Of a DNA stretch of 64,000 nucleotides, positions 1 to 64,000 are shown one piece after another. Positions within the stretch are counted from its first letter, which is position 1. Every line of letters starts with the position of its first letter. The notes under the pieces were generated by a model. The model ran no database searches. It had not been told where the DNA came from and saw only the letters and a program-made list of their open reading frames with translations. Source of the DNA: Treponemataceae bacterium (GTDB lineage: Bacteria; Spirochaetota; Spirochaetia; Treponematales; Rectinemataceae); contig CAXXVZ010000005.1 in NCBI GenBank assembly GCA_963678065.2, forward strand, positions 672,001-736,000, in the 5' to 3' direction. The translations under genes were made by a program, and so were the position numbers.

Positions 1-1146
1 GATGCGAAGGTTCAGCTCGCCAAATCAAAAGAAGACGCCGCCTACCAGGCTGTGATCGGCAAGACGGAGGACAAGCCCTACGCCGACTATCTCGCCGCCT
101 ATCCTGCGGGCCGTTATGCGATGGAAATAAAGAGCCTGCGGGACGATGCCGCGTTTTCCCGTGCATCGTACACGGGCACCTGGGAAGGGCTCTGGGCTTA
201 CGTCGATGTGTACCCCGCAGGTCGTCATATCGGCGACGCAAAAGCCAGGATTGGCAACTTGGAGACCGCCGCCTTCGCCTCGGCAACCTCGGCCAACACC
301 CCTCAAGCCTGGGAAACGTTCATTAGTAAATATGCACGGGGCGCAAAACTCGCCGAAGCGAAAAAAAAATTGGCTGAAGCGAAGGAATACTCGCTCTATA
401 AGCTGACGCTGAACCAGACCGAGGACAAGCCCTTCGCCGACTACTTGTCATCATATCCGAACGGGAGATACGCGCAGGACTCGAGAAACGGCAGAGACGA
501 CGCCGCGTACGCCCGAGCGAGAAAACCGAACACCTGGGAATCGATATGGGCCTACATCGACGCGTTTCCTTCGGGCCGCCACGCGAATGAGGCTCGCGAG
601 ATCATACGTTTATCCGATAATCGCTTTTTTTCTGAGGCAACCACCACGAACACTCTCTTTTCCTATGACTACTATATAAAAACGTACTGGAGAGGCCAGC
701 ATGTGACCGAGGCTCGCGCGAAACAGGAACAACTGCGCGCGACGCTCGCCGCGATGGAGAAACAGAAAAAAACCGAGGAACTGAACGCGGAAATCTCAAA
801 GTATTCATCGACGGCATCCGGAAAATATTTCCTCGGCGGAATCGAGCTTGTCGGAGGTCTCGGACTGGTCTACGCACTATACGAGATGAGCTTCGGCTCG
901 CTCAGCACCAGCGATTCAGTTTTAAAATACCCCGCGATGGGTGCAGCCGTCGGATTCGCTCCGTTTCTTTTCATAAAGGCTTCCCACAACTTCAAAGATG
1001 GAGCAGCCTATTCGCGGCTGGCTAAGGAATCGAAAGACAAACTGAGCCGCCTGTCGTTTTCCATCGACGTCTCGAACCATGGAAACAGAAACTCCCCGAA
1101 GAATGTCGATGTGGGCTTCTCCATCGTGGTGCCTCTGGAATATTGA
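1..1146 (+). CDS. Helical repeat protein (Y-x-x-Y-L-x-x-Y-P-x-G-x-Y/H repeats) with two C-terminal hydrophobic segments; 5'-partial
   Basis: Frame 1 is open from base 1. Six repeats: YADYLAAYPAGRY, WAYVDVYPAGRH, FISKYARGAK, FADYLSSYPNGRY, WAYIDAFPSGRH, YYIKTYWRGQH. Hydrophobic segments near the C-terminus. Confidence 0.75.
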   Translation, partial: DAKVQLAKSKEDAAYQAVIGKTEDKPYADYLAAYPAGRYAMEIKSLRDDAAFSRASYTGTWEGLWAYVDVYPAGRHIGDAKARIGNLETAAFASATSANTPQAWETFISKYARGAKLAEAKKKLAEAKEYSLYKLTLNQTEDKPFADYLSSYPNGRYAQDSRNGRDDAAYARARKPNTWESIWAYIDAFPSGRHANEAREIIRLSDNRFFSEATTTNTLFSYDYYIKTYWRGQHVTEARAKQEQLRATLAAMEKQKKTEELNAEISKYSSTASGKYFLGGIELVGGLGLVYALYEMSFGSLSTSDSVLKYPAMGAAVGFAPFLFIKASHNFKDGAAYSRLAKESKDKLSRLSFSIDVSNHGNRNSPKNVDVGFSIVVPLEY

Positions 1147-1249
1147 TGCGGCGCCTCCTTCCAAGAGCGCCGCATCATGGCATGGCCCGCGATATCACCA
1201 CAGGCTGTCGCACCCGTGACAGGGAAGATTTCCCTCGCAGCCTGCCGCT

Positions 1250-1314
1250 CCGCTCAAGACCTTCGATATGGAAACGAACAAGCGCGACGAGCCGGTCCGC
1301 GCGCAGTCGGGCGG
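1250..1314. repeat. 65-bp direct repeat, copy 1 (copy 2 at 7334-7398)
   Basis: ccgctcaagaccttcgatatggaaacga...cagtcgggcgg; 2 mismatches between copies by manual alignment. Confidence 0.95.
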
Positions 1315-1373
1315 GCCTCCCCTGCCTCTTCGGACCTCATCCTTCGGTCCTCTCAGGCAGGTTCTGCCCGCCC
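1309..1373 (-). other. Nested GC-rich stem-loop downstream of the variable-region gene (candidate DGR cis hairpin or terminator)
   Basis: gggcgggc(1309-16)/gcccgccc(1366-73), cctgcct(1321-27)/aggcagg(1355-61), ggacc(1332-36)/ggtcc(1346-50). Confidence 0.6.
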
Positions 1374-1405
1374 TCCACCCCCTTCCTTGAGCCCGCACCC
1401 GAACT

Positions 1406-3223
1406 TCAGGGACGACGGGCCAGGCGGAACCCCAGAATATTGCACCTGTAGTCCGGGTAGTAGTAGTTCCGATAGGCCGACCGGCAGCACTCAGCACTGC
1501 CGTACCAGTTGCCGCCGCGATACACGCGGTAGTCGCCAGAGGACGCGCCCATGGGGTCGGTCTGGGCGCCTGATCCATATCTTCCATACCAGTCATGGCA
1601 CCACTCATATACATTCCCGCTCATGTCGTAGAGCCCAAGCTCGTTCGGCGCCTTCGTTCCCACAGCATGCGTCGTTCTCCCCGAATTGCCATTGTACCAA
1701 GCCACCGGGCCAGAATCGTTCGACCCCGCATAGGTATATCCTTTCGACAGCTTCCCCCCGCGGGCCGCGTACTCCCACTCCGCCTCCGTAGGCAGCCGGT
1801 ACCCCTTCCTCGTGAAGTCCGCGTTTACGCTTCCGCCATATATTGTGTATACTTTCTCCAGACCTTTCTTCTCCGATAGCCAGTTGCAGTATGCCACCGC
1901 GTCGTTCCAACTCACGCATACGATCGGGCTTGTCTCCCCCTGCTCAAAGTACGGATTCTTCCATGTTGCGTCCTTTTGCTTCTCCCATCTAGATCCTGTC
2001 AACACATATGAACCATCCCCCCGCTCTGCCTCCGTCCGATAGCCAGTCGCCTCCACAAACTTCCGGAAATTCCCCACTTTCACCTCGTATTTTCCCATAT
2101 AGAACGGCGATACCGTCACCTGATGCGCTTGCTCATCCGAGCCGCCGGATACCGATCCCATCTGGAAAGTACCACCCTCCACGAACACCTCATCCGCGGC
2201 CGCGCGTTCCTCAGGCTTCGGCGTCTTCGCAAGCGCGTCCCGCTTCTTCCCGATCGCCAGATCCACCTTCTTCCTCTCCGCCGCGATCGTCTGTCTCGCC
2301 GCTTCCAGCTCCTTCTCCGCCTTCTCGATCCCGTGCTTCTCTCCCTCCACCCACTCGCGCTTCGTCCTGTCTTCTCCCGTGTCCGTATTCGCCGGCGTCC
2401 CCCAGAAGTCCGCTTCTTCCGCCTTCTTCCTCTCTTCCTCCTTCGCCGCCAATACGCTCTCTTCCTTCCTCACCTCCGCTTTCCACTCCTCGATCGCTTT
2501 CTGCTCCAAGCCCCACAGCCACTCGTGCACCGCGCTCAGGTCAAAGCTCACCTTGCGCACCTTCAGTTTCCCATCATAGTCACCGATCCTGAATCCCTTC
2601 TTTACCAGCGCCTTTGCGTCCTCTATCCTCACCCCCAACACCCCAACTCCCCCGCTTCCCCCATCTCCTGTCTTGAACAACTCCGACCACTCCGGTCTTC
2701 CGGGTACATTGAAGCTGAAGTATTCCTTCTGCTGACCAGCGTTCTTTTCCTTGAACGTTCTCCATTCAGGCGTTTCTGTCCCCCCTGATCCTGTCGAGTG
2801 CAGCAATGGTTTCGCGAACACTCCAGGATCGAGCATCAATCCTTCGCGACTCCACACTTCCCCATAGAGTTCCACGTTGTATACCCTGATCTTTTCCAAC
2901 ACCTCCACCGGGACCTCAGGGCTCCCCGTGTAGCGCTTGATCCATTTCGGCAATCGCACTACCGAGGTTCCCTTCCACTCATTCCACGCAGCGGTGCTGT
3001 CCACGACCGGTTCGCCCATCAGCGTCCACACCTTCCAGTTCACCAGAAATGTTGCACCCCTGTCGAGATTCAATCCTGTACCATCTTCCAAAGACTCTAC
3101 TCTCGCCCATGAAGTCCCTGACACCTCTTCCGCTCCGGCGATCGCCACCCTTGCCATAGTCATTGTCAGGGCCAGCAGCACCACCACCCCCCTCGTCGAT
3201 CGTTTTGACTTCATCGCTTCCAT
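1406..3223 (-). CDS. Secreted SUMF1/FGE-sulfatase (CLec-fold) domain protein with coiled-coil linker; putative DGR target
   Basis: Motifs FQMGS, MGKYEV, PIVCVSWNDAVAYCNW, RLPTEAEWEYAARGG, PNELGLYDMSGNVYEWC, RGGNW, ILGFRLAR. N-terminal signal peptide. GGAGG RBS precedes ATG 3223 (the ORF track starts at 3262). Confidence 0.9.
   Translation of the reverse strand: MEAMKSKRSTRGVVVLLALTMTMARVAIAGAEEVSGTSWARVESLEDGTGLNLDRGATFLVNWKVWTLMGEPVVDSTAAWNEWKGTSVVRLPKWIKRYTGSPEVPVEVLEKIRVYNVELYGEVWSREGLMLDPGVFAKPLLHSTGSGGTETPEWRTFKEKNAGQQKEYFSFNVPGRPEWSELFKTGDGGSGGVGVLGVRIEDAKALVKKGFRIGDYDGKLKVRKVSFDLSAVHEWLWGLEQKAIEEWKAEVRKEESVLAAKEEERKKAEEADFWGTPANTDTGEDRTKREWVEGEKHGIEKAEKELEAARQTIAAERKKVDLAIGKKRDALAKTPKPEERAAADEVFVEGGTFQMGSVSGGSDEQAHQVTVSPFYMGKYEVKVGNFRKFVEATGYRTEAERGDGSYVLTGSRWEKQKDATWKNPYFEQGETSPIVCVSWNDAVAYCNWLSEKKGLEKVYTIYGGSVNADFTRKGYRLPTEAEWEYAARGGKLSKGYTYAGSNDSGPVAWYNGNSGRTTHAVGTKAPNELGLYDMSGNVYEWCHDWYGRYGSGAQTDPMGASSGDYRVYRGGNWYGSAECCRSAYRNYYYPDYRCNILGFRLARRP
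1423..1770 (-). repeat. 3' end of the FGE gene including the variable region (1436-1540); repeated at 7394-7738
   Basis: Manual alignment of 348 vs 345 bp, with three 1-nt deletions in the second copy. Confidence 0.9.
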
Positions 3224-3312
3224 GCCGGCCTCCCCCAATCCCTTGTTGACTGTTTGTGTCACTACTCAAGCATCATTCTTATTGTTCATTTTTATTGACA
3301 ATATGCACGTTA

Positions 3313-4620
3313 GGCATCGCGCCAAAATAATTTGACTGCTTTTATTCTTTAGTCGGAAGCAAAGCATAGTTCCAATCGCCATGGAATTTTGCCTGCTTAA
3401 TGTTCAGGGCAGCAAGTTCTTCATCACTAACCTTGATCCCGAGTGGATACGAACCTGAATCCAATTCTGCGCATATTTTCAGTCCCGCTGCAGTGGTTGT
3501 ATTTGCAATCAATTGAATAATTACCTCGTGGCTAATCAACGGTCGGCCTCGCCAGTTCTGAGTGATATGGCAAAACATTCGGTGCTCGATTTTATTCCAT
3601 TTGCTGGTACCTGGTGGAAAGTGACACACGTGAATTGACATTCCAAGCTGATTCGCTAATTCGTGCAATGCAAGTTTCCAGAGCCGACATCGACTACCGT
3701 TGCTGCCACCACCATCAGCGGTAATCAGCAATTCTTTTGCAGTACGATACCGTTTCACACCCATTTTTTCCCACCAACGTCGGATGGCTTCGGCAGCAAA
3801 ATGTGCGGTATCGTGGTCGATTCCTACACTGACCCAGCCCTTGTTTTCGCTTATATCGAAGACTCCGTATGGTATGGCCTTGCCCAGCTCTGTATCAATG
3901 AAGTCATGAACCATTACAGATTCCGGTTCACCTTTGGGACGCCATTCTCGTCCTCCATTTCGAAATTCCCCAATCAATTCTTTCTTTTTCGTATCTACCG
4001 AGATAACTGGATTCCCTTTACGCTGAAACCGCTTGACCATGGTGTTGATATACTCAAACTGCGCATTTCGATCCGGATGCGACGTTCCTTCTTTGGTCTT
4101 CCGATTGCTCTGTAGACTGTAGCCTTCCGCGTTCAGTAGCCGTCCAACCGTGCGCGGGCTTACTGTGTGCCCTTGTCGTGTAAGCGTATCTGCAAGATTA
4201 CTGGTGCTCAGGCACGTCCACTGTAGTGGCGACTCTGGATCACCCCGTGTCATTGGTTCAATTAAGCTCGTAAGTTTTTCCCTTAACTCGGGATCGTTTT
4301 CACTGCATCGTTTTCTTCCACCGCCTGGGAAACGTACGCGAGTGCGTATCTTCTCGTGCGGATTACTTTCGCGTAATGCCAGCTCATTCATTCCTTTGCG
4401 TATTGTGTTCGGCGACATCTTAATCGCGGTATTGACTGCCTGTATCCCACCACGACCATACGCTCTTGCTTCAGCCGCCGCCCATTGACGTCGCATTCGT
4501 TCATCCATCATGGGCACAAGTGCGTTGTACTTGGAAGCTATTTGTTTTACCGTTGCCTGATCTTGCATACTTCATTATAATATAATCAATATATTAGTCA
4601 AGTTATTTTGACGCATTGCC
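3313..4620 (-). mobile_element. Complete ISAzo13-family insertion sequence, 1308 bp, 25-bp imperfect terminal IRs, TTA target duplication
   Basis: IR ggcatcgcgccaaaataatttgact (3313-3337) matches the reverse complement of 4596-4620 at 21/25. TTA at 3310-3312 and 4621-4623. Confidence 0.9.
3342..4568 (-). CDS. ISAzo13-family DDE transposase
   Basis: TRGDPESPLQWT, HPDRNAQF, ISVDTKKKELIG, ITADGGGSNG, HFPPGTSKWNKIEHR, NWRGRPL, FHGDWNY. Confidence 0.93.
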   Translation of the reverse strand: MQDQATVKQIASKYNALVPMMDERMRRQWAAAEARAYGRGGIQAVNTAIKMSPNTIRKGMNELALRESNPHEKIRTRVRFPGGGRKRCSENDPELREKLTSLIEPMTRGDPESPLQWTCLSTSNLADTLTRQGHTVSPRTVGRLLNAEGYSLQSNRKTKEGTSHPDRNAQFEYINTMVKRFQRKGNPVISVDTKKKELIGEFRNGGREWRPKGEPESVMVHDFIDTELGKAIPYGVFDISENKGWVSVGIDHDTAHFAAEAIRRWWEKMGVKRYRTAKELLITADGGGSNGSRCRLWKLALHELANQLGMSIHVCHFPPGTSKWNKIEHRMFCHITQNWRGRPLISHEVIIQLIANTTTAAGLKICAELDSGSYPLGIKVSDEELAALNIKQAKFHGDWNYALLPTKE

Positions 4621-4858
4621 TTAGTATGTCGATGCCCAGACAAACGACGAAACGATATATAAATATGAACCTTCCATCGGAGACGAGATCGGCTGCCAGG
4701 CAATCGCTTGTGGTACTTCGTGACGATCCGCAGGATGTGAGGTCTCGAAGGAGGCCTCACATCCTGTTCTCTGATTCATGGACGCTTCACGAGGATACTC
4801 GTCAGATGAATGGGTTCTTTCCCTCCAACCTGTCATCTATCGGGCTCCTGTTCCGGAC

Positions 4859-6538
4859 TCAGATATAGTTGGAAAGATGAATTGTGACCCAATCATCAGA
4901 GTAGTATCCAAAGTGACTGGTCATTATCTTGTCTGTTAAATCACATAGACTGACACTGCCCTTGATTTCTTTCTCAGATCCGCCGTAGTAGGCTCCATAT
5001 TTGCCCTGAGGGTTTAAAAAATCGATCAGTGTTTTCGCCGCATCCCAATCGATTTCTCCATATACCTCCAAGCATTCTCTGTTCAATGTATCATACCTCC
5101 AGATGATATCTGCCATATTTTCTACGGCAAGTTCATTGGTATAGCGGTGCATCGCGCAGATACGCATTTCAGGTATTAAAAACATATTACTAACAACTAC
5201 AAGATCATCATACTGCTCGCGTTGTGGATGGAAGTATAAACCCTCATGCACATTATCGTCCTTTATCCAGGACTTGTTGATCATATCATTGACTCCAAAC
5301 ATATTCTCATTATATATATATCCAAATATATTAAATAAATCCTTATTGCAGTTCAAATATGCAGAAGGATATTTCCAGTCATTCCATCGTTCATACAATC
5401 CCTGATTTGAAGGGACTATTTCAGGAAGTCGAGCTTTCTCAAGAATGTTTTCCACTTTACCATGGCGTGGTATACGTGCTAAATAATCATGCGGATCGAG
5501 CTCGGCATCTTTTTGACCAGACTCAACGATGACCGCAGTATTTGTCGATCCGTCTCCTACCGGATATAGCCAGGATGCACCTCGCTGTGAGTCGACAATC
5601 GCGTCAACAACAGATTGCGCATTTTTCCCGACTGACAAGGCATGCCTTACCATAAGTAATGATCCTATTCCGGGCCTCATGGGATCACACAAAACAGAGG
5701 GAACCATATCGACTCCCATTGCGACACCGCTCCTGTTCATACCCGTGATACTGCCAACGAATCCAGGAGCTGTCTGGCTCACAAGTGGAATTTGATCCCC
5801 TTGGGGATTATATATTATTATGCAAGCTAAATCCTGGAACACCTTGGCATTGCTGAATTGAAAATCTCTGCCAAAATAGAAATGCTTGTTTTTTGTCGCA
5901 TTTTTGAACGCCGCAAAGGCGTTACATCCAAGGGGTAAACGAAAATTGTTTGGACCTGTCTCTATCCGGCAATCTCTCTCGCCAGGTGGAAGCATGTCTA
6001 CATAATCTTTTCGAATTCGAGCCAACCCCGCGTTCGTGTAAACCACAGCGACAAGAAAATCAATTCCAACATTTAGTAAGAACAGATTTTCGTAGCTTAC
6101 TCTTGTGTGAGGATTAATCTCCTTGCAGCCAGCAGCCATCCCGCGCATCTCATCATGAAGCTCTTGTGGAATATCTCCCATGTTTTCATTTAAACTGTAA
6201 GTATTCCAACAACTATTTTTAACCGCCCATAAAAGCATTTTGAAAATAAAATCATTTTCTTTCCGTAAAAAATCAGGGATTATATTTTCCATGTATGTAC
6301 TCGTCATTATGCTGATTTCTTTTTCGAGTAATTCACCGATAAGAAATCCCATTTGATAGTTTGTCCCTTCCACATAGATGACTTTCTTTTCTACCTGTTC
6401 GCCATCCCTGGTTCTGTTAGTAGTGGTTTTCGCCAATATTCCCCTTCCCTGATTCCCATTGCAGAAAACAGTTTTCACACCAACAGGCGTCAACCCATCA
6501 GCTCTAAACGCATCATAAATCTCATCATTTGTTTTCAT
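4859..6538 (-). CDS. C45-family autoproteolytic Ntn-hydrolase (acyl-CoA:6-APA acyltransferase-like)
   Basis: YQMG..G, EMRGMAAG, GCNAF (Cys nucleophile), FGRDF, PGFVGSITGMNRSGV. AGGAGG RBS precedes ATG 6538. Visibly AT-rich. Confidence 0.75.
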   Translation of the reverse strand: MKTNDEIYDAFRADGLTPVGVKTVFCNGNQGRGILAKTTTNRTRDGEQVEKKVIYVEGTNYQMGFLIGELLEKEISIMTSTYMENIIPDFLRKENDFIFKMLLWAVKNSCWNTYSLNENMGDIPQELHDEMRGMAAGCKEINPHTRVSYENLFLLNVGIDFLVAVVYTNAGLARIRKDYVDMLPPGERDCRIETGPNNFRLPLGCNAFAAFKNATKNKHFYFGRDFQFSNAKVFQDLACIIIYNPQGDQIPLVSQTAPGFVGSITGMNRSGVAMGVDMVPSVLCDPMRPGIGSLLMVRHALSVGKNAQSVVDAIVDSQRGASWLYPVGDGSTNTAVIVESGQKDAELDPHDYLARIPRHGKVENILEKARLPEIVPSNQGLYERWNDWKYPSAYLNCNKDLFNIFGYIYNENMFGVNDMINKSWIKDDNVHEGLYFHPQREQYDDLVVVSNMFLIPEMRICAMHRYTNELAVENMADIIWRYDTLNRECLEVYGEIDWDAAKTLIDFLNPQGKYGAYYGGSEKEIKGSVSLCDLTDKIMTSHFGYYSDDWVTIHLSNYI

Positions 6539-7333
6539 GTGAACCTCCTGAAACAGGTAAAGCATCCCACTGACCACTCAACCGCAGACCCACATAATTC
6601 GTGACAAAAAATAAATACACTTTCCGGAACTGCAATCATGCTCACAAGTCTCACGACGGGGTACTGCGTTTCACATCGTGGAGTAAAACTAGGAAGTTTT
6701 TGAAATGCTTGAGTTCGCTTTTCAAAGCTGCGTTTTATCAGAGAAACAGTATTCCTGCAAGAAATTATCCGATGCAAAACATCAACCCGCTCATCGGAGT
6801 GAACCCATGTTTGATTATCAATCCTAATTTAACTTAAGTAAATGATTATATTTTATATTTACATATCACAGGATAGTGGTTTAGGACAAGTCTTCGCCAG
6901 AGTCTTTATCTCTGCTTCAGAGCGCGCGCACTAGACGAAATCCGATATAGCCTCGCCGGTACGATAAGATCATGTGGTGCCGATCACTGCTCCATATAAA
7001 CAGCACCATGCCGTCAGATGCCTCTCCGATACAAGATTGATGTCACGGGACGCCAAATCACTGTAGCGTCAGCCGCAATAAAACGCGCACCGCTACTTGC
7101 CCCTTCCTTATATCAGCCTGGCAAGCGCTTCCGGTCTATCCCGCACCGACGCTGGCAAATTGACTGGCTTCCAGTCTACAAGGCAAATCCCATTCACTAC
7201 GGTGCGCCCGTTACGGAGTGCGGCGGGGCAGACAAGAGCGCGGGTGAAACCTGCTCCATCCTTCACGACGGCTATCTCGTTGGCTACATGGCCACGAAGC
7301 GTCAAATCGATCGTTTTAAAGAAGTGTATCGTC

Positions 7334-7398
7334 CCGCTCAAGACCTTCGATATGGAAACGATCAAGCGAGACGAGCCGGTCCGCGCGCAGTCGGGCGG
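7334..7398. repeat. 65-bp direct repeat, copy 2
   Basis: Matches 1250-1314 and is fused directly to the FGE fragment at GGCGG (7394-7398). Confidence 0.95.
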
Positions 7399-7738
7399 AA
7401 CCCCAGATTACTGCACCTGATGACCGGGTAGTAGTTGCCCCGATAGGCCGACCGGCAGTACACGGCATTGTTGTACCAGCTGCCGCCGCGAAGCACGCGG
7501 AGGTCGCCACAGGACGCGCCCATGGGGTCGGTCTGGACCCTAATCCATAGCCTCCATACCGGTCATGGCACCACTCCCACACATTGCCGTTCATGTCATA
7601 CAACCCCAGTTCGTTCGGCGCCTTCGCCCCCCGGCATGCGTCGTTCTCCCCGAATTGCCATTGTACCAAGCCACTGGGCCAAGATCGTTCGATCCCTCAT
7701 AGGTATATTCCCTCGACAGCTTCCCCCGCGGGACGCGT
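7394..7738 (-). pseudogene. Frameshifted C-terminal fragment of a second FGE/CLec gene with its own variable region (7407-7511)
   Basis: [21 protein letters not shown]; in another frame [35 protein letters not shown]. Three single-base deletions relative to 1423-1770. Confidence 0.9.
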
Positions 7739-8923
7739 CGATCGTGTCCGTATCCCAGGAGAGGACGACGCGCAATCCCGATTCCGGATTGCGGATGAGT
7801 CGCGGATCGAACTCCGGTAGCACGGACGAGCTGGCCCAGGCCTCGCAGCTTTGTAGGGTGATCAAGGCGTTGAGCTCCTCAAGCGCGACCATCGTGACGA
7901 TAACGCCGGCTCCCGGCGCGGTTCCTCATTCATGATCACATCACGGAGAAGAGACATGGCCTCGGCGAGGTCAGCCGCGGAACGCAGCGATTTTGCCCTT
8001 CCGGCAAGGGCCAGGGCGAGATCCCGAGCCGCGGGGCAGATGGTCAGATGATGCCGAGTCTCGCTCGTGGACGATCGGGGCTGCCCGCGTAGCGCGTTCG
8101 CCCAAGAAAAAATATTGCCCCCCAGCAGTCCTCTCGACGGAAACAATTCGCTCGGGGAGGCTGGAAAGGGATATCCACAGATCATCGTCCGGATCGACAT
8201 CGTGCAACTCTACTTCGGCAATCCACCCATCGCCGGAGGGCGAAAACTCCGCCCTCCCGTGTCCTCCGACTCGGGGCGCCACATCGACACCAGCCACCTG
8301 TGCGTGGAGCGTCAGCTTCCCGATCCGTTCCCTGGCGGGAAATGTAATCGCCGCCGTGCATTGCCCGCAGCGAATGTCGCAAACTTCTCGACATAACGAA
8401 TCTTGGCCGTCCGCGTTCCCAACGCCGGAAAAGGATAAATCCTTGTCCGGTACACGTGCCAGCGACCTGTTCCACGAATCCGGGGTCGGTGACGACTGGC
8501 CGATAAACCTGGGTCTCGAAGGCGATGCGAGCCTTGTCCTTTTTTATGATGGCCCCATCGGTCAGAAGGCCGTTCACATCAAGCGCGTATCCCGTGACTG
8601 CGGCCCCATCCGGCAAAGGGATGGTGAGTTCCCCCTCCATCACCCATCTGTTGGGATTGCGCAATATCAACGTCGCCTCTGTTTCGGCGAAGACGCCGAC
8701 GATTCTCGTCCTCACGTCCATGGACGCTATGCTGATCGACTCCGTGCCCGCGTACAGCAGCCCAGCGGCGGTCGAGGAGGTTGCGAGGTTTTCCCCACCT
8801 GATAAATTCTGCGCTTGTATCCCTGCCGTCTGGATTAAGAAGAAAAAGCATTGTGATGCCGACACACGTCGCGTGTGTCGTAACCGAGCCCTTCCTGTTA
8901 CCCCTCAATAATTGATTATCCAT
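7739..8923 (-). pseudogene. Decayed VIT-domain / DUF2135-like secreted protein
   Basis: VIT motifs (AETEATLILRNPN..MEGELTIPLPDGAAVTGYALDVNG..KARIAFE..DPGFVEQVAG). After a frameshift near 8457 it continues VYRTRIYPFPA. Later fragment LRVVLSWDTD. The signal peptide is in a different frame. Confidence 0.75.
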
Positions 8924-9168
8924 TTCTGTCGGAGAAAAAGCGTAAAAATCTCCTGGCCTCGGCAACCACCACCCACAAAGGAGATCATGCCGGATTTCTG
9001 TTCATTATAATATTTTTTTAACAGTGTGTAAAATTTTAAAGTGGTTCATTCCAAACCTCTTTATGCAAAGCTCGGAAGAACAGAAAGTCGAAAAGGCAGA
9101 ATTGGGTGATGAAAAAAATTTGATCAGCAACAAGTTTTTGTTAGTACCTGTTTTCTGATTTGGTGAAT

Positions 9169-9198
9169 AAAAAGGCTCCCGGCTTGATCCCGGGAGCC
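9169..9198 (-). terminator. Intrinsic terminator of the sugar catabolic operon
   Basis: ggctcccgg/ccgggagcc stem followed by T5 on the minus strand. Confidence 0.75.
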
Positions 9199-9248
9199 GA
9201 TTCACAAGATCTGGGAACCCTCGATCCAGGAGAAGTTCCAGTCTTTTC

Positions 9249-9755
9249 TCAGAACTCCACGGCCCAGGCCAATCCGAAATCCTTCGCGGTATCGATCACG
9301 AGCATGTCTTTCTCCGGTGTGTCCCGGTCGAAAACCACGAAGGTCCGCGCCCGCGCGGCTCCCGTGAGGGGAGCGTAGTGCCAGGTGCCCGGAGCGAGGA
9401 TGGCCGCCTCCCCCTGGCGCAGGCGGAAGGCCCTCACGCTCGCAGGATCTATCGTATCCTTCCCGCCGGGCGCGTCCAGGGCGAGCACCAGCACCACCTC
9501 GCCGTCCACAGGAATGAGGGTTTCGGCGGTATCGCCGTGCCGCTCGAATATCGTGGACTTTGCGTTCGGCGTCGCATAACTCTCCACGATGCAAACGGAG
9601 GGCGCGCCCGCCATTTCGGGCAGCCCCAGGCGGTTCCAGAACGAGAAGCCGGGGCAGGCCGCGTCGGCCTTCTTCCCCTCAGCCGTCGCGAGGACGCCGT
9701 AGCGCAGGAATTCTTCCGATCCCGCGTCGAGAATATCGAGTTTCAGTGTCTTCAT
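9249..9755 (-). CDS. Ureidoglycolate lyase (AllA)-like cupin protein
   Basis: F..YG, FERHGDTAETLIP, RAF...G....PGTWH.AP. Confidence 0.7.
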   Translation of the reverse strand: MKTLKLDILDAGSEEFLRYGVLATAEGKKADAACPGFSFWNRLGLPEMAGAPSVCIVESYATPNAKSTIFERHGDTAETLIPVDGEVVLVLALDAPGGKDTIDPASVRAFRLRQGEAAILAPGTWHYAPLTGAARARTFVVFDRDTPEKDMLVIDTAKDFGLAWAVEF

Positions 9756-9768
9756 GATTCGCGACTCC

Positions 9769-10725
9769 TCAAACCTGCCGCGCGGTGCCGGCCATCTCTT
9801 CGAAGAGCTTGAATATCGCCGAGGCGTTCAGATCGCCCCAGCCCTTGTTCTGCGCCACTTTGTTGAGCTCGTGGACCATGTTGGAGAGCATGACGGGGAC
9901 GCCGATTGTCTCGGAGTAATTCCGGATGAGCTCGGTGTCCTTGACCATGGTCCGGAGGTGGAAGGAGACGCCGAAATCGTGATCGAGCATGGACCTGCCG
10001 GCCCCACCGATGATGGGAGAACGGAAATCCGACTCGCCCCAGAGCTTGATGAGCTCGTAGCCGTCGATGCCGGCTTTTTCGGCCATGGCGAGGGACTCGG
10101 CGAGTGAGGCGAGGACGGCCGACACAAGGTGGTTGCCGCAGAGCTTGGCGACGCAGCCCGATCCTGTCTTTCCCATGTAGTGGGTCGTGGCGCCGATCTC
10201 GGACAGGAGGGGAAGCGCGGCCTCCCAGGCCGTCTTTTCGCCGCCGACCATGATCCAGAGGCCTCCCGAACGGGCTTCTGCCTTGCTGCCGTGCACGGGG
10301 GCGTCGACAAAGAGAGCGCCTTTTTCGGCGAAGCGGGCGGCTTCCGCGATGGCGGTTGCCGGAAGCTGTGTGCTCATGTCGACGAAGACCTGGCCGGGCG
10401 CCGCGCAGGCGTAGAGGCCGTCTTCGCCTGCAGCGCCGGTCATGCCGGCAGCGCTGGCCGAGCCTGCAACACCGGAAGCGCCGTTCAAGCCGGCAGTGCC
10501 GTTCAGCACGGCGCGAAGGGCCTCCTCGTTCCAGACGAGGATGACGACGTGACTCGCCTTTTCGGCCGCCTCTCGCGGCGTCGCGCAATATACGGCTCCC
10601 GCGCGCACCAGCTCCTGGGCGTTTGCCCGAGTCCTGTTGTAGCAGAATACTTCGTGTCCCTTTCTGAGAAGAGTCAGCCCGACTCCGGTTCCCATGATTC
10701 CCGTTCCGATGACAGCGACGCGCAT
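9769..10725 (-). CDS. NAD(P)-dependent beta-hydroxyacid dehydrogenase (3-hydroxyisobutyrate DH / tartronate semialdehyde reductase family)
   Basis: IGTGIMG, YNRT, VDMST, FVDAPVHG, AKLCGN, F....M.KD. Confidence 0.88.
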   Translation of the reverse strand: MRVAVIGTGIMGTGVGLTLLRKGHEVFCYNRTRANAQELVRAGAVYCATPREAAEKASHVVILVWNEEALRAVLNGTAGLNGASGVAGSASAAGMTGAAGEDGLYACAAPGQVFVDMSTQLPATAIAEAARFAEKGALFVDAPVHGSKAEARSGGLWIMVGGEKTAWEAALPLLSEIGATTHYMGKTGSGCVAKLCGNHLVSAVLASLAESLAMAEKAGIDGYELIKLWGESDFRSPIIGGAGRSMLDHDFGVSFHLRTMVKDTELIRNYSETIGVPVMLSNMVHELNKVAQNKGWGDLNASAIFKLFEEMAGTARQV

Positions 10726-10740
10726 TGTGACCTCCCGGCC

Positions 10741-11373
10741 TTATCCGGCGAACACCCTGAAGGTGTCGGCGAGTATGAATCCGACCGTGGCTCCGGCATC
10801 CTGGAGCCCGATCGTTTTTTCCTGAAAACAGGCAGCCTTTCCGTGCTGCGCAATCATTCCCTTCGTGGCTTCGAGCCCCTCCGCGGCCGCCGCGGCGCCG
10901 GCGGCCAGGGCCGCGGGAAGGGATTCCCCCCTCTGCGCCGAGACGGCGAATGACTCCGCGATGGGCGCGACCACGTCGACGAGGGTCTTGTCCCCGCGCT
11001 TTGCCTTGCCGCGCTCCAGTATCCCGGTGAGGAATGCCTCCCAGAACCTGGCTATCTCGGGCGTGCCTATGGCCGCGACCCCTTCGAGGGCCTTTCCTCC
11101 GCGCATGAAACCCGTCGCCATGAGGGTGCCCATCGTCGAGGGCGCCGCCTTGGAGATGGCCATTCCCGCGAGCTGGATCGTCCGCGCTATGGGGTCGGAG
11201 ACATTGGCGTTCACGGAGTCGGAGGCTGCCGCGAAGGCTTTGGCCATGGTCAGTCCGAGATCGCTGTCGCCGACCTTCCCGTCGAGTTCGATGAGATAGT
11301 CGCGCTTGGCCGCGAAGACTTCCTTGAACGCGGCGAAGAGGCCGCCGAGATCTTCCTTCCGGATCGATTCCAT
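10741..11373 (-). CDS. dhaL: Dihydroxyacetone-kinase-family L subunit (DAK2)
   Basis: LDGKVGDSDLG, STMGTL, RGKAKRGDKTLVD, GKAA, DAGA. Confidence 0.88.
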   Translation of the reverse strand: MESIRKEDLGGLFAAFKEVFAAKRDYLIELDGKVGDSDLGLTMAKAFAAASDSVNANVSDPIARTIQLAGMAISKAAPSTMGTLMATGFMRGGKALEGVAAIGTPEIARFWEAFLTGILERGKAKRGDKTLVDVVAPIAESFAVSAQRGESLPAALAAGAAAAAEGLEATKGMIAQHGKAACFQEKTIGLQDAGATVGFILADTFRVFAG

Positions 11374-11374
11374 A

Positions 11375-12388
11375 TCAGTCTCCCTTCAGCTGTCTCTGCT
11401 CGAAGAAAGGCGTCGAGGCGGGTCGACCCATGAGGCGTTTCAGTTCGCCGTCCAGCTTGCACAGCGAGATGGAGGCTCCGGCCATCTCCATGGACGTGGC
11501 GTATTCGCCGACGTAGACATGGAAGACGGAAATCCCTTTCTCCTTCAGCGTGGAGAGCAGGCGGCGGGCGAGGACATAGAGTTCCTCTTTCGGCGTGGCA
11601 CCGAGTCCGTTCACGAGAACCGCGACCTCGTCTGTGGCCAGGAATGGCAGATCGGCGAGGATGGGGCCGAGCATCTCGTCGACGATTTCGTCGGCGTTTC
11701 TGATCGCGCCGCGCCTGATTCCCGGCTCACCGTGGATGCCCATGCCGATTTCCATCTCGTTCTCGCCGAGGGTGAAGGAGGGGTGTCCAACCTCGGGGAC
11801 GATGCAGGGCGAGAAGGCGACGCCCATGGTCCTCACGGAAGCCTTCGCCTTCTCGGCGACGCGTTTCACCTCGTCGAGGTTCATGCCCTCGGCGGCGGCA
11901 GCTCCAGCCGCTTTGTAGACGAAAAAGATGCCGGCCACGCCGCGCCTCTTGTCCTCCCGGCCCTTGGGGGAGGAGGCCGCGTCGTCGTTGCCCACGACCG
12001 ACAGGACGCGGATGCCTTCGAGATCGGCCATCTCGGTCGCCATGTCGAAGTTCATGATGTCGCCTGAATAGTTGCCGTAGATGTAGAGGACGCCGGCTCC
12101 CTGGTCGATGACCTTGGTCACCTCGAGCATCTGGTCGGCGCTCGGAGACTGGAAGACGCCGCCCACGGCGCAGCCATCGAGCATGCCCTCGCCCACGTAG
12201 CCGAGGAAGAGGGGCAGATGTCCGGAACCGCCGCCCGTCGCGATGCCGACCTTGCCCGCCACGGGTCCGGCGGTGACGAGGCAGCGGGGATCGCCCGCCG
12301 CGAAAGTCACCTGGTCGGGGTGAGCGGCGTAGATGCCCTCGAGCATCTCGTCGACGAAGGTCTCGGGCTTATTGAGGAATTTTTTCAT
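11375..12388 (-). CDS. dhaK: Dihydroxyacetone-kinase-family K subunit (DAK1)
   Basis: MKKFLN, GGGSGHLP, GGVFQSP, NYSGD.MNF, RRGVAG, GMGIHGEPG, VNGLGATP. Confidence 0.92.
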   Translation of the reverse strand: MKKFLNKPETFVDEMLEGIYAAHPDQVTFAAGDPRCLVTAGPVAGKVGIATGGGSGHLPLFLGYVGEGMLDGCAVGGVFQSPSADQMLEVTKVIDQGAGVLYIYGNYSGDIMNFDMATEMADLEGIRVLSVVGNDDAASSPKGREDKRRGVAGIFFVYKAAGAAAAEGMNLDEVKRVAEKAKASVRTMGVAFSPCIVPEVGHPSFTLGENEMEIGMGIHGEPGIRRGAIRNADEIVDEMLGPILADLPFLATDEVAVLVNGLGATPKEELYVLARRLLSTLKEKGISVFHVYVGEYATSMEMAGASISLCKLDGELKRLMGRPASTPFFEQRQLKGD

Positions 12389-12417
12389 AGTGATGCTCCT
12401 TGTTCGCCTGCTCTGTG

Positions 12418-13479
12418 TCAGGCTTTTTTTGCTGCGACCGCGCCGGTCTTCGCTGCGGCTTTGCCCGCTTTTATTTTCAGACTGCGCTTATTCTGGACGA
12501 AGTTGAGCGCCATTATGGCGAGGAGGAAAAGGCCCCAGGTGAATTCCTTGGCGAAGTTGCTGAAGCGGAGCATGTTGAAGCCGCTCGAGAGGAACTGGAG
12601 CGAGAGGACGGCTATGGTTATGCCGAGAACGGTCCCGAAGCCGCCCGCCGGATTCACGCCGCCGAGAACCGCGACGAGGACGGCCTGCAGGACGTAGGAC
12701 TCGCCGTAATCCGCCTTGGCCGAATTGGTCCGCGCTATCATGACGATGCCGGTTACGCTCGCGAGAATCCCCGAGAGCATATAACTCTTGAAGAGCATCG
12801 CCTGGGTCTTGATTCCCGAGAAGACGGAGGCCTTCATGTTGGTGCCGATCATGTAGAGGTTGATCCCGAAGCTGGTCTTGGAGAGCATGAGCGCGATGAA
12901 GCCGGCGCAGAAGGCGAAGATCACGAAGGGCAAAGGGAAGATCCAGAGCTTGCCGTTTCCGAGGAAGAGGAAGGTCTCGGGGAAACCCGGTACCGCATAA
13001 CCTTTCGTGATGACGATGGCGATGCCGGTGAAGACCTGCCAGGTGCCGAGCGTGGCGAGGATGGGCGGGATGCCCACCTTGGCTATCAGGAATCCGTTGG
13101 TCAGGCCCGCGACGGCGCCCGTCACGAGTGCCACGGAAAGAGAGAGCGCCATGTAGAGCCCCGTCGTCGACGCGTCGGAGCCGGCCGGGAGCAGTTTCGT
13201 GAAAATCAGGGCGACGAAAATTCCGGACAGGTTGGCGATGCCGACGATGGACAGGTCGATGCCGCCCGTCAGCATCGCGATCATCATGCCGAGCGCGATG
13301 ATGCCGAGTTCAGGGAACTGGGAGGCCATCGACTCGATGTTGAGGGCAGTCACGAAGACGCCGGGGTTGAGAAAGGCCATCACGGCGAAGACAGCGACGG
13401 CGATCAGGATCAGCCTGAGGAGATTGGAGTCCTTGCCCGCGAAGGCTGCCAGTGAACCCAGGGGATTTTTCTTTTCCAT
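12418..13479 (-). CDS. Sugar ABC transporter permease (RbsC type)
   Basis: GGIDLSI, IPPILATLG, IGTN..AS..SGI, VAVLGG...GG.G. Confidence 0.92.
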   Translation of the reverse strand: MEKKNPLGSLAAFAGKDSNLLRLILIAVAVFAVMAFLNPGVFVTALNIESMASQFPELGIIALGMMIAMLTGGIDLSIVGIANLSGIFVALIFTKLLPAGSDASTTGLYMALSLSVALVTGAVAGLTNGFLIAKVGIPPILATLGTWQVFTGIAIVITKGYAVPGFPETFLFLGNGKLWIFPLPFVIFAFCAGFIALMLSKTSFGINLYMIGTNMKASVFSGIKTQAMLFKSYMLSGILASVTGIVMIARTNSAKADYGESYVLQAVLVAVLGGVNPAGGFGTVLGITIAVLSLQFLSSGFNMLRFSNFAKEFTWGLFLLAIMALNFVQNKRSLKIKAGKAAAKTGAVAAKKA

Positions 13480-13494
13480 TTTTTCCTTGCCCCC

Positions 13495-14481
13495 TCACGC
13501 GTTGGCTTTCGCTTCGGCCTTGTACCGCAGCGCCGAGGCTCCGGTAGAGGCGATGATGATGAGACCCGTCACGATCTTCTGCCAGTACGAGGGAATGCCG
13601 ATGATGATGAGGCTGTTCTCCATGAGGACGAGGAAGGCGACGCCGATCATGGTGCCGTAGACTGTGCCCTTGCCGCCCGTGATGCTCGCGCCTCCGAGAA
13701 CGACGGCGGCTATGACCGTCATCTCCGTCCCGACAAGGTCGAAGGGATTCGCGTTGCGCATGTAGGCGGAGTGCAGGACGCCCGCTATCCCCGAGAGGAA
13801 GCCGACGAAGCCATAGATGAAGAACTGGATGCCGGCGATGTTGAATCCGGCCCGCTCGGTCGCGACGGGATCGCCGCCGAGGGCGTAGATTCCGCGGCCG
13901 AGCATCGTGTACTTGAGGAGGAACCACACGGCGAGCGCCGCGACGACGAGGATGAGGAAGGCAGAGGGCAGGCCCACGATTTTTCCGGATGAGTCCGTGA
14001 ACCTGATCAGATTGGACTTGGAAAAGTCGATGAGGGATTGCGGAAGATTGTTGATGATCTTTACGCCGATGAAGGCGAGCATAAAGCCGCGGATGGCGCT
14101 CGCGGTCCCGAGGGAGACGATGAGGGCCGGCAGCTTGAAGCGCGCGACAAAGGACGCGTTGACGAAGCCGAGGAGGATTCCGATGGCGCCCGCGATCGCA
14201 AAGGCGACGAGAAGTCCGCCCTCGGGAAAGAGCGCGAGCATGATCTTGCCCGTCGTGTACATCGCGAAGGCGCTTATGGCCGTGAAGGAAATGTCGGTGT
14301 TCCCCGAAACGATCACGATGAGGACGCCCAAGGCGAAAATACCCATGATGACAGTGCTTTTCAGAAGGCTGAAGATATTTCCGAATGAATAGAAGGCCGG
14401 ATTTATGGCCCCGATGACGATGACCATCGCGATGAAGGCGATGGTCACGACGAACTCGTGTGTCTGTACCAGCTTTTTCAT
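13495..14481 (-). CDS. Sugar ABC transporter permease (RbsC type)
   Basis: Starts MKKLVQTHE at 14481. DISF, GRGIYALGGD...ERAG, IAAVVLGGASITGGKG. Confidence 0.92.
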   Translation of the reverse strand: MKKLVQTHEFVVTIAFIAMVIVIGAINPAFYSFGNIFSLLKSTVIMGIFALGVLIVIVSGNTDISFTAISAFAMYTTGKIMLALFPEGGLLVAFAIAGAIGILLGFVNASFVARFKLPALIVSLGTASAIRGFMLAFIGVKIINNLPQSLIDFSKSNLIRFTDSSGKIVGLPSAFLILVVAALAVWFLLKYTMLGRGIYALGGDPVATERAGFNIAGIQFFIYGFVGFLSGIAGVLHSAYMRNANPFDLVGTEMTVIAAVVLGGASITGGKGTVYGTMIGVAFLVLMENSLIIIGIPSYWQKIVTGLIIIASTGASALRYKAEAKANA

Positions 14482-14498
14482 ACTGTTCCCGTCCTGCC

Positions 14499-15992
14499 TC
14501 AATCCAGTCCGTTGAGGATGTCGATAAGGCTGTTTTCGCCGAGGGCCCCGCCCCGGACTTCGCGGACCATCGATCCCTTGTGCATGACGAGAACGCGGTT
14601 GCAGTTCTGGACCAGCTCGGGGATGTCGTCGGAGATGACGATCACGCCGAGGCCCTTTTTCGCGAGCTGTTTCAGCTTCTCGTGGATGTCGGCCTTGGAA
14701 CCGATGTCGACTCCGACGGTCGGACCGTTCAGGATGAGGATTTTCGCGTTCGTGGAGAGCCATTTCGCGAGCACGACGCGCTGCTGGTTGCCGCCGGACA
14801 GGGTCTGCACGGGCCGCGCCGTGTCGGGAGTGGCGATACTGAGCGTCTTTATCCACTCCGCGACAATGTCGTTGGCCTTCCTGAAATCGAGGAGACCGGT
14901 GGGCTTTCGCAGACGGGGAAGGATGCTGACGAAGATGTTCCGCGCTATCGACTGCTTGAGGAAGAGCCCCTCCGACACGCGGTCCTCGGGAACGTAGGCG
15001 ATGCCCGCCTTGATTCCATGCTGGATCGACCGGATCTTCCGCTCTTTCCCCTCGACGAGGATCTTCCCGGATTCGGCGGGCCGCGCACCGAAAATCGAGA
15101 GCGCGAGCTCCGTGCGGCCCGAGCCGAGAAGCCCGGTGATTCCGAGAATTTCCCCGGGATACAGGGAAAAACCGATATTCCGGAAATCCGACTTGCGGGA
15201 AAGGTCGCGCAGTTCGAGAAGCGGCGATTTCCCCTTCGGATCGAAACCGAAGCGGGAATCGGTGACGGCCCTTCCTGTCATGTGGTAGACGATCTTCGGT
15301 TCGTCGAACTCGCTCACCGCTCCGTCGATCACCTTCTGCCCGTTTCGCAGGATGGTTATGCGCTCGCTGATCTCGAGGACCTCGCGCAGCTTGTGGCTCA
15401 CGAAGAGGGTCGCGATGCCCCGCGCCTGCATGCCCTTTATGATGCCGAATAACCGATCCACTTCCTTCTGGGTCAGCGCCGTCGTCGGCTCGTCCATGAT
15501 GACGAGGCGCGCGTTGTGCAGAAGGGCCCGCGAAATCGCGACGAGCTGCTTGTCGGCGACGGGGAGCCTCTCGACGGGCATGTCGAGATCGAGCTTTATT
15601 CCGATCTGATCGAGGGCCTCGCGCGCCGTCTTCCGGGTTTCCCTCCAGTTGACCAGTTTCCGGCCGAGCTCCAGCTGGCTGTTGATGGCCAGGTTCTCCG
15701 CGACGGTCAGATTGGGAAAGAGGGAAAAGTCCTGGTAGATGACCTGTATCCCCGCGTGGATCGCGTCGATGGGGTGCAGTGTCGCATAACTCTTCCCATC
15801 GATCGCGATTTTTCCCGAGTCGGGTTTGTGGACTCCGGCTATGACCTTGATGAGGGTCGACTTGCCGCAGCCATTTTCTCCCGCGAGACAGTGGATTTCC
15901 CCTCTGTTGATCGAGAGGGATACTCTGTTGAGGGCGTGGACACCCGCGAATCGCTTGTCGATTTCCTCGACAACAAGAAATCTGTCTGTCAT
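14499..15992 (-). CDS. Sugar ABC transporter ATP-binding protein (two NBDs)
   Basis: GENGCGKST, IMDEPT, LSGGNQQRV, GVDIG. Confidence 0.95.
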   Translation of the reverse strand: MTDRFLVVEEIDKRFAGVHALNRVSLSINRGEIHCLAGENGCGKSTLIKVIAGVHKPDSGKIAIDGKSYATLHPIDAIHAGIQVIYQDFSLFPNLTVAENLAINSQLELGRKLVNWRETRKTAREALDQIGIKLDLDMPVERLPVADKQLVAISRALLHNARLVIMDEPTTALTQKEVDRLFGIIKGMQARGIATLFVSHKLREVLEISERITILRNGQKVIDGAVSEFDEPKIVYHMTGRAVTDSRFGFDPKGKSPLLELRDLSRKSDFRNIGFSLYPGEILGITGLLGSGRTELALSIFGARPAESGKILVEGKERKIRSIQHGIKAGIAYVPEDRVSEGLFLKQSIARNIFVSILPRLRKPTGLLDFRKANDIVAEWIKTLSIATPDTARPVQTLSGGNQQRVVLAKWLSTNAKILILNGPTVGVDIGSKADIHEKLKQLAKKGLGVIVISDDIPELVQNCNRVLVMHKGSMVREVRGGALGENSLIDILNGLD

Positions 15993-16042
15993 GACTATCC
16001 CGCGCTTGCAGTTGGAATGTGCCGATGCCGATTCTATGGATA

Positions 16043-16073
16043 TGCCGGGCGGTTTCCGAAAAACCGCCCGGCA
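16043..16073. other. 13-bp inverted repeat after the substrate-binding protein gene (mRNA-stabilising or attenuating hairpin)
   Basis: tgccgggcggttt-ccgaa-aaaccgcccggca. Confidence 0.7.
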
Positions 16074-16099
16074 AACGCTGATTCAGGCGAAAGGGAAGA

Positions 16100-17107
16100 T
16101 CAGAAGTTGAACTGCCCCATGTTTTCCTTGCCGACGTCGACCCAGGCCGCGCCGTAGAAGACCTTCGGGTTCTTCGGATCGACCTTGATCTTGTTGTAGC
16201 CCTTCACGCCGAGGTCCATGCCGCTCGAAATCTTTCCGCCCGTGAGGAGGGTGACGGCCATCTTGTTCATGACATAGCCTGCGTCGGCGGGGTCCCAGAA
16301 GAAGATCATCTTGGTGCCGCCGGACTTGAGGTACTGGCCGCAGCTGGAGACGAGGCTGGTGCCGACGACGGCGACCTTGTTCTGCAGCCCTGCTTCCTCG
16401 ACCGCGAGGCCGGCGCCGGGGGCCGTGGTGGAGGCTGAGCCGAGGATTCCCTTCAGGTTGGGATACGTCGTGAGGAGTTCCTTGGACTTCTGGTAGGCCT
16501 TGTTCTGGTCGTCGTAGTCCTCGTTGCGGCGGGAAACGAGCTTCATCTTGGGATATTTCTCTTTCTGGCGGGCTTCCGCTCCGTCCATCCACTGGTTGTG
16601 CGACTTCGAGGTGAGGCTTCCGACGAAGTTGGTGTACTCGCCCTCGTAGTTCATGAACTTGGCGAGGTTGTCCATCATGTGGGCGCCGTAGTCTTCGTTC
16701 ACGAAGGCTTCGATGTCGAAGTCGACGTTCTGCTGGTTGGTCGCCTCGTGGCTGATGACGACGATGCCGGCGTCGCGGGCTTTCTTGAGGACGGGCTCGA
16801 GGGCTTCCGGCGAGAAGGGGACGACGCAGATGGCGTCGACTTTCTGCGCGATGAGTCCTTCGATGATCTTGACCTGCTCGGCGGCGTCGGCTTTGGCCGG
16901 CCCGAGGAGGAAGGTGGTGTAGCCGGTGTCCTTGCCGTATTTCACGACGCCCTCGCGCATGCGGTCGAACCAGGCGATTCCGTCGATCTTGACGACGGTG
17001 GCGATGGTGAATTTCTTTCCGGCGGCGGCTTTGCCCGTGCCCTGGGCGAAGGCGAATCCGGCGACGATGATGGTCAGCATGAGGATCAGAGACAGTGAAC
17101 GTTTCAT
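16100..17107 (-). CDS. Sugar ABC substrate-binding protein (LsrB/AI-2/rhamnose-like class)
   Basis: Signal peptide; VVKIDGIAWFDRM, DAAEQ, VVISHE, FWDPADAGY. Confidence 0.9.
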   Translation of the reverse strand: MKRSLSLILMLTIIVAGFAFAQGTGKAAAGKKFTIATVVKIDGIAWFDRMREGVVKYGKDTGYTTFLLGPAKADAAEQVKIIEGLIAQKVDAICVVPFSPEALEPVLKKARDAGIVVISHEATNQQNVDFDIEAFVNEDYGAHMMDNLAKFMNYEGEYTNFVGSLTSKSHNQWMDGAEARQKEKYPKMKLVSRRNEDYDDQNKAYQKSKELLTTYPNLKGILGSASTTAPGAGLAVEEAGLQNKVAVVGTSLVSSCGQYLKSGGTKMIFFWDPADAGYVMNKMAVTLLTGGKISSGMDLGVKGYNKIKVDPKNPKVFYGAAWVDVGKENMGQFNF

Positions 17108-17140
17108 TAAAACCCCCTTGAAGATTTTAGTAGACAGTTG

Positions 17141-17169
17141 ATTATTTTCCGGGTTTTTAAACCTGTCAA
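17141..17169 (-). promoter_or_regulatory. Sigma70-type promoter of the ABC operon
   Basis: TTGACA (17169-17164), 17 bp, AATAAT (17146-17141) on the minus strand. Confidence 0.65.
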
Positions 17170-17370
17170 GTAAAATATTGTAAAATTGTTAAATCAGGCA
17201 TAATGAATTCAGTGATTATGATTTTACATATTCTTCATTATAAAAGGATTTAGGTTGAAATTACATGCTTTTGGCACAATAATTCATTCAATGCCGTTGA
17301 ATGGAATAGTTTTTCAATAAACAAATTGCAGCATCTTTAACAGTTTTCAATGAATTTTAATGAATTATGT

Positions 17371-17399
17371 TTGACATATTTAAAAACACGGACTACTAT
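17371..17399 (+). promoter_or_regulatory. Sigma70-type promoter of the LacI/isomerase unit
   Basis: TTGACA, 17 bp, TACTAT; GGAGGA RBS follows. Confidence 0.75.
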
Positions 17400-17416
17400 C
17401 GCTGGGAGGAGCACGC

Positions 17417-18454
17417 ATGGCTGTCACTGTAAGGGATATAGCGCAGAAGGCGAATGTGTCCGCGGCAACCGTATCCCTCGTTCTCAACGGGAAACCGGGA
17501 ATCTCGGAAGACACCCGGACCCGCGTGATGCAGGCGGCTATCGATCTCAACTATTCCCTCATCTCGGCCAAAGGCCCGAAGAGCGGCAAGAACGGGACGA
17601 TCAGGTTTCTCAAAATCGCGAAGCACGGGCACACCGTCAACAGGGACCACAACGTATTCATATCCGACTACATCGACGGGATGTCCACTGAGGCCGGGCA
17701 GCGGGGTTACAAGCTCGAGATCGTCACCTTCCACGGCGCCCCGATCGAGGAGGTCGCGCAGAGCCTCCCGGGGAGCGGCCTCGACGGCGCCATAATCCTC
17801 GGCACCGAACTATCCGAGACCGACATCCAGCTCTTCCAGGGACCGAACTTCCCTCCCCTCGTGGTGATCGACACTTCTTACGACTTCCTGGACTTCAATT
17901 TCGTCAACATGAACAACAAGGATGCCGTCTTCAAAATCGTGTCGCACTTCCACGACAGGGGTTTCCGGAAGATAGGACTCATCTCCAGCAACGTGAAGAC
18001 GCGCAATTTCCAGCTCAGGAAGGACGCGTTCATCCAGACGGTGCGCGAGTTCGGTCTCGACTTCAACGAGAAGGACATCATCCTCGTCGACTCGACCTAC
18101 CATGGCGCCTACGAGGACATGCTTTGCATCCTCAAGGACGGAATCGAACTGCCTGAGTGCTTCTTCTGCACGAACGATATCATCACGTACGGCTGCATCA
18201 AGGCGCTGAGGGAGTCGGGGGTGCAGATACCCCGGGATCTCTCCATCATCGGATTCGACAACCTCCCCATGAGCTCGACGATGGACCCGCCTCTCACGAC
18301 CATCGATGTGTCGAAGCAGAAAATCGGCCACTTCGCCATCACCCTCCTCGATGAGCTCATCGGGGCGCCCGAAAAACAGCCTGCCGTCAAGGTCCTCGTC
18401 GGGGCTAATCTCATCGTCCGCAAGAGCGTCAGTTCCAGGTCCGATCAGGGCTAG
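17417..18454 (+). CDS. LacI-family transcriptional regulator
   Basis: TVRDIAQKANVSAATVSLVLN HTH; IPRDLSIIGFDN, PPLTT. Confidence 0.95.
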   Translation: MAVTVRDIAQKANVSAATVSLVLNGKPGISEDTRTRVMQAAIDLNYSLISAKGPKSGKNGTIRFLKIAKHGHTVNRDHNVFISDYIDGMSTEAGQRGYKLEIVTFHGAPIEEVAQSLPGSGLDGAIILGTELSETDIQLFQGPNFPPLVVIDTSYDFLDFNFVNMNNKDAVFKIVSHFHDRGFRKIGLISSNVKTRNFQLRKDAFIQTVREFGLDFNEKDIILVDSTYHGAYEDMLCILKDGIELPECFFCTNDIITYGCIKALRESGVQIPRDLSIIGFDNLPMSSTMDPPLTTIDVSKQKIGHFAITLLDELIGAPEKQPAVKVLVGANLIVRKSVSSRSDQG

Positions 18455-18502
18455 AAGCGAAACCACACAGGCGCCGGCCTTGCGCCGGCCAGGGAGAAAA
18501 CA

Positions 18503-19480
18503 ATGCCAAACTATTCGGTGATCCTCGGGAATCTGGGCAATACCTGCGACCGCTTCCTCTCGAGCGGGTACAAAGAACAGCCCGACAAGGAGACCATGAT
18601 CCGCCAGGCGGCGGAAATAGAGGGCGTGAAAGGCATCGAGCTCGTCGGAAGCTGGGACATAACGGAAGAGAACGCCGACGAAGTGGGCGACTGGCTGGTC
18701 AAGTATGGCCTCGAGTGCGTCTCCATCATTCCGGACCTTTTTTCCCAGAAGCGCTGGGGGTCGGGCTCGATAGCGTCGAAAGATCCTTCAATCAGAGCCC
18801 AGGCCGTGGAGTATATCGACTCCATGGCCGGACTGGCCAAAAAACTCGGCTGCGCCACGCTCAACATCTGGCCCGGCCAGGACGGATACGACTACTCGCT
18901 GCAGTCCGATTTCCGGCGCGAACGCCAGTGGCTCTCGCAGAGCATCGTCGCCGCGGCTTCGGCCCATCCGGAGATCCGATTCGCCCTCGAGTACAAAATG
19001 AAGGAGCCGCGCACCCACTCCTTCCTCGCCCGCGCGGCGGACACCCTGGTCGTCGCGCAGTCCACGGGGCTCGACAACGTGGGCGTCACGATCGATACGG
19101 GGCACTCCTTCCTCGCCTACGAAAACGTGGCGGAGGCCGCCGTCATGCTCGACATGTACGGCAAGAAGCTCTTCCACCTCCACTTCAACGACAACTACCG
19201 CTACTGGGACGACGACATGATCGTCGGCTCCGTCCACCTCGTCGAATACCTCGAACTCCTATTCTGGCTGAAGGAGATCGGCTACGCGGGCTGGTACTCG
19301 ATGGACCAGTACCCCTACCGCGAGGACGGGCAAAAGGCCATCCGCGAGAGCGTGCGCTTCGTGGCGGCCCTCGATGCCATGCTCGACGAGACGGCCATGG
19401 CGGAGATCCGCGGACTGCTCGCACAGGGGAAGGCTGTCGAGTCGCAGGCCTGGTTCAGGCGGAAGATATTCGGGCGCTAG
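18503..19480 (+). CDS. Xylose-isomerase-like TIM-barrel sugar isomerase
   Basis: IWPGQDG, LEYKMKEPR, TIDTGH, HLHFNDN, WDDDM, MDQYP metal-binding motifs. Confidence 0.85.
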   Translation: MPNYSVILGNLGNTCDRFLSSGYKEQPDKETMIRQAAEIEGVKGIELVGSWDITEENADEVGDWLVKYGLECVSIIPDLFSQKRWGSGSIASKDPSIRAQAVEYIDSMAGLAKKLGCATLNIWPGQDGYDYSLQSDFRRERQWLSQSIVAAASAHPEIRFALEYKMKEPRTHSFLARAADTLVVAQSTGLDNVGVTIDTGHSFLAYENVAEAAVMLDMYGKKLFHLHFNDNYRYWDDDMIVGSVHLVEYLELLFWLKEIGYAGWYSMDQYPYREDGQKAIRESVRFVAALDAMLDETAMAEIRGLLAQGKAVESQAWFRRKIFGR

Positions 19481-19530
19481 AGGGGAATGCGGGGGATGAC
19501 GGCATCTGCGCCGTTCATTCCCCTTTTTTT
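19481..19530 (+). terminator. Intrinsic terminator between convergent genes
   Basis: aggggaatg...cattcccct stem with an inner stem, followed by a T run. Confidence 0.65.
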
Positions 19531-20261
19531 CTGTACCAATATCTGTACGATTCTCCGAACCCGATTTTCCGATAGAGATTCATCGCCGCCGCGTTGTTCA
19601 CCATCACCTGCAAATACGCGGTCTTCGCGCCTTGTTCCCGCGCTCTTTCAAGGATTCCCCGCACTATGCCTTCCCCTATTCCCCTCCTCCGCATCGATTC
19701 CTCGACGACGATATCGAATATTCCCACACACCCCCGCTCCTGTGCGCCGAATCCACAAGCGATCATCTTGCCGTCGATTCTTTTGCTCGCCACGACTTTA
19801 TTCAGGTCGATGTTGCGCAGCATCGCTTTCATGACAGCGTGATACCGCCCGGCGATTTTGTTGCACTCGATGAATCCCTTTTCCCACTCTTCGGAAAAAT
19901 CGCTTTCACGATCGATCTGAAACTCAATTCCATGCTCTGTCGGACCGAGCGGCATCGTCATCACGATTGTTTCGTCGAGACGGGCGTAGGCCCGCGCGTC
20001 GAGCACGCTTTCAATTCCCCGCTGCTCTTCGCCATCGATCAATTTGAACACAACGGGGAGACCCCGTCGCCGATAGATTCGTTCGCAGCTGTCTATTTTT
20101 TCTTCGATGTCGATATGCGAACGGTAAATCGGGTTTATCGAGTTGGCCCGCTTCGTGTACCCCTCCGAAAACCGGAGAATCCACCCGTCATACAGTCTGG
20201 TCTGAAGCGAGGGCCACGCGTTCATGGATAATTCCTCGATCATCTGGCTCATGCACATCAT
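19515..20261 (-). CDS. GNAT N-acetyltransferase
   Basis: NAWP, GWILRFSEGYTKRANS, RRRGIG, YLQV...N..A..LYRKIGF. Confidence 0.88.
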   Translation of the reverse strand: MMCMSQMIEELSMNAWPSLQTRLYDGWILRFSEGYTKRANSINPIYRSHIDIEEKIDSCERIYRRRGLPVVFKLIDGEEQRGIESVLDARAYARLDETIVMTMPLGPTEHGIEFQIDRESDFSEEWEKGFIECNKIAGRYHAVMKAMLRNIDLNKVVASKRIDGKMIACGFGAQERGCVGIFDIVVEESMRRRGIGEGIVRGILERAREQGAKTAYLQVMVNNAAAMNLYRKIGFGESYRYWYRKKGE

Positions 20262-20358
20262 CCGGCCTCCCTGATTCCGAGTGTCCTTTTTTGTCCGACA
20301 CACTTTCTCGGTGCCGCCCGGTCTGACGGCGCCCCCGTCCGGGTCGGACGGCGCCCTT

Positions 20359-20907
20359 TCAGCCGACATTCTTTCCTGGCGCGAACCAGACACCATCGCG
20401 CACATAGTGCAGCCGCTCGCGCCATGCCTCGTGCCGCGCGCAGGCGCGGAGCACTTCGCCCGCGACGATCGCAGATGTCCCTTCTACTGCGACGCTGGCG
20501 AGTCTGCACTCGAGCCATCCCGCGACGCCTTCGGGGACGAGCGCGTCGACCCGCAGCGCGCCGAACGCGGGGATGCCGAAGCGGGCGTACTTGTCGACGT
20601 CGCGTCCCGACACGGAGCCGGTTTTCTCGACGAGCTCTTTCTGCCGGAAAGAGGGCAGAGCCAGGACGAATTCGCCCGAGGCACAGAGATCCTCGTAGGT
20701 TCGGTGGCCCGTGTCGCAGACAAAGAGAATTCTGGACACGGGTTCGTAGTCGAGCGGACAGCACCAGGCCACAGGGGCGAGGTCGTAGCGGGCCTTCCCG
20801 CCCTCTTCGTTCCCCTCCGCGCGTCCCTTCGTGCAGACAAGGACGAGTCCGCCAGCGTTCTGCAGGGTGTATGCCTCGCCGACCGCGATTTCCTCATATT
20901 CTTCCAC
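20359..20907 (-). CDS. Flavin reductase family protein
   Basis: DLAPVAW, TYE....GEFV, GSVSGRDVDK, WLECR, IVAGEV. Confidence 0.8.
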   Translation of the reverse strand: MEEYEEIAVGEAYTLQNAGGLVLVCTKGRAEGNEEGGKARYDLAPVAWCCPLDYEPVSRILFVCDTGHRTYEDLCASGEFVLALPSFRQKELVEKTGSVSGRDVDKYARFGIPAFGALRVDALVPEGVAGWLECRLASVAVEGTSAIVAGEVLRACARHEAWRERLHYVRDGVWFAPGKNVG

Positions 20908-20961
20908 GCTTCCGCCTCCTTGGCATTTCCGTTCAGGATGCCCGGAGCCATACTATCATGA

Positions 20962-21579
20962 TCAGGGACTGAACTGCGCGAGAAAATCCGCCAAGGCTGT
21001 TTCGTCGCCATTCAGGGCTTCTGCCGGCGAGCGGCCATGGGCCACGACGGCGGCGACCGCATCGCGGGGGGAGTAAGCTCGCGCGGCGACGAGCCAGGCG
21101 GCGAGGACATGGCCTGTTCTTCCATAGCCGCCCGAGCAGTGGACGAGGACGCGTTCGCCGGCTTCGTCGGCGTCGCGCAGGAAGGGCAGGATCGAGCCCC
21201 TGAATACCTGCGGATCGACGAGGGTGTAGTCTTCGATAGGAGCGAAGAGGACATGTTGCCCGCCGAAAGCGCGGCGGTAGCTGCCCGGAAGGTCATCGTA
21301 GTAGTCGAGCTGTCTTCCGTCGAGGAGACAGCAGAGGCGCGACACGCCGACGCGGCGCAGGTCCCCGATCCAGTCCTCCACTGTCTCGGAAGGCACCATG
21401 GAGGAAGGATAGCCCGGCCGGGACGCCCCGAACACTGTCCTCTCCGTGTCCGAAGCGCTGTCGAAACGGTACAGGGTGAACAGGTCTTTGGGGCCGCAAG
21501 GGTCCATGCACCGTCTCCATTCCGGGAGGGGCGATACGGCATCGCGCGCGGCGGAATCAGTCAATCCAGTCGGTGTCAT
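20962..21579 (-). CDS. Dual-specificity/tyrosine protein phosphatase
   Basis: VHCSGGYGRTG (CX5R) motif; PIEDY acid loop. Confidence 0.85.
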   Translation of the reverse strand: MTPTGLTDSAARDAVSPLPEWRRCMDPCGPKDLFTLYRFDSASDTERTVFGASRPGYPSSMVPSETVEDWIGDLRRVGVSRLCCLLDGRQLDYYDDLPGSYRRAFGGQHVLFAPIEDYTLVDPQVFRGSILPFLRDADEAGERVLVHCSGGYGRTGHVLAAWLVAARAYSPRDAVAAVVAHGRSPAEALNGDETALADFLAQFSP

Positions 21580-22012
21580 TGTCCTTTTGCCTGGGAATGG
21601 TCGTGACGGGTGGGAAGTCCGGGTCCTCCGGAATCGTGCCCTGCACGGTTCCGAGCTCCGGGTCGGGGATATCCGTCTGGAACGGTCCGGAAAGGTCCTC
21701 GCGGAATTGGCGCCAGGATGGGTATGCCGCGACAGCCAAGGCGGCGAGAAGGATGGCCGCGACGATGGGAGCGGCGGGCGACCGCCGTGCGGAGCCCGGC
21801 CCGAAGAGGCGGGCGCGAACCGTGCATGTCACTCCTGCGGCCAAAAAGCAGGCGAGGGTCGAGAACGGTACGAAGGAACAGATCGATCGGTACCCGAACA
21901 TGTTGAGTGTGTATGTGAAAGGGTTCGGCACAAGGGTGACGGCGCCTGCGGCCGTGAACACGAAGCTGGCCCCGAGAAGGAGCCGGTAGAAGGTCTCTCT
22001 CCTGATCTTCAT
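21557..22012 (-). CDS. Small membrane protein of unknown function
   Basis: Three hydrophobic segments; GGAAGGA RBS; overlaps the phosphatase start. Confidence 0.55.
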   Translation of the reverse strand: MKIRRETFYRLLLGASFVFTAAGAVTLVPNPFTYTLNMFGYRSICSFVPFSTLACFLAAGVTCTVRARLFGPGSARRSPAAPIVAAILLAALAVAAYPSWRQFREDLSGPFQTDIPDPELGTVQGTIPEDPDFPPVTTIPRQKDNDTDWID

Positions 22013-22224
22013 TTCCTTCCATGAACACGAAGCGGGCCGGTCTTGTCAACGGAGGCGGAGCATGGCCCCCCTTGCGTGAGATATATTTATTATAGTTTGC
22101 CAGCGATCCGGCTTCACGGGAATTTGTTTGATCAGTCTAACTCTTTTCCATATAAGTAAGTGTATTCGAACTTTTTCCGTCGGACGATTGGTTCCGGATC
22201 CCATATCGCGTATTATTTCCCTCC

Positions 22225-24774
22225 ATGAAAACCATCAATGACCCCGAGGAACTCTTCGGGCTGACCGACGAAGACGTCATCGCCCGGATTTCTTCCGAGG
22301 GCTACAACGAGCTGCCACAGGCAAAGCAGCGAAGTGTCTTTCACATAGCTCTGGAAGTCATCAAGGAACCGATGTTCATCCTTCTTCTGCTCTGCGGCCT
22401 CCTCTACCTCATGCTTGGAGACGCCGGGGAAGCCCTCATGCTGCTCGGCTTCGTCGCCGTAGTCATGGGCATCACGCTTTACCAGGAGAACAAGACGGAG
22501 AAGGCGCTCGAGGCGCTGCGCAACCTCTCGAGCCCGCGGGCGCTCGTCGTCAGGAACGGCGAGAAGATCAGGATCGCGGGACGGGATGTCGTCCGCGACG
22601 ACACCGTCCTCCTCTCCGAGGGAGACAGGGTGCCCGCGGACGCTCTGCTCCTGCGGGCGACCAATCTCAAGGCCGACGAGTCGCTCCTGACCGGCGAATC
22701 CGTGCCTGTCCGCAAGAAGGCATGGGACGGCATCTCGGAATCCGGCAGGCCGGGCGGAGACGATCTCCCGACAGTGTATTCAGGATCCATGGTTGTCTCG
22801 GGTCAGGGTATAGCCCGCGTCATCGCGACGGGTCCGCGGACCGAGATCGGCAAGATCGGTACGGCGCTGCAGACGCTGGAAATCGAGAGCACCGGACTGC
22901 AGAAACAGACCGCCGCCATCGTGAAGACCTTCGGAGCCGTCGGCGCGGTACTCTGCGTCACCGTCATCGTCCTTTTCGGACTGACAAGGGGAAACTGGAT
23001 CGAGGGAATCCTGGCCGGACTCTCGCTGGCCATGGCGACTCTGCCCGAAGAATTCCCCGTCGTCATGACGATCTTCCTCGCGCTGGGAGCATGGCGGATT
23101 TCAAAGCGGAACGTGCTCACGCGGAGAGTTGCGGCGATCGAGACCCTCGGCGCGGCGACGGTCCTGTGCACGGACAAGACCGGCACGCTGACCATGAACC
23201 GCATGACTGTGGCCAGACTGGGATACGAGGGCGATTTTTCCGAAGTGAAGGAAGGACTCGCTTCCCTGCCCGAGCACCTGCACGAGATAGTCGAATACGC
23301 CGTCCTCGCGAGTCCGGCAGATCCCTTCGACCCGATGGAGAAGGCCATGCGCGAGCTCGCCGCCCGCACTCTGTCCGGAACCGAACACGTGCACGCCGAC
23401 TGGAAGCTCGTGCGCGAGTACCCTCTGTCGGACAAGCTCCTCGCCATGTCCCATGTCTGGGAGTCTCCCGACCACGAACACTATGTCATCGCGGCCAAGG
23501 GCGCCCCGGAAGCGATCGCCGGACTCTGTCACTTCGACGAGAGGCGGGTGGCCGGGCTTCGGGCCGACATCGAGTGTCTGGCCGCCGATGGCCTGCGCGT
23601 ACTCGGCGTCGCCTCCGCTACCTTCGACCGGCTGAGCCTTCCCGAGGCCCAGCACGACTTCGTGTTCCGCTTCATCGGCCTCATGGGTTTGCACGATCCT
23701 GTGCGGCCCGGCGTTCCGGAGGCCGTCACGATGTGCAGGACAGCCGGCATCCGCGTCGTCATGATCACCGGCGACTATCCGGGAACCGCGATCTCCATCG
23801 CGAAGCAGATCGGGCTCGACGGGCCCGGGAATGTCATAACCGGTCCCGAACTGGAGAAAATGGACGACGCAGAACTCGCGAAACGCATCGCGCACACGTC
23901 GGTATTCGCGAGGGCGGTGCCGGAACAGAAACTCAGGATCGTGTCGGCGCTCAAGGCGAACGACGACATCGTCGCCATGACAGGCGACGGAGTCAACGAC
24001 GCACCGGCGCTGAAGGCCGCGCACATCGGCGTGGCCATGGGCGGCCGCGGCACGGATGTCGCGAGAGAGTCGGGCGCCCTCGTCCTCCTCGACGACGATT
24101 TCGGGTCCATCGTGCAGGCGGCGCGCGTCGGCAGGCGGATCTTCGACAACATGCAGAAGGCGATGACTTTCATTTTTTCGGTTCACCTGCCGATCGCGGG
24201 CATGTCCTTCCTGCCCGTCCTCTTCGGGTGGCCACTCGCCCTCATGCCTGTCCACATCCTCTTCCTCGAGCTGATCATCGACCCGGCCTGCTCCGTCATC
24301 TTTGAGATGGAGGAGGAAGAGGCCGACATCATGATGAGGAAACCCCGCAGATCCGACGAGCCGCTTTTCGGCAAGCGGATGATCCGGACGGGGCTGGTCC
24401 AGGGTCTCGGCGTGCTGGCCCTGGTTGTCGGCATCTACGCCTGGGCGCTCGGTGCCGGACTCGGCGAGGGAGAGGCACGGGCCCTCGCCTTCGTCAACCT
24501 GGTATTCGGCAACCTGGGCATGATCATGTCGAACCGCTCCTGGACCCGCTCCATCTTCGAGACCCTCAGGATTCCCAATCCAGCGGTGAAGTGGGTCTGC
24601 GGCGGCGCCCTCGCCTTTCTCGCGCTCGTAGTGTTCGTCCCCGCCCTCAACTCGCTCTTCGGATTCGCCCCTCTGCACGGCTGGGAAATCGCGCTCTGTC
24701 TCGGGACGGGAGCCCTCACAATCCTTATAAACGAGGCTATGAAGCTGCCGGGCTTTCTGCGGGCGCGGGTTTGA
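22225..24774 (+). CDS. Cation-translocating P-type ATPase (P2A-like)
   Basis: DESLLTGES, PEEFP, DKTGT, KGAPE, MITGD, MTGDGVNDAPAL. Confidence 0.95.
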   Translation: MKTINDPEELFGLTDEDVIARISSEGYNELPQAKQRSVFHIALEVIKEPMFILLLLCGLLYLMLGDAGEALMLLGFVAVVMGITLYQENKTEKALEALRNLSSPRALVVRNGEKIRIAGRDVVRDDTVLLSEGDRVPADALLLRATNLKADESLLTGESVPVRKKAWDGISESGRPGGDDLPTVYSGSMVVSGQGIARVIATGPRTEIGKIGTALQTLEIESTGLQKQTAAIVKTFGAVGAVLCVTVIVLFGLTRGNWIEGILAGLSLAMATLPEEFPVVMTIFLALGAWRISKRNVLTRRVAAIETLGAATVLCTDKTGTLTMNRMTVARLGYEGDFSEVKEGLASLPEHLHEIVEYAVLASPADPFDPMEKAMRELAARTLSGTEHVHADWKLVREYPLSDKLLAMSHVWESPDHEHYVIAAKGAPEAIAGLCHFDERRVAGLRADIECLAADGLRVLGVASATFDRLSLPEAQHDFVFRFIGLMGLHDPVRPGVPEAVTMCRTAGIRVVMITGDYPGTAISIAKQIGLDGPGNVITGPELEKMDDAELAKRIAHTSVFARAVPEQKLRIVSALKANDDIVAMTGDGVNDAPALKAAHIGVAMGGRGTDVARESGALVLLDDDFGSIVQAARVGRRIFDNMQKAMTFIFSVHLPIAGMSFLPVLFGWPLALMPVHILFLELIIDPACSVIFEMEEEEADIMMRKPRRSDEPLFGKRMIRTGLVQGLGVLALVVGIYAWALGAGLGEGEARALAFVNLVFGNLGMIMSNRSWTRSIFETLRIPNPAVKWVCGGALAFLALVVFVPALNSLFGFAPLHGWEIALCLGTGALTILINEAMKLPGFLRARV

Positions 24775-24789
24775 GCGCGGAGCTCCGGT

Positions 24790-26184
24790 TCAGTTCGGGC
24801 AGAATCCCCGGGCGGCCGCGCGGGCGCGTTTGTTCTCGTACATGGTCGAATCGGCGCGCTTCAGGACCTCGTCGAGAGACTCCTTCTTCTCCGGATCGTA
24901 GACTTCGACTCCGGCGCTTATGGAGAGTTGATAGTTCCTCGATCCGAGGGCGTTGAAGCTCTCCACGTTTTCCTCGAGACGGCACTGGAGCTCGCCGGGA
25001 CCCGCATCGGGATTCAGCGCGCCGAGAACGGCGAATTCGTCGCCGCCCATCCGGGCGATGATGTCCGAATTGCGGAAGCTCAGGCGGAGCATTCCCGCGG
25101 TGTCGACGATGGCGAGATCGCCCACCTCGTGGCCGTGGGTGTCGTTGATGTGTTTCATCCCGTCGAGGTCGGCGAAGAGGACGAAAAGCCGCGCGCCCGT
25201 CCTTTCGGCCCGAAGGATTTCCCTCTCCGCGAGGAGCGTGAATCCGCGCCTGTTGTAGAGGCCGGAGAGTTCGTCGGTCAGCGAGAGCTGCTGCAGTTCC
25301 CTGCGCATCCGCACCGCCTCGGTGACGTCGCGCAGGATGGCAAGGGACATTCTGCGGCCGTCCCAGTCCGTTTCCGATACCCTGGCGTCGACATTGATGA
25401 GTCTCCCGTCGGTCGTTTCCATCTCCAGTTCGCGAGTCTCTCCAGGCAGGATGGGAACTCTGTTCGCGTACTCTTTCAGGCTGTAGATCCGCGGTCCGAA
25501 CATGATCTGCGCCGCTTTGTTCGCGTAGTGGACGGTGTGATCCTGGTCGAGGACGACGATGGCGTCCTGGTTCGTTTCGAGGAGTCTGAGATAATTGGCT
25601 TCCAGGGCCTTGATGCTGGCGAGCGCCTCTTTGAGCTGGCGGATGGCGTCGAAAAGTTCCTTGTTCTTCTGGATCGCGCTCTCGTAGGTCGAGAGGAGAA
25701 GGTCGATCATCTGGATGCGCGACGAATTGAGGAAATACTTCTGGCCCGCGAAATAGACCTCGACGCCCATCTCCGCGGTCTGATTCTTGCGCAGTTCAAG
25801 GTTGGCCGAGGTGTAGCGGATGCGCGAGACCAGGACCTCGTCCTCGTAGGGTTTGGTGAGGAAGTTGTCGGCGCCGACCTTGAGCGCCTCGATGACGTCG
25901 GTGGGATCGGAGAGCGTGGTCACGAGAATGACGGGAATATCCTTGAATTCCGGGTCTGTCTTGATGGCCTCACAGAGTTCGTAGCCACCCATCTCGGGCA
26001 TCATGACGTCGGAGATGACGATGGTGGGCTTGGCCTGCCTGATCATGGCGAGGGCCTCGAGCCCATTCACGGCCGCACGGACCTCGTAGCCCTCACGCTC
26101 GAGGATGTGCCGGAGCCTCATGGCCTGGGTCTTGGAATCCTCGACGATGAGGATGTCCAGTTTCAACGGCATAATAGCCTCCAC
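24790..26184 (-). CDS. REC-PAS-GGDEF diguanylate cyclase (WspR-like output)
   Basis: VEDS..Q, SDVMMP, KP; PAS-like segment; RNSD I-site and GGDEF. Confidence 0.92.
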   Translation of the reverse strand: MEAIMPLKLDILIVEDSKTQAMRLRHILEREGYEVRAAVNGLEALAMIRQAKPTIVISDVMMPEMGGYELCEAIKTDPEFKDIPVILVTTLSDPTDVIEALKVGADNFLTKPYEDEVLVSRIRYTSANLELRKNQTAEMGVEVYFAGQKYFLNSSRIQMIDLLLSTYESAIQKNKELFDAIRQLKEALASIKALEANYLRLLETNQDAIVVLDQDHTVHYANKAAQIMFGPRIYSLKEYANRVPILPGETRELEMETTDGRLINVDARVSETDWDGRRMSLAILRDVTEAVRMRRELQQLSLTDELSGLYNRRGFTLLAEREILRAERTGARLFVLFADLDGMKHINDTHGHEVGDLAIVDTAGMLRLSFRNSDIIARMGGDEFAVLGALNPDAGPGELQCRLEENVESFNALGSRNYQLSISAGVEVYDPEKKESLDEVLKRADSTMYENKRARAAARGFCPN

Positions 26185-26194
26185 TGCAAGAGTA

Positions 26195-27274
26195 TCATTG
26201 CGTAAGCGCGAACAGAAGTTCCGCGATCGACGATGGCGGCAGGATATGGCGAGCGGCTTTTCGCCGGACCGCCTCCCCCGGCATGCCGAAGACGACCGAA
26301 CTCTCCTCGTCCTGCGCGATGGTTTCGGCGCCTCGCGAGCGCATGAGTCCGAGCTCTTCCGCCCCGTCCTGCCCCATTCCGGAGAGGAGCACGCCTATGG
26401 ACCGCGGCCCGAAGGCCTCCGCGGCCGAGGCGAAGAGCCTCGCGACGGAGGGGCGCAGTCCCGAATCGGGCGGCTCGTCCACAAGGCGGATACGCCCGTC
26501 CTTCCCGACAGTCATGTGCAGGGCGTCCGGCGCGAGGTAGACCTGGCCGGGTTTCGGGGTTTCGCCGTCCGAGGCGATGAAGACAGGCATTCCCGCGGCC
26601 GCGCCCAGCCACCCCGCCATGCCCGCGAGGAAGCCAGCGGCTATGTGCTGGACGATGAGGATGGGCAAGGGGAAGGGCTTGGGCAGACGGGAGAGCATTT
26701 CCGTGATCGCGGCGGGCCCTCCCGTCGAGGCGCCGACGACGACGATCTCCCGTTTGAGCGCCGGAACCGCGGGAACCGGCCAGGGATGGGGCTGTCCGGC
26801 CGGACGCCTGTCCTTCAGGTCCTGGTCGGAGGCGGCCGGGCGGAAGCGCCTGCGCACGACGGGGAGTCCGGCCATCGCCTTCACCGTGCGCACGAGTTCT
26901 TCCTTCATGGACATGAAGGCCGGATTCGCCGGCCCGACGGGCTTGGCCATGACGGCCACGGCGCCGGCCTGCAGGGCGCGGAAGGTCTTGTCCGCCGCAG
27001 ACGGATCCCAGGCGGCGCTCACGACCACGATTGGCAGGGGGTAGGACTCCATGATGCGCTGTGTCGTCTCGTACCCGTCCAGGCCGGGCATCTCTATATC
27101 CATGGTCACAACGTCGACCGTGTTCCGGGACAGGAAAGCGAGAGCAAGTTCCCCCGAGGCGACGGTTCCCGCGATATGTATCCCGGAATCGGAGGAGAGG
27201 ATGTAGGCGAGAAGTTCCCGGGAAATCCGGGAGTCGTCGACAATAAGAACGCGTACCACCATTCCTCCAACCAT
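26195..27274 (-). CDS. cheB: Chemotaxis methylesterase with REC domain (WspF-like)
   Basis: MDIEMP, GASTGGP, VQHI, RPSV, SGMGQDG, SVVFGMP. Confidence 0.95.
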   Translation of the reverse strand: MVGGMVVRVLIVDDSRISRELLAYILSSDSGIHIAGTVASGELALAFLSRNTVDVVTMDIEMPGLDGYETTQRIMESYPLPIVVVSAAWDPSAADKTFRALQAGAVAVMAKPVGPANPAFMSMKEELVRTVKAMAGLPVVRRRFRPAASDQDLKDRRPAGQPHPWPVPAVPALKREIVVVGASTGGPAAITEMLSRLPKPFPLPILIVQHIAAGFLAGMAGWLGAAAGMPVFIASDGETPKPGQVYLAPDALHMTVGKDGRIRLVDEPPDSGLRPSVARLFASAAEAFGPRSIGVLLSGMGQDGAEELGLMRSRGAETIAQDEESSVVFGMPGEAVRRKAARHILPPSSIAELLFALTQ

Positions 27275-27276
27275 GA

Positions 27277-29652
27277 CTACAAGAGACGATGTATCGTGTC
27301 GAGCAGGACACCCTGCTCGAAGCCGCTTTTCACTATGTACGCGTCAGCCCCCGCATCGACGCCGCGTTCGCGGTGCTCGCGCGACTCGAGGCTCGTCACG
27401 AGGACGACGGGTGTCTTCGACACCGCCTCATCGGCGCGTATTTTCTCGGTGAGGCGGAAGCCGTCCATTCTCGGCATCTCGACGTCGGACACGACAAGAT
27501 CGAAGCGGCCAGTCTTCAACGCCGTGAAACCTTCCTGCCCGTCGACGGCGGTCGATACCGAATAACCCGCGGCCTCGAGGATGTTCTTGAGCAGGAGCCG
27601 CGAGGTGATCGAATCTTCGACGACGAGGATGGAACGCGGGCCGGCCCTGTTCCCGGACCTGGCTCCGCCTCCGGTTTCGGCCGCCGAAGGTGGATTCGCC
27701 TCGGGAGCCGGGCGCGAGGCGGCGCCTCCCCGCGTCGCCCCGAGAACGAGATTCCTCCCATCGAGTATCGGCACGAGTTCGCCCGTTCCGAGGATCGCGA
27801 GTCCGGAAATGTATTTGAGGCCGCGGAGCCGCGGGCCGAGAGGTTTGACGAGGACTTCCAGCTCGTCGACGACTTCGTCCACGAGGAAGGCGACGCGGAT
27901 TCCGGCCGCCTCCATGGCGACGAAACGGATTTTTTCGTCCCCATCGGAAGAGAGGGCGCGCCCGATTCCGAGGATGTCCGCGAGATGCACGAGGCCGCAG
28001 GGAACGCCGTCCAGCCGGATGATCTTTCTGCTTTCCGCCTTGCCGACCTCGGCGATTCCCGCCCTGGAGACGAGCCAGACCGCGGCCGTGGGAATGACGA
28101 ACAGTCTGCCGGAAATCCGGACGAGCACGCCGCGGAATGTCGCCTTGGTGACCGGAACCATCATGCGGACGGTCATTCCGGCCCCCGCGCGGGATTCGAT
28201 GCCGATGGTGCCGCCGAGGCCTTCGACCGCCTCCTGGACGATGGACATCCCGAGACCCCGCCCGGATATTTCGGTGACCTTCCCGCTCGTCGAAATGCCG
28301 GGCCTGAATATCATGGACACGAGGCTTTCTCCCTCAAGGGCGGCGGCGGCCTCAGGTTCGAACTGTCCCGCCTCCACGAGGGCTTTCCTGAGCCGGGCCG
28401 GATCGACGCCCGCGCCATCGTCCGAGAGGACCAGCTCGACCCTGTCGCCCCCGAGCCGCGAGACGGAGAGGCCGATTGTCCCTTTTGGTGCCTTGCCGCG
28501 GAGGCCGCGCTCTTCCGGCGATTCGATGCCGTGGTCGACGGCGTTGCGCAGGAGGTGGATGAGAGGATCCTTGAGCCTTTCGAGGATGCGCTTTTCGAGT
28601 TCGACATCGTCGCCCGACATCCTGAGTTCGACGTCTTTTCCGAGATCGCGGGAGAGGTCCCTGACCATCTTCGGGAATCCTCCCGAGATAGACGACATGG
28701 GCATGAGAAGAAGTTTCTTCGTGTCGTCGAGGAGGTCGTCCACCATGGTGCCTATGATCCGCGAATCGTTTTCCGCCGACCGGACGAGAGCGTCCTGTTC
28801 GAGAAAGCCGCGTTTGAGGCTGCCGCGCTGCCAGGCGATGAACTCGTCGATCGCGTTCGCGTCGACGGGATTGTCCGCCTTCACCGCGGAGATGACCCGG
28901 TCGAAGACCGGAGCGATCCGGGACCAGGCCGATTCGAGTTCGGACCCGCGCTCCCTGGATGCCTTGAGTTCGGCTACCTGCCGGGAGAGGGAGAGCTTGA
29001 CGGAGAGCATCTCCTCTGCCTGGAACAATACTTTGTCGAGTCTTTCGGCGGGAATGCGGATCGTGGCCGCGCGGGCGCGGGGTTCAGGAGAAGGGGGGGC
29101 TTCGGTGCGGGAGGGTACAGGCTCTGGCGGCGGGGAAAGCTCCGCGAAAGGAGCCGCGCCGGGCGCATCCCGGGCCGTGTCTCCCTCATCCAGGCGAAGC
29201 GGGGGCGAGGGCGGGTCCTGACAGAAGGCGCGCGCGGGTTTCTCCTCGCGTGGCGACTGTGTCATCGCGCGCAAGGCGAGAACACAGTCGGAGACGAGAT
29301 TTGTCCGTTCGCCGCAGGGATCGGCGAGCACCTTGTCCACGGCGTCGAGGGTTTTGTGAACGGCGTCGAAGATGGCGGGGGACAGAAGCAGTTTGCCTTT
29401 CTGCATGGCCTGGAAGAGACTTTCGAGTGCCTGGCAGAGGGTCTCGACCTCCGGCACGTCCACCGCGCGGGAGGCCCCCTTCAGGCTGTGTGCGGCCCGG
29501 TAGATGGTAGTTATCAGCTTGAAACGCTCTTCGTCCTCCATGTCCCCTTCGAGCTGGAGAAGGCCGGAGCGCATGGCGGTCAGGTGCTCGTCGGCCTCGT
29601 CGCGGAAGGTCTCGCGAAGGAGGTCCAGAAAATCGTCGTGCGTCTCCATCAT
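27277..29652 (-). CDS. cheA: CheA-REC hybrid kinase (WspE-like)
   Basis: AHSLKG Hpt, HLLRNAVDHGIE, SGRGLGM, CheW domain, C-terminal REC (SDVEMP). Confidence 0.95.
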   Translation of the reverse strand: MMETHDDFLDLLRETFRDEADEHLTAMRSGLLQLEGDMEDEERFKLITTIYRAAHSLKGASRAVDVPEVETLCQALESLFQAMQKGKLLLSPAIFDAVHKTLDAVDKVLADPCGERTNLVSDCVLALRAMTQSPREEKPARAFCQDPPSPPLRLDEGDTARDAPGAAPFAELSPPPEPVPSRTEAPPSPEPRARAATIRIPAERLDKVLFQAEEMLSVKLSLSRQVAELKASRERGSELESAWSRIAPVFDRVISAVKADNPVDANAIDEFIAWQRGSLKRGFLEQDALVRSAENDSRIIGTMVDDLLDDTKKLLLMPMSSISGGFPKMVRDLSRDLGKDVELRMSGDDVELEKRILERLKDPLIHLLRNAVDHGIESPEERGLRGKAPKGTIGLSVSRLGGDRVELVLSDDGAGVDPARLRKALVEAGQFEPEAAAALEGESLVSMIFRPGISTSGKVTEISGRGLGMSIVQEAVEGLGGTIGIESRAGAGMTVRMMVPVTKATFRGVLVRISGRLFVIPTAAVWLVSRAGIAEVGKAESRKIIRLDGVPCGLVHLADILGIGRALSSDGDEKIRFVAMEAAGIRVAFLVDEVVDELEVLVKPLGPRLRGLKYISGLAILGTGELVPILDGRNLVLGATRGGAASRPAPEANPPSAAETGGGARSGNRAGPRSILVVEDSITSRLLLKNILEAAGYSVSTAVDGQEGFTALKTGRFDLVVSDVEMPRMDGFRLTEKIRADEAVSKTPVVLVTSLESREHRERGVDAGADAYIVKSGFEQGVLLDTIHRLL

Positions 29653-29661
29653 CCCATCCTG

Positions 29662-31281
29662 TCAGAGCTTGTACTTGCTCGTTGTTTCCTGCAAGCGGCG
29701 GCTCAGGGAGTCGATGTCCCGCGCCGCGTCCTCGAGCTGACGCGCCGCGTCGACATTCTGGCGGCTGGCCTCGCGGATGTTTTCCATCGCCTGCGTCACC
29801 TGGTCGACCCCCGCGTACTGCTGCTGGTTCGCGGCGGTGATCTGGATGACCATCTGAGTGGCTTCGGCTACGCTTGCGGCGAGGCTCTTGAGCGCTTCGC
29901 GCACTTCCCCTGCCTGGACTATTCCGGAGTCGACGGCCTTGTTGCCCTGCTCTGTGGCCATGACGGCGTTGCCCGTCGCCTTCTGTATGTCGCCCAGGAT
30001 GGTCCTGACCTGCCTCGTGGCCTGCCTCGATCCTTCCGCGAGGGTCCTGACTTCCCTGGCGACTACGGCGAACCCCTTGCCCTGCTCGCCCGCCTTGGCG
30101 GCTTCTATCGCCGCGTTGACGGCGAGGAGGTTGGACTGCTCGGCGATGTCGTCGACGGAGGAAATGATCTCGCCGATTGTCCTGCTCTGTTCGCTTAAGG
30201 ACAGGATGCTGCGGGCAATGCGCTCCATCTGCTCGTGGATGTTCTGCATGCCGGCGGCGGTTGCCTCGACGGTCTGCTCGCCCGAGCGGGCGACGACCAG
30301 TGTCCTCTGCGCGCTGCTGGAGACTTCGCGCGCCTTTTCCATGGAAACCTGGGCTGTCTGCTTCACTTCCTCGACGGTGACCGTGGTTTCGCTGACGGAG
30401 GAGGCCGTCTCGGAGGCCGATGAGGCGAGCTCGGACGCGGTCGCCGAGATCTGGCTCGATGAGCTGGCGAGGAGGTTGACCCCATCCCGCAGCTCCTGAG
30501 TCTGATTTCTGAAACCCTCCACCATGAATGCGCAGGTTCTCGACAGGATGCCGACCTCGTCCGGGGAAGAATCCTCGGCGAACACGACACCGAGATTGCC
30601 TTCCGCGACTTTTTCGGCGACCTTGATCAGCGCGGTGAGGGGCCTCACGATGCTTCTCGAGAGGAGCCAGGCGACGATGGCGGCCGTGAGGATGGCGGCC
30701 GCCGCGAATACGCGCAGGAAGAGAAGGGACGTGGTGGCGATGGAACCTGCTTTTGCCTTGAGCGACTCGGCGCTGCCGAGGGCCTCGGAGAGGAGTTCGC
30801 CCATGCGTTTTTCGACTCCGGCTATCGCCGCGAGGGTCTGGTCCCGGTACAGGGCCTCCGCCTGGCTCTGCCGCCCCGCGTTGACATAGGCGATCTCTTT
30901 TTTCCTGAGCTCATCCCAGACACTGTCGGCGGCCAACAGGGCGGAAACCTTGTCCTTCACGCCGGGGAAATATCCTTCCATGAGGGCGAGGTTGGATGTA
31001 GCCGTCTTTTCCGAATCCTCGATCTTTTTCGTGGCTTCGGCGACCTCGGCGGGATTGCGGGCCTGCAGCAGCTCCTTTTCATGGAGCTCAATGTAGACAA
31101 ACTGTGTCCTTGTATCGAGGACCAGATTGCTCCCCTTGAAAGGTTTATCGTAGAGTTCGGTCGCGGCGACACCGATATCCTGGACACGGGCGATCGACGT
31201 CAACTCCATGGCGAACAGCAGGGCGAGAATGAGCCCGAACCCGGCGACGAGCCGGTAGCCGACCTTCAGCTTGCGTATCAT
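29662..31281 (-). CDS. Methyl-accepting chemotaxis protein (4HB sensor, HAMP)
   Basis: Two TM segments, [46 protein letters not shown] precedes ATG 31281. Confidence 0.95.
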
Positions 31282-31384
31282 GTATAGCCTCCTTGTCCTG
31301 TCGCGGAACCGATTGTGACCCGACCGCGAAAAATGAACGAACCCCGGAGCAGCTTCGAGGTATGGACCTGCATGCGAATCAGCT

Positions 31385-31924
31385 TCAGCCGGCCCGGACC
31401 GACAGCGCTTCATCGGCCCGTATCGCCGTCTCGTCGAGGATGACGCAATGGCCCGGAGCCATTCCCCGTATATAATTGCCTTTCTCGTTCACGATAGTGG
31501 CCGGAGCGGGATGGATGTCGGCCCGGTCCAGAATTTCGATGCCCGTCACGGTCTCGGCAAGAATTCCGAGGCGGGACTGTCGGTCGTCCAGAAGTATGAC
31601 TCTGGCGGCCTTCCCCGGGCCCGGCGAAGGAAGGCCGAACAGGGGCCTCAAGTCGACGATGGGGACTATTTCGCCCCGGAAATTCGTCACGCCGAGTATG
31701 CAGGAGGGAGTCCCGGGCAGGGAGGTCCAGGAGTCCGCAGGAAAAACCTCGCCCGCAACCTTCGTTTCGAAGGCATAGCGCTCGCCCGCGAGAGTGAAGC
31801 AGATCACCTCCAGAGTGCTGTCCGGGCTCGCGCGCTCTTCGAGGGGCACGCGGAGGCGGGCGGCCCGCGTCTGGAGAATTTCTTTTGCGCTACGGGGATT
31901 CCGGTCTGTACCGATATCGCTCAT
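31385..31924 (-). CDS. cheW: CheW-family adaptor (WspD-like)
   Basis: [22 protein letters not shown]. Confidence 0.9.
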
Positions 31925-31927
31925 CGT

Positions 31928-33430
31928 TCAATCCTCCCGGTTCAGCGTGCGCGAAATAGTCAGGGCGAGTCTTCCCGCCGGAATGCCGTCCGATTCCGGC
32001 AAGATGGCGTCGGCGGCGAGATCGCCCAATCCTGCGAGGGCGTTGCGGTAGTGTCGCATGGATTGGGCGCGATTGCCACGCAGCGCTTCGACATTTCCCA
32101 GGGTATAGTGCGCCATGATGAAGTCCGGCTTCAGGTAGAGGACACGGCGCAGAGCGGCCGCGGCGGCGTCGAGGTCCCGCCTCTCCATGGCCAGAATGGC
32201 GTGCAGATACTGGTAGTCCGGGTTGGTCCGGTCCGCTGCGAGGGCGCGGTCGCAGAGTCGCCCGGCCTCTTCCGTCCTGCCCAAGTCGGCCAGCTTCCGC
32301 GCCTCGCTGTAGTCAAGGAGGCCGGGATGCCCGGGCCGATCGGGTCGCGGATCGGGGGCCGCGTCGGGTGGCGCGGGCCGGGCCGGCGATGCCACGGATT
32401 TGAGCCGGGGTTTCGGAAATTCCGGAAGGGTCCGGGGGGCCTGTCCCCGGAAAGCCGATCCATCGTCGACCTCAGCGCGCAAAGCCGGACCATCGTCGAT
32501 CCGGCCGTCCGGCGGCCTGCGGAAGAGCGTCGTTCCCTGGAACGAGACGGTCTCGAACTCCGATTGCATGACCGACATGGCCTCGCTCGGCCCGACAACG
32601 AGCCATCCACCCGGGGCAATGCAGGCGAACAGTCTGCTCAGCACTCCCTCGATGCCGGCGCGGGAAAAATACAAAAGCACATTCCTGCAGAAGATGATGT
32701 CGGGGCGGGGGATTCCGGCGGCGGAAAGGTCCCAACCGGTATCGGCGAGATTGAAGCGCATGAAGCTCACCATGGACTTCACGTCCGGAACGACGCGGAA
32801 GCGGTCCTTTTCCGTTTTGGCGAACCATGTCCGCCGGATGGAATCGGGCACTCCGCGGAAAGACCACTGACCATATTCAGCTTTGCGCGCCCGCGAAAGG
32901 GCGGCCGGATTCACGTCACTGGAAGCGATCGATATGTCCCAGAGCGCGATGTCCGGCAGGAAGGAGCGAAGAAGCATGGCGAGGGAGTAGGCTTCCTCGC
33001 CCGAACTTCCCGCGGCGCACCAGAGAGAGATGCGGGGACGTTTCCCCGAGGCTCGCGCCTCGTCCCGCCTCGCTTCGGCGAGGGGTGGCAGGACATGATT
33101 CTTCAGCGCCTCGAACTGCTCGGTGTGCCGGAAGAAGTATGTTTCGCCGACAGAAATCCTGCCCACGAGCTTGTCCATGATGGCCGGAGGACAGTCTTCC
33201 CTTCCGATCAGGTCGACGAAATCTTCCAGGGACCCGGCGCCCGAATCCGCGGCGGCAGCTACGAGGGAGCGTTCCAGATCGGCGTGGCGGGCGTGCGGAA
33301 AGTGGAAACCGACCCGCAAGTCGAGGACTTGGGCAATCCTGTCGAGGGTCTCTTTCGGAATCCTTCCCGCCATGACCGTGCCAGACTTCAGACAGGCGCC
33401 GCGCGATTCAGGGCCGATATCATTTCGCAC
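31928..33430 (-). CDS. cheR: CheR methyltransferase with C-terminal TPR (WspC-like)
   Basis: GETYFFR, SSGEEAYSLAM, IFCRNVLLYF, RRVLYLKPDF. Confidence 0.92.
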   Translation of the reverse strand: MRNDIGPESRGACLKSGTVMAGRIPKETLDRIAQVLDLRVGFHFPHARHADLERSLVAAAADSGAGSLEDFVDLIGREDCPPAIMDKLVGRISVGETYFFRHTEQFEALKNHVLPPLAEARRDEARASGKRPRISLWCAAGSSGEEAYSLAMLLRSFLPDIALWDISIASSDVNPAALSRARKAEYGQWSFRGVPDSIRRTWFAKTEKDRFRVVPDVKSMVSFMRFNLADTGWDLSAAGIPRPDIIFCRNVLLYFSRAGIEGVLSRLFACIAPGGWLVVGPSEAMSVMQSEFETVSFQGTTLFRRPPDGRIDDGPALRAEVDDGSAFRGQAPRTLPEFPKPRLKSVASPARPAPPDAAPDPRPDRPGHPGLLDYSEARKLADLGRTEEAGRLCDRALAADRTNPDYQYLHAILAMERRDLDAAAAALRRVLYLKPDFIMAHYTLGNVEALRGNRAQSMRHYRNALAGLGDLAADAILPESDGIPAGRLALTISRTLNRED

Positions 33431-33852
33431 TCGGGCGCGAACATGACTTCCGGATCGTAGAGGGGAACGAGGCCTTCCGCGTGGCGGAAGATGCCCCTGA
33501 GGCCCGGAAGGGCTCCGACGACATCCTCGGGCGGAACGATGTCCGCGGCCGGGACGCCGAGAACGTCGCGGGTATCGTCGACCCTGAGAGCCAGGGTCCT
33601 TGCATGGGCATCCAGGATGACAAAGCGGTCACCGGGACTTGTCTCCCGCGGGGGAAAGGCGCATTTCGCGCGCATGTCGATCACCGGGAGGATCTCGCCG
33701 TGAAAGTCGATCATGCCAAGAATGTCGCCCGGCGCGCCAAATATGGGCGTGATGTCGGTCGCGGGCAGAACCTGGCGCAGGGCCGAAACGGGAAGGCCGA
33801 AAAGGCGCTCGTCGAGAGAAAAAACGAAAACGACGGTATCCGTGTCTGCCAT
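33388..33852 (-). CDS. cheW: CheW-family adaptor (WspB-like)
   Basis: GAP..ILGMIDFHGEILPVID, LRVD. Confidence 0.88.
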   Translation of the reverse strand: MADTDTVVFVFSLDERLFGLPVSALRQVLPATDITPIFGAPGDILGMIDFHGEILPVIDMRAKCAFPPRETSPGDRFVILDAHARTLALRVDDTRDVLGVPAADIVPPEDVVGALPGLRGIFRHAEGLVPLYDPEVMFAPECEMISALNRAAPV

Positions 33853-33983
33853 GGTGGGAATGACCTCTATATCACTTATCGGAGAGGGGGTCGCCCGGCT
33901 CAAGGTCAAAAGAAGACGGCGGGGTATCCGGGCTCATGCCGCACGCGCAGCGCGTCGTTTCGAACCGACGGATTCTTCCGGAC

Positions 33984-34457
33984 TCAGTCCGATACGCGCC
34001 TTAACAGAAGAACTACGGGTCCGCCAGGCGAAAACAGCCCGCACACGATGGGGCTCCCCCGGGCAGTCTCCAGCGCGACCGTCTTGCCGCTCGCATGATC
34101 CACCGTCCGGATCGACCACATGCCCCGCGGCAGATCGAGGATTGCCTGGCCCGTAAGATCGCGGCCGGCCCTGTCGTGAATCGCGCCCCCCGGACCGACA
34201 TCGCCGGCGCGGGGGGCGCGGGGCTCGCAACAGAGGGCGTAGCAGTAGTCGCCGGCCCCTGTCGGAAATACGGCCAGTCCCGCCCCGCCGACCCAGTCCG
34301 GCACGGCAACAATGGCATCATTCAGCTCGGACAGGACTCCGGAACGGATGGGAACGCAGACCTGATCCGGCCCGCTCACCTGCGGAAGCCGGGAGAAGAA
34401 GTCCGCGAGCCTTGTTCCGTCAAAGCCCGAAACCGGATTTCCGGACTTGGTGTTCAT
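33984..34457 (-). CDS. Hypothetical protein
   Basis: 157-aa ORF overlapping the stop of the upstream lipoprotein; no recognised motif. Confidence 0.45.
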   Translation of the reverse strand: MNTKSGNPVSGFDGTRLADFFSRLPQVSGPDQVCVPIRSGVLSELNDAIVAVPDWVGGAGLAVFPTGAGDYCYALCCEPRAPRAGDVGPGGAIHDRAGRDLTGQAILDLPRGMWSIRTVDHASGKTVALETARGSPIVCGLFSPGGPVVLLLRRVSD

Positions 34458-35373
34458 CTTCGTAGGCCTCGAGCATCCAGAGGTATTGGTATTTCGCCTT
34501 GCTGAAATCGTATCGGTCGGCGATCTCCTTCATCTGCCCGATCGCCTCTTCCTTGCGGTCCATGGCGAAGAGGAGGAGTGCTGCGTTGTAGCCCGCCCGG
34601 TAGTCGCCCATTCTCCGGTAAGCATCCATGTAGATGTCGTAAGCGCGCCCGTACTGGTGATTCTTGACCAGCCCGTCGGCGACCTTGTATTGCGGGTCGT
34701 CGTCCTTCATCTCGAAAGAGAGATGCACGGTTTCCCTCCAGGGCATCAGCTCTTTCTCTATCTCGGGGATGATCCGATCCATGATCCTGCCCAGGAGGGA
34801 GTAGTCGTCGAAGGGAACGAACAGGAAATCGCTGCGCTCTGCCTGGTCGGAAGCCTTTCCCTCTTTGTAGACCCGGTCGATGACTCTGCCCGTCTGGTTG
34901 TCGATGAGGCTGTAGACAAAGCTCAGGTGCACTTCTTTCCTGGTGATCCAGTACGTGATCCTGATGCCGTTCTTGTCCGTCCGGACATCTATGGCGAGGG
35001 TGTTGGATATCGAGTAGTCCAGAATTTCCCCCGCGATGTAGGCGTCGGGCTTCGGGGACCCGGGAAAGCGCGAGGAAGACATGTCGAGGACGCTGTACCG
35101 TCCGGAGCGCGCGAGGGTCTGGCGTATGGCATCGGAGACGAAGATGCCAACATTGCGGCCATGGTCGTAGCTCTTGAAACCGGGCCGGATGCCGTCGGGC
35201 ACACGATCGATGTAGTTCGGGCTTCTGCCCAGGAAGGGTTGGACACCGATGGTCCGTATCGATCCCATGTCGATCTTGGACGGGTGGTCGACCGTGACGG
35301 GGATCGAGGTGGCGCAGGAAGCCAGAAAGCCTGCGAGGGCAATGGCAGGCACGAGTCTGAGAATATTTTTCAT
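34420..35373 (-). CDS. Lipoprotein (CsgG/TolB_N-like fold plus TPR-like C-terminus)
   Basis: MKNILRLVPAIALAGFLAS-C lipobox; DAYIAGEI, LIDNQTGRVI; YNAA helical C-terminus. Confidence 0.65.
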   Translation of the reverse strand: MKNILRLVPAIALAGFLASCATSIPVTVDHPSKIDMGSIRTIGVQPFLGRSPNYIDRVPDGIRPGFKSYDHGRNVGIFVSDAIRQTLARSGRYSVLDMSSSRFPGSPKPDAYIAGEILDYSISNTLAIDVRTDKNGIRITYWITRKEVHLSFVYSLIDNQTGRVIDRVYKEGKASDQAERSDFLFVPFDDYSLLGRIMDRIIPEIEKELMPWRETVHLSFEMKDDDPQYKVADGLVKNHQYGRAYDIYMDAYRRMGDYRAGYNAALLLFAMDRKEEAIGQMKEIADRYDFSKAKYQYLWMLEAYEDEHQVRKSGFGL

Positions 35374-35435
35374 GGGCAATCTCCCTGGCACTACAATATC
35401 GCGAATCCGGCCGCGAGACCATGTCAGGATGGGTT

Positions 35436-36503
35436 TCATTCGTCGATCGGGATTCCCCATTTCAGGGCGAGGTTTCGCAGGTCGAGCAGGCTCAAAGCCG
35501 GAACTCCGTTTCCGGCCATGCGGGCGAGGACACCGCGGTCGGGGGAAAAATCGAAGGCGCGCGGCGCGATGAAGCCCGAGGGGATGTTCAGGACCTCCTC
35601 GCTCCGGCCGAGACTGGCGTCGGCGCCGCCCGCATTGATATAGAAGGCGAGCTTTTTGCCTTTCGCCCAGGCGTGGTAAGCCGCCATGCGCCTCTCGATG
35701 GCGGATTCGAGGGTGTATGAGGGGAGATAGGGTATACCGAGTTCCCCGGCGACAGCGGAGGCGATGGCGACGGGGGCGGGAGACTGTGCCTGTTTTGACG
35801 ATTCGGCGGGTTGCGCCACTTCGAGTCCGGCGGAGAAAAGGGCCTGCAAAACGGTCCCGTTTCCGGAATCGTAGTCCCCGCCCGGCGTCACCGCTATCGC
35901 GGCGGAGCGCAGAAGTCCTGCACGGGAGAGGCGGAGCTCGATTTCGGGCCAGGAGAAGCCGGGCTGATTCGCGCCGAAGGTGGAGGAGGTCGGAGAGACG
36001 ATCGAGCCGAGTTCGAGCCCGAGCTCCTCGCAGGCGAGCATGACGGCGAGGTTGATCCCGGGGAAGCTGCCGGAGAGTCCCGCGGCGACGAGGTCTCCCC
36101 TGCGGAGTCCCGCGCCGTACAGACGTCTGACCAGCGCGGAGGCCCAGACGGGATTCGCGGCTGTCCTCTTGGCCGAGAGACTTCCGAGCGTCGTCGTGAG
36201 TTCGGTGAGTTCCTCGCCGACGAGTCCTGTCCGCCCTGGATCGAGTTCCCTGCCCGGATCGAGGCCGGAGAGCACCTTTTCATGCCAGAGATACTCCTCG
36301 ATGGCCCGCATTCTCGCGCCGGCGCGGATGGCCGCCGCCTCGATCGCGGGCGGAACGGGGGCAGCGGAGCGGGCTATTTCCAGTTTTCCGGCGCTGAAGG
36401 CCGCGCCCAGGCAGACGACTGCGGCGACGAGGACTGTGAATGTGTTCCGGCGCGGCAGGGGAAGGAAGCCATCCGGCGGCATGAAGAGCGGTGGACGAGG
36501 CAT
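35436..36503 (-). CDS. pgsW: Poly-gamma-glutamate system protein
   Basis: TGLVG...TTTLGSL.AKRT..NP, GD.V...SGSFPG.N, FGAN.P, INAGG..ASLG. Start overlaps the pgsC stop. Confidence 0.85.
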   Translation of the reverse strand: MPRPPLFMPPDGFLPLPRRNTFTVLVAAVVCLGAAFSAGKLEIARSAAPVPPAIEAAAIRAGARMRAIEEYLWHEKVLSGLDPGRELDPGRTGLVGEELTELTTTLGSLSAKRTAANPVWASALVRRLYGAGLRRGDLVAAGLSGSFPGINLAVMLACEELGLELGSIVSPTSSTFGANQPGFSWPEIELRLSRAGLLRSAAIAVTPGGDYDSGNGTVLQALFSAGLEVAQPAESSKQAQSPAPVAIASAVAGELGIPYLPSYTLESAIERRMAAYHAWAKGKKLAFYINAGGADASLGRSEEVLNIPSGFIAPRAFDFSPDRGVLARMAGNGVPALSLLDLRNLALKWGIPIDE

Positions 36504-37048
36504 CAGCCCCACCCCGCCGTCAGGAACAAGAGGACGCGTACGATCGCCGCGCCCGCGAGGGCGAGGGCCGATACGGGCAGTACTCCGCCCGAGAGCATCT
36601 CCGCCGCGATGAGGCCGGGAATTATGTGGCCGACGACGCGAAGGTCGGGAAGGTTCGCCGCCACGGCGGTCATGCCAGCGGTCGTGCCAGCGGCCATGCC
36701 GGAGATCGGGGCGGCCTCTCCCGCGGCCAGGGCGGGGGCCGAGAGGCCTGCGGGGAGGGCCTTGGCGATGAAATCGACGGCGGCGGGAAGCGCGAGGCTG
36801 ACAAGAAAGCCGCACAGGACCGTGACCGCAAACCTCCGCCTTCCGTACAGGATGACGAGGCGCGAGAGGCCGAAGCGGACAATGGCCCATGTGATGAGTG
36901 CAGCCGCGAAGGTCGAGGCGATCCTCCAGGGTTGGTTCAGGAAGAGGGCGAGATAGCCCGGCACGACGAGTCCTCCGGAAGGGAGGCCGAAAAGCTCGGT
37001 GAAGATGAGGTTGAGTGCGAGGCCGAAACCTATGGCTCGTTCAATCAT
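36503..37048 (-). CDS. pgsC: Poly-gamma-glutamate biosynthesis protein PgsC/CapC
   Basis: GGLVVPGYLAL, ILYGRRRF, VGHIIPGLIA. Confidence 0.92.
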   Translation of the reverse strand: MIERAIGFGLALNLIFTELFGLPSGGLVVPGYLALFLNQPWRIASTFAAALITWAIVRFGLSRLVILYGRRRFAVTVLCGFLVSLALPAAVDFIAKALPAGLSAPALAAGEAAPISGMAAGTTAGMTAVAANLPDLRVVGHIIPGLIAAEMLSGGVLPVSALALAGAAIVRVLLFLTAGWG

Positions 37049-38412
37049 CGGTTTTCCTTTCCGGAGCGGAGGCCGGCATTCACGGGAAGGGAAGCCGAGA
37101 GCGCCGCCTCTCTGAGACGGAAACCCTTCGTGTTGCCGCAGAGGATCACTGCCGGGCGCCTCTCTTCCGGAAACGCGGCGAGGAACCCGGCCACGACGGC
37201 GCCGGCCTTCCTTCCAGGAACATAGAGAGGAAGCGACCCCTCTTTCCCCTTCGCGGCGAAGCGAGGCCTTTCGCCCGTCACGAGGAACCACAGGGTCCGT
37301 CCCTGAAGGAGGGGCGGCGACTTTCCAGCGCCGGTCAAGCCGACCTCGCCGGTCAAGCCGGCGCGGAAATCGGCCAGACGCCGGGCTCTGTCCGCCCGGT
37401 GATGGTAAACGAAGAGGAGGGCCTTGTCCGCGGGGACGCAGTCGGCGACAAGGTTGAAAAGGGATTCCGGGTCATTGGCGGCGGCGGCATCGAGGGCGAA
37501 GATCGCACCGGTGCCCGGAGAACACTCGGGGAAGGCCGAATCAGCCGACTCAGAGTCTTCGCCGCGCGGACCGGCGCTCCGGCCGGTCCCGCTGCGGGTC
37601 CCTTCCGGGAGGCGCAGCCAGGCGAGGGCGCCCGGGTCGGGCATCGCCGCCCGCATGCCGCCGAGAGCGACATCATCCGGAATACCGAACTCGCGCGTCA
37701 CCGCGAGGGCGATGCCGGCGTCCTCGAGCCACCAGGCGGGCTCGGCGTCCGGGGCAGATGGATCGGCGACCCCGGATGCGGCACCGGCGGCGACAGCCTC
37801 CGACGAGTGCCGTGCGACCGATTCCCCGCCTGCGGGCTTCCCCGCCACGACGAGCCTTGTCCCGAGCTTCGCGGCCTGCTCCCGGCAGAGGTCGCCGAAG
37901 CGTCCCTCTCCCGCGACGAGAACGCCACCGCGGGGAATGGTGTTGGCGAGGGTCCGCGCGATATCGTCGACGCTTTTCCCCATGATTTCGGTGTGGTCTG
38001 GTCTGGCATTCGTGATGACCCCGACGGTGGAGCGCAGCATCTCGTGCTCACAACTCCACTGCAGCTCTGGCTTGAGTGCCATGCATTCGAGGACAACGGC
38101 CCGCGCGCCGGAGCGACGGGCCCGGCTCAGGGCGCGCAGCTGTTCGCGGATGTTCGCAGTTGCGAGGCGACGTACGGGCTTTTCGCTTCCGTCGGGGAAT
38201 ATGAAACGCGCCTGTGTCCCGGTCGTCTTGGCGAAGGCCGGCGTGCCCGATGCGGCGATTCCGGCGCGGATGAGCCTCGTCACCGTCGACTTTCCCCTCG
38301 TCCCGTTCACGAGAACGCGGACGGGAATGGCGCGGAAACACCTGTCCCTCTCCAGCCTTTCGGCGAGTCCGAGGACGAGAATGAGTGCAAGCGCGAGTAT
38401 GAGTCCCGTCAC
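37045..38412 (-). CDS. pgsB: Poly-gamma-glutamate synthase PgsB/CapB
   Basis: VNGTRGKSTVTRLI, AKTTGT, NIREQ, LECMAL.PELQ, ITNARPDH...MG, ANDPES, R.DR..R. Confidence 0.93.
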   Translation of the reverse strand: MTGLILALALILVLGLAERLERDRCFRAIPVRVLVNGTRGKSTVTRLIRAGIAASGTPAFAKTTGTQARFIFPDGSEKPVRRLATANIREQLRALSRARRSGARAVVLECMALKPELQWSCEHEMLRSTVGVITNARPDHTEIMGKSVDDIARTLANTIPRGGVLVAGEGRFGDLCREQAAKLGTRLVVAGKPAGGESVARHSSEAVAAGAASGVADPSAPDAEPAWWLEDAGIALAVTREFGIPDDVALGGMRAAMPDPGALAWLRLPEGTRSGTGRSAGPRGEDSESADSAFPECSPGTGAIFALDAAAANDPESLFNLVADCVPADKALLFVYHHRADRARRLADFRAGLTGEVGLTGAGKSPPLLQGRTLWFLVTGERPRFAAKGKEGSLPLYVPGRKAGAVVAGFLAAFPEERRPAVILCGNTKGFRLREAALSASLPVNAGLRSGKENR

Positions 38413-38415
38413 GGC

Positions 38416-39582
38416 TCAATAATACACGCCAAGTCCGTTCTTTTCGATATCCGCGAGAGCCGGAAGTCCTTCCACGATCGTCCGCCTGCCCGTCTCCGAA
38501 AAATCGTTGCAGGTCGAGAGTATGCCGGAGAAGACTTCGAGCTGGACGCCGATCCGCTTCCACAGGGGATAGACCGGGTGGTCGAGCTGGGCCGTGCCCG
38601 GAGCGTCGGCGATCTGGCCCGGATTCGGCGTCTCGATGAGGAAGGCGAGCGCCGGCGTCAGGTTGCCCCACTCGTAGTGCGAGAGGCCGCGGAAGCCGGG
38701 CTCCGAGGCGTCGAGCTTCAGGCTGATTCCCCTCTCGTCGAGGTCGATGAGGGCGAGGGCAGCAATGTCGAGGTTTTTCGGATTCGCGACGACGGTCCAG
38801 ACGAGATTCGAGGCCGGACCAGCCTCATGGAGGTCGAAGGCGTAGTCGACCTTCTCCTGCACAAGGAGGGTCATGATGGCGCGGGCGAGGCGTCGGGTCA
38901 GGGTTCCGTCCGCGCTGCCGGGATAGGCCCGGTCCAGGTTGCGGGCCTCGGTGCCAGCCTGCTCCGTCTGCCCCGGCGAATGTATGTAGACCTTCGGATC
39001 GGGCTCGGTCTGGTGGACGGGGCTGACGAGCCGGGCGCCGTACTTGAAATACCTGGTTTCGCCCGACGCGGTCGCAAGGGCTATCCAGTCGGGCCCCGGC
39101 TTCACGGGGTCGGCGTAGGTCACACCCGAGTTGTTGGCGTGGGGCAGGACGATGAGGCGTCCCTCGGTGACGCGGGCCTTTTCGACCAGCATGACGGCCG
39201 TCATCATGCCGGCGATCTCGTTGGCGTGGGTGCCGGCCGCCACGAACGTCGTCGCCCCGGGCCTGCCCGAATCGAGAAAGTAGACGGGGCTGTCGGCCGG
39301 CGTGCCCGAGAGAGCGGGGAGATAGTTGCTCAAGAGCCCGATGGATGTGACGCCCACGCCTGGCCTGATGTCGTGAGTTATGGTACCGGGAAGTACAACC
39401 GTAGACTTTGTGGGGCATGTCGCAGGGAGGACCGTCGATCTGCCCGAAAATCCTCCCTGCCCCCCTCCACCCTGGGCGAAAAGACAGGAAGCGGACATCG
39501 CGACCATAAAGATGGGAATGAAGACGGCACGTCGCGGTGAAGCGTACAATCGCCCTGCGGGTCTGAGGGGGAAGGCTTTCAT
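38416..39582 (-). CDS. Secreted succinylglutamate desuccinylase/aspartoacylase (M14-like Zn peptidase), paralog 3
   Basis: Signal peptide; GTHANE, NLDRAYPG, DLHEA, GLSHYEWG, LIET. Confidence 0.85.
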   Translation of the reverse strand: MKAFPLRPAGRLYASPRRAVFIPIFMVAMSASCLFAQGGGGQGGFSGRSTVLPATCPTKSTVVLPGTITHDIRPGVGVTSIGLLSNYLPALSGTPADSPVYFLDSGRPGATTFVAAGTHANEIAGMMTAVMLVEKARVTEGRLIVLPHANNSGVTYADPVKPGPDWIALATASGETRYFKYGARLVSPVHQTEPDPKVYIHSPGQTEQAGTEARNLDRAYPGSADGTLTRRLARAIMTLLVQEKVDYAFDLHEAGPASNLVWTVVANPKNLDIAALALIDLDERGISLKLDASEPGFRGLSHYEWGNLTPALAFLIETPNPGQIADAPGTAQLDHPVYPLWKRIGVQLEVFSGILSTCNDFSETGRRTIVEGLPALADIEKNGLGVYY

Positions 39583-39585
39583 ATG

Positions 39586-40149
39586 TTACTGTTTGAACAG
39601 GGTCTGGATCACGGTGCCGGCAGCCGCTATCGTCGGAGTCTGATAGAGCGGAATGCCCCGTTTAGCCGCAAGTTCCGTGAAAAAGCCATCCGTGTTGCCA
39701 TCGGCGAACACAACGGCCGCGCTCGCATCCGCCATTACAAGCTCGATCAACTGATTCGAGGACTCACCCCGCCTGCTCGATCCGCCCGTGTGCACCGCGA
39801 TGATCGCGATGCCTTTTGCCTTCGCGGCCCCGATGAGGGCTTTGGTGCGGGCCATTTCCTGCTCCATCGAGATGCCCGCCGCGCCGAGACCTTTTGCACT
39901 CGCGCCTACGACCATGAGTATGGACGCGTTGTCCGCCAAGTCCTTGGCTTCAGCCAGGATATTGTAGCCAAACCCCAGCTTGAGCTTGGTGTTGCAGAGC
40001 ACCTTGACGATCGCGGCATCCGAGTTCTGGCCGATTGCAGTGATGATGGCAGGTTTCCGGAAAGCGCCTTCGGGCACTGCGGTCGGAGTCTGAGCGAAAA
40101 GAGGTATCGCCGTCATGAGAATCAACAATACAGGAATCAGACGCTTCAT
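39586..40149 (-). CDS. Secreted DUF6305-like protein
   Basis: Signal peptide; IITAIGQNSD, VVGASAKGLGAAGI...E..R, HTGG..RRG, DGN.DG.F. Confidence 0.7.
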   Translation of the reverse strand: MKRLIPVLLILMTAIPLFAQTPTAVPEGAFRKPAIITAIGQNSDAAIVKVLCNTKLKLGFGYNILAEAKDLADNASILMVVGASAKGLGAAGISMEQEMARTKALIGAAKAKGIAIIAVHTGGSSRRGESSNQLIELVMADASAAVVFADGNTDGFFTELAAKRGIPLYQTPTIAAAGTVIQTLFKQ

Positions 40150-40183
40150 TTTCTTCCCCTCTGGATAAATATAGTGGAAAACA

Positions 40184-41896
40184 TCAGTAGCCTAAAACGG
40201 CACCGTCGCGGCGAGGATCGGCTCCACCGTTCATGAGTCCGGTCACGGGATCGATCACGATGGCCTGGGCGCCGCCAAAGAACAGATCGTAGTCCGTATA
40301 GGGTTTTAGAGTATACCCCATCGCTTTGAGCGCAGCCTGCGTCTCCGCGGGTATGCGCTTTTCAATCGAGAGGTCCTTCTCGTACGGCGAGGCATAATAG
40401 CGGGGAGCTTCGATTGCTTCCTGCACTCCCATTTTATAGTCGATGAGATTGGTGGTCAGAAGAACCATGGTTGTGATTATGCGTCCGGCGCCGGGGGTAC
40501 CCATCGAAGCGAATGTCGTGCCGTCTTTCGAAATGATGGTGGGAGAAATGGTTGTAAGCATGCGCTTCCCGGGGGCATACCCGTTGGCTCCCTTTGTGCC
40601 GACCCAATTCTGCATCTCATTGTTGAGGATAATGCCCGTTCCGGGCGTAGCGACCTTGGCGCCCCAGAATCCGGAGATGGTCTGCGTCAACGCGACCGTG
40701 TTCCCGCTCTTGTCAACCACGGAAAGGTGAGTCGTGCTGAAATGCTCGTTTGCTGGATCTCCGGCTGTAACCATGGTAGAAATTTTTGCAGGATCGATTT
40801 CCGCGGAGCGTTTCTTGGCATAACTTTTGGACGTAAGGCCGGCAACAGGGACATTGACAAAATCGGGATCACCTACGAATTCGTACACATCCGCAAAACC
40901 GCGCTTCATCGCCTCTGTCGTGAGATGGATAGTGACTGGATCGAGTGGTTTTCTGGAGGCAATGTCGAAATTTTCGAGAATCTGAAGAATTTCAATCACT
41001 CCGATTCCTCCGACGGGAGGAGGTGCGGAGATGATATCGTAGCCCCGATAGCTTCCGCGCACCGGGGCCCGTTCGATGGCCTTGTATGCGGCGAGATCCT
41101 CCTTGGTGATGTAGCCTCCATTTGCCTTCATGTCCGCTACGATCTTGTCCGCGATCTCTCCCTTGTAGAAAACATCGGGGCCGCCCTCGGCGATTTTGGC
41201 GAGGGATACCGCGAGGTCGTGATTTTTCAGGATATCTCCGGCTTCGAGAGGAAGACCGGCGGGAGCGACTATCGACAGGAGAGCCTCGTTTTTGCTGATG
41301 GGATCGAAGTTGTCCGAGATGACTTTCGCGAGCGTCGGGCTGATGGCAAAACCATCTTCCGCCAATTTGATTGCGGGAGCCGCAACCTGAGCGAGGCTCA
41401 TCGTCCCGTATTTCTGCAATGCCAGTGACAGCCCCGCGACTGTACCGGGAACGGCGACTGCCTTGTGCCCGAGTCCGCCGAAGGGATACTTGCCCGGGTT
41501 GAAAAACGGGGCCATCGATCGATAATCGATCGCCACTGTCGTCCTGGAATCGGCCAGGTATATGACCATCATGCCCTCGCCGCCAAGTCCGGTGGCGTTG
41601 CACTCCACGACGCCGATCGCCAGGGCAGAGGCCACCGCCGCGTCGACGGCATTTCCGCCCGCCTTCAGTATTTCAAGACCGGCTTGGGAAGCAAGCGGAT
41701 GAGCCGAGGCAACCATGCCATTCCTGGCCACGATTTGCGGAAGCTTTGTAGTGGCCGGAACAGTCGAAGTGGCGCCAGGTACTGTCTGAGCCGACAATCC
41801 CGTGAATCCTGCAACCAGAAATGCCATGCAGAATACGATTGCGCGGAGCGTGAATCGTGCGCTGCGCGATGGCTTTTTCTCTTTCCGATGCTCCAT
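40184..41896 (-). CDS. ggt: Gamma-glutamyltransferase, CapD-like, paralog 2
   Basis: GMVASAHPLAS, GGNAVDAAVA, VAVPG, TTHLS (Thr nucleophile), NNEMQN, PGKR, ADPRR. Confidence 0.92.
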   Translation of the reverse strand: MEHRKEKKPSRSARFTLRAIVFCMAFLVAGFTGLSAQTVPGATSTVPATTKLPQIVARNGMVASAHPLASQAGLEILKAGGNAVDAAVASALAIGVVECNATGLGGEGMMVIYLADSRTTVAIDYRSMAPFFNPGKYPFGGLGHKAVAVPGTVAGLSLALQKYGTMSLAQVAAPAIKLAEDGFAISPTLAKVISDNFDPISKNEALLSIVAPAGLPLEAGDILKNHDLAVSLAKIAEGGPDVFYKGEIADKIVADMKANGGYITKEDLAAYKAIERAPVRGSYRGYDIISAPPPVGGIGVIEILQILENFDIASRKPLDPVTIHLTTEAMKRGFADVYEFVGDPDFVNVPVAGLTSKSYAKKRSAEIDPAKISTMVTAGDPANEHFSTTHLSVVDKSGNTVALTQTISGFWGAKVATPGTGIILNNEMQNWVGTKGANGYAPGKRMLTTISPTIISKDGTTFASMGTPGAGRIITTMVLLTTNLIDYKMGVQEAIEAPRYYASPYEKDLSIEKRIPAETQAALKAMGYTLKPYTDYDLFFGGAQAIVIDPVTGLMNGGADPRRDGAVLGY

Positions 41897-41912
41897 CCTG
41901 ATTCTCCTTGTC

Positions 41913-42986
41913 TCAATTCAGCCAGGATCCAAGTCCCGGGCTTTCAAGCTGTCTCTGGTCGGGCATACTGCCGATGGAAATGGCGGATTCCCCGCTGACA
42001 GCATCGTTGTAGGACTCGATTATGCTCATTATGGATTCGACATGGGTGGCAACGCGCAGCCAGAGAGGGCTTACCGGATCATTCACGACATCATACGGCT
42101 TCTTCATGTCAGGCATCATGCCTGGATGAGGCGTCTCGATGAGAAAGGCCATCGCCTTGGTCGAATCGCCCCACTCGCGATGCGAAAGCCCCCGGAAATT
42201 CTCCGAAGAAGGTTCGAGTTTCATCGGTAAACCCTTTTCTTCCATTCCGAGCAATGCCAGGGCCGCGACATCGAGATTCTTCGGATTCGCGACAATCATG
42301 TTTGCAAGACGCGTTCCGACAGGCGCCTCGTGCAGATCGAACGCGATATCGACATTTTCCGATTTAAGGAGAGTCGTAACGGCAAAGGCGAGTCTCTGGG
42401 TAAGCCCGCCATCCGCCAGCCCCGGATATGCGCGATCGAGGTTCCGTATTTCCATTCCGTCGAGCTTTTCGGTGGATGCGGGATGGAGATAGACCTGTGG
42501 ATCAGGTCCACCCTGATGGGCGGGATTGGTCAATCTAGTGCCGTATTTGAAGAATCTCGTGCCGCTCCGGGTAACAAGCGAAATCCAGGATGGATCGGCG
42601 AGAGTATCATTCCATGTCGACGCAGAATTGTTGGCATGGGGAATGACGATGAGTCTGCCCTTGACGACCTGTGCCCGCTCGACGAAAAGAATGGCTGTCA
42701 TGATGCCGGCTATTTCATTCGAGTGCGTTCCGCCCGCGAGGAACATCGTGCCCCCGGCCTGCTTTCCCTCCATTATATAGACAGGAGTATCGGCGGGCGT
42801 GCCCGCAAGCGAGGGGAGCCATTCAGAGAGCCACCTGACCGAGCTGACCCCCGGCCCGGGCCGTATATCGTGATTGAGCGTCGAGACTCCCTGCGATTGT
42901 GCTCCCATGACAAAAACAAGACCTGCGAGCAGAGCAAGCAAGCCGGTTTTCGATCCTGAAAAACTGCGGATCATCCATGACCTCAC
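41913..42986 (-). CDS. Secreted AstE/AspA (M14-like) Zn peptidase, paralog 2
   Basis: GTHSNE, NLDRAYPG, DLHEA, GLSHREWG; AGGAGG RBS. Confidence 0.85.
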   Translation of the reverse strand: MRSWMIRSFSGSKTGLLALLAGLVFVMGAQSQGVSTLNHDIRPGPGVSSVRWLSEWLPSLAGTPADTPVYIMEGKQAGGTMFLAGGTHSNEIAGIMTAILFVERAQVVKGRLIVIPHANNSASTWNDTLADPSWISLVTRSGTRFFKYGTRLTNPAHQGGPDPQVYLHPASTEKLDGMEIRNLDRAYPGLADGGLTQRLAFAVTTLLKSENVDIAFDLHEAPVGTRLANMIVANPKNLDVAALALLGMEEKGLPMKLEPSSENFRGLSHREWGDSTKAMAFLIETPHPGMMPDMKKPYDVVNDPVSPLWLRVATHVESIMSIIESYNDAVSGESAISIGSMPDQRQLESPGLGSWLN

Positions 42987-43047
42987 ACGATCCTCCTTAT
43001 AACGCTTTCACTTATTTCAATATTTACATCGACTATTTCATGCTATC

Positions 43048-43056
43048 ATTATAACA
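43048..43056 (-). promoter_or_regulatory. Extended -10 promoter (TGnTATAAT) upstream of the second peptidase-GGT unit
   Basis: The minus strand reads TGTTATAAT in an AT-rich intergenic region. Confidence 0.5.
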
Positions 43057-43138
43057 ATTACGAGGCAATGCAACTGAATACATTCAACAAGAATGTATTC
43101 AGTTGCTACTACAGATTCACAATTCCAGAACCAATCAA

Positions 43139-43165
43139 CATACCCCGCAGCATCTGCGGGGTATG
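43139..43165 (-). terminator. Perfect 12-bp inverted repeat after the first GGT
   Basis: cataccccgcag-cat-ctgcggggtatg. Confidence 0.65.
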
Positions 43166-43180
43166 AAACCCGCCTGCGAA

Positions 43181-44881
43181 TCAGTAGCCGAGCACGGCTC
43201 CGTCGCGCCGCGGGTCGGCACCACCATTCAGGAGTCCCGTCACGGGGTCGATCACGATGGCCTGCGCTCCGCCGAAGAAGAGGTCGTAGTCGGTGTAAGC
43301 CTTCAGCGAGTAGCCCATCGCCTTGAGTGCATTCTGAGTGGCCGCGGGCATGCGGGACTCGATCGAGAGATCTTTTTCGGAGTCGCGGGCGTAGAAGCGC
43401 GTCGCCTCGATGGCTTCCTGGACGCCCATCTTGTAGTCGATGAGATTCGACGCGAGGAGAACCATCGTCGAGATGATGCGCGCGGCTCCCGGCGTTCCCA
43501 TGGTGGCGAAAGTCTTTCCGTCCTTCGCGATGATGGTCGGGGATATCGTGGTGCGCATGCGCTTGCCGGGGGCGTAGGCGTTGACGCCCTTGGCGGACCA
43601 GTTCTGCATCTCGTTGTTGAGGATGATGCCGGTTCCCGGCGTGACAACCTTGGCTCCCCAGAAACCGGAGATGGTCTGTGTCAGGGCGACCATGTTGCCG
43701 TCCTTGTCCACGGTGGAGAGGTGGGTCGTGCTGAAGTGCTCCTTGTCGGGCTCTCCGGCCTTCACCGCGGGGGTGAGCTTCGCGGGATTGATTTCGGCCG
43801 CGCGCTTCTTCGCGTAGTCCTTGGAAAGAAGGCCGGCGACGGGAAGCTTCGCGAAGGCGGGGTCGCCGACGAAGGCCGAATTGTCCGCGAAACCGCGCTT
43901 CATGGCCTCGGCCATGATGTGGACGGTGACGGGGTCCATCGGGTCGCGCGAGGCGATGTCGAAATTCTCGAGCATCTGGAGGATCTCGATGACGGAGATG
44001 CCGCCGACTGGGGGCGGCGCGGAGATGATGTCGTAGCCGCGGTAGCTGCCGCGGACGGGCTCGCGCTCGATGGCCCTGTACGCCGCGAGGTCGGCCTTGG
44101 TTATGTAACCGCCATTCGCGGCCATGTCGGCGGCGATCTTGTCGGCGATTTCGCCCTTGTAGAAGACATCGGGGCCGCCTGAGGCGATCTTGGCGAGGGA
44201 GACGGCGAGGTCGTGATTCTTCAGGATCTGGCCGGCCGTGAGGGGAAGACCGTCCGGAGCCACGATGGCGAGGAGGGCGTCGTTCTTGCTGATCGGGTCG
44301 AAGCTGTCGGAGATGATCTGCTCGAGAGTGGGGCCTATCGCGAAGCCTTCTTCGGCGAGCTTGATGGCTGGCGCCATGACCTGGGCGAGGCTCATGGTGC
44401 CGTACTTCTGCAGCGCGAGGGAGAGCCCTGCCACGACGCCCGGAACGGCGACCGCCTTGTGGCCTTCGTTGCCGAACCTGACAGCAGAGAGGTCGGCGAG
44501 GGGGGCCATGGAGCGGTAGTCGATGGCGACCGTCGTCTTCTTGTCGGCGAGATAGATGACCATCATGCCCTCGCCCCCGAGTCCGGTGGCGTTGCACTCC
44601 GCGACGCCGATGGCGAAGGCAGAGGCCACCGCCGCGTCGACTGCGTTTCCGCCCGCTTTCAGTATTGCCAGGCCGGCCTGGGACGCAAGAGGATGCGCCG
44701 AAGCCACCATGCCGTTTTGAGCTACAACCTGGGGGATTTTCGTCGTAACGGCGGGCGCCGACTGGGCCCAGAGTCCCGTGAAGCTCGCGGCCAGGAAGGC
44801 CACGCAGAGCATGAATGCGGGAAGCGCGCGCAGACTGCGCCTCACGCTTGTGCCCGGATACATCCTTTTCCGATGGTCCAT
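43181..44881 (-). CDS. ggt: Gamma-glutamyltransferase, CapD-like, paralog 1
   Basis: Same motifs as 40184-41896; AGGAGG RBS precedes ATG 44881. Confidence 0.92.
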   Translation of the reverse strand: MDHRKRMYPGTSVRRSLRALPAFMLCVAFLAASFTGLWAQSAPAVTTKIPQVVAQNGMVASAHPLASQAGLAILKAGGNAVDAAVASAFAIGVAECNATGLGGEGMMVIYLADKKTTVAIDYRSMAPLADLSAVRFGNEGHKAVAVPGVVAGLSLALQKYGTMSLAQVMAPAIKLAEEGFAIGPTLEQIISDSFDPISKNDALLAIVAPDGLPLTAGQILKNHDLAVSLAKIASGGPDVFYKGEIADKIAADMAANGGYITKADLAAYRAIEREPVRGSYRGYDIISAPPPVGGISVIEILQMLENFDIASRDPMDPVTVHIMAEAMKRGFADNSAFVGDPAFAKLPVAGLLSKDYAKKRAAEINPAKLTPAVKAGEPDKEHFSTTHLSTVDKDGNMVALTQTISGFWGAKVVTPGTGIILNNEMQNWSAKGVNAYAPGKRMRTTISPTIIAKDGKTFATMGTPGAARIISTMVLLASNLIDYKMGVQEAIEATRFYARDSEKDLSIESRMPAATQNALKAMGYSLKAYTDYDLFFGGAQAIVIDPVTGLLNGGADPRRDGAVLGY

Positions 44882-44904
44882 GTTCTTTCCTCCTTGGATA
44901 TCAT

Positions 44905-45990
44905 TCAAAACCAGGAACCAAGTCCTGTGCTTTCGAGCTGTTTCAGGCCGGGGAGGCCGTCGAACGCGATCGCGCCCGCCTCATCGGACAGATCGTCGTA
45001 GGCCTCGACAATACTTTTCACCGATTCGACCTGAGTTGCGACGCGCAGCCACAGGGGGTTCTTCGCGTCGTTCACCGTGTCGTAGGGAAACTTCGATCCC
45101 GTCTGTCCCGGATTCGGCGTCTCGATGAGGAAGGCCATCGCTTTCGTGGAATCGCCCCATTCGCGGTGCGAAAGGCCCCGGAAGCTCTCCGATGAGGGTT
45201 CGAGTTTCATGGGCAGACCCTTTGCCTCCATGCCGAGAAGGGCGAGCGCAGCCGCGTCCAGGTTCTTGGGATTGGCGACGATCATGTTGGCGAGGCGGGA
45301 ATCGGGCCCGGCCTCGTGGAGGTCGAAGGCGATGTCGACGTTTTCTGTCTTGAGGAGAGTCGTGATCGCCCAGGCGAGACGCTGGGTCAGGCCGCCCTCC
45401 GGAAGCCCGGGATAGGCCCGGTCGAGATTGCGGATTTCCATCCCCCCGAGTTTTTCCGTGGACTCAGGATGGAGATAGACCTCGGGATCGGCCTCGCCCT
45501 GGTGGGCGGGGTATGTGAGCCTCGATCCGTATTTGAAAAACCGGGTTCCGCCCTGGGTGGGGATCGCTATCCACGCCGGGTCGACCGAAGGATTTTCGTT
45601 CCAGGTCGAGGCGGAGTTGTTGGCGTGGGGGATGACGATGAGCCTGCCGGCCTCCACCCTCGCCTTCTCGACGACCAGGATGGCGGTCATGATACCTGCT
45701 ATCTCGTTGGAGTGGGTGCCGCCGGCCAGGAACATTGTCCCGCCGGGCTTCGCGCCTTCGAGGATGTAGACGCGCGTATCGGCGGGAGTTCCCGCGAGGG
45801 AGGGCAGCCATTCCGAAAGCCAGCGGACCGAACTCACGCCCGGGCCCGGCCTGATATCGTGCTCGATCGTCGATGCTCCCCTCGTCCTTTCCTGGGCGCC
45901 CGCCCCCGCAACGAGGGCGAGACAGGCCATGACGACGAAAAGAGCAAAGCGGCGACTTCCCGAAAGGCTGTGGGATGCCCTGGATTTCAC
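44905..45990 (-). CDS. Secreted AstE/AspA (M14-like) Zn peptidase, paralog 1
   Basis: GTHSNE, NLDRAYPG, DLHEA; GTG start at 45990 after AGGAGG. Confidence 0.85.
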   Translation of the reverse strand: MKSRASHSLSGSRRFALFVVMACLALVAGAGAQERTRGASTIEHDIRPGPGVSSVRWLSEWLPSLAGTPADTRVYILEGAKPGGTMFLAGGTHSNEIAGIMTAILVVEKARVEAGRLIVIPHANNSASTWNENPSVDPAWIAIPTQGGTRFFKYGSRLTYPAHQGEADPEVYLHPESTEKLGGMEIRNLDRAYPGLPEGGLTQRLAWAITTLLKTENVDIAFDLHEAGPDSRLANMIVANPKNLDAAALALLGMEAKGLPMKLEPSSESFRGLSHREWGDSTKAMAFLIETPNPGQTGSKFPYDTVNDAKNPLWLRVATQVESVKSIVEAYDDLSDEAGAIAFDGLPGLKQLESTGLGSWF

Positions 45991-46040
45991 GCGAACCTCC
46001 TGAAACAAAGACCAGACAGGGTGGCAATGTGGATTTTTTA

Positions 46041-46094
46041 TGAAAATTTATTTCACGTACAGTGCATTATATGCCCGATGATGTTCCGGAACAA
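46041..46094 (-). promoter_or_regulatory. Putative promoter and palindrome upstream of the peptidase/GGT/pgs cluster
   Basis: TTGTTC, 17 bp, TATAAT (46094-46066); TGAAA-N5-TTTCA at 46041-46055. Confidence 0.45.
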
Positions 46095-46189
46095 GTCGAG
46101 ATCGAAAACAGGAGGGTGGAATTTCAGGTGGATCTTCGGAGGGGACAGAGCCGCGCAAGATCGTCGGGCTCAATCCGGCCGGCAGGTTT

Positions 46190-46921
46190 TCAGCCCTCTT
46201 GCGCTTCCTTCAGCCTGTCGAGGTTGAGCGTCCGCCAGATGCGGTCATGTTCGTAAATCGCGGCAATCGCCGCGTCCTTGTCGTGCTTGCGCAGCGCATC
46301 CACGAGGGCGGTGTGGGACTCGATGCCGTGCCCTGGCATCATGGTCGGGGTGAAGAGCTCGATGACGAAGGAGTAGAGGTTCTCCACCAGCTTGTTCTTG
46401 GTGGCCTTTCCCATTCTGATGTGAAACTCGACATCGAGAGGAAGGGCAAGCTCGTGCTCATCCGGGTGCTCCGCTACACAGGAGGCGAGCTTGTCGCAGG
46501 CTTCCGCGAGGCCCTCTATCTCTTCCGGGCCGGCGTTGGCGACGAGGAGGGAGGCTATGCCTGTCTCGACGAGGATGCGCAGCTCCGCGAGTTCCTCGAT
46601 GTCGGAGGGGACGACGAGGAGGCGGAAGAGCAGGGGATCGAAAATCTTCTTGTTCGCGGTGGTGCCGACATAGGTTCCGTCGCCGCGCTTGATGTCGACG
46701 ATGCCGAAGGCGGAGAGGATTTTCATGGCCTCGCGGATCGAGCCGCGGCCGACTTTCAGCTGCTCTGCGAGTTCGCTCTCGTTCGGGATCTGGTCGCCCG
46801 GCTTGAGCCGCTTTTCCAGCAGGGCCGACCTGATCGTCTGGATGACCTGCTCGACCGTTGTCGGACGAGGTTCGGCCTGACCGAATATCTCATTGGTCGA
46901 TGTCTTCATGGTGGTGTTCAA
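46190..46921 (-). CDS. FadR/GntR-family regulator
   Basis: LKPGDQIPNESELAEQLKVGRGSIREA, RGDGTYV; FCD domain (D..FH). Confidence 0.92.
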   Translation of the reverse strand: MNTTMKTSTNEIFGQAEPRPTTVEQVIQTIRSALLEKRLKPGDQIPNESELAEQLKVGRGSIREAMKILSAFGIVDIKRGDGTYVGTTANKKIFDPLLFRLLVVPSDIEELAELRILVETGIASLLVANAGPEEIEGLAEACDKLASCVAEHPDEHELALPLDVEFHIRMGKATKNKLVENLYSFVIELFTPTMMPGHGIESHTALVDALRKHDKDAAIAAIYEHDRIWRTLNLDRLKEAQEG

Positions 46922-46981
46922 GTGTACGCCGACTGGTCTTCTTCTTCAAGCGTCGCGCGCGTCGGCGCGGCAGGCGTTTTA

Positions 46982-47320
46982 TCAGACATAGTCGGCCCGC
47001 ATCGGGGTAAAGCACTCGATGATCTCCGAGTCCTCGAGTATCTCGGAGCCGTGGGCCTCGTTCGAATCAAAAATGTAGCCGTCGCCGGGGCCGACGATGA
47101 ATGATTCCCCGTTCTCCTTGAAAAACCTGATCAGGCCCGAAATCACGTAGCCGTTCTGGGCGGGCAGGTGAGTGTGGAGAGGAAGGCCCGTTCCCTTTGC
47201 CAGGTAGAAATAGCAGAGCATGTTGTCCTTGTTGTAGGACAGCGTGACCCTGTCGATGCCGGGGCGCATGGTGACGCGCCTGCCCGTGGACAAGCTCGAC
47301 AGGAAAACCTTGTCAGGCAC
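46982..47320 (-). CDS. Cupin-domain protein
   Basis: LPLHTH..Q.GYVISG, GPGD, NEAHG, FTPMRADY. GTG start overlaps the upstream stop. Confidence 0.8.
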   Translation of the reverse strand: MPDKVFLSSLSTGRRVTMRPGIDRVTLSYNKDNMLCYFYLAKGTGLPLHTHLPAQNGYVISGLIRFFKENGESFIVGPGDGYIFDSNEAHGSEILEDSEIIECFTPMRADYV

Positions 47321-48374
47321 GGTGCTTCCTCCTTTCGCTGATGGCTTGTGTGAGGGCGTCCCAGCCCTGGATGAAGGAGTTGCGGAACAGGACCACGGGG
47401 CCGAAGCGCTCGAACTCCTCCACCTCGAGCGCGCCTTCTTCACGGGCCTGGCGGTATTCCGGAATGAGGCGGGAAAGCTCGTCGACGACATAGGCCGGCA
47501 CGGGCGTCTGCATCCTCCACACGACGAAGGGATTTTCCGCGAGGAGAGTCTCCGCGCCTCCCTTCCAGTTGATCGTCACGTGGACATCGCCGCCGACGAG
47601 TTCCGTGAAATGGTGGAGCCCGCGCGCCCCGCCGCCGAGCAGTATCCCCGGATAGCCGCGCTCTTTCATGATGGCGTACTGGCGGCGCGCGACCGAGAGT
47701 CCCGCCTGGAAGAGAATGTCGGCTCTCACGGGAATCCCGTGTTCGGCGACAACCTGCTTCATGTAGTCGTCGAAAATGCCCGAAATGTGTGTCACATAGT
47801 ATGCCGCGCGGCCGCGATACGCCTCGCAGGCCGCTACAGCCTGGGAAACGCTCATGACCTCCGTGGCGATGATCGGAACCTCTTCGGCCGAAAGAACGGA
47901 GATGGCAGCGAGCCCCGCCGCCGTCACGGGAATCTTGGCTATGATGTTCGGGGCGATTTTCCTGTTCTCGCGGGCGTCCGCGATGATGGCCTCGGCCCTG
48001 TCCTCCTCGTGCGGGGAAATCTGGATCGAGACCCAGCCTGATTTTCCTCCTGAGGCTTCATGGACTGGGAGGAAGATCGACGCGAGGCGGGCGACGGCCG
48101 CACGCTGGACGGCCGCGGCGGCAGCGCCGAGGCCGGCATCACTGGCGACGCCGGTGTCGGTGATGCCCGCGCGGGCGATCGCGCAGTCGATATCCTCGTC
48201 GAGCTTCGCCTTCTCGACCGGATCTTTCAGCATCTTCGAAACATACGCAGGATTGGTCGTGCACGCGAATGCCCCCGCCCCTATCGCCTTTTCGGCCTCG
48301 GCAGCCGTGGGATTGTTGATCCAGAACCGCGTCGGGCTCTGTTCATGCACTCGGTGAAAATATGAAGCGGACAT
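47313..48374 (-). CDS. Transaldolase-family protein (atypical)
   Basis: CTTNP, GWVSIQ, NIIAKIPVT..G (Schiff-base Lys). Confidence 0.8.
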   Translation of the reverse strand: MSASYFHRVHEQSPTRFWINNPTAAEAEKAIGAGAFACTTNPAYVSKMLKDPVEKAKLDEDIDCAIARAGITDTGVASDAGLGAAAAAVQRAAVARLASIFLPVHEASGGKSGWVSIQISPHEEDRAEAIIADARENRKIAPNIIAKIPVTAAGLAAISVLSAEEVPIIATEVMSVSQAVAACEAYRGRAAYYVTHISGIFDDYMKQVVAEHGIPVRADILFQAGLSVARRQYAIMKERGYPGILLGGGARGLHHFTELVGGDVHVTINWKGGAETLLAENPFVVWRMQTPVPAYVVDELSRLIPEYRQAREEGALEVEEFERFGPVVLFRNSFIQGWDALTQAISERRKHRA

Positions 48375-48441
48375 TCCGGCACCCCTTTCGATATCGGCAT
48401 GCATCCGGGCCTGATTTTTGAAAATCAGGCCTCTCGCAAAC

Positions 48442-48468
48442 ATTATACTTTATACGTCATATGTATGA
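48442..48468 (-). promoter_or_regulatory. -10 box plus GntR-like palindrome upstream of the transaldolase operon
   Basis: TATAAT at 48447-48442; TCATA-TG-TATGA at 48457-48468. Confidence 0.5.
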
Positions 48469-48585
48469 TAGCATAGTTTCGGAATTCTGCAACCGAATTT
48501 CGCGTCAGAGGCGGGCGCAGATTCCACAAGCCCCGGCGCCGTATTATGATCGTGCACAGATCGCCCGACCGAAGGATGGAATTCC

Positions 48586-50187
48586 ATGAACTTTTCCGAC
48601 GTCCGAGCTACGGCCATAGAGCTGACCCGTTTCCCCAGCGTCACGAACAGCCCGGGAGAAACCGCGTTCGCCCCCTTTCTGGCCGGGAAAATCGGCGCTC
48701 TCAAGTACTTCCGTTCCCACCCCGAAGATCTGCTCGTGGAACGGACTACCTCGGATCACTGCGACCGGAGCGTGGTCTTCGCTTTCGTGCGCGGCACCGG
48801 TCCGGATTGCCTCATCCTGACCGGGCATTACGATGTCGTATCCACAGCATGCTACGGCGACCTGGAGGGTCTGGCGTTCGAGCCCGAAGAGCTGACGGCC
48901 CGCCTCGTCCGGGAACTGGCCCGTGAAGGCTCAGGCGCGGGTGCGACCCGGGCCAGGGCCGATCTGGAATCGGGCGCCTTTCTCGCCGGTAGAGGGCTTC
49001 TGGACATGAAATCCGGTCTCGCCGCGGGGCTGTCGGTCCTCGAGCGCTTCGCCGCCGATCCGGACCGGAAAGGCAACATCCTCTTCCTGGCCGTCCCCGA
49101 CGAGGAGGATTCCTCGCACGGCATGCGGCATGCGGCCAGACGGATCAATGACTTCCTCGCGGCGAGGGCTTGCTCTCCTGTCGCCGCCATCAACCTGGAC
49201 TCCGCCGTCGACCAGGATTCCGGCGAAGACGGCAGGGCGATTTTCCTCGGCTCGGTCGGCAAACTTCTGCCATTCGTGCTCTTCGTGGGCAGACCCACGC
49301 ACGCGGGAGCCCCCTTCGACGGAGTCAATCCGACCCTTCTCGCCGCCGAGTTCGTCCGCGCGGTCGAATCCGACCCGGAAGGGCTCGGCGAGGACGCCGC
49401 ATCGGATTCCGAGCCACCCCCTCCCCCGACAGTCCTCTACATGAGGGAGATGCGGCGCGCTTACGATGTCACGACCCCCTCCTCGGTGTTCTGCGCCCTC
49501 AATGTTCTCTCGCACAGGCGGAGTCCCGCCGAAGTGCTCGGACGACTCGGGCCCCTCGCGGGGCAGGCGATGGAGCGTGCCCTGACCCTCCTCGTTTCGC
49601 GCGCGAAGGAGCAATCGCGCCGCTCCGGATCTGTCTTCGCACCGCCGGACAGACCGCCAGCCGTCATCGATTTCGCCGAGCTGGCCAAGGGACTCCCCGC
49701 TGCAAGCGGCCTGTCCGACATCGAGCTGGACCCCGTCGTGGCGACAGCTGCTATCGCAGAGGCATTCGTCGTCCGCGCCGGCATCGAGGGTCCGGCTGCG
49801 ATCATCGGCTTCGCGCCGCCATACTACCCGAGAGCCGAACTCTCTCCCGGACGCGACGGCGCGTTCCGTTCAATCCTCGAACACGAGGCAGCGCGAATGG
49901 CCGCCGAGACGGGCGAGTCGATCAGGCTCCGCCCGTACTTCCCCGGAATTTCGGACATGAGCCACCTCGCACCCTCCGATGGCCCCGGACAGGCCGACTA
50001 TGTGGCCGCGCGCTCACCGGTCGCCCCTTCCGCGACGGGCGAAGGGCTCGGATGCCCTGTCGTCAACATCGGTCCCTGGGGACGCGAGTATCATCAGCGC
50101 CTCGAGCGCGTCCATGTCGACTACAGCTTCAAGGTGCTGCCTGAACTCCTGTGGCGGATATCCATCGCCCTCCTCTCCTCAGAATGA
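48586..50187 (+). CDS. M20-family metallopeptidase, RocB-like
   Basis: GHYDVV, GRGLLDMKSG, PDEE..S.G, GSVGKLLP, YFPGISDMS, NIGPWG..H...ER. Confidence 0.85.
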   Translation: MNFSDVRATAIELTRFPSVTNSPGETAFAPFLAGKIGALKYFRSHPEDLLVERTTSDHCDRSVVFAFVRGTGPDCLILTGHYDVVSTACYGDLEGLAFEPEELTARLVRELAREGSGAGATRARADLESGAFLAGRGLLDMKSGLAAGLSVLERFAADPDRKGNILFLAVPDEEDSSHGMRHAARRINDFLAARACSPVAAINLDSAVDQDSGEDGRAIFLGSVGKLLPFVLFVGRPTHAGAPFDGVNPTLLAAEFVRAVESDPEGLGEDAASDSEPPPPPTVLYMREMRRAYDVTTPSSVFCALNVLSHRRSPAEVLGRLGPLAGQAMERALTLLVSRAKEQSRRSGSVFAPPDRPPAVIDFAELAKGLPAASGLSDIELDPVVATAAIAEAFVVRAGIEGPAAIIGFAPPYYPRAELSPGRDGAFRSILEHEAARMAAETGESIRLRPYFPGISDMSHLAPSDGPGQADYVAARSPVAPSATGEGLGCPVVNIGPWGREYHQRLERVHVDYSFKVLPELLWRISIALLSSE

Positions 50188-52995
50188 GGCCAGATGGGCC
50201 GCGCGCAAGTCTTCCCGGACCCGTTCGAATTCAGCCTCCATCGCCCGGACCGCCCTGGACAGGTCAAAATCCGCGTCGCCGTTCCGCAGCTTCCCTTCCA
50301 TTTCGGCGCAGAGGGAGGAAAGCCCTGAGGCCCCGAACAGCAGGGCGCTCGACTTGACAGAGTGCGCGGCCCTGACAAGTCCCGCCGCGTCGACGCCACT
50401 CTTCATGCCGGCAAGCGAGGTCTCCGTCTCGGCGATGAAATCGGCCGCCAACGCGACCAGGGCGGCGGGGTCTTCCGCCCCGACCGTCTGCCGCAGATCC
50501 TCCAGAATGGCCGCATCGAGGGAAGAGCCCGCGCCCGACGCCTTTCCCCCTTCGTGAGCGCGCTCCTTCGGAATGCTCGCCTCGGCCCGCGCCAGCGCAT
50601 CGGACAGTTCGTCGATGCGTACGGGCTTCCCGATGTAATCGTCCATGCCGGCGGAAAGACAGATCTCGCGGTCGCCCTGCATCGCGTTCGCCGTCATCGC
50701 GATGATGTAGGGCTGACCGTGGGCGCGATGGCCCGAGCGTATCCTCCGGGTGGCCTCGAGGCCATCCATCTCGGGCATCTGGACATCCATGAGGACGATG
50801 TCGTAGGGCTGCCTCTCCAGCGACTCGAGCACTTCGATTCCGTTTGCCGCGGTGTCGGCCCGCAGACCGATGCGTTTGAGGAGGAGGAGCGCGACCTGCT
50901 TGTTGACGAGATTGTCCTCGGCCAGAAGAATCCTGACCGGCCGGAGGGCAGCGGCGCTTCCCATGACTTCCGTCTCCGTCTCCGGTTCGGGTCCTGGTTC
51001 GGCTTCCGCTTCTTTTCCTGCCGCTTGACCGCCATCTGATCCGAAGACATCCAGCAAAGTGGAGAAGAGGACGGACGGCTTGATCGGCTTCGTCAGATAG
51101 GCGGCGAGTTTCAGGCCCGCCGTGTCGACATCCTTGAGTCCGGAGGAGGTGAGCATGACGAGCTCGGGTTTCTTCGGCAGGTCGAGGGCCTGGATGGCGG
51201 CGCCGAGGCTGGCCCCGTCCATCTCCGGCATCTGCATGTCCAGAAGGACCATGTCGTAGGGCCTGCCCGAGGCGACCCAGGCGAGCGCTTCCATCGGAAA
51301 TTCGGTCTCCTCGGGAATCATGCCCCAGGAATGAACCTGACGGTACAGAATGTACCGGTTCGTGGCATTGTCGTCGACGATGAGGACATGCCTGCCCGCG
51401 AGTCCGGGCTGCTGCCTGTGCAGAAAACCCGGGACCGGGCGCCGAGAGGCGAGCGCGGACACGGTAAAATGGAAGATCGAGCCTTCCCCGGGGAGACCTT
51501 CGCTCTCCGCCCACATCTCCCCGCCCATCAGCTGGGCGAGCCTGCGGCTGATGGCGAGTCCGAGACCCGTCCCGCCGAATTTCCGGGTAGTCGACGCGTC
51601 GACCTGACTGAACGACCTGAAGAGACGATCCATGCGGTCGGGAGGAATGCCTATTCCCGTGTCCCTGACGGAGAAAAGCAGGCGGACAGGCGCTTCCCCA
51701 TTCTTTCCGTCCACGCACTGCGCCGCCTCGGCGGCCAAGCCCACAGTGACTACCACCTCGCCCTTCGAGGTGAATTTCACCGAATTGGACAGGAGATTGA
51801 GGATGATCTGCCTGAGCCGCGTCGAATCGCCGACGATCGCGTCCGGCACAGCGGGTTCAAGTATGTAGGCGAGATCGAGACCCTTGGCCGTCGCCTGGCC
51901 CGCGACCAGATCGAGGGCGGATTCGACGCACTCGCGCAGGTCGAAGGGCTGCTCCTCGAGCTCCATGCGCCCCGCCTCGATCTTGGAAAAGTCGAGGATG
52001 TCGTTGATGATGGCGAGGAGGGACTCGCCGCTCGAGCGTATGGTCTCGGCGAACATCCTCTGGTCCGGACTCAGCTGAGTGTCGAGGAGGAGGGTCGTCA
52101 TGCCGATCACGGCGTTCATCGGAGTGCGGATCTCGTGGCTCATGGTCGCGAGAAAAGAGCTTTTGGCCTCGTTGGCGGCTTCCGCCTCCCGTCTGGCCTG
52201 CGCGAGCTCACTGATGTCGTGATAGATGGCCATGCCGCCCATGGCCTCGCCGTTCACGGCCAGGGGAACCGCTCTCAGTTCGACCTCGGCCTGACTCCCG
52301 TCCTTGCGCCGGCGCTGCGTGATGGCGCGCACGTAGCGCCCCTCAGCGCCAGTCGATGAAGTGAAGGCCCGGGCATCGGCCCTGTACTCGGGAGACACGA
52401 GGAGTTCGTCGATCTCGCGGCCGAGGACTTCCTCCTCCCGATAGCCGAAAAGTTTCTCGGCCTCGGGATTCCATGAGTTGATCAACCCGTTCTTGTCGAC
52501 CATGACGGCGGCCGCGGGCATGTTGTCCACCAGCGTCTCGAAATACTTGCGGTGCCGGAGCTCGGCCCGTTCCGCCTCCCTGCGCGCGGTCACGTCGTTG
52601 CCGATGGTGAGAAATTCGACGATATCACCGCCTTCGTCGAGGATCGGGGTGTTGATCCAGGATACCCAGACGATGGAGCCATCCTTGCGTATGTTGCCGT
52701 TCTCGTTGTTCTTGTAGGCCCCGGGATTGTCGAGGAGACCCTTGAGGAAGGAGTCGCAGCCCGCCGAGGCCGGGGCCTGCCCGGAATCAATGGATGGCTC
52801 ACCATCTATTGATGGTGCCATAGTCTGGAGCACGCTGCGGCCGACAAGTTCCTCCCGGGAATAGCCGAGGAAGCGCACCGTATAATCATTCACATACGTG
52901 ATCGTTCCCTGCCTGTCGAAGCGCATGATGATGCTGTCGGCGCTCTCGACGAGGCTGCGATAGAGAATGGCGTCGGAGATCGTGCTCGTTTTCAT
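50179..52995 (-). CDS. Hybrid histidine kinase PAS-PAS-HisKA-HATPase-REC-REC-Hpt
   Basis: FLATMSHEIRTPMN, NLLSNSVKFT, DTGIG, GGTGLGL, two REC domains, AHSVKS; no TM segment. Confidence 0.95.
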   Translation of the reverse strand: MKTSTISDAILYRSLVESADSIIMRFDRQGTITYVNDYTVRFLGYSREELVGRSVLQTMAPSIDGEPSIDSGQAPASAGCDSFLKGLLDNPGAYKNNENGNIRKDGSIVWVSWINTPILDEGGDIVEFLTIGNDVTARREAERAELRHRKYFETLVDNMPAAAVMVDKNGLINSWNPEAEKLFGYREEEVLGREIDELLVSPEYRADARAFTSSTGAEGRYVRAITQRRRKDGSQAEVELRAVPLAVNGEAMGGMAIYHDISELAQARREAEAANEAKSSFLATMSHEIRTPMNAVIGMTTLLLDTQLSPDQRMFAETIRSSGESLLAIINDILDFSKIEAGRMELEEQPFDLRECVESALDLVAGQATAKGLDLAYILEPAVPDAIVGDSTRLRQIILNLLSNSVKFTSKGEVVVTVGLAAEAAQCVDGKNGEAPVRLLFSVRDTGIGIPPDRMDRLFRSFSQVDASTTRKFGGTGLGLAISRRLAQLMGGEMWAESEGLPGEGSIFHFTVSALASRRPVPGFLHRQQPGLAGRHVLIVDDNATNRYILYRQVHSWGMIPEETEFPMEALAWVASGRPYDMVLLDMQMPEMDGASLGAAIQALDLPKKPELVMLTSSGLKDVDTAGLKLAAYLTKPIKPSVLFSTLLDVFGSDGGQAAGKEAEAEPGPEPETETEVMGSAAALRPVRILLAEDNLVNKQVALLLLKRIGLRADTAANGIEVLESLERQPYDIVLMDVQMPEMDGLEATRRIRSGHRAHGQPYIIAMTANAMQGDREICLSAGMDDYIGKPVRIDELSDALARAEASIPKERAHEGGKASGAGSSLDAAILEDLRQTVGAEDPAALVALAADFIAETETSLAGMKSGVDAAGLVRAAHSVKSSALLFGASGLSSLCAEMEGKLRNGDADFDLSRAVRAMEAEFERVREDLRAAHLASF

Positions 52996-53091
52996 ATGCG
53001 CATCCTTGTGTATCTGTGGAGTCCCGGGCCCAGAAGCGAAAAAGTCCCGCCTCCTCGGAAAGCCGGGGTCAGGACCGGGATCAACAAGTTC

Positions 53092-54759
53092 TCAGCGGCA
53101 GCCGCTGAGAACCCGGTTCCGCCCGGCGCCTTTGGCCGCATACATGGCCGCGTCGGCCTCTTCCAGAAGGGATTCGGCGTTCCCTCCGGAATGGAGCCCC
53201 GCCACGCCACAGCTGAAGGTGACGATAAAATCCCTGTCGGCCGCGAGATGTTTGATCCGGCTGAAGCCCTCCGCCAGCTCGGTGAGCATGGTCAGGGCCG
53301 TATTCTCGTCGGTTCCCGGCATGATGACGGCGAATTCCTCGCCGCCGTAGCGCCCGATGATGTCGCCTTCCCGAAGGCGCTGTCTCAGCATGTGGGACAA
53401 GCTTTTCAGGACGCGGTCGCCCGTGGAGTGGCCGTACCTGTCGTTCACGTCCTTGAAATCGTCGAGATCGATCATGGCGAAGGAGAGGCCGGCGCCGTCA
53501 CTCCGCGCCCGCTCGACCTCGCGCGACAGGCATTCCAGGATGGCATTGTGGTTGAAAAGGCCAGTGAGTCCATCGCGGATCATGTGGGTACGGAGCTGTC
53601 GGTAGCGGGCTACTTTCGTCGTCACCGAAGAGATCAGGTGTTCCGTTTCGATGGGTTTTGTCAGGAAATCGTCGCCGCCTATGCCCAGGGCCGCGAGTTG
53701 TTTGTCCTTGTCAGTCTCTCCGGAGAGGAAGACGATGGGCAGGCTGACGAATCGCTCCATCTGGCGGATGACCATCGCGAGTTCGATCCCCGTGCAGTCG
53801 GGCATGTACATGTCCATGAGGACGAGATCGGGTTCGAAGCCGATGATCCGCTCGATCAGATCCATCGGATCAGAGAGGATCTCGGCGATCATGCCGGCCT
53901 TTTTCAACTGGAGGGACGTGTAGGTGGCCTGAACCCTGGAATCGTCGACGATGAGTATCCGCGCAGGCTTGTCGTCGCCGCGGAAGGCGAGGCGGTCCAT
54001 CACGTCGACGAGAGTGTCCACGTCGACCGGCTTGACGAAGTAGGCCCTTCCTCCCGCCCTGACGGCCTGCAGTCGGAAAGACATGCTGTCGTTCCGGGTT
54101 ATGAAAATCACGGGAGCTGCCCGAGCGTCGCTCTCTCCCAGACGGACTGCGGACTCGATGCCCGCAAGGCCCCCTTCGGGGAAGATGATGTCCATGAGGA
54201 TCACTGTCGGGCTCTGTCCGGGAAGCGCTTCCTCGAGCTCCGCGGGGGAACAGAAAATTCTGACGCCGTAGCCAAAATATCCGATCTGTGTGGAGAGCTC
54301 GCGCGCCTGGACAGAATCGTCCTCCACGAGGAAGACCATCCTCCGTTTCCGCTGTTCTTCGAGGGAGGCCGTGACAGCCCTGGCGGCGCCGAGTCTCTGA
54401 GTCAGTTCCGCGAGGTCGACCTGCCTGTCGTACATGACGGCCTTCCCGAGCTCGTCTATCCTCCGCTCAGCAAGTTCGAGGGCCTGCGGGTCGGAGGGAG
54501 CCGAGGCGGCCACCTCGAGGGCCCGCTGGGAAAGCCGGGCCTGTTCGGCGATCTTGAAGAAGCCAAGCGATCCGGAGGCTCCAGCGAGGCTGTGAGTTTT
54601 CTGGACCAGGTCGGAAAGGTCCGCAGGGTCGCTCTCATCCCTGCGGACCCGGGCCCAGGCGGTCTGAATGGCCCCCCATTGTCCGGGCAGGCCGGCGAGA
54701 AAATCGACGGTGATCTGTTTCAGGCTTTCGACAAGCTCGACACCGGTGTCCATGCTCAT
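53092..54759 (-). CDS. Hpt-REC-REC-GGDEF diguanylate cyclase
   Basis: HSLAGASGSLG, two REC domains, REGD I-site, YGGEEF. Confidence 0.92.
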   Translation of the reverse strand: MSMDTGVELVESLKQITVDFLAGLPGQWGAIQTAWARVRRDESDPADLSDLVQKTHSLAGASGSLGFFKIAEQARLSQRALEVAASAPSDPQALELAERRIDELGKAVMYDRQVDLAELTQRLGAARAVTASLEEQRKRRMVFLVEDDSVQARELSTQIGYFGYGVRIFCSPAELEEALPGQSPTVILMDIIFPEGGLAGIESAVRLGESDARAAPVIFITRNDSMSFRLQAVRAGGRAYFVKPVDVDTLVDVMDRLAFRGDDKPARILIVDDSRVQATYTSLQLKKAGMIAEILSDPMDLIERIIGFEPDLVLMDMYMPDCTGIELAMVIRQMERFVSLPIVFLSGETDKDKQLAALGIGGDDFLTKPIETEHLISSVTTKVARYRQLRTHMIRDGLTGLFNHNAILECLSREVERARSDGAGLSFAMIDLDDFKDVNDRYGHSTGDRVLKSLSHMLRQRLREGDIIGRYGGEEFAVIMPGTDENTALTMLTELAEGFSRIKHLAADRDFIVTFSCGVAGLHSGGNAESLLEEADAAMYAAKGAGRNRVLSGCR

Positions 54760-54853
54760 TGCTCCCGCAGATATACGTTTTCAGACAGTTTAATCTATGG
54801 AGAATCCGAATGGTAGGGCAGTCGGGCCGGCGGTTCCTGAAAACCGCGCGCTC

Positions 54854-55678
54854 TCAGCCTCCCCACTCGCTCGGGTCCCGCCTGAAAAAAGTCCGCATCT
54901 GAGCGTAGACCGCGGGATACTCGCGCAGCAGGACCCCGGGTCTCTCGTAAAAATACTCGCAGGCGACGGCGAAGAACTCGTCGGGGCTCTCTGCCGCGTA
55001 GGGGTCGATGCGCGTCCTCGACTTCGCCTTGCCTCCCGGGCCGCGGCCTCCGCCGGGCCGCCGGCCAGTTCGCGGCGATTCGAGCTTGGACCTGAAGTCG
55101 GCGAAGGCCTCCGAAAACGCCGCCTTCCACGCGAGCGCATCCATGTCGCGGTGCAAGGGCGGGCAGCCGTCGTAGGAGCCGTCCCTGCCGTCGATCTTGT
55201 GCGCCATCTCGTGGATCACCACATTGTAACCGTCCCCCCAGCCCGACGCGTCGATGTCGGGGACAGAGAGGGCGACGGGACCTAAGTCGAAGGATTCGCC
55301 CGCAAACTCGTCCTCGTATTCGTGGATGACCCCCGCCTCGTCGGCCTCGCGCTTGGTGACATTGTAGTAGTCGGGCGTGACGATGATGGTCGACCAGCCC
55401 CTGTACCAGTCGAAGTCGAGTCCGAGAAGGGGGAGGCAGGCCTGGGCGGCCACCGAAACTTTCAGCTCCTCGTCGACCTCGGCTCCATCCACCGGATCGA
55501 AGCGTTTTGTCGCGAGAAAGAGAGTCGAGAGTTCACGCAGGAGTTTTTCGTCCCCCTCCGGCATGCCGCGGAAAATCTTGTGCCCGCGGAAGGCCCAGTC
55601 CCAGAGCTCGTCGGGGATGGGATTCCTTTCGGCAAGCCGTTTCCGGCCAGCCTCGCGCAACCGTGAAAAAATGCCCAT
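54854..55678 (-). CDS. MtfA/M90-family zinc peptidase
   Basis: VAAQACLP, NVVIHEMAHKID, DPYAAESPDEFFAV..E.F. Confidence 0.88.
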   Translation of the reverse strand: MGIFSRLREAGRKRLAERNPIPDELWDWAFRGHKIFRGMPEGDEKLLRELSTLFLATKRFDPVDGAEVDEELKVSVAAQACLPLLGLDFDWYRGWSTIIVTPDYYNVTKREADEAGVIHEYEDEFAGESFDLGPVALSVPDIDASGWGDGYNVVIHEMAHKIDGRDGSYDGCPPLHRDMDALAWKAAFSEAFADFRSKLESPRTGRRPGGGRGPGGKAKSRTRIDPYAAESPDEFFAVACEYFYERPGVLLREYPAVYAQMRTFFRRDPSEWGG

Positions 55679-55923
55679 ACTATGGAAGGTACTCTGAATC
55701 GGGCCTCCCGTTGAAGCGGGCCGAAGCGCGCCGTGCCGCGCGACTTTGCGCGATTTCGAACGACTTCGTATGGCTTCACCCGACTTGCACGACTCGCGAC
55801 GTCGGCCGGGCGCACAAAAGCGGGAGGCGGGCAGCCTCCGCCCTGATTTCGGAAGCGCGGCGCGATAGCTTGCGGGTATGCCCCGATGCGGGGCGCCATC
55901 CATTTTGCATACCGGGGTTCAGC

Positions 55924-56949
55924 ATGAAACTCAAAGCCCTTGCTTTTGCGGTCGCCATCCTCTTCTCACTCTCTTCCGCTCAGGCCGAAGTCGAGGCCCC
56001 CGTGCAGGTGTCCTTCGTCCCCGGAGCGGGATTGCCCTTCGGCTCGGGCGACGCTGCCATTTCGCTCGGCCTCATCGGCGCGATAAACGACAGGATCGAC
56101 ATGATCCAGCTCTCCAGCGTCTTCAATGTCGCCAACGAGGCGCGCGGCATCCAGGCCGCCGGTGTCTTCAACGTCGCCTCGCAGAGGCTCGACGGAATCC
56201 AGCTCGGAGGTGTCTTCAACATCGGAAACATCGTTGTCACCCCCATCCAAGGCGCGGGCGTCTTCAACATCGCCCACAACCTCATCGGCTTCCAGGCCGC
56301 GGGCGTCTTCAACATCGCCGACAATGTCTACGGAGTCCAGACAGCGGGCGTCTTCAACCTGGCCAAGGATGTACGCGGCCTTCAGATCGGCGTCGTCAAC
56401 GTGGCGGACAAGGTCGACGGCCTCCAGATCGGCCTCCTCAACTTCTCGTCCAACGGAATCAGCGATCTCGGCCTCGTCTGGAACCGCTCCGACGGCTACG
56501 TGAACACATCATGGAAGACCGGCAGAAATGGCTTCTATTTCGTCTACGGCGCCGGCGCGCCTCAGGGCGAATGGTTCTCGAATCCCGACCATGTCACTGT
56601 CAGCGCGGGCCTGGGCGGCAGGACGGGGAGCTCGCGCGCCCCACACATCGACCTCGACATCCGCGCGGAACAATACCTCGGTCCCGACCATGTCAGGTTC
56701 GCCAAAGGCATCCTCCACGAGGACGGGCTCACTCCCCTGGACGTCCTCAGACCCTATCCCAGCATCAACCTCTGCCTCGGCATCCCCATCGGCCCCGTCA
56801 CTCTCATAGGCGGAGCCAAGGTCGACGTCAATCTCGCCGACGCTCCCTGGATGCCCGCAAGCCTGCAGAAGGGCCTGTCCTACTCCGACACCTGGTTCGG
56901 CCTCGGATTCACGGCCTGGACAAAGCTCTTCTTCGGGCTGAGCATCTAG
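55924..56949 (+). CDS. Secreted LA_2272-like surface repeat protein
   Basis: Signal peptide; about 8 repeats of G.Q..GVFN.A; beta-rich C-terminus. Confidence 0.75.
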   Translation: MKLKALAFAVAILFSLSSAQAEVEAPVQVSFVPGAGLPFGSGDAAISLGLIGAINDRIDMIQLSSVFNVANEARGIQAAGVFNVASQRLDGIQLGGVFNIGNIVVTPIQGAGVFNIAHNLIGFQAAGVFNIADNVYGVQTAGVFNLAKDVRGLQIGVVNVADKVDGLQIGLLNFSSNGISDLGLVWNRSDGYVNTSWKTGRNGFYFVYGAGAPQGEWFSNPDHVTVSAGLGGRTGSSRAPHIDLDIRAEQYLGPDHVRFAKGILHEDGLTPLDVLRPYPSINLCLGIPIGPVTLIGGAKVDVNLADAPWMPASLQKGLSYSDTWFGLGFTAWTKLFFGLSI

Positions 56950-57068
56950 ATCCTCATGTCACATTCCATCCTCGATGGCGGGTTGCGGCGCGGCGGCACA
57001 CCATTGTCCCGGCCTGCCGCGCCTCACCCCCTCGAACAGCCACCCTCACGCAAGCTATAGTCGTGGCC

Positions 57069-57722
57069 ATGAAATCCACGACCACGACTCCCACAGTTTC
57101 GACACTTGTATTCGATTTCGGCAGAGTCATCACCCGCGACCAGAACACGGTCTTGGCCACCGAGATGGCCTCGATGCTCGGCGCGAGCCCCGAAGCCTTC
57201 GCCCCGGCCTATTACGGCGAACGGAGCGAATACGACAGGGGCAGCTTCGGGGCGGAAGGCTACTGGACGCGCGTCGCCTCCCGGCTCGGGACCACAGTCG
57301 GCCACAACGAAATAGCCCGACTCGTCGAGCTCGACATGGAGAGCTGGTTCGTCATCGATCCGGCCATGACGGACTTCATCGCCGACATGAAAGCCCGCGT
57401 CGCCCGCCTTGTCCTTTTGTCCAACATACCCTTCGATGGAGCCGGGAAGCTCCGCCGCGGCGGGTACGGCTGGGTTTCCCTGTTCGACGGCCTCGTCCTC
57501 TCCTGCGAACACAGGGTCATCAAACCCGAACGCGCCATCTACGAAATATGCATCGCGGCGGCCGGAACAATGCCGGAGCGCTGTCTCCTCGTCGACGACG
57601 TCCCCGGCAACATCGCGGGCGCGCGCGACAGCGGGATGCAGGGCCATGTCTACGCTGGTATTCCCGCTCTCAGATCCGAGCTCGAGCGGAACTTCAGGCT
57701 GGTCTCCTCCCCGCAGGCCTGA
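57069..57722 (+). CDS. HAD-family phosphatase (YihX-like)
   Basis: VFDFGRVI, LLSN, KPERAIY, VDD...N..GA...G. Confidence 0.85.
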   Translation: MKSTTTTPTVSTLVFDFGRVITRDQNTVLATEMASMLGASPEAFAPAYYGERSEYDRGSFGAEGYWTRVASRLGTTVGHNEIARLVELDMESWFVIDPAMTDFIADMKARVARLVLLSNIPFDGAGKLRRGGYGWVSLFDGLVLSCEHRVIKPERAIYEICIAAAGTMPERCLLVDDVPGNIAGARDSGMQGHVYAGIPALRSELERNFRLVSSPQA

Positions 57723-57797
57723 ACCCGCCGGTTCCGGCAGATTCCATCCCCTTTACCCGCGCGAAAGCTCTGGCTATCATGGGCCCGGAGGTTCCCG

Positions 57798-58532
57798 ATG
57801 ACCACTGTTCTCTCGTTGGGCGGTTCTATCGTCGCCCCGGACAGCCCCGATTCCGTCTTTCTCGCCGCCTTCCGGGCTTTTGTCGCGAGCTATCTCGCCG
57901 CCTCGCCCGAACGGCGTCTCATTCTGGTCGTCGGCGGCGGCGGTCCCGCGCGCAGTTGGCAGAAAGCCTACCGAGCCTCCCTCGCTCCGGTACCCGCCGG
58001 AGCCGCGGCATTCCCCGACACCTCCACCCCGCTCCCCTCCGACGAGGCTCAGGACTGGATCGGCATCGCCGCGACCCGCCTCAACGCCCAGCTCGTGAAG
58101 GGCATCCTCGGGGATCTCTGTCTCGACCCCGTCGTGACCGATCCGGTCGCCGACTTCGCCTTCTCGGGCCGCGTCCTCGTCGCGGCGGGCTGGAAGCCCG
58201 GATTCTCCACCGACTTCGACGCGGTCATGCTCGCGGAGCGCTTCGGCGCCAAAGTCGTGCTCAACCTCTCCAACATCGCGAAAGTCTACACGGCCGACCC
58301 GCGCGTCGATCCTTCCGCCCTCCCCATCGACAGCATCGCCTGGAAGGAATTCCGCGCCCTCGTGGGCGACACCTGGGTCCCCGGCAAGAACGTCCCCTTC
58401 GACCCGATCGCGACAAAAAAAGCCTCTGCACTCGGCCTCAAGGTCGTCTGCGCCGCGGGCGCAGATCTCGCCAACCTCGGAAATATCCTCGAGGGGCGCC
58501 CCTTTGTCGGCACCGTGATCGGCCCGGACTGA
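57798..58532 (+). CDS. pyrH: UMP kinase (archaeal/spirochaete type)
   Basis: VLSLGGSIV, VVGGGGPAR, D.IGI.ATRLNA, GWKPGFSTD, VYTADP, PFDP.A. Confidence 0.9.
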   Translation: MTTVLSLGGSIVAPDSPDSVFLAAFRAFVASYLAASPERRLILVVGGGGPARSWQKAYRASLAPVPAGAAAFPDTSTPLPSDEAQDWIGIAATRLNAQLVKGILGDLCLDPVVTDPVADFAFSGRVLVAAGWKPGFSTDFDAVMLAERFGAKVVLNLSNIAKVYTADPRVDPSALPIDSIAWKEFRALVGDTWVPGKNVPFDPIATKKASALGLKVVCAAGADLANLGNILEGRPFVGTVIGPD

Positions 58533-58549
58533 AGGACGCGTTCGATCCC

Positions 58550-59488
58550 ATGAACAAACCGCAGACTCAAACCGCCGGAAAGGCCGGCCGGATTCCCTCC
58601 GGGGCGCTCAGGGCGGATGGCCTCCTCCTTCTCACCGCCATCATCTGGGGCTTCGCATTCTCCGCCCAGCGCAGCGGGATGGAGTTCATCGGCCCCTTCG
58701 CCTACACGGGAGTGCGCTTCGCCCTCGGAGCCCTCTCCATGCTCCCTCTTCTCATCTTTTCGCGCCGACGCGCCTCGCCCGCAGAAAAGGCCAAATCGAT
58801 CAAGCCGGGCAGAAAGATCCTCGGGATAGGCGCAGCCGGTCTCATCCTCTTCTCGGGTTCGACCCTCCAGCAGGTCGGCCTCGTCTCCACGACGGCCGGA
58901 AACGCCGGCTTCATCACCTGCCTCTACGTCGTCCTCGTGCCTCTCCTGGGGATACTCATCGGCAGGCACTCTTCGCCCCGGATATGGATCGGCGCCATCC
59001 TCGCTCTCGCCGGCCTCTACATCCTGTCCATCGGGGCGGGCTTCACCATGGCCAAAGGCGACCTCCTCGTCCTCATCGGGGCCTTCTTCTGGGCCTTCCA
59101 CATCCTCATCGTCGCGCGGCTCGCCAACCGCATGGACCCGCTCGAACTGGCTTTCGGACAGTACATCATGTGCTCCATCCTCAGCCTCGCCGTCGCCCTC
59201 GCGACGGAGCCGCACACATTCTCCGGCATTCTTCCCGCCGCCATCCCCATCCTCTACGGCGGGATACTCTCCATCGGCGTCGCCTTCACCCTGCAGATCA
59301 TCGCCCAGAAGACCGCCCACCCCGCGCACGCATCCATCATCCTCTCCATGGAATCCCTGTTCGCGGCTATCGGTGGCGTCATTCTCCTCGGCGAGCCCGT
59401 CACGGCGAGGCTCGTGATCGGCGGGGCATTCATGCTCTCGGGCATGCTCATCTCCCAGACCGAGTCTGCGCCCGGACCCACGGCTTAA
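58550..59488 (+). CDS. DMT/EamA-family transporter
   Basis: IWGFAF.AQ, RF, AGNAGFIT.LYVV.VP, GD, AFTLQ..AQK, E..FA. Confidence 0.9.
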   Translation: MNKPQTQTAGKAGRIPSGALRADGLLLLTAIIWGFAFSAQRSGMEFIGPFAYTGVRFALGALSMLPLLIFSRRRASPAEKAKSIKPGRKILGIGAAGLILFSGSTLQQVGLVSTTAGNAGFITCLYVVLVPLLGILIGRHSSPRIWIGAILALAGLYILSIGAGFTMAKGDLLVLIGAFFWAFHILIVARLANRMDPLELAFGQYIMCSILSLAVALATEPHTFSGILPAAIPILYGGILSIGVAFTLQIIAQKTAHPAHASIILSMESLFAAIGGVILLGEPVTARLVIGGAFMLSGMLISQTESAPGPTA

Positions 59489-59737
59489 GCCGGTGGTTCC
59501 CGGAACGTGTTCATGAGATCCGCCGGCTTCCGGACGCAGGCCCGGAAGCACAGAGTGGCCGCCCGTGTCGTTTTTTCCTGCACCAAAGCGCAGACAATGG
59601 TAAAAGACCGTCGTCCGCGATAGAATTGAAGGTGGTTCTGCGGAATCCCGCTCCGGACATGATCGACGACCTCGCAGCGGGCTGCGGGGTATGAACCCAC
59701 TTCCGAATCAACCGCGGATCATCGCAAGGAGACCCGA

Positions 59738-60385
59738 ATGCCGGATTATACGGACATTGAGACCTCTCGCCAGAAGGCCCTCGACATGCTCACCAACGCC
59801 TTCGCGGGCGGCGACATATCGATTGAGGACTACGAAAAAAAGGCGGGACGGGTGCAAAACGCCACCCGTGTCGATGAAATCAGGCAGTGTGTTTCCGACT
59901 TGCCCGCCGACCCCTTGCCCGGCCAGGCATCCTCCAGGGGCTTCCCCGAGTCGCGCTCACGTCGCTCCGACCGCGACAGGGGCTATGCCGGCGATCCGGC
60001 CCTTCGCCCCCAGCCTGACTTCGCTGTCGAGGCGAGGGGCAGCGGCAACGAGGCCATCGCCTGCGTCATGGGCGAGCGGCACATGACCGGAGACTGGCTC
60101 AACACCGACAATGTTTCATCGTTCACCCTCATGGGAAGCACGACCCTCGACCTCAGGCACACCGCCCTGCCACCCGGCAGGCTCAAGATCGACGCTTTCA
60201 CCCTCATGGGCGAGATCAAGGTCATCGTACCGCGCGGTCTTCCGGTCAAACTCAGCGCATTTCCCTTCATGGGCGACGCGCGAATGGCGGAGAATGTCGA
60301 ACGGCGCGTCGTCCGCTCCGGGCCGTATGTGGAAATTTCCGGATTCGCCATGATGGGCAGCATCGTGGTACACTCGGCCGATTGA
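59738..60385 (+). CDS. DUF1707 (SHOCT-like) plus LiaF/DUF2154-like protein
   Basis: R.KA...L..AF..G.I...Y N-terminal domain; MG...LDL, MG.IKVIVP C-terminal domain. Confidence 0.75.
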   Translation: MPDYTDIETSRQKALDMLTNAFAGGDISIEDYEKKAGRVQNATRVDEIRQCVSDLPADPLPGQASSRGFPESRSRRSDRDRGYAGDPALRPQPDFAVEARGSGNEAIACVMGERHMTGDWLNTDNVSSFTLMGSTTLDLRHTALPPGRLKIDAFTLMGEIKVIVPRGLPVKLSAFPFMGDARMAENVERRVVRSGPYVEISGFAMMGSIVVHSAD

Positions 60386-60395
60386 GGGAGGTCTC

Positions 60396-60887
60396 ATGTA
60401 CAGAATAGTGCCCACAGACGAAAAATATGCGGAATCCTTCCTTCAGGCTGTCGATTCGGTCAAGGATGAAGGCGAGTTCCTCTTCGCGACCCTCCGGTTC
60501 AAGATCGAAGACACCGTGCACTTCATGCGGGCTGCGCGCGAAAACGATACCCCCGCCTTCATCGCTCTCGACGAAAGGGAGGAGGTCATCGGCTGGTGCG
60601 ACATCGCCCCCGGAAACATCGAGGAAACACGCCACGTCGGGACTCTCGGAATGGGCATTGTGGCGGCCGAACGCGGAAAGGGTATCGGCGAGGAACTCCT
60701 CGCCCAGGTCATCAACAAAGCCAGGCAGAAAGGCATGGAAAAGATCGAGCTGCAGGTCTTCGCTTCCAACGATGCCGCGCGTTCCCTCTACCGTAAGTTC
60801 GGTTTCTCCGAGGAAGGACTCCTCCGCCGGAAGCGCAAGTACCGGAACCATTACGACGACCTCGTCTGCATGGGGCTGTTCCTGTAA
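60396..60887 (+). CDS. GNAT N-acetyltransferase
   Basis: IGWCDI, HVGTLGMG, RGKGIG, LQVFASN..A..LYRKFGF..EG. Confidence 0.9.
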   Translation: MYRIVPTDEKYAESFLQAVDSVKDEGEFLFATLRFKIEDTVHFMRAARENDTPAFIALDEREEVIGWCDIAPGNIEETRHVGTLGMGIVAAERGKGIGEELLAQVINKARQKGMEKIELQVFASNDAARSLYRKFGFSEEGLLRRKRKYRNHYDDLVCMGLFL

Positions 60888-61066
60888 GTCTCCGGCCCCG
60901 CTTGCGGATGCCGCCTCCGCCCACGCGCGCATCCCCCGCCCGGAGATGCGCGCCGCCGGACGGATCGCAGACCGAAAAAAAGGCCGCGTCCTCGGGGATT
61001 ATCCCAGGAGCGCGGCCTTCATCTTTTCCGTCACATCATCCCCCTCTGCGAGGGGGCAGACCTCTT

Positions 61067-62506
61067 TCAGATCTTGTCTATCAGCATCGAGCACTTGCCC
61101 GAAGGTATCGGTAGAGTCTTCTTCTTCTTTCCGAGGACATTGATCGTGAAATAGTAGAGCTTCTCGCTCTCCATGTGGATTTCCCAGCCGCGTCCCGACT
61201 TGTTGGACAGGATCGTGACGAGGTTCCGTTTCAGGGAGAGATTCTCTATGCCCATGATCTCGAGGTTGGGGATGATCCAGTCCACGGTCTTGCGCGGCAG
61301 CGAAATGTAGAGGCCGACGATGTTTTCGATCATGAGGGCGATGGTCGAAAGCCCCGCGAAAGGCAGATACTGGCGGTGCGGCCAGTCCTGATGCCCTTCC
61401 CAGGCAGCCTTACCCTCGCTCTGAGGCTGGTAGGCCTCCCACACGACGGGCTTGGAATCGTGGTTCCGCTCCTCGCCCGGCTGGTGCATGGAATCGAGGA
61501 CGAAATACAGATGACGGATGGCGCAATCGCGCGCGAGTTCGTACTGGTTGTACTTCTCGAGCCCCTTGATGACCATGTAGGTGAAGGCGGGTATCACCGA
61601 TCCCCTGTAGCCGTTCCCGGTCCTGTCGTAATCGGGATGGTCGGCGGCGAGGGTCGGGAAGGGGTGCTCCGTGCCGAATGTGGCTGGGTCTTTGAGGTGG
61701 GCGATGAGCCTCTCGGCGCGGTCCTCGTTGGGGATCTCCGCGAGAAGGGGCCAGAATCCGCCTATCGTCTTGGTCCGGATCTGGTTGCCGGCCTCGTCGA
61801 TATCGTAATAGAAGCCATCCTCCGCGTTCCACATCATCGAATTGACGCGGGTCTTCAGGGAAAAGTAAGAGCGCTTGAACTGGAAAGACGCTTCCTTGTC
61901 GTTCAGGATATCCCCGAGGGCCGAGAGGTAGAGAGCGTTCATCGCCATCGCGGCGTTGAAGTCCGAGAGGTAGACGGCGTCCCTGCGGGGGGAGTTCGGC
62001 ATCCCGGTCGCGGAGACAGGCACGGCGTAAAGGCCGTTGTCGCGGCGGAAGGTCGCTTCCATCCAGGCCCAGTGTTTCTGGAGGGTGGGCATGACATCCT
62101 TCACGCGTTTCTTGTTGGCCGTCTTGTGGTAGAGGTTGTATTCGGCCCAGGCAAAGAGGGGAAGGGAGAGGCCTTCGGGATTGTCGGGAGTCAGAATGGG
62201 AGTTCCGGACGCGAGATCATAGCAGCCCCGGATGGCTCCGCTGGGTTCCTGCAGGCTGTACAACGCATCGAGCCCATTGGATGCGCCGTATATGCGATTG
62301 GAATAGACCAGGAAAAACGACGAAAAAACCTGTTCCATGACATCGACGACGGGAACCTGGGGGTAATGGAACAGCTTAGCCTTCTCAAGGCTGCTCCCCG
62401 GATTCCCTGAAGCCCAGCAATCGGATATCCATGCCCAGGTTCTGTCGTACATCTCGACAAAATCCTGGTCATAAAAATGAACACGCGGAAAATCCTTCTT
62501 GTTCAA
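61067..62506 (-). CDS. MGH1/GH63-like (alpha/alpha)6 glycoside hydrolase family protein
   Basis: PLFAWAE, GM.NSPR, D.NA, MWN..DGFYYD, FWPLLA, Y.GSV, WEAY; TTG start after GAGAGG. Confidence 0.75.
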   Translation of the reverse strand: MNKKDFPRVHFYDQDFVEMYDRTWAWISDCWASGNPGSSLEKAKLFHYPQVPVVDVMEQVFSSFFLVYSNRIYGASNGLDALYSLQEPSGAIRGCYDLASGTPILTPDNPEGLSLPLFAWAEYNLYHKTANKKRVKDVMPTLQKHWAWMEATFRRDNGLYAVPVSATGMPNSPRRDAVYLSDFNAAMAMNALYLSALGDILNDKEASFQFKRSYFSLKTRVNSMMWNAEDGFYYDIDEAGNQIRTKTIGGFWPLLAEIPNEDRAERLIAHLKDPATFGTEHPFPTLAADHPDYDRTGNGYRGSVIPAFTYMVIKGLEKYNQYELARDCAIRHLYFVLDSMHQPGEERNHDSKPVVWEAYQPQSEGKAAWEGHQDWPHRQYLPFAGLSTIALMIENIVGLYISLPRKTVDWIIPNLEIMGIENLSLKRNLVTILSNKSGRGWEIHMESEKLYYFTINVLGKKKKTLPIPSGKCSMLIDKI

Positions 62507-62722
62507 GGACGACCTCTCAGGTGCACTCCATCCACAAACTCCGGTACATGATGCGACCGAATACAGTATATGCTTGGATATGCAAGAAAATGCTCTATTT
62601 AGTTAAACTAAAACTATAGTCGTGTTGATCGGTTTTGTCAAATTGAAACAGATTTATTATGCACTTCCTCCGGTCGAAACAGGCATCCCGGACGGTGGCC
62701 GGCCGCGCGGCCCCGCATGGAA

Positions 62723-64000
62723 TCATTCCGCCCGCTTTTCCCGATCGAGGCCCGGCGGCTGGATGGCTTCCAGGGCGATGAGTTCCCCGGCCAGTTTGCG
62801 GACGTTTTCGCGCAATTTGAAGATACAGTCCGTGATCAGCGCTTCTCCTCTGACGATGTCCTCGGCCAGAGCCTTGCAGCTCGGAGAGCCGCAGGCGCCG
62901 CAGTCGAGCCCGGGCAAACCGGAGGCTATGCGCTCCATTTCTTCGGCCATGACGAGTGCCCTCTGCATGTCGGCGTCGAGGCTGAGGGTAGGCTGCGACT
63001 CGAGGGCCCTGCTCCAGCGGTATTCTCCGGGCTTCAGGAAAGAAAGATCACCGCGGCCCCCGTCCGCACCACCCTCAGATGCCCCCGCCCTCAGCTCCGT
63101 CTCGACATCGGCCTCGCACTCGCGCAGGTACGTCTTCGATCTGGACACGAAGGGATTCCCCACAGTCATGGGCCCGCCGACGCATCCCGCCGGACAGGCG
63201 AGAGCCTCGATATAGTCGATATCCTTTATTTTTCCGTTTTCCAGCTCCTCGAGCACCTCGATGACATTCCCGATCCCGTCAACGGATATCGCCCTCCGGT
63301 CTCCCAAAGCCCTCGTCTCACCTTCCGCGCGCGCCCAGCCGATCCCGACACTGCCGGCTCTCGCCGTGCTGCCCCGCTCCAGCGCTGCGGAGGAAAGCTG
63401 CCCCACCCCGGCAACGCCCGGCAGCTCCGCCCGACGATCCCTTTCAGCCTCGCGCCTCCCCGCCTTCTCCAGATTCTTCCGGAGCTGCAAGTAGGCATCC
63501 TTGATACCGATCACGCCGTCCACGGCAGAGCGTCTGTACCCAAGAGGAGTCCTTACGGCGGAGACCTTCCCGGCGCAGGGGCTTATGAAGAACACACCGA
63601 GCCCTTCCCTGCCCGGATACAGCTTGTCGCGCACGATGCGCGCAGCGACCTCCATCGGCGGCAGGATGGTGGCGAGGTTCGGTATGAGCGAAGGGAAGCG
63701 GAGCTGGATCAGCCGGACAACGGAGGGGCAAGCCGCCGAAATGAGGGGCCTCGCCCCGCCCTGGGAGAGGAGAGCCTGAGTCTGCGCGCTGACTTCCTCG
63801 GCCGCCAGCGCCACCTCGAAGGCATCATCGAAGCCCAACCCCAGAAGCGCTTCCAGAATGTCGCTCCGGCTGAACTTTTCATCGAACTGCGCGTAGAGGG
63901 AAGGGGCCGGCAGGGCCACCGTGAAAGAAAAATCGCGGATCATGGAGAGAGGATCGGAAACAGCCTTCTTGGCGCCCTGAGGACAGGTCCGGATGCATTC
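62723..64000 (-). CDS. [FeFe]-hydrogenase large-subunit-like protein (group C/D type) with C-terminal FeS domain; 5'-partial
   Basis: ECIRTCP at the window edge; ISAACP, ISPCAGK, EALACPAGCVGG; LPGLDCGACGSPSC...C. Confidence 0.85.
   Translation of the reverse strand, partial: ECIRTCPQGAKKAVSDPLSMIRDFSFTVALPAPSLYAQFDEKFSRSDILEALLGLGFDDAFEVALAAEEVSAQTQALLSQGGARPLISAACPSVVRLIQLRFPSLIPNLATILPPMEVAARIVRDKLYPGREGLGVFFISPCAGKVSAVRTPLGYRRSAVDGVIGIKDAYLQLRKNLEKAGRREAERDRRAELPGVAGVGQLSSAALERGSTARAGSVGIGWARAEGETRALGDRRAISVDGIGNVIEVLEELENGKIKDIDYIEALACPAGCVGGPMTVGNPFVSRSKTYLRECEADVETELRAGASEGGADGGRGDLSFLKPGEYRWSRALESQPTLSLDADMQRALVMAEEMERIASGLPGLDCGACGSPSCKALAEDIVRGEALITDCIFKLRENVRKLAGELIALEAIQPPGLDREKRAE

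Follow-up and report, generated by a model that had tools for sequence, protein, structure and literature searches.

The stretch of DNA analysed here, the window, comprises 64,000 nucleotides of a Treponemataceae genome and, judged from sequence comparisons, contains a real variable region (VR1) of a diversity-generating retroelement (DGR), placed at the 3' end of an intact gene for a protein with a C-terminal FGE/CLec domain. A second copy of the region (VR2) lies in a decayed gene. The most probable explanation, to which we assign a probability of roughly 0.75, is that VR1 and VR2 were written by one HRDC-type DGR that has since been lost, and that both are orphaned targets. The target gene has the following parts:

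1406 to 3223, minus strand: intact DGR target gene of 605 amino acids, an open reading frame whose 605-residue form is P0010 in the protein collection (Pfam PF03781, E=3e-61)
3131 to 3223, minus strand: likely cleaved signal peptide, read from the sequence (basic start, hydrophobic core, no lipobox cysteine)
2201 to 3133, minus strand: beta-rich N-terminal domain, then two long helices (predicted stalk); eight relatives at 27-58% identity
1415 to 2197, minus strand: FGE-sulfatase (CLec-fold) domain, PF03781; closest solved structure Treponema denticola TvpA, PDB 2Y3C, E=2.7e-38
1436 to 1540, minus strand: VR1; the zone alike in both copies is 1423-1565
1406 to 1435, minus strand: constant 3' end of the target (LGFRLARRP, stop), of which 1423-1435 is common to both copies

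The encoded protein thus consists of a likely signal peptide, an N-terminal domain, long helices and the C-terminal FGE/CLec domain. The alignment to TvpA runs through the variable region and places the domain in the CLec (FGE-type) fold, and VR1 is a hypervariable 3'-end region (approximately 100-140 nt) on an invariant scaffold, as is characteristic of DGR targets. In catalytic FGE (SUMF1) the active-site segment bears a cysteine. When the target is aligned to 2AFT, the matching segment is three residues shorter and coincides with the hypervariable stretch, the cysteines of which change between alleles, and the protein does not qualify as a catalytic FGE by this comparison. The N-terminal domain has no Pfam family, no Atlas match and no fold match at E<=0.001; the structure model of 2201-3133 has a pLDDT of 71.8, and the relatives of this region bear other C-terminal domains. 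The target protein is probably a secreted binder, predicted to present a single fixed variant at the tip of a helical stalk. The constant 3' end of the gene is likely equivalent to an IMH, by analogy with Wu et al. (PMC5758913).

The second copy is located on the same strand:

7394 to 7738, minus strand: second target gene remnant, 5'-truncated, with three 1-nt deletions and with the stop codon and hairpin deleted
7407 to 7511, minus strand: VR2, an apparently frozen variable region, identified by codon alignment to VR1 and by comparison with sequencing run X4

Between 1436-1540 and 7407-7511 (minus strand) a gap-free alignment spans 35 codons, 15 of which differ (20 nt); this reproduces the alignment of an earlier sequence-only reading, including every codon pair that it listed. 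Differences at codon positions 1, 2 and 3 number 6, 13 and 1, so 19/20 are at the first two positions, and third-position changes (1/20) are far rarer than in the upstream segment 1566-1768 (13/27; Fisher p=0.0014). Many of the upstream differences had been described as synonymous; most are not, as 14/27 are also at codon positions 1-2. Over the 141 nt from 1425 to 1565 the copies are identical except for the 20 VR sites, and upstream they are approximately 13% divergent. One copy carries A at 16/20 of the VR differences (binomial p=0.006 against one half), although set against the upstream segment (14/27) this excess is weak by itself (p=0.067). The earlier argument that neither copy is the template was correct: with 14 and 12 non-A mismatches in the two directions, both VR1 and VR2 are ruled out in that role.

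VR1 also differs between close strains. A contig of X4 departs from it by 19 substitutions and a 3-nt gap (one codon), compared with 11 substitutions in 5602 nt (approximately 0.2%) of flanks outside the insertion sequence. At codon positions 1-2 are 14 of the 15 listed VR1 substitutions, and at 10 of these 15 sites the X4 letters differ from both VR1 and VR2. In the flank next to VR1, X4 differs at 7 sites and by one insertion in 1354-1406. Between proteins P0010 and P0001 all 16 residue differences fall within residues 564-596; X4 and P0001 are possibly one data set, which leaves only one independent second allele. The letters of VR1 are identical in runs X1, X3 and X5 and in the 87 nt covered in X6, which possibly represent one lineage, and the run data are Logan contigs, where rare variants and some records drop out. 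VR2 appears unchanged in X4: of the 8 X4 differences between 5160 and 7663, the 7 listed all fall outside VR2.

In four related templates, 19, 21, 21 and 23 of the 27 variable sites fall on A (p from 1e-7 to 1e-9), compared with 11, 10, 15 and 16 of the other 78 sites, the adenine specificity of VR1 and VR2 being read from related templates only, none of them cognate. Together with the strain hypervariation at VR1, this shows the DGR identity independently of the codon pattern and backs the original assignment of DGR variable regions to the C-terminus of FGE/CLec proteins.

The 5.27-Mb assembly (5 contigs, 99.94% complete, 6.7% contamination) was searched for the DGR core. No template repeat was found in the whole genome by blastn or by an adenine-tolerant scan, and no Avd. 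DGR RT queries and a profile matched only the six reverse transcriptases (RVT_1 matches) of the genome, at 23-32% identity; all six bear QGxxxSP and YADD motifs, which we take to denote group II intron-type RTs, and are ruled out as the DGR enzyme on both grounds. The genome therefore lacks the template, the DGR RT and the accessory gene of a complete DGR, with only approximately 34 HRDC-type codons of the last. A profile built from the downstream flanks of 70 template-like repeats had no match in the genome, nothing at the contig ends pointed to a hidden core, and no cognate template was detected in 248 loci of relatives, the best locus having 14 non-A mismatches. The sequence-only reading is upheld for VR1 and VR2 in that the targets are non-adjacent, but its claim that this organism diversifies its proteins in trans is not, as the search that it proposed for RT, Avd and template found none in the genome. 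It had expected a core in this genome or in close relatives, and this holds only in part: the genome has no core and the 248 loci of relatives no cognate template, although intact DGRs of the same type occur in genomes of the same family.

A likely trace of such a core is present on contig C2, where a related FGE target gene is followed at 147203-147304 by what corresponds to the initial ~34 codons of an HRDC-type accessory gene. An accessory profile (27 proteins) matches this segment at E=0.0011 among 98,117 frames, with the next match at E=8.1. The remnant lies 208 nt behind the FGE gene; the distances in intact cassettes are 188 and 180 nt. Same-family genomes hold intact target-HRDC-RT-template cassettes (G001 and G013, with G071 as an intact HRDC example), in which 23/23 (G001) and 16/16 (G013) differences are at A, as are 21/21 in the target of the G013 cassette on another contig. 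Since 13/72 non-A scaffold sites distinguish the C2 target from VR1, the scar need not stem from the cassette behind VR1 and VR2, and the remnant is likely the scar of either that cassette or an earlier one.

In DGRs, reverse transcription of a template RNA introduces errors at adenines, and the resulting cDNA replaces the variable region of the target. By the same route, each of the two FGE/CLec targets would have received a new 3' end from an error-bearing cDNA of an AAC/AAT-rich template RNA, the adenine errors randomising the first two codon positions on the binding face and all other bases being reset. Because cDNA replacement resets non-adenine bases, the scaffold bases would be identical even though the copies are 13% apart upstream. 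VR2 would then have decayed through truncation, frameshifts and loss of the stop codon and hairpin, and likely ceased to be a target, while VR1 rewriting would have continued until after the split of two strains approximately 0.2% apart. The core was probably lost afterwards, with the C2 HRDC remnant as a likely scar of it or of an earlier cassette. The absence of RT and template from the assembly makes VR1 and VR2 probably orphaned targets. As X4 contigs also contain no template at host depth, simple loss would have had to occur twice, or soon after the split, or one allele would have arrived by recombination. Against the orphan reading, an assembly gap could hide a 2-kb core, given the 5 contigs and 6.7% contamination.

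The surroundings of the two copies contain several further elements:

1309 to 1373, minus strand: long interrupted hairpin behind VR1 (stems of 8+7+5 bp, 9-nt loop), absent behind VR2
1250 to 1314, minus strand: 65-nt downstream element (family D4), repeated at 7334-7398 with 97% identity
3312 to 4621, minus strand: ISAzo13-family insertion sequence upstream of the target (PF07592; 7 genome copies)
4859 to 6577, minus strand: low-GC passenger gene between the copies (GC 0.38-0.47), with a weak AAT/C45-type acyltransferase match (PF03417, E=3e-4) below the cut-off

The second region had been taken for a remote target, yet 7394-7738 is a pseudogene and no second working target: homology to the target gene stops at 7738, and 113 nt with the stop codon and hairpin are gone from between 5-nt direct repeats. 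A role of hairpin loss in the freezing of VR2 is speculative, and decay of the pseudogene by itself does not account for that role. The hairpin at 1309-1373 has a DNA fold z-score of -2.7 (2/200 shuffles equally stable) and is a candidate target-recognition element, which does not match the phage-DGR consensus of a 7-10 bp stem with a GRNA loop. Its CCTGCC...GGCAGG base is found at only 3/69 FGE gene ends and 2/90 template-like ends, too few for a general target mark, and stays a family-level lead. Rfam gave no matches in the window or in locus L009. The X4 contig lacks the ISAzo13-family element at the target site, with a joint from 3309 to 4621.

Instead of having been lost, the core may reside outside the genome, carried by a minority of cells in the population or by a transient mobile element, so that core-less cells gain VR1 alleles in trans or by short-tract recombination. 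We regard this as unlikely, although strains approximately 0.2% apart have wholly different VR1 alleles with no host-depth template in either run, and the X4 differences in 1354-1406 might mark the border of an imported tract. Runs X1 and X3 also contain, at low depth (4.7x and 2.7x, respectively), a contig with an FGE gene, a VR-like repeat and, 1717 nt further on, a template-like repeat. As the cognate core it was rejected: read by hand from summed depths, its template-like repeat has 14 decodable differences to VR2 (of 19), 9 of them to A; among the other 5, 3 fall at sites at which VR1 and VR2 are identical, and the match to VR2 ends at 7424. The best 80 viral relatives of the DGR RT in question are only 31-40% identical, the 248 loci hold no cognate template, and an exact motif scan, in collections that may lack records very close to this genome, found nothing in viral or metagenome contigs (its single match among genome contigs was in a Kribbella contig).

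Quite improbable is also that VR1 is a live remote target, still rewritten in trans, as the sequence-only reading had it, by a core that the assembly misses because of a gap or because its replicon was not assembled. The intact VR1 and hairpin, the very recent change of VR1 between strains, the remote targeting seen in the family (G013) and the assembly in 5 pieces would all fit, but neither template, RT nor accessory gene is present in the 99.94% complete assembly, and the whole contig sets of X1, X3 and X6 contain no host-depth template: their contigs matching VR2 (6, 7 and 3) include no second full-length host-depth contig besides that of VR1. VR1 is moreover the same in X1, X3, X5 and X6, within the limits of one possible lineage and contigs that mask rare variants. 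Divergence without any retroelement, through paralogue divergence, gene conversion or positive selection on the binding surface, is largely refuted and very improbable, although binding-site residues of FGE-fold paralogues vary anyway, the genome has no core and the adenine comparison with the upstream segment is weak. Selection cannot account for 19 substitutions within 105 nt, at a background of 0.2%, that spare the scaffold bases and hit almost exclusively NNC/NNT codons. Most of the X4 letters are new and not VR2 copies, the variable sites match template adenines, and related genes of the family are DGR targets proven by sequence.

Orphaned targets of a lost DGR have parallels among known systems. 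The window target resembles those of T. denticola in the FGE/CLec fold, the C-terminal variable region and TvpA as closest solved relative, as well as in several dispersed targets and the HRDC accessory gene of its family's cassettes; according to PMC4891356, T. denticola isolates without the core keep leftover targets with no RT or template. It differs in its apparent cleaved signal peptide instead of a lipobox, in the additional N-terminal domain of no known family with long helices, and in that no cognate template is known from any relative. The gene order of its family, target-HRDC-RT-template, is also different, as PMC4891356 puts the accessory gene between template and RT. Architecture C DGRs, as presented by Wu et al. 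(PMC5758913), share the HRDC accessory gene, chromosomal location and non-adjacent targets, and are intact in G001, G013 and G071, whereas the window genome, with only targets and ~34 accessory codons, is an incomplete member. According to PMC3240598, Bordetella phage BPP-1 likewise has a GC-rich inverted repeat after the variable region of an intact target, but with a 7-10 bp stem and 4-nt GRNA loop instead of a 65-nt interrupted hairpin with a 9-nt loop approximately 50 nt behind the VR, and the window genome has neither Avd nor any phage sign.

That DGR cores are gained and lost while targets remain is already known, and the window is a well-documented example of this outcome; RT-first surveys overlook such core-less targets (PMC8144416). 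The added details are that VR1 rewriting can be dated to within approximately 0.2% strain divergence, that a hairpin-less pseudogene copy 6 kb off stayed unchanged over the same interval, and that a scar of an HRDC-type core persists. If the core sits in only part of the population, the sharing of DGR diversity across a population would become testable; if it lies outside the genome, VR2 would be a built-in control and the CCTGCC...GGCAGG hairpin a family-specific targeting signal.

The two 35-codon stretches paired in the sequence-only reading, both on the minus strand, proved to align exactly as counted there. VR1 (1436-1540), the variable region at the 3' end of an intact FGE/CLec target gene, and VR2 (7407-7511), its second copy, show no gaps and differ in 15 of 35 codons and at 20 nucleotides, distributed 6/13/1 over codon positions 1, 2 and 3; within 1425-1565 the copies are identical at all other sites. 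The 203 nt upstream of this zone contain 27 differences, 13 of them at third positions, and the codon-position bias separates VR from upstream sequence (Fisher p=0.0014). An A is present in one copy at 16 of the 20 VR differences vs. 14 of the 27 upstream, a contrast that is weak on its own (p=0.067). The features of the locus are as follows.

1309-1373: interrupted hairpin of 65 nt behind VR1 (z=-2.7)
1406-3223, minus strand: intact target gene, 605 aa, with VR1 at its end
2201-3133: N-terminal domain and long helices, with relatives P0002-P0009
3312-4621: ISAzo13 element between the two copies

The target protein comprises a likely signal peptide without a lipobox, as judged by eye from the sequence, a beta-rich domain outside known families, two long predicted helices and an FGE/CLec domain, for which the closest solved structure is Treponema denticola TvpA (E=2.7e-38). 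The N-terminal domain and helices possibly form a modular display platform; eight relatives of this N-terminal part have other C-terminal domains, and the partners seen across relatives are FGE, WG repeats, CarboxypepD_reg and Fib_succ_major. A CCTGCC...GGCAGG stem base is found on the hairpin behind VR1 and on long interrupted hairpins behind VR-like ends at loci L263 and L265 (genome G013) and L064 (G071). Such hairpins occur in three genomes of the family, against a background of 12 in 5000 random windows, and are rare in wider loci. According to PMC3240598, phage BPP-1 requires a hairpin at its target, from which the one behind VR1 differs in shape.

Six public sequencing runs hold at least half of the window, and five were compared as contigs (X1, X3, X4, X5 and X6). 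VR1 of X1, X3 and X5 equals that of the window, as does X6 over the 87 nt covered. The X4 contig, from a second strain, differs over 1408-1694 by 19 substitutions and a 3-nt gap, and the 15 substitutions listed all fall in 1438-1534, with 14 affecting codon positions 1-2. Outside IS sequence, the flanking contigs diverge at 11 positions over 5602 nt (0.20%). Over 5160-7663 X4 has eight differences, and none of the seven listed lies in VR2. Protein P0001, otherwise identical to the window protein, differs at 16 residues, all in 564-596; it is consistent with every listed X4 letter and also explains the remaining four, but X4 and P0001 are possibly one data set and were counted as one second allele. 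At the 27 sites variable among VR1, VR2 and X4, four related templates have A at 19, 21, 21 and 23, whereas at the other 78 VR sites they have it at only 11, 10, 15 and 16. This hypervariation, with variable sites falling on related-template adenines, is at the sequence level the signature of a diversity-generating retroelement (DGR). An X4 contig covering approximately 1320-1437 has seven differing sites and one insertion in 1354-1406; the changes extend to the stop codon's third base, whereas P0001 retains the stop. A second X4 contig (depth 6) shares 1408-1458 and a segment beginning at 1764, so this strain may possess a further target gene whose 3' end is identical.

VR2 sits in a gene remnant with three 1-nt deletions, in which homology ends at 7738 and a 113-nt stretch carrying the stop codon and hairpin is gone between 5-nt direct repeats; it is an apparently frozen pseudogene copy. 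A low-GC gene also lies between the copies. The ISAzo13 insertion lies some 90 nt before the target start and may alter target expression; the element has seven near-identical copies in the source genome (G000), where the window is C5:672001-736000, and its site is empty in an X4 contig. Directly upstream of the VR2 remnant is a broken-up gene with a VIT domain (PF08487; 7740-8865, minus strand), inside which two nucleotides are inserted at 8117 in X4.

The search of G000 suggested by the sequence-only reading returned none of the three components sought: no template was revealed on either strand by blastn or by an adenine-tolerant scan, the only third VR match being an FGE paralogue on contig C2; DGR reverse transcriptase (RT) queries and profile returned only six RTs with motifs that we take to be of group II intron type; and Avd, present in 4 of 68 other genomes of the family, was absent. 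The proposed DGR target stands for VR1 as a real variable region, with VR2 reduced to a pseudogene copy, and the G000 assembly contains no complete DGR. The adenine-tolerant scan also marked very A+T-rich stretches in this genome of about 59% GC (C3, ~99000-112000; C5, ~839000-928000), which may represent foreign islands or belong to the 6.7% contamination. Of all VR2-matching contigs in X1, X3 and X6 (6, 7 and 3), none spans the region other than those of VR1 and VR2 themselves, short fragments of FGE genes and a single contig of low depth. In X4, over the rows listed, there is no room for a host-depth template, as a single contig supplies the depth over 1467-1534 and the bin at VR2 stands at 11.3 vs. 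10.3. On the low-depth contig (X1 4.7x, X3 2.7x) an FGE gene and a VR-like repeat are followed, 1717 nt further, by a template-like repeat with 19 differences to VR2; of the 14 decodable by hand from summed depths, nine are to A and five are not, and it was rejected as cognate, being related only. Its repeats are about 1.8 kb apart in the X1 (8918 nt) and X3 (4069 nt) records, and, if these are one element, several non-A sites apparently distinguish its VR from the template it carries. Among 248 loci, including 80 metagenomic and 80 viral RT relatives, there was no cognate template, the best having 14 non-A mismatches.

An HRDC accessory gene, DGR RT and template are consecutive in G001, G013 and G071 of the same family; HRDC-containing architecture C and remote targets are defined in PMC5758913. 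Differences fall at template adenines in 23/23 cases for the adjacent target in G001, and in G013 in 16/16 for the adjacent target and 21/21 for one on another contig; poorer-fitting matches gave 15/22, 17/40, 19/51 (twice) and, in G071, 20/31. Separate DGRs of Avd type, each with its template-VR pair, are found in the same family at L056 (G013), L058 (G045) and L059 (G044), the two types thus co-occurring in G013. Of 401 genomes in the order, 45 match the accessory protein, in some cases only via the HRDC domain of longer proteins. A profile built on 27 of 30 loci, excluding one interrupted by a stop and two incomplete ones, was searched against 98,117 frames of G000. Its first match was the HRDC domain of a long protein, its second C2:147203-147304 (profile positions 2-32, E=0.0011; rest E>=8). 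This locus is as follows.

G000:C2:146021-147304 (L009): FGE lipoprotein gene, VR-like end, long hairpin and about 34 codons of an HRDC-type accessory gene

A gap of 208 nt separates the lipoprotein gene from this fragment, compared with 188 and 180 nt in intact cassettes, and an AAA-ATPase gene directly follows; most simply, the fragment is likely the scar of a deleted DGR core. Since 13 of 72 non-A scaffold sites differ between the C2 FGE gene and VR1, the scar may derive from an earlier or different cassette.

Four observations underlie the history proposed here: the codon pattern, the difference between strains, the degeneration of copy 2 and an assembly in which the core is absent. Adenine-specific retrohoming, which rewrites the target 3' end (PMC5758913), would have replaced this part of both targets, with Asn-type codons randomised and the remaining sequence reset, a single template supplying both copies. 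Copy 2 would then have ceased as a target, perhaps on losing its hairpin, VR1 would have been rewritten after the strain split, and the core would have been lost thereafter. However, neither strain's data show the template, and core loss would consequently require two losses, loss soon after the split or allele import. For the same reason a core held at the population level, outside this genome, is retained as an explanation, though an unlikely one. Slightly less probable still is a core concealed in an assembly gap of G000 (5.27 Mb, five contigs, 99.94% complete, 6.72% contaminated). The window target works like HRDC-type targets and, by its VR, belongs with them, but G000 lacks a complete DGR. 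RT-anchored surveys overlook remote targets, according to PMC8144416. VR1 is a well-supported and recently active DGR variable region that has probably been orphaned.
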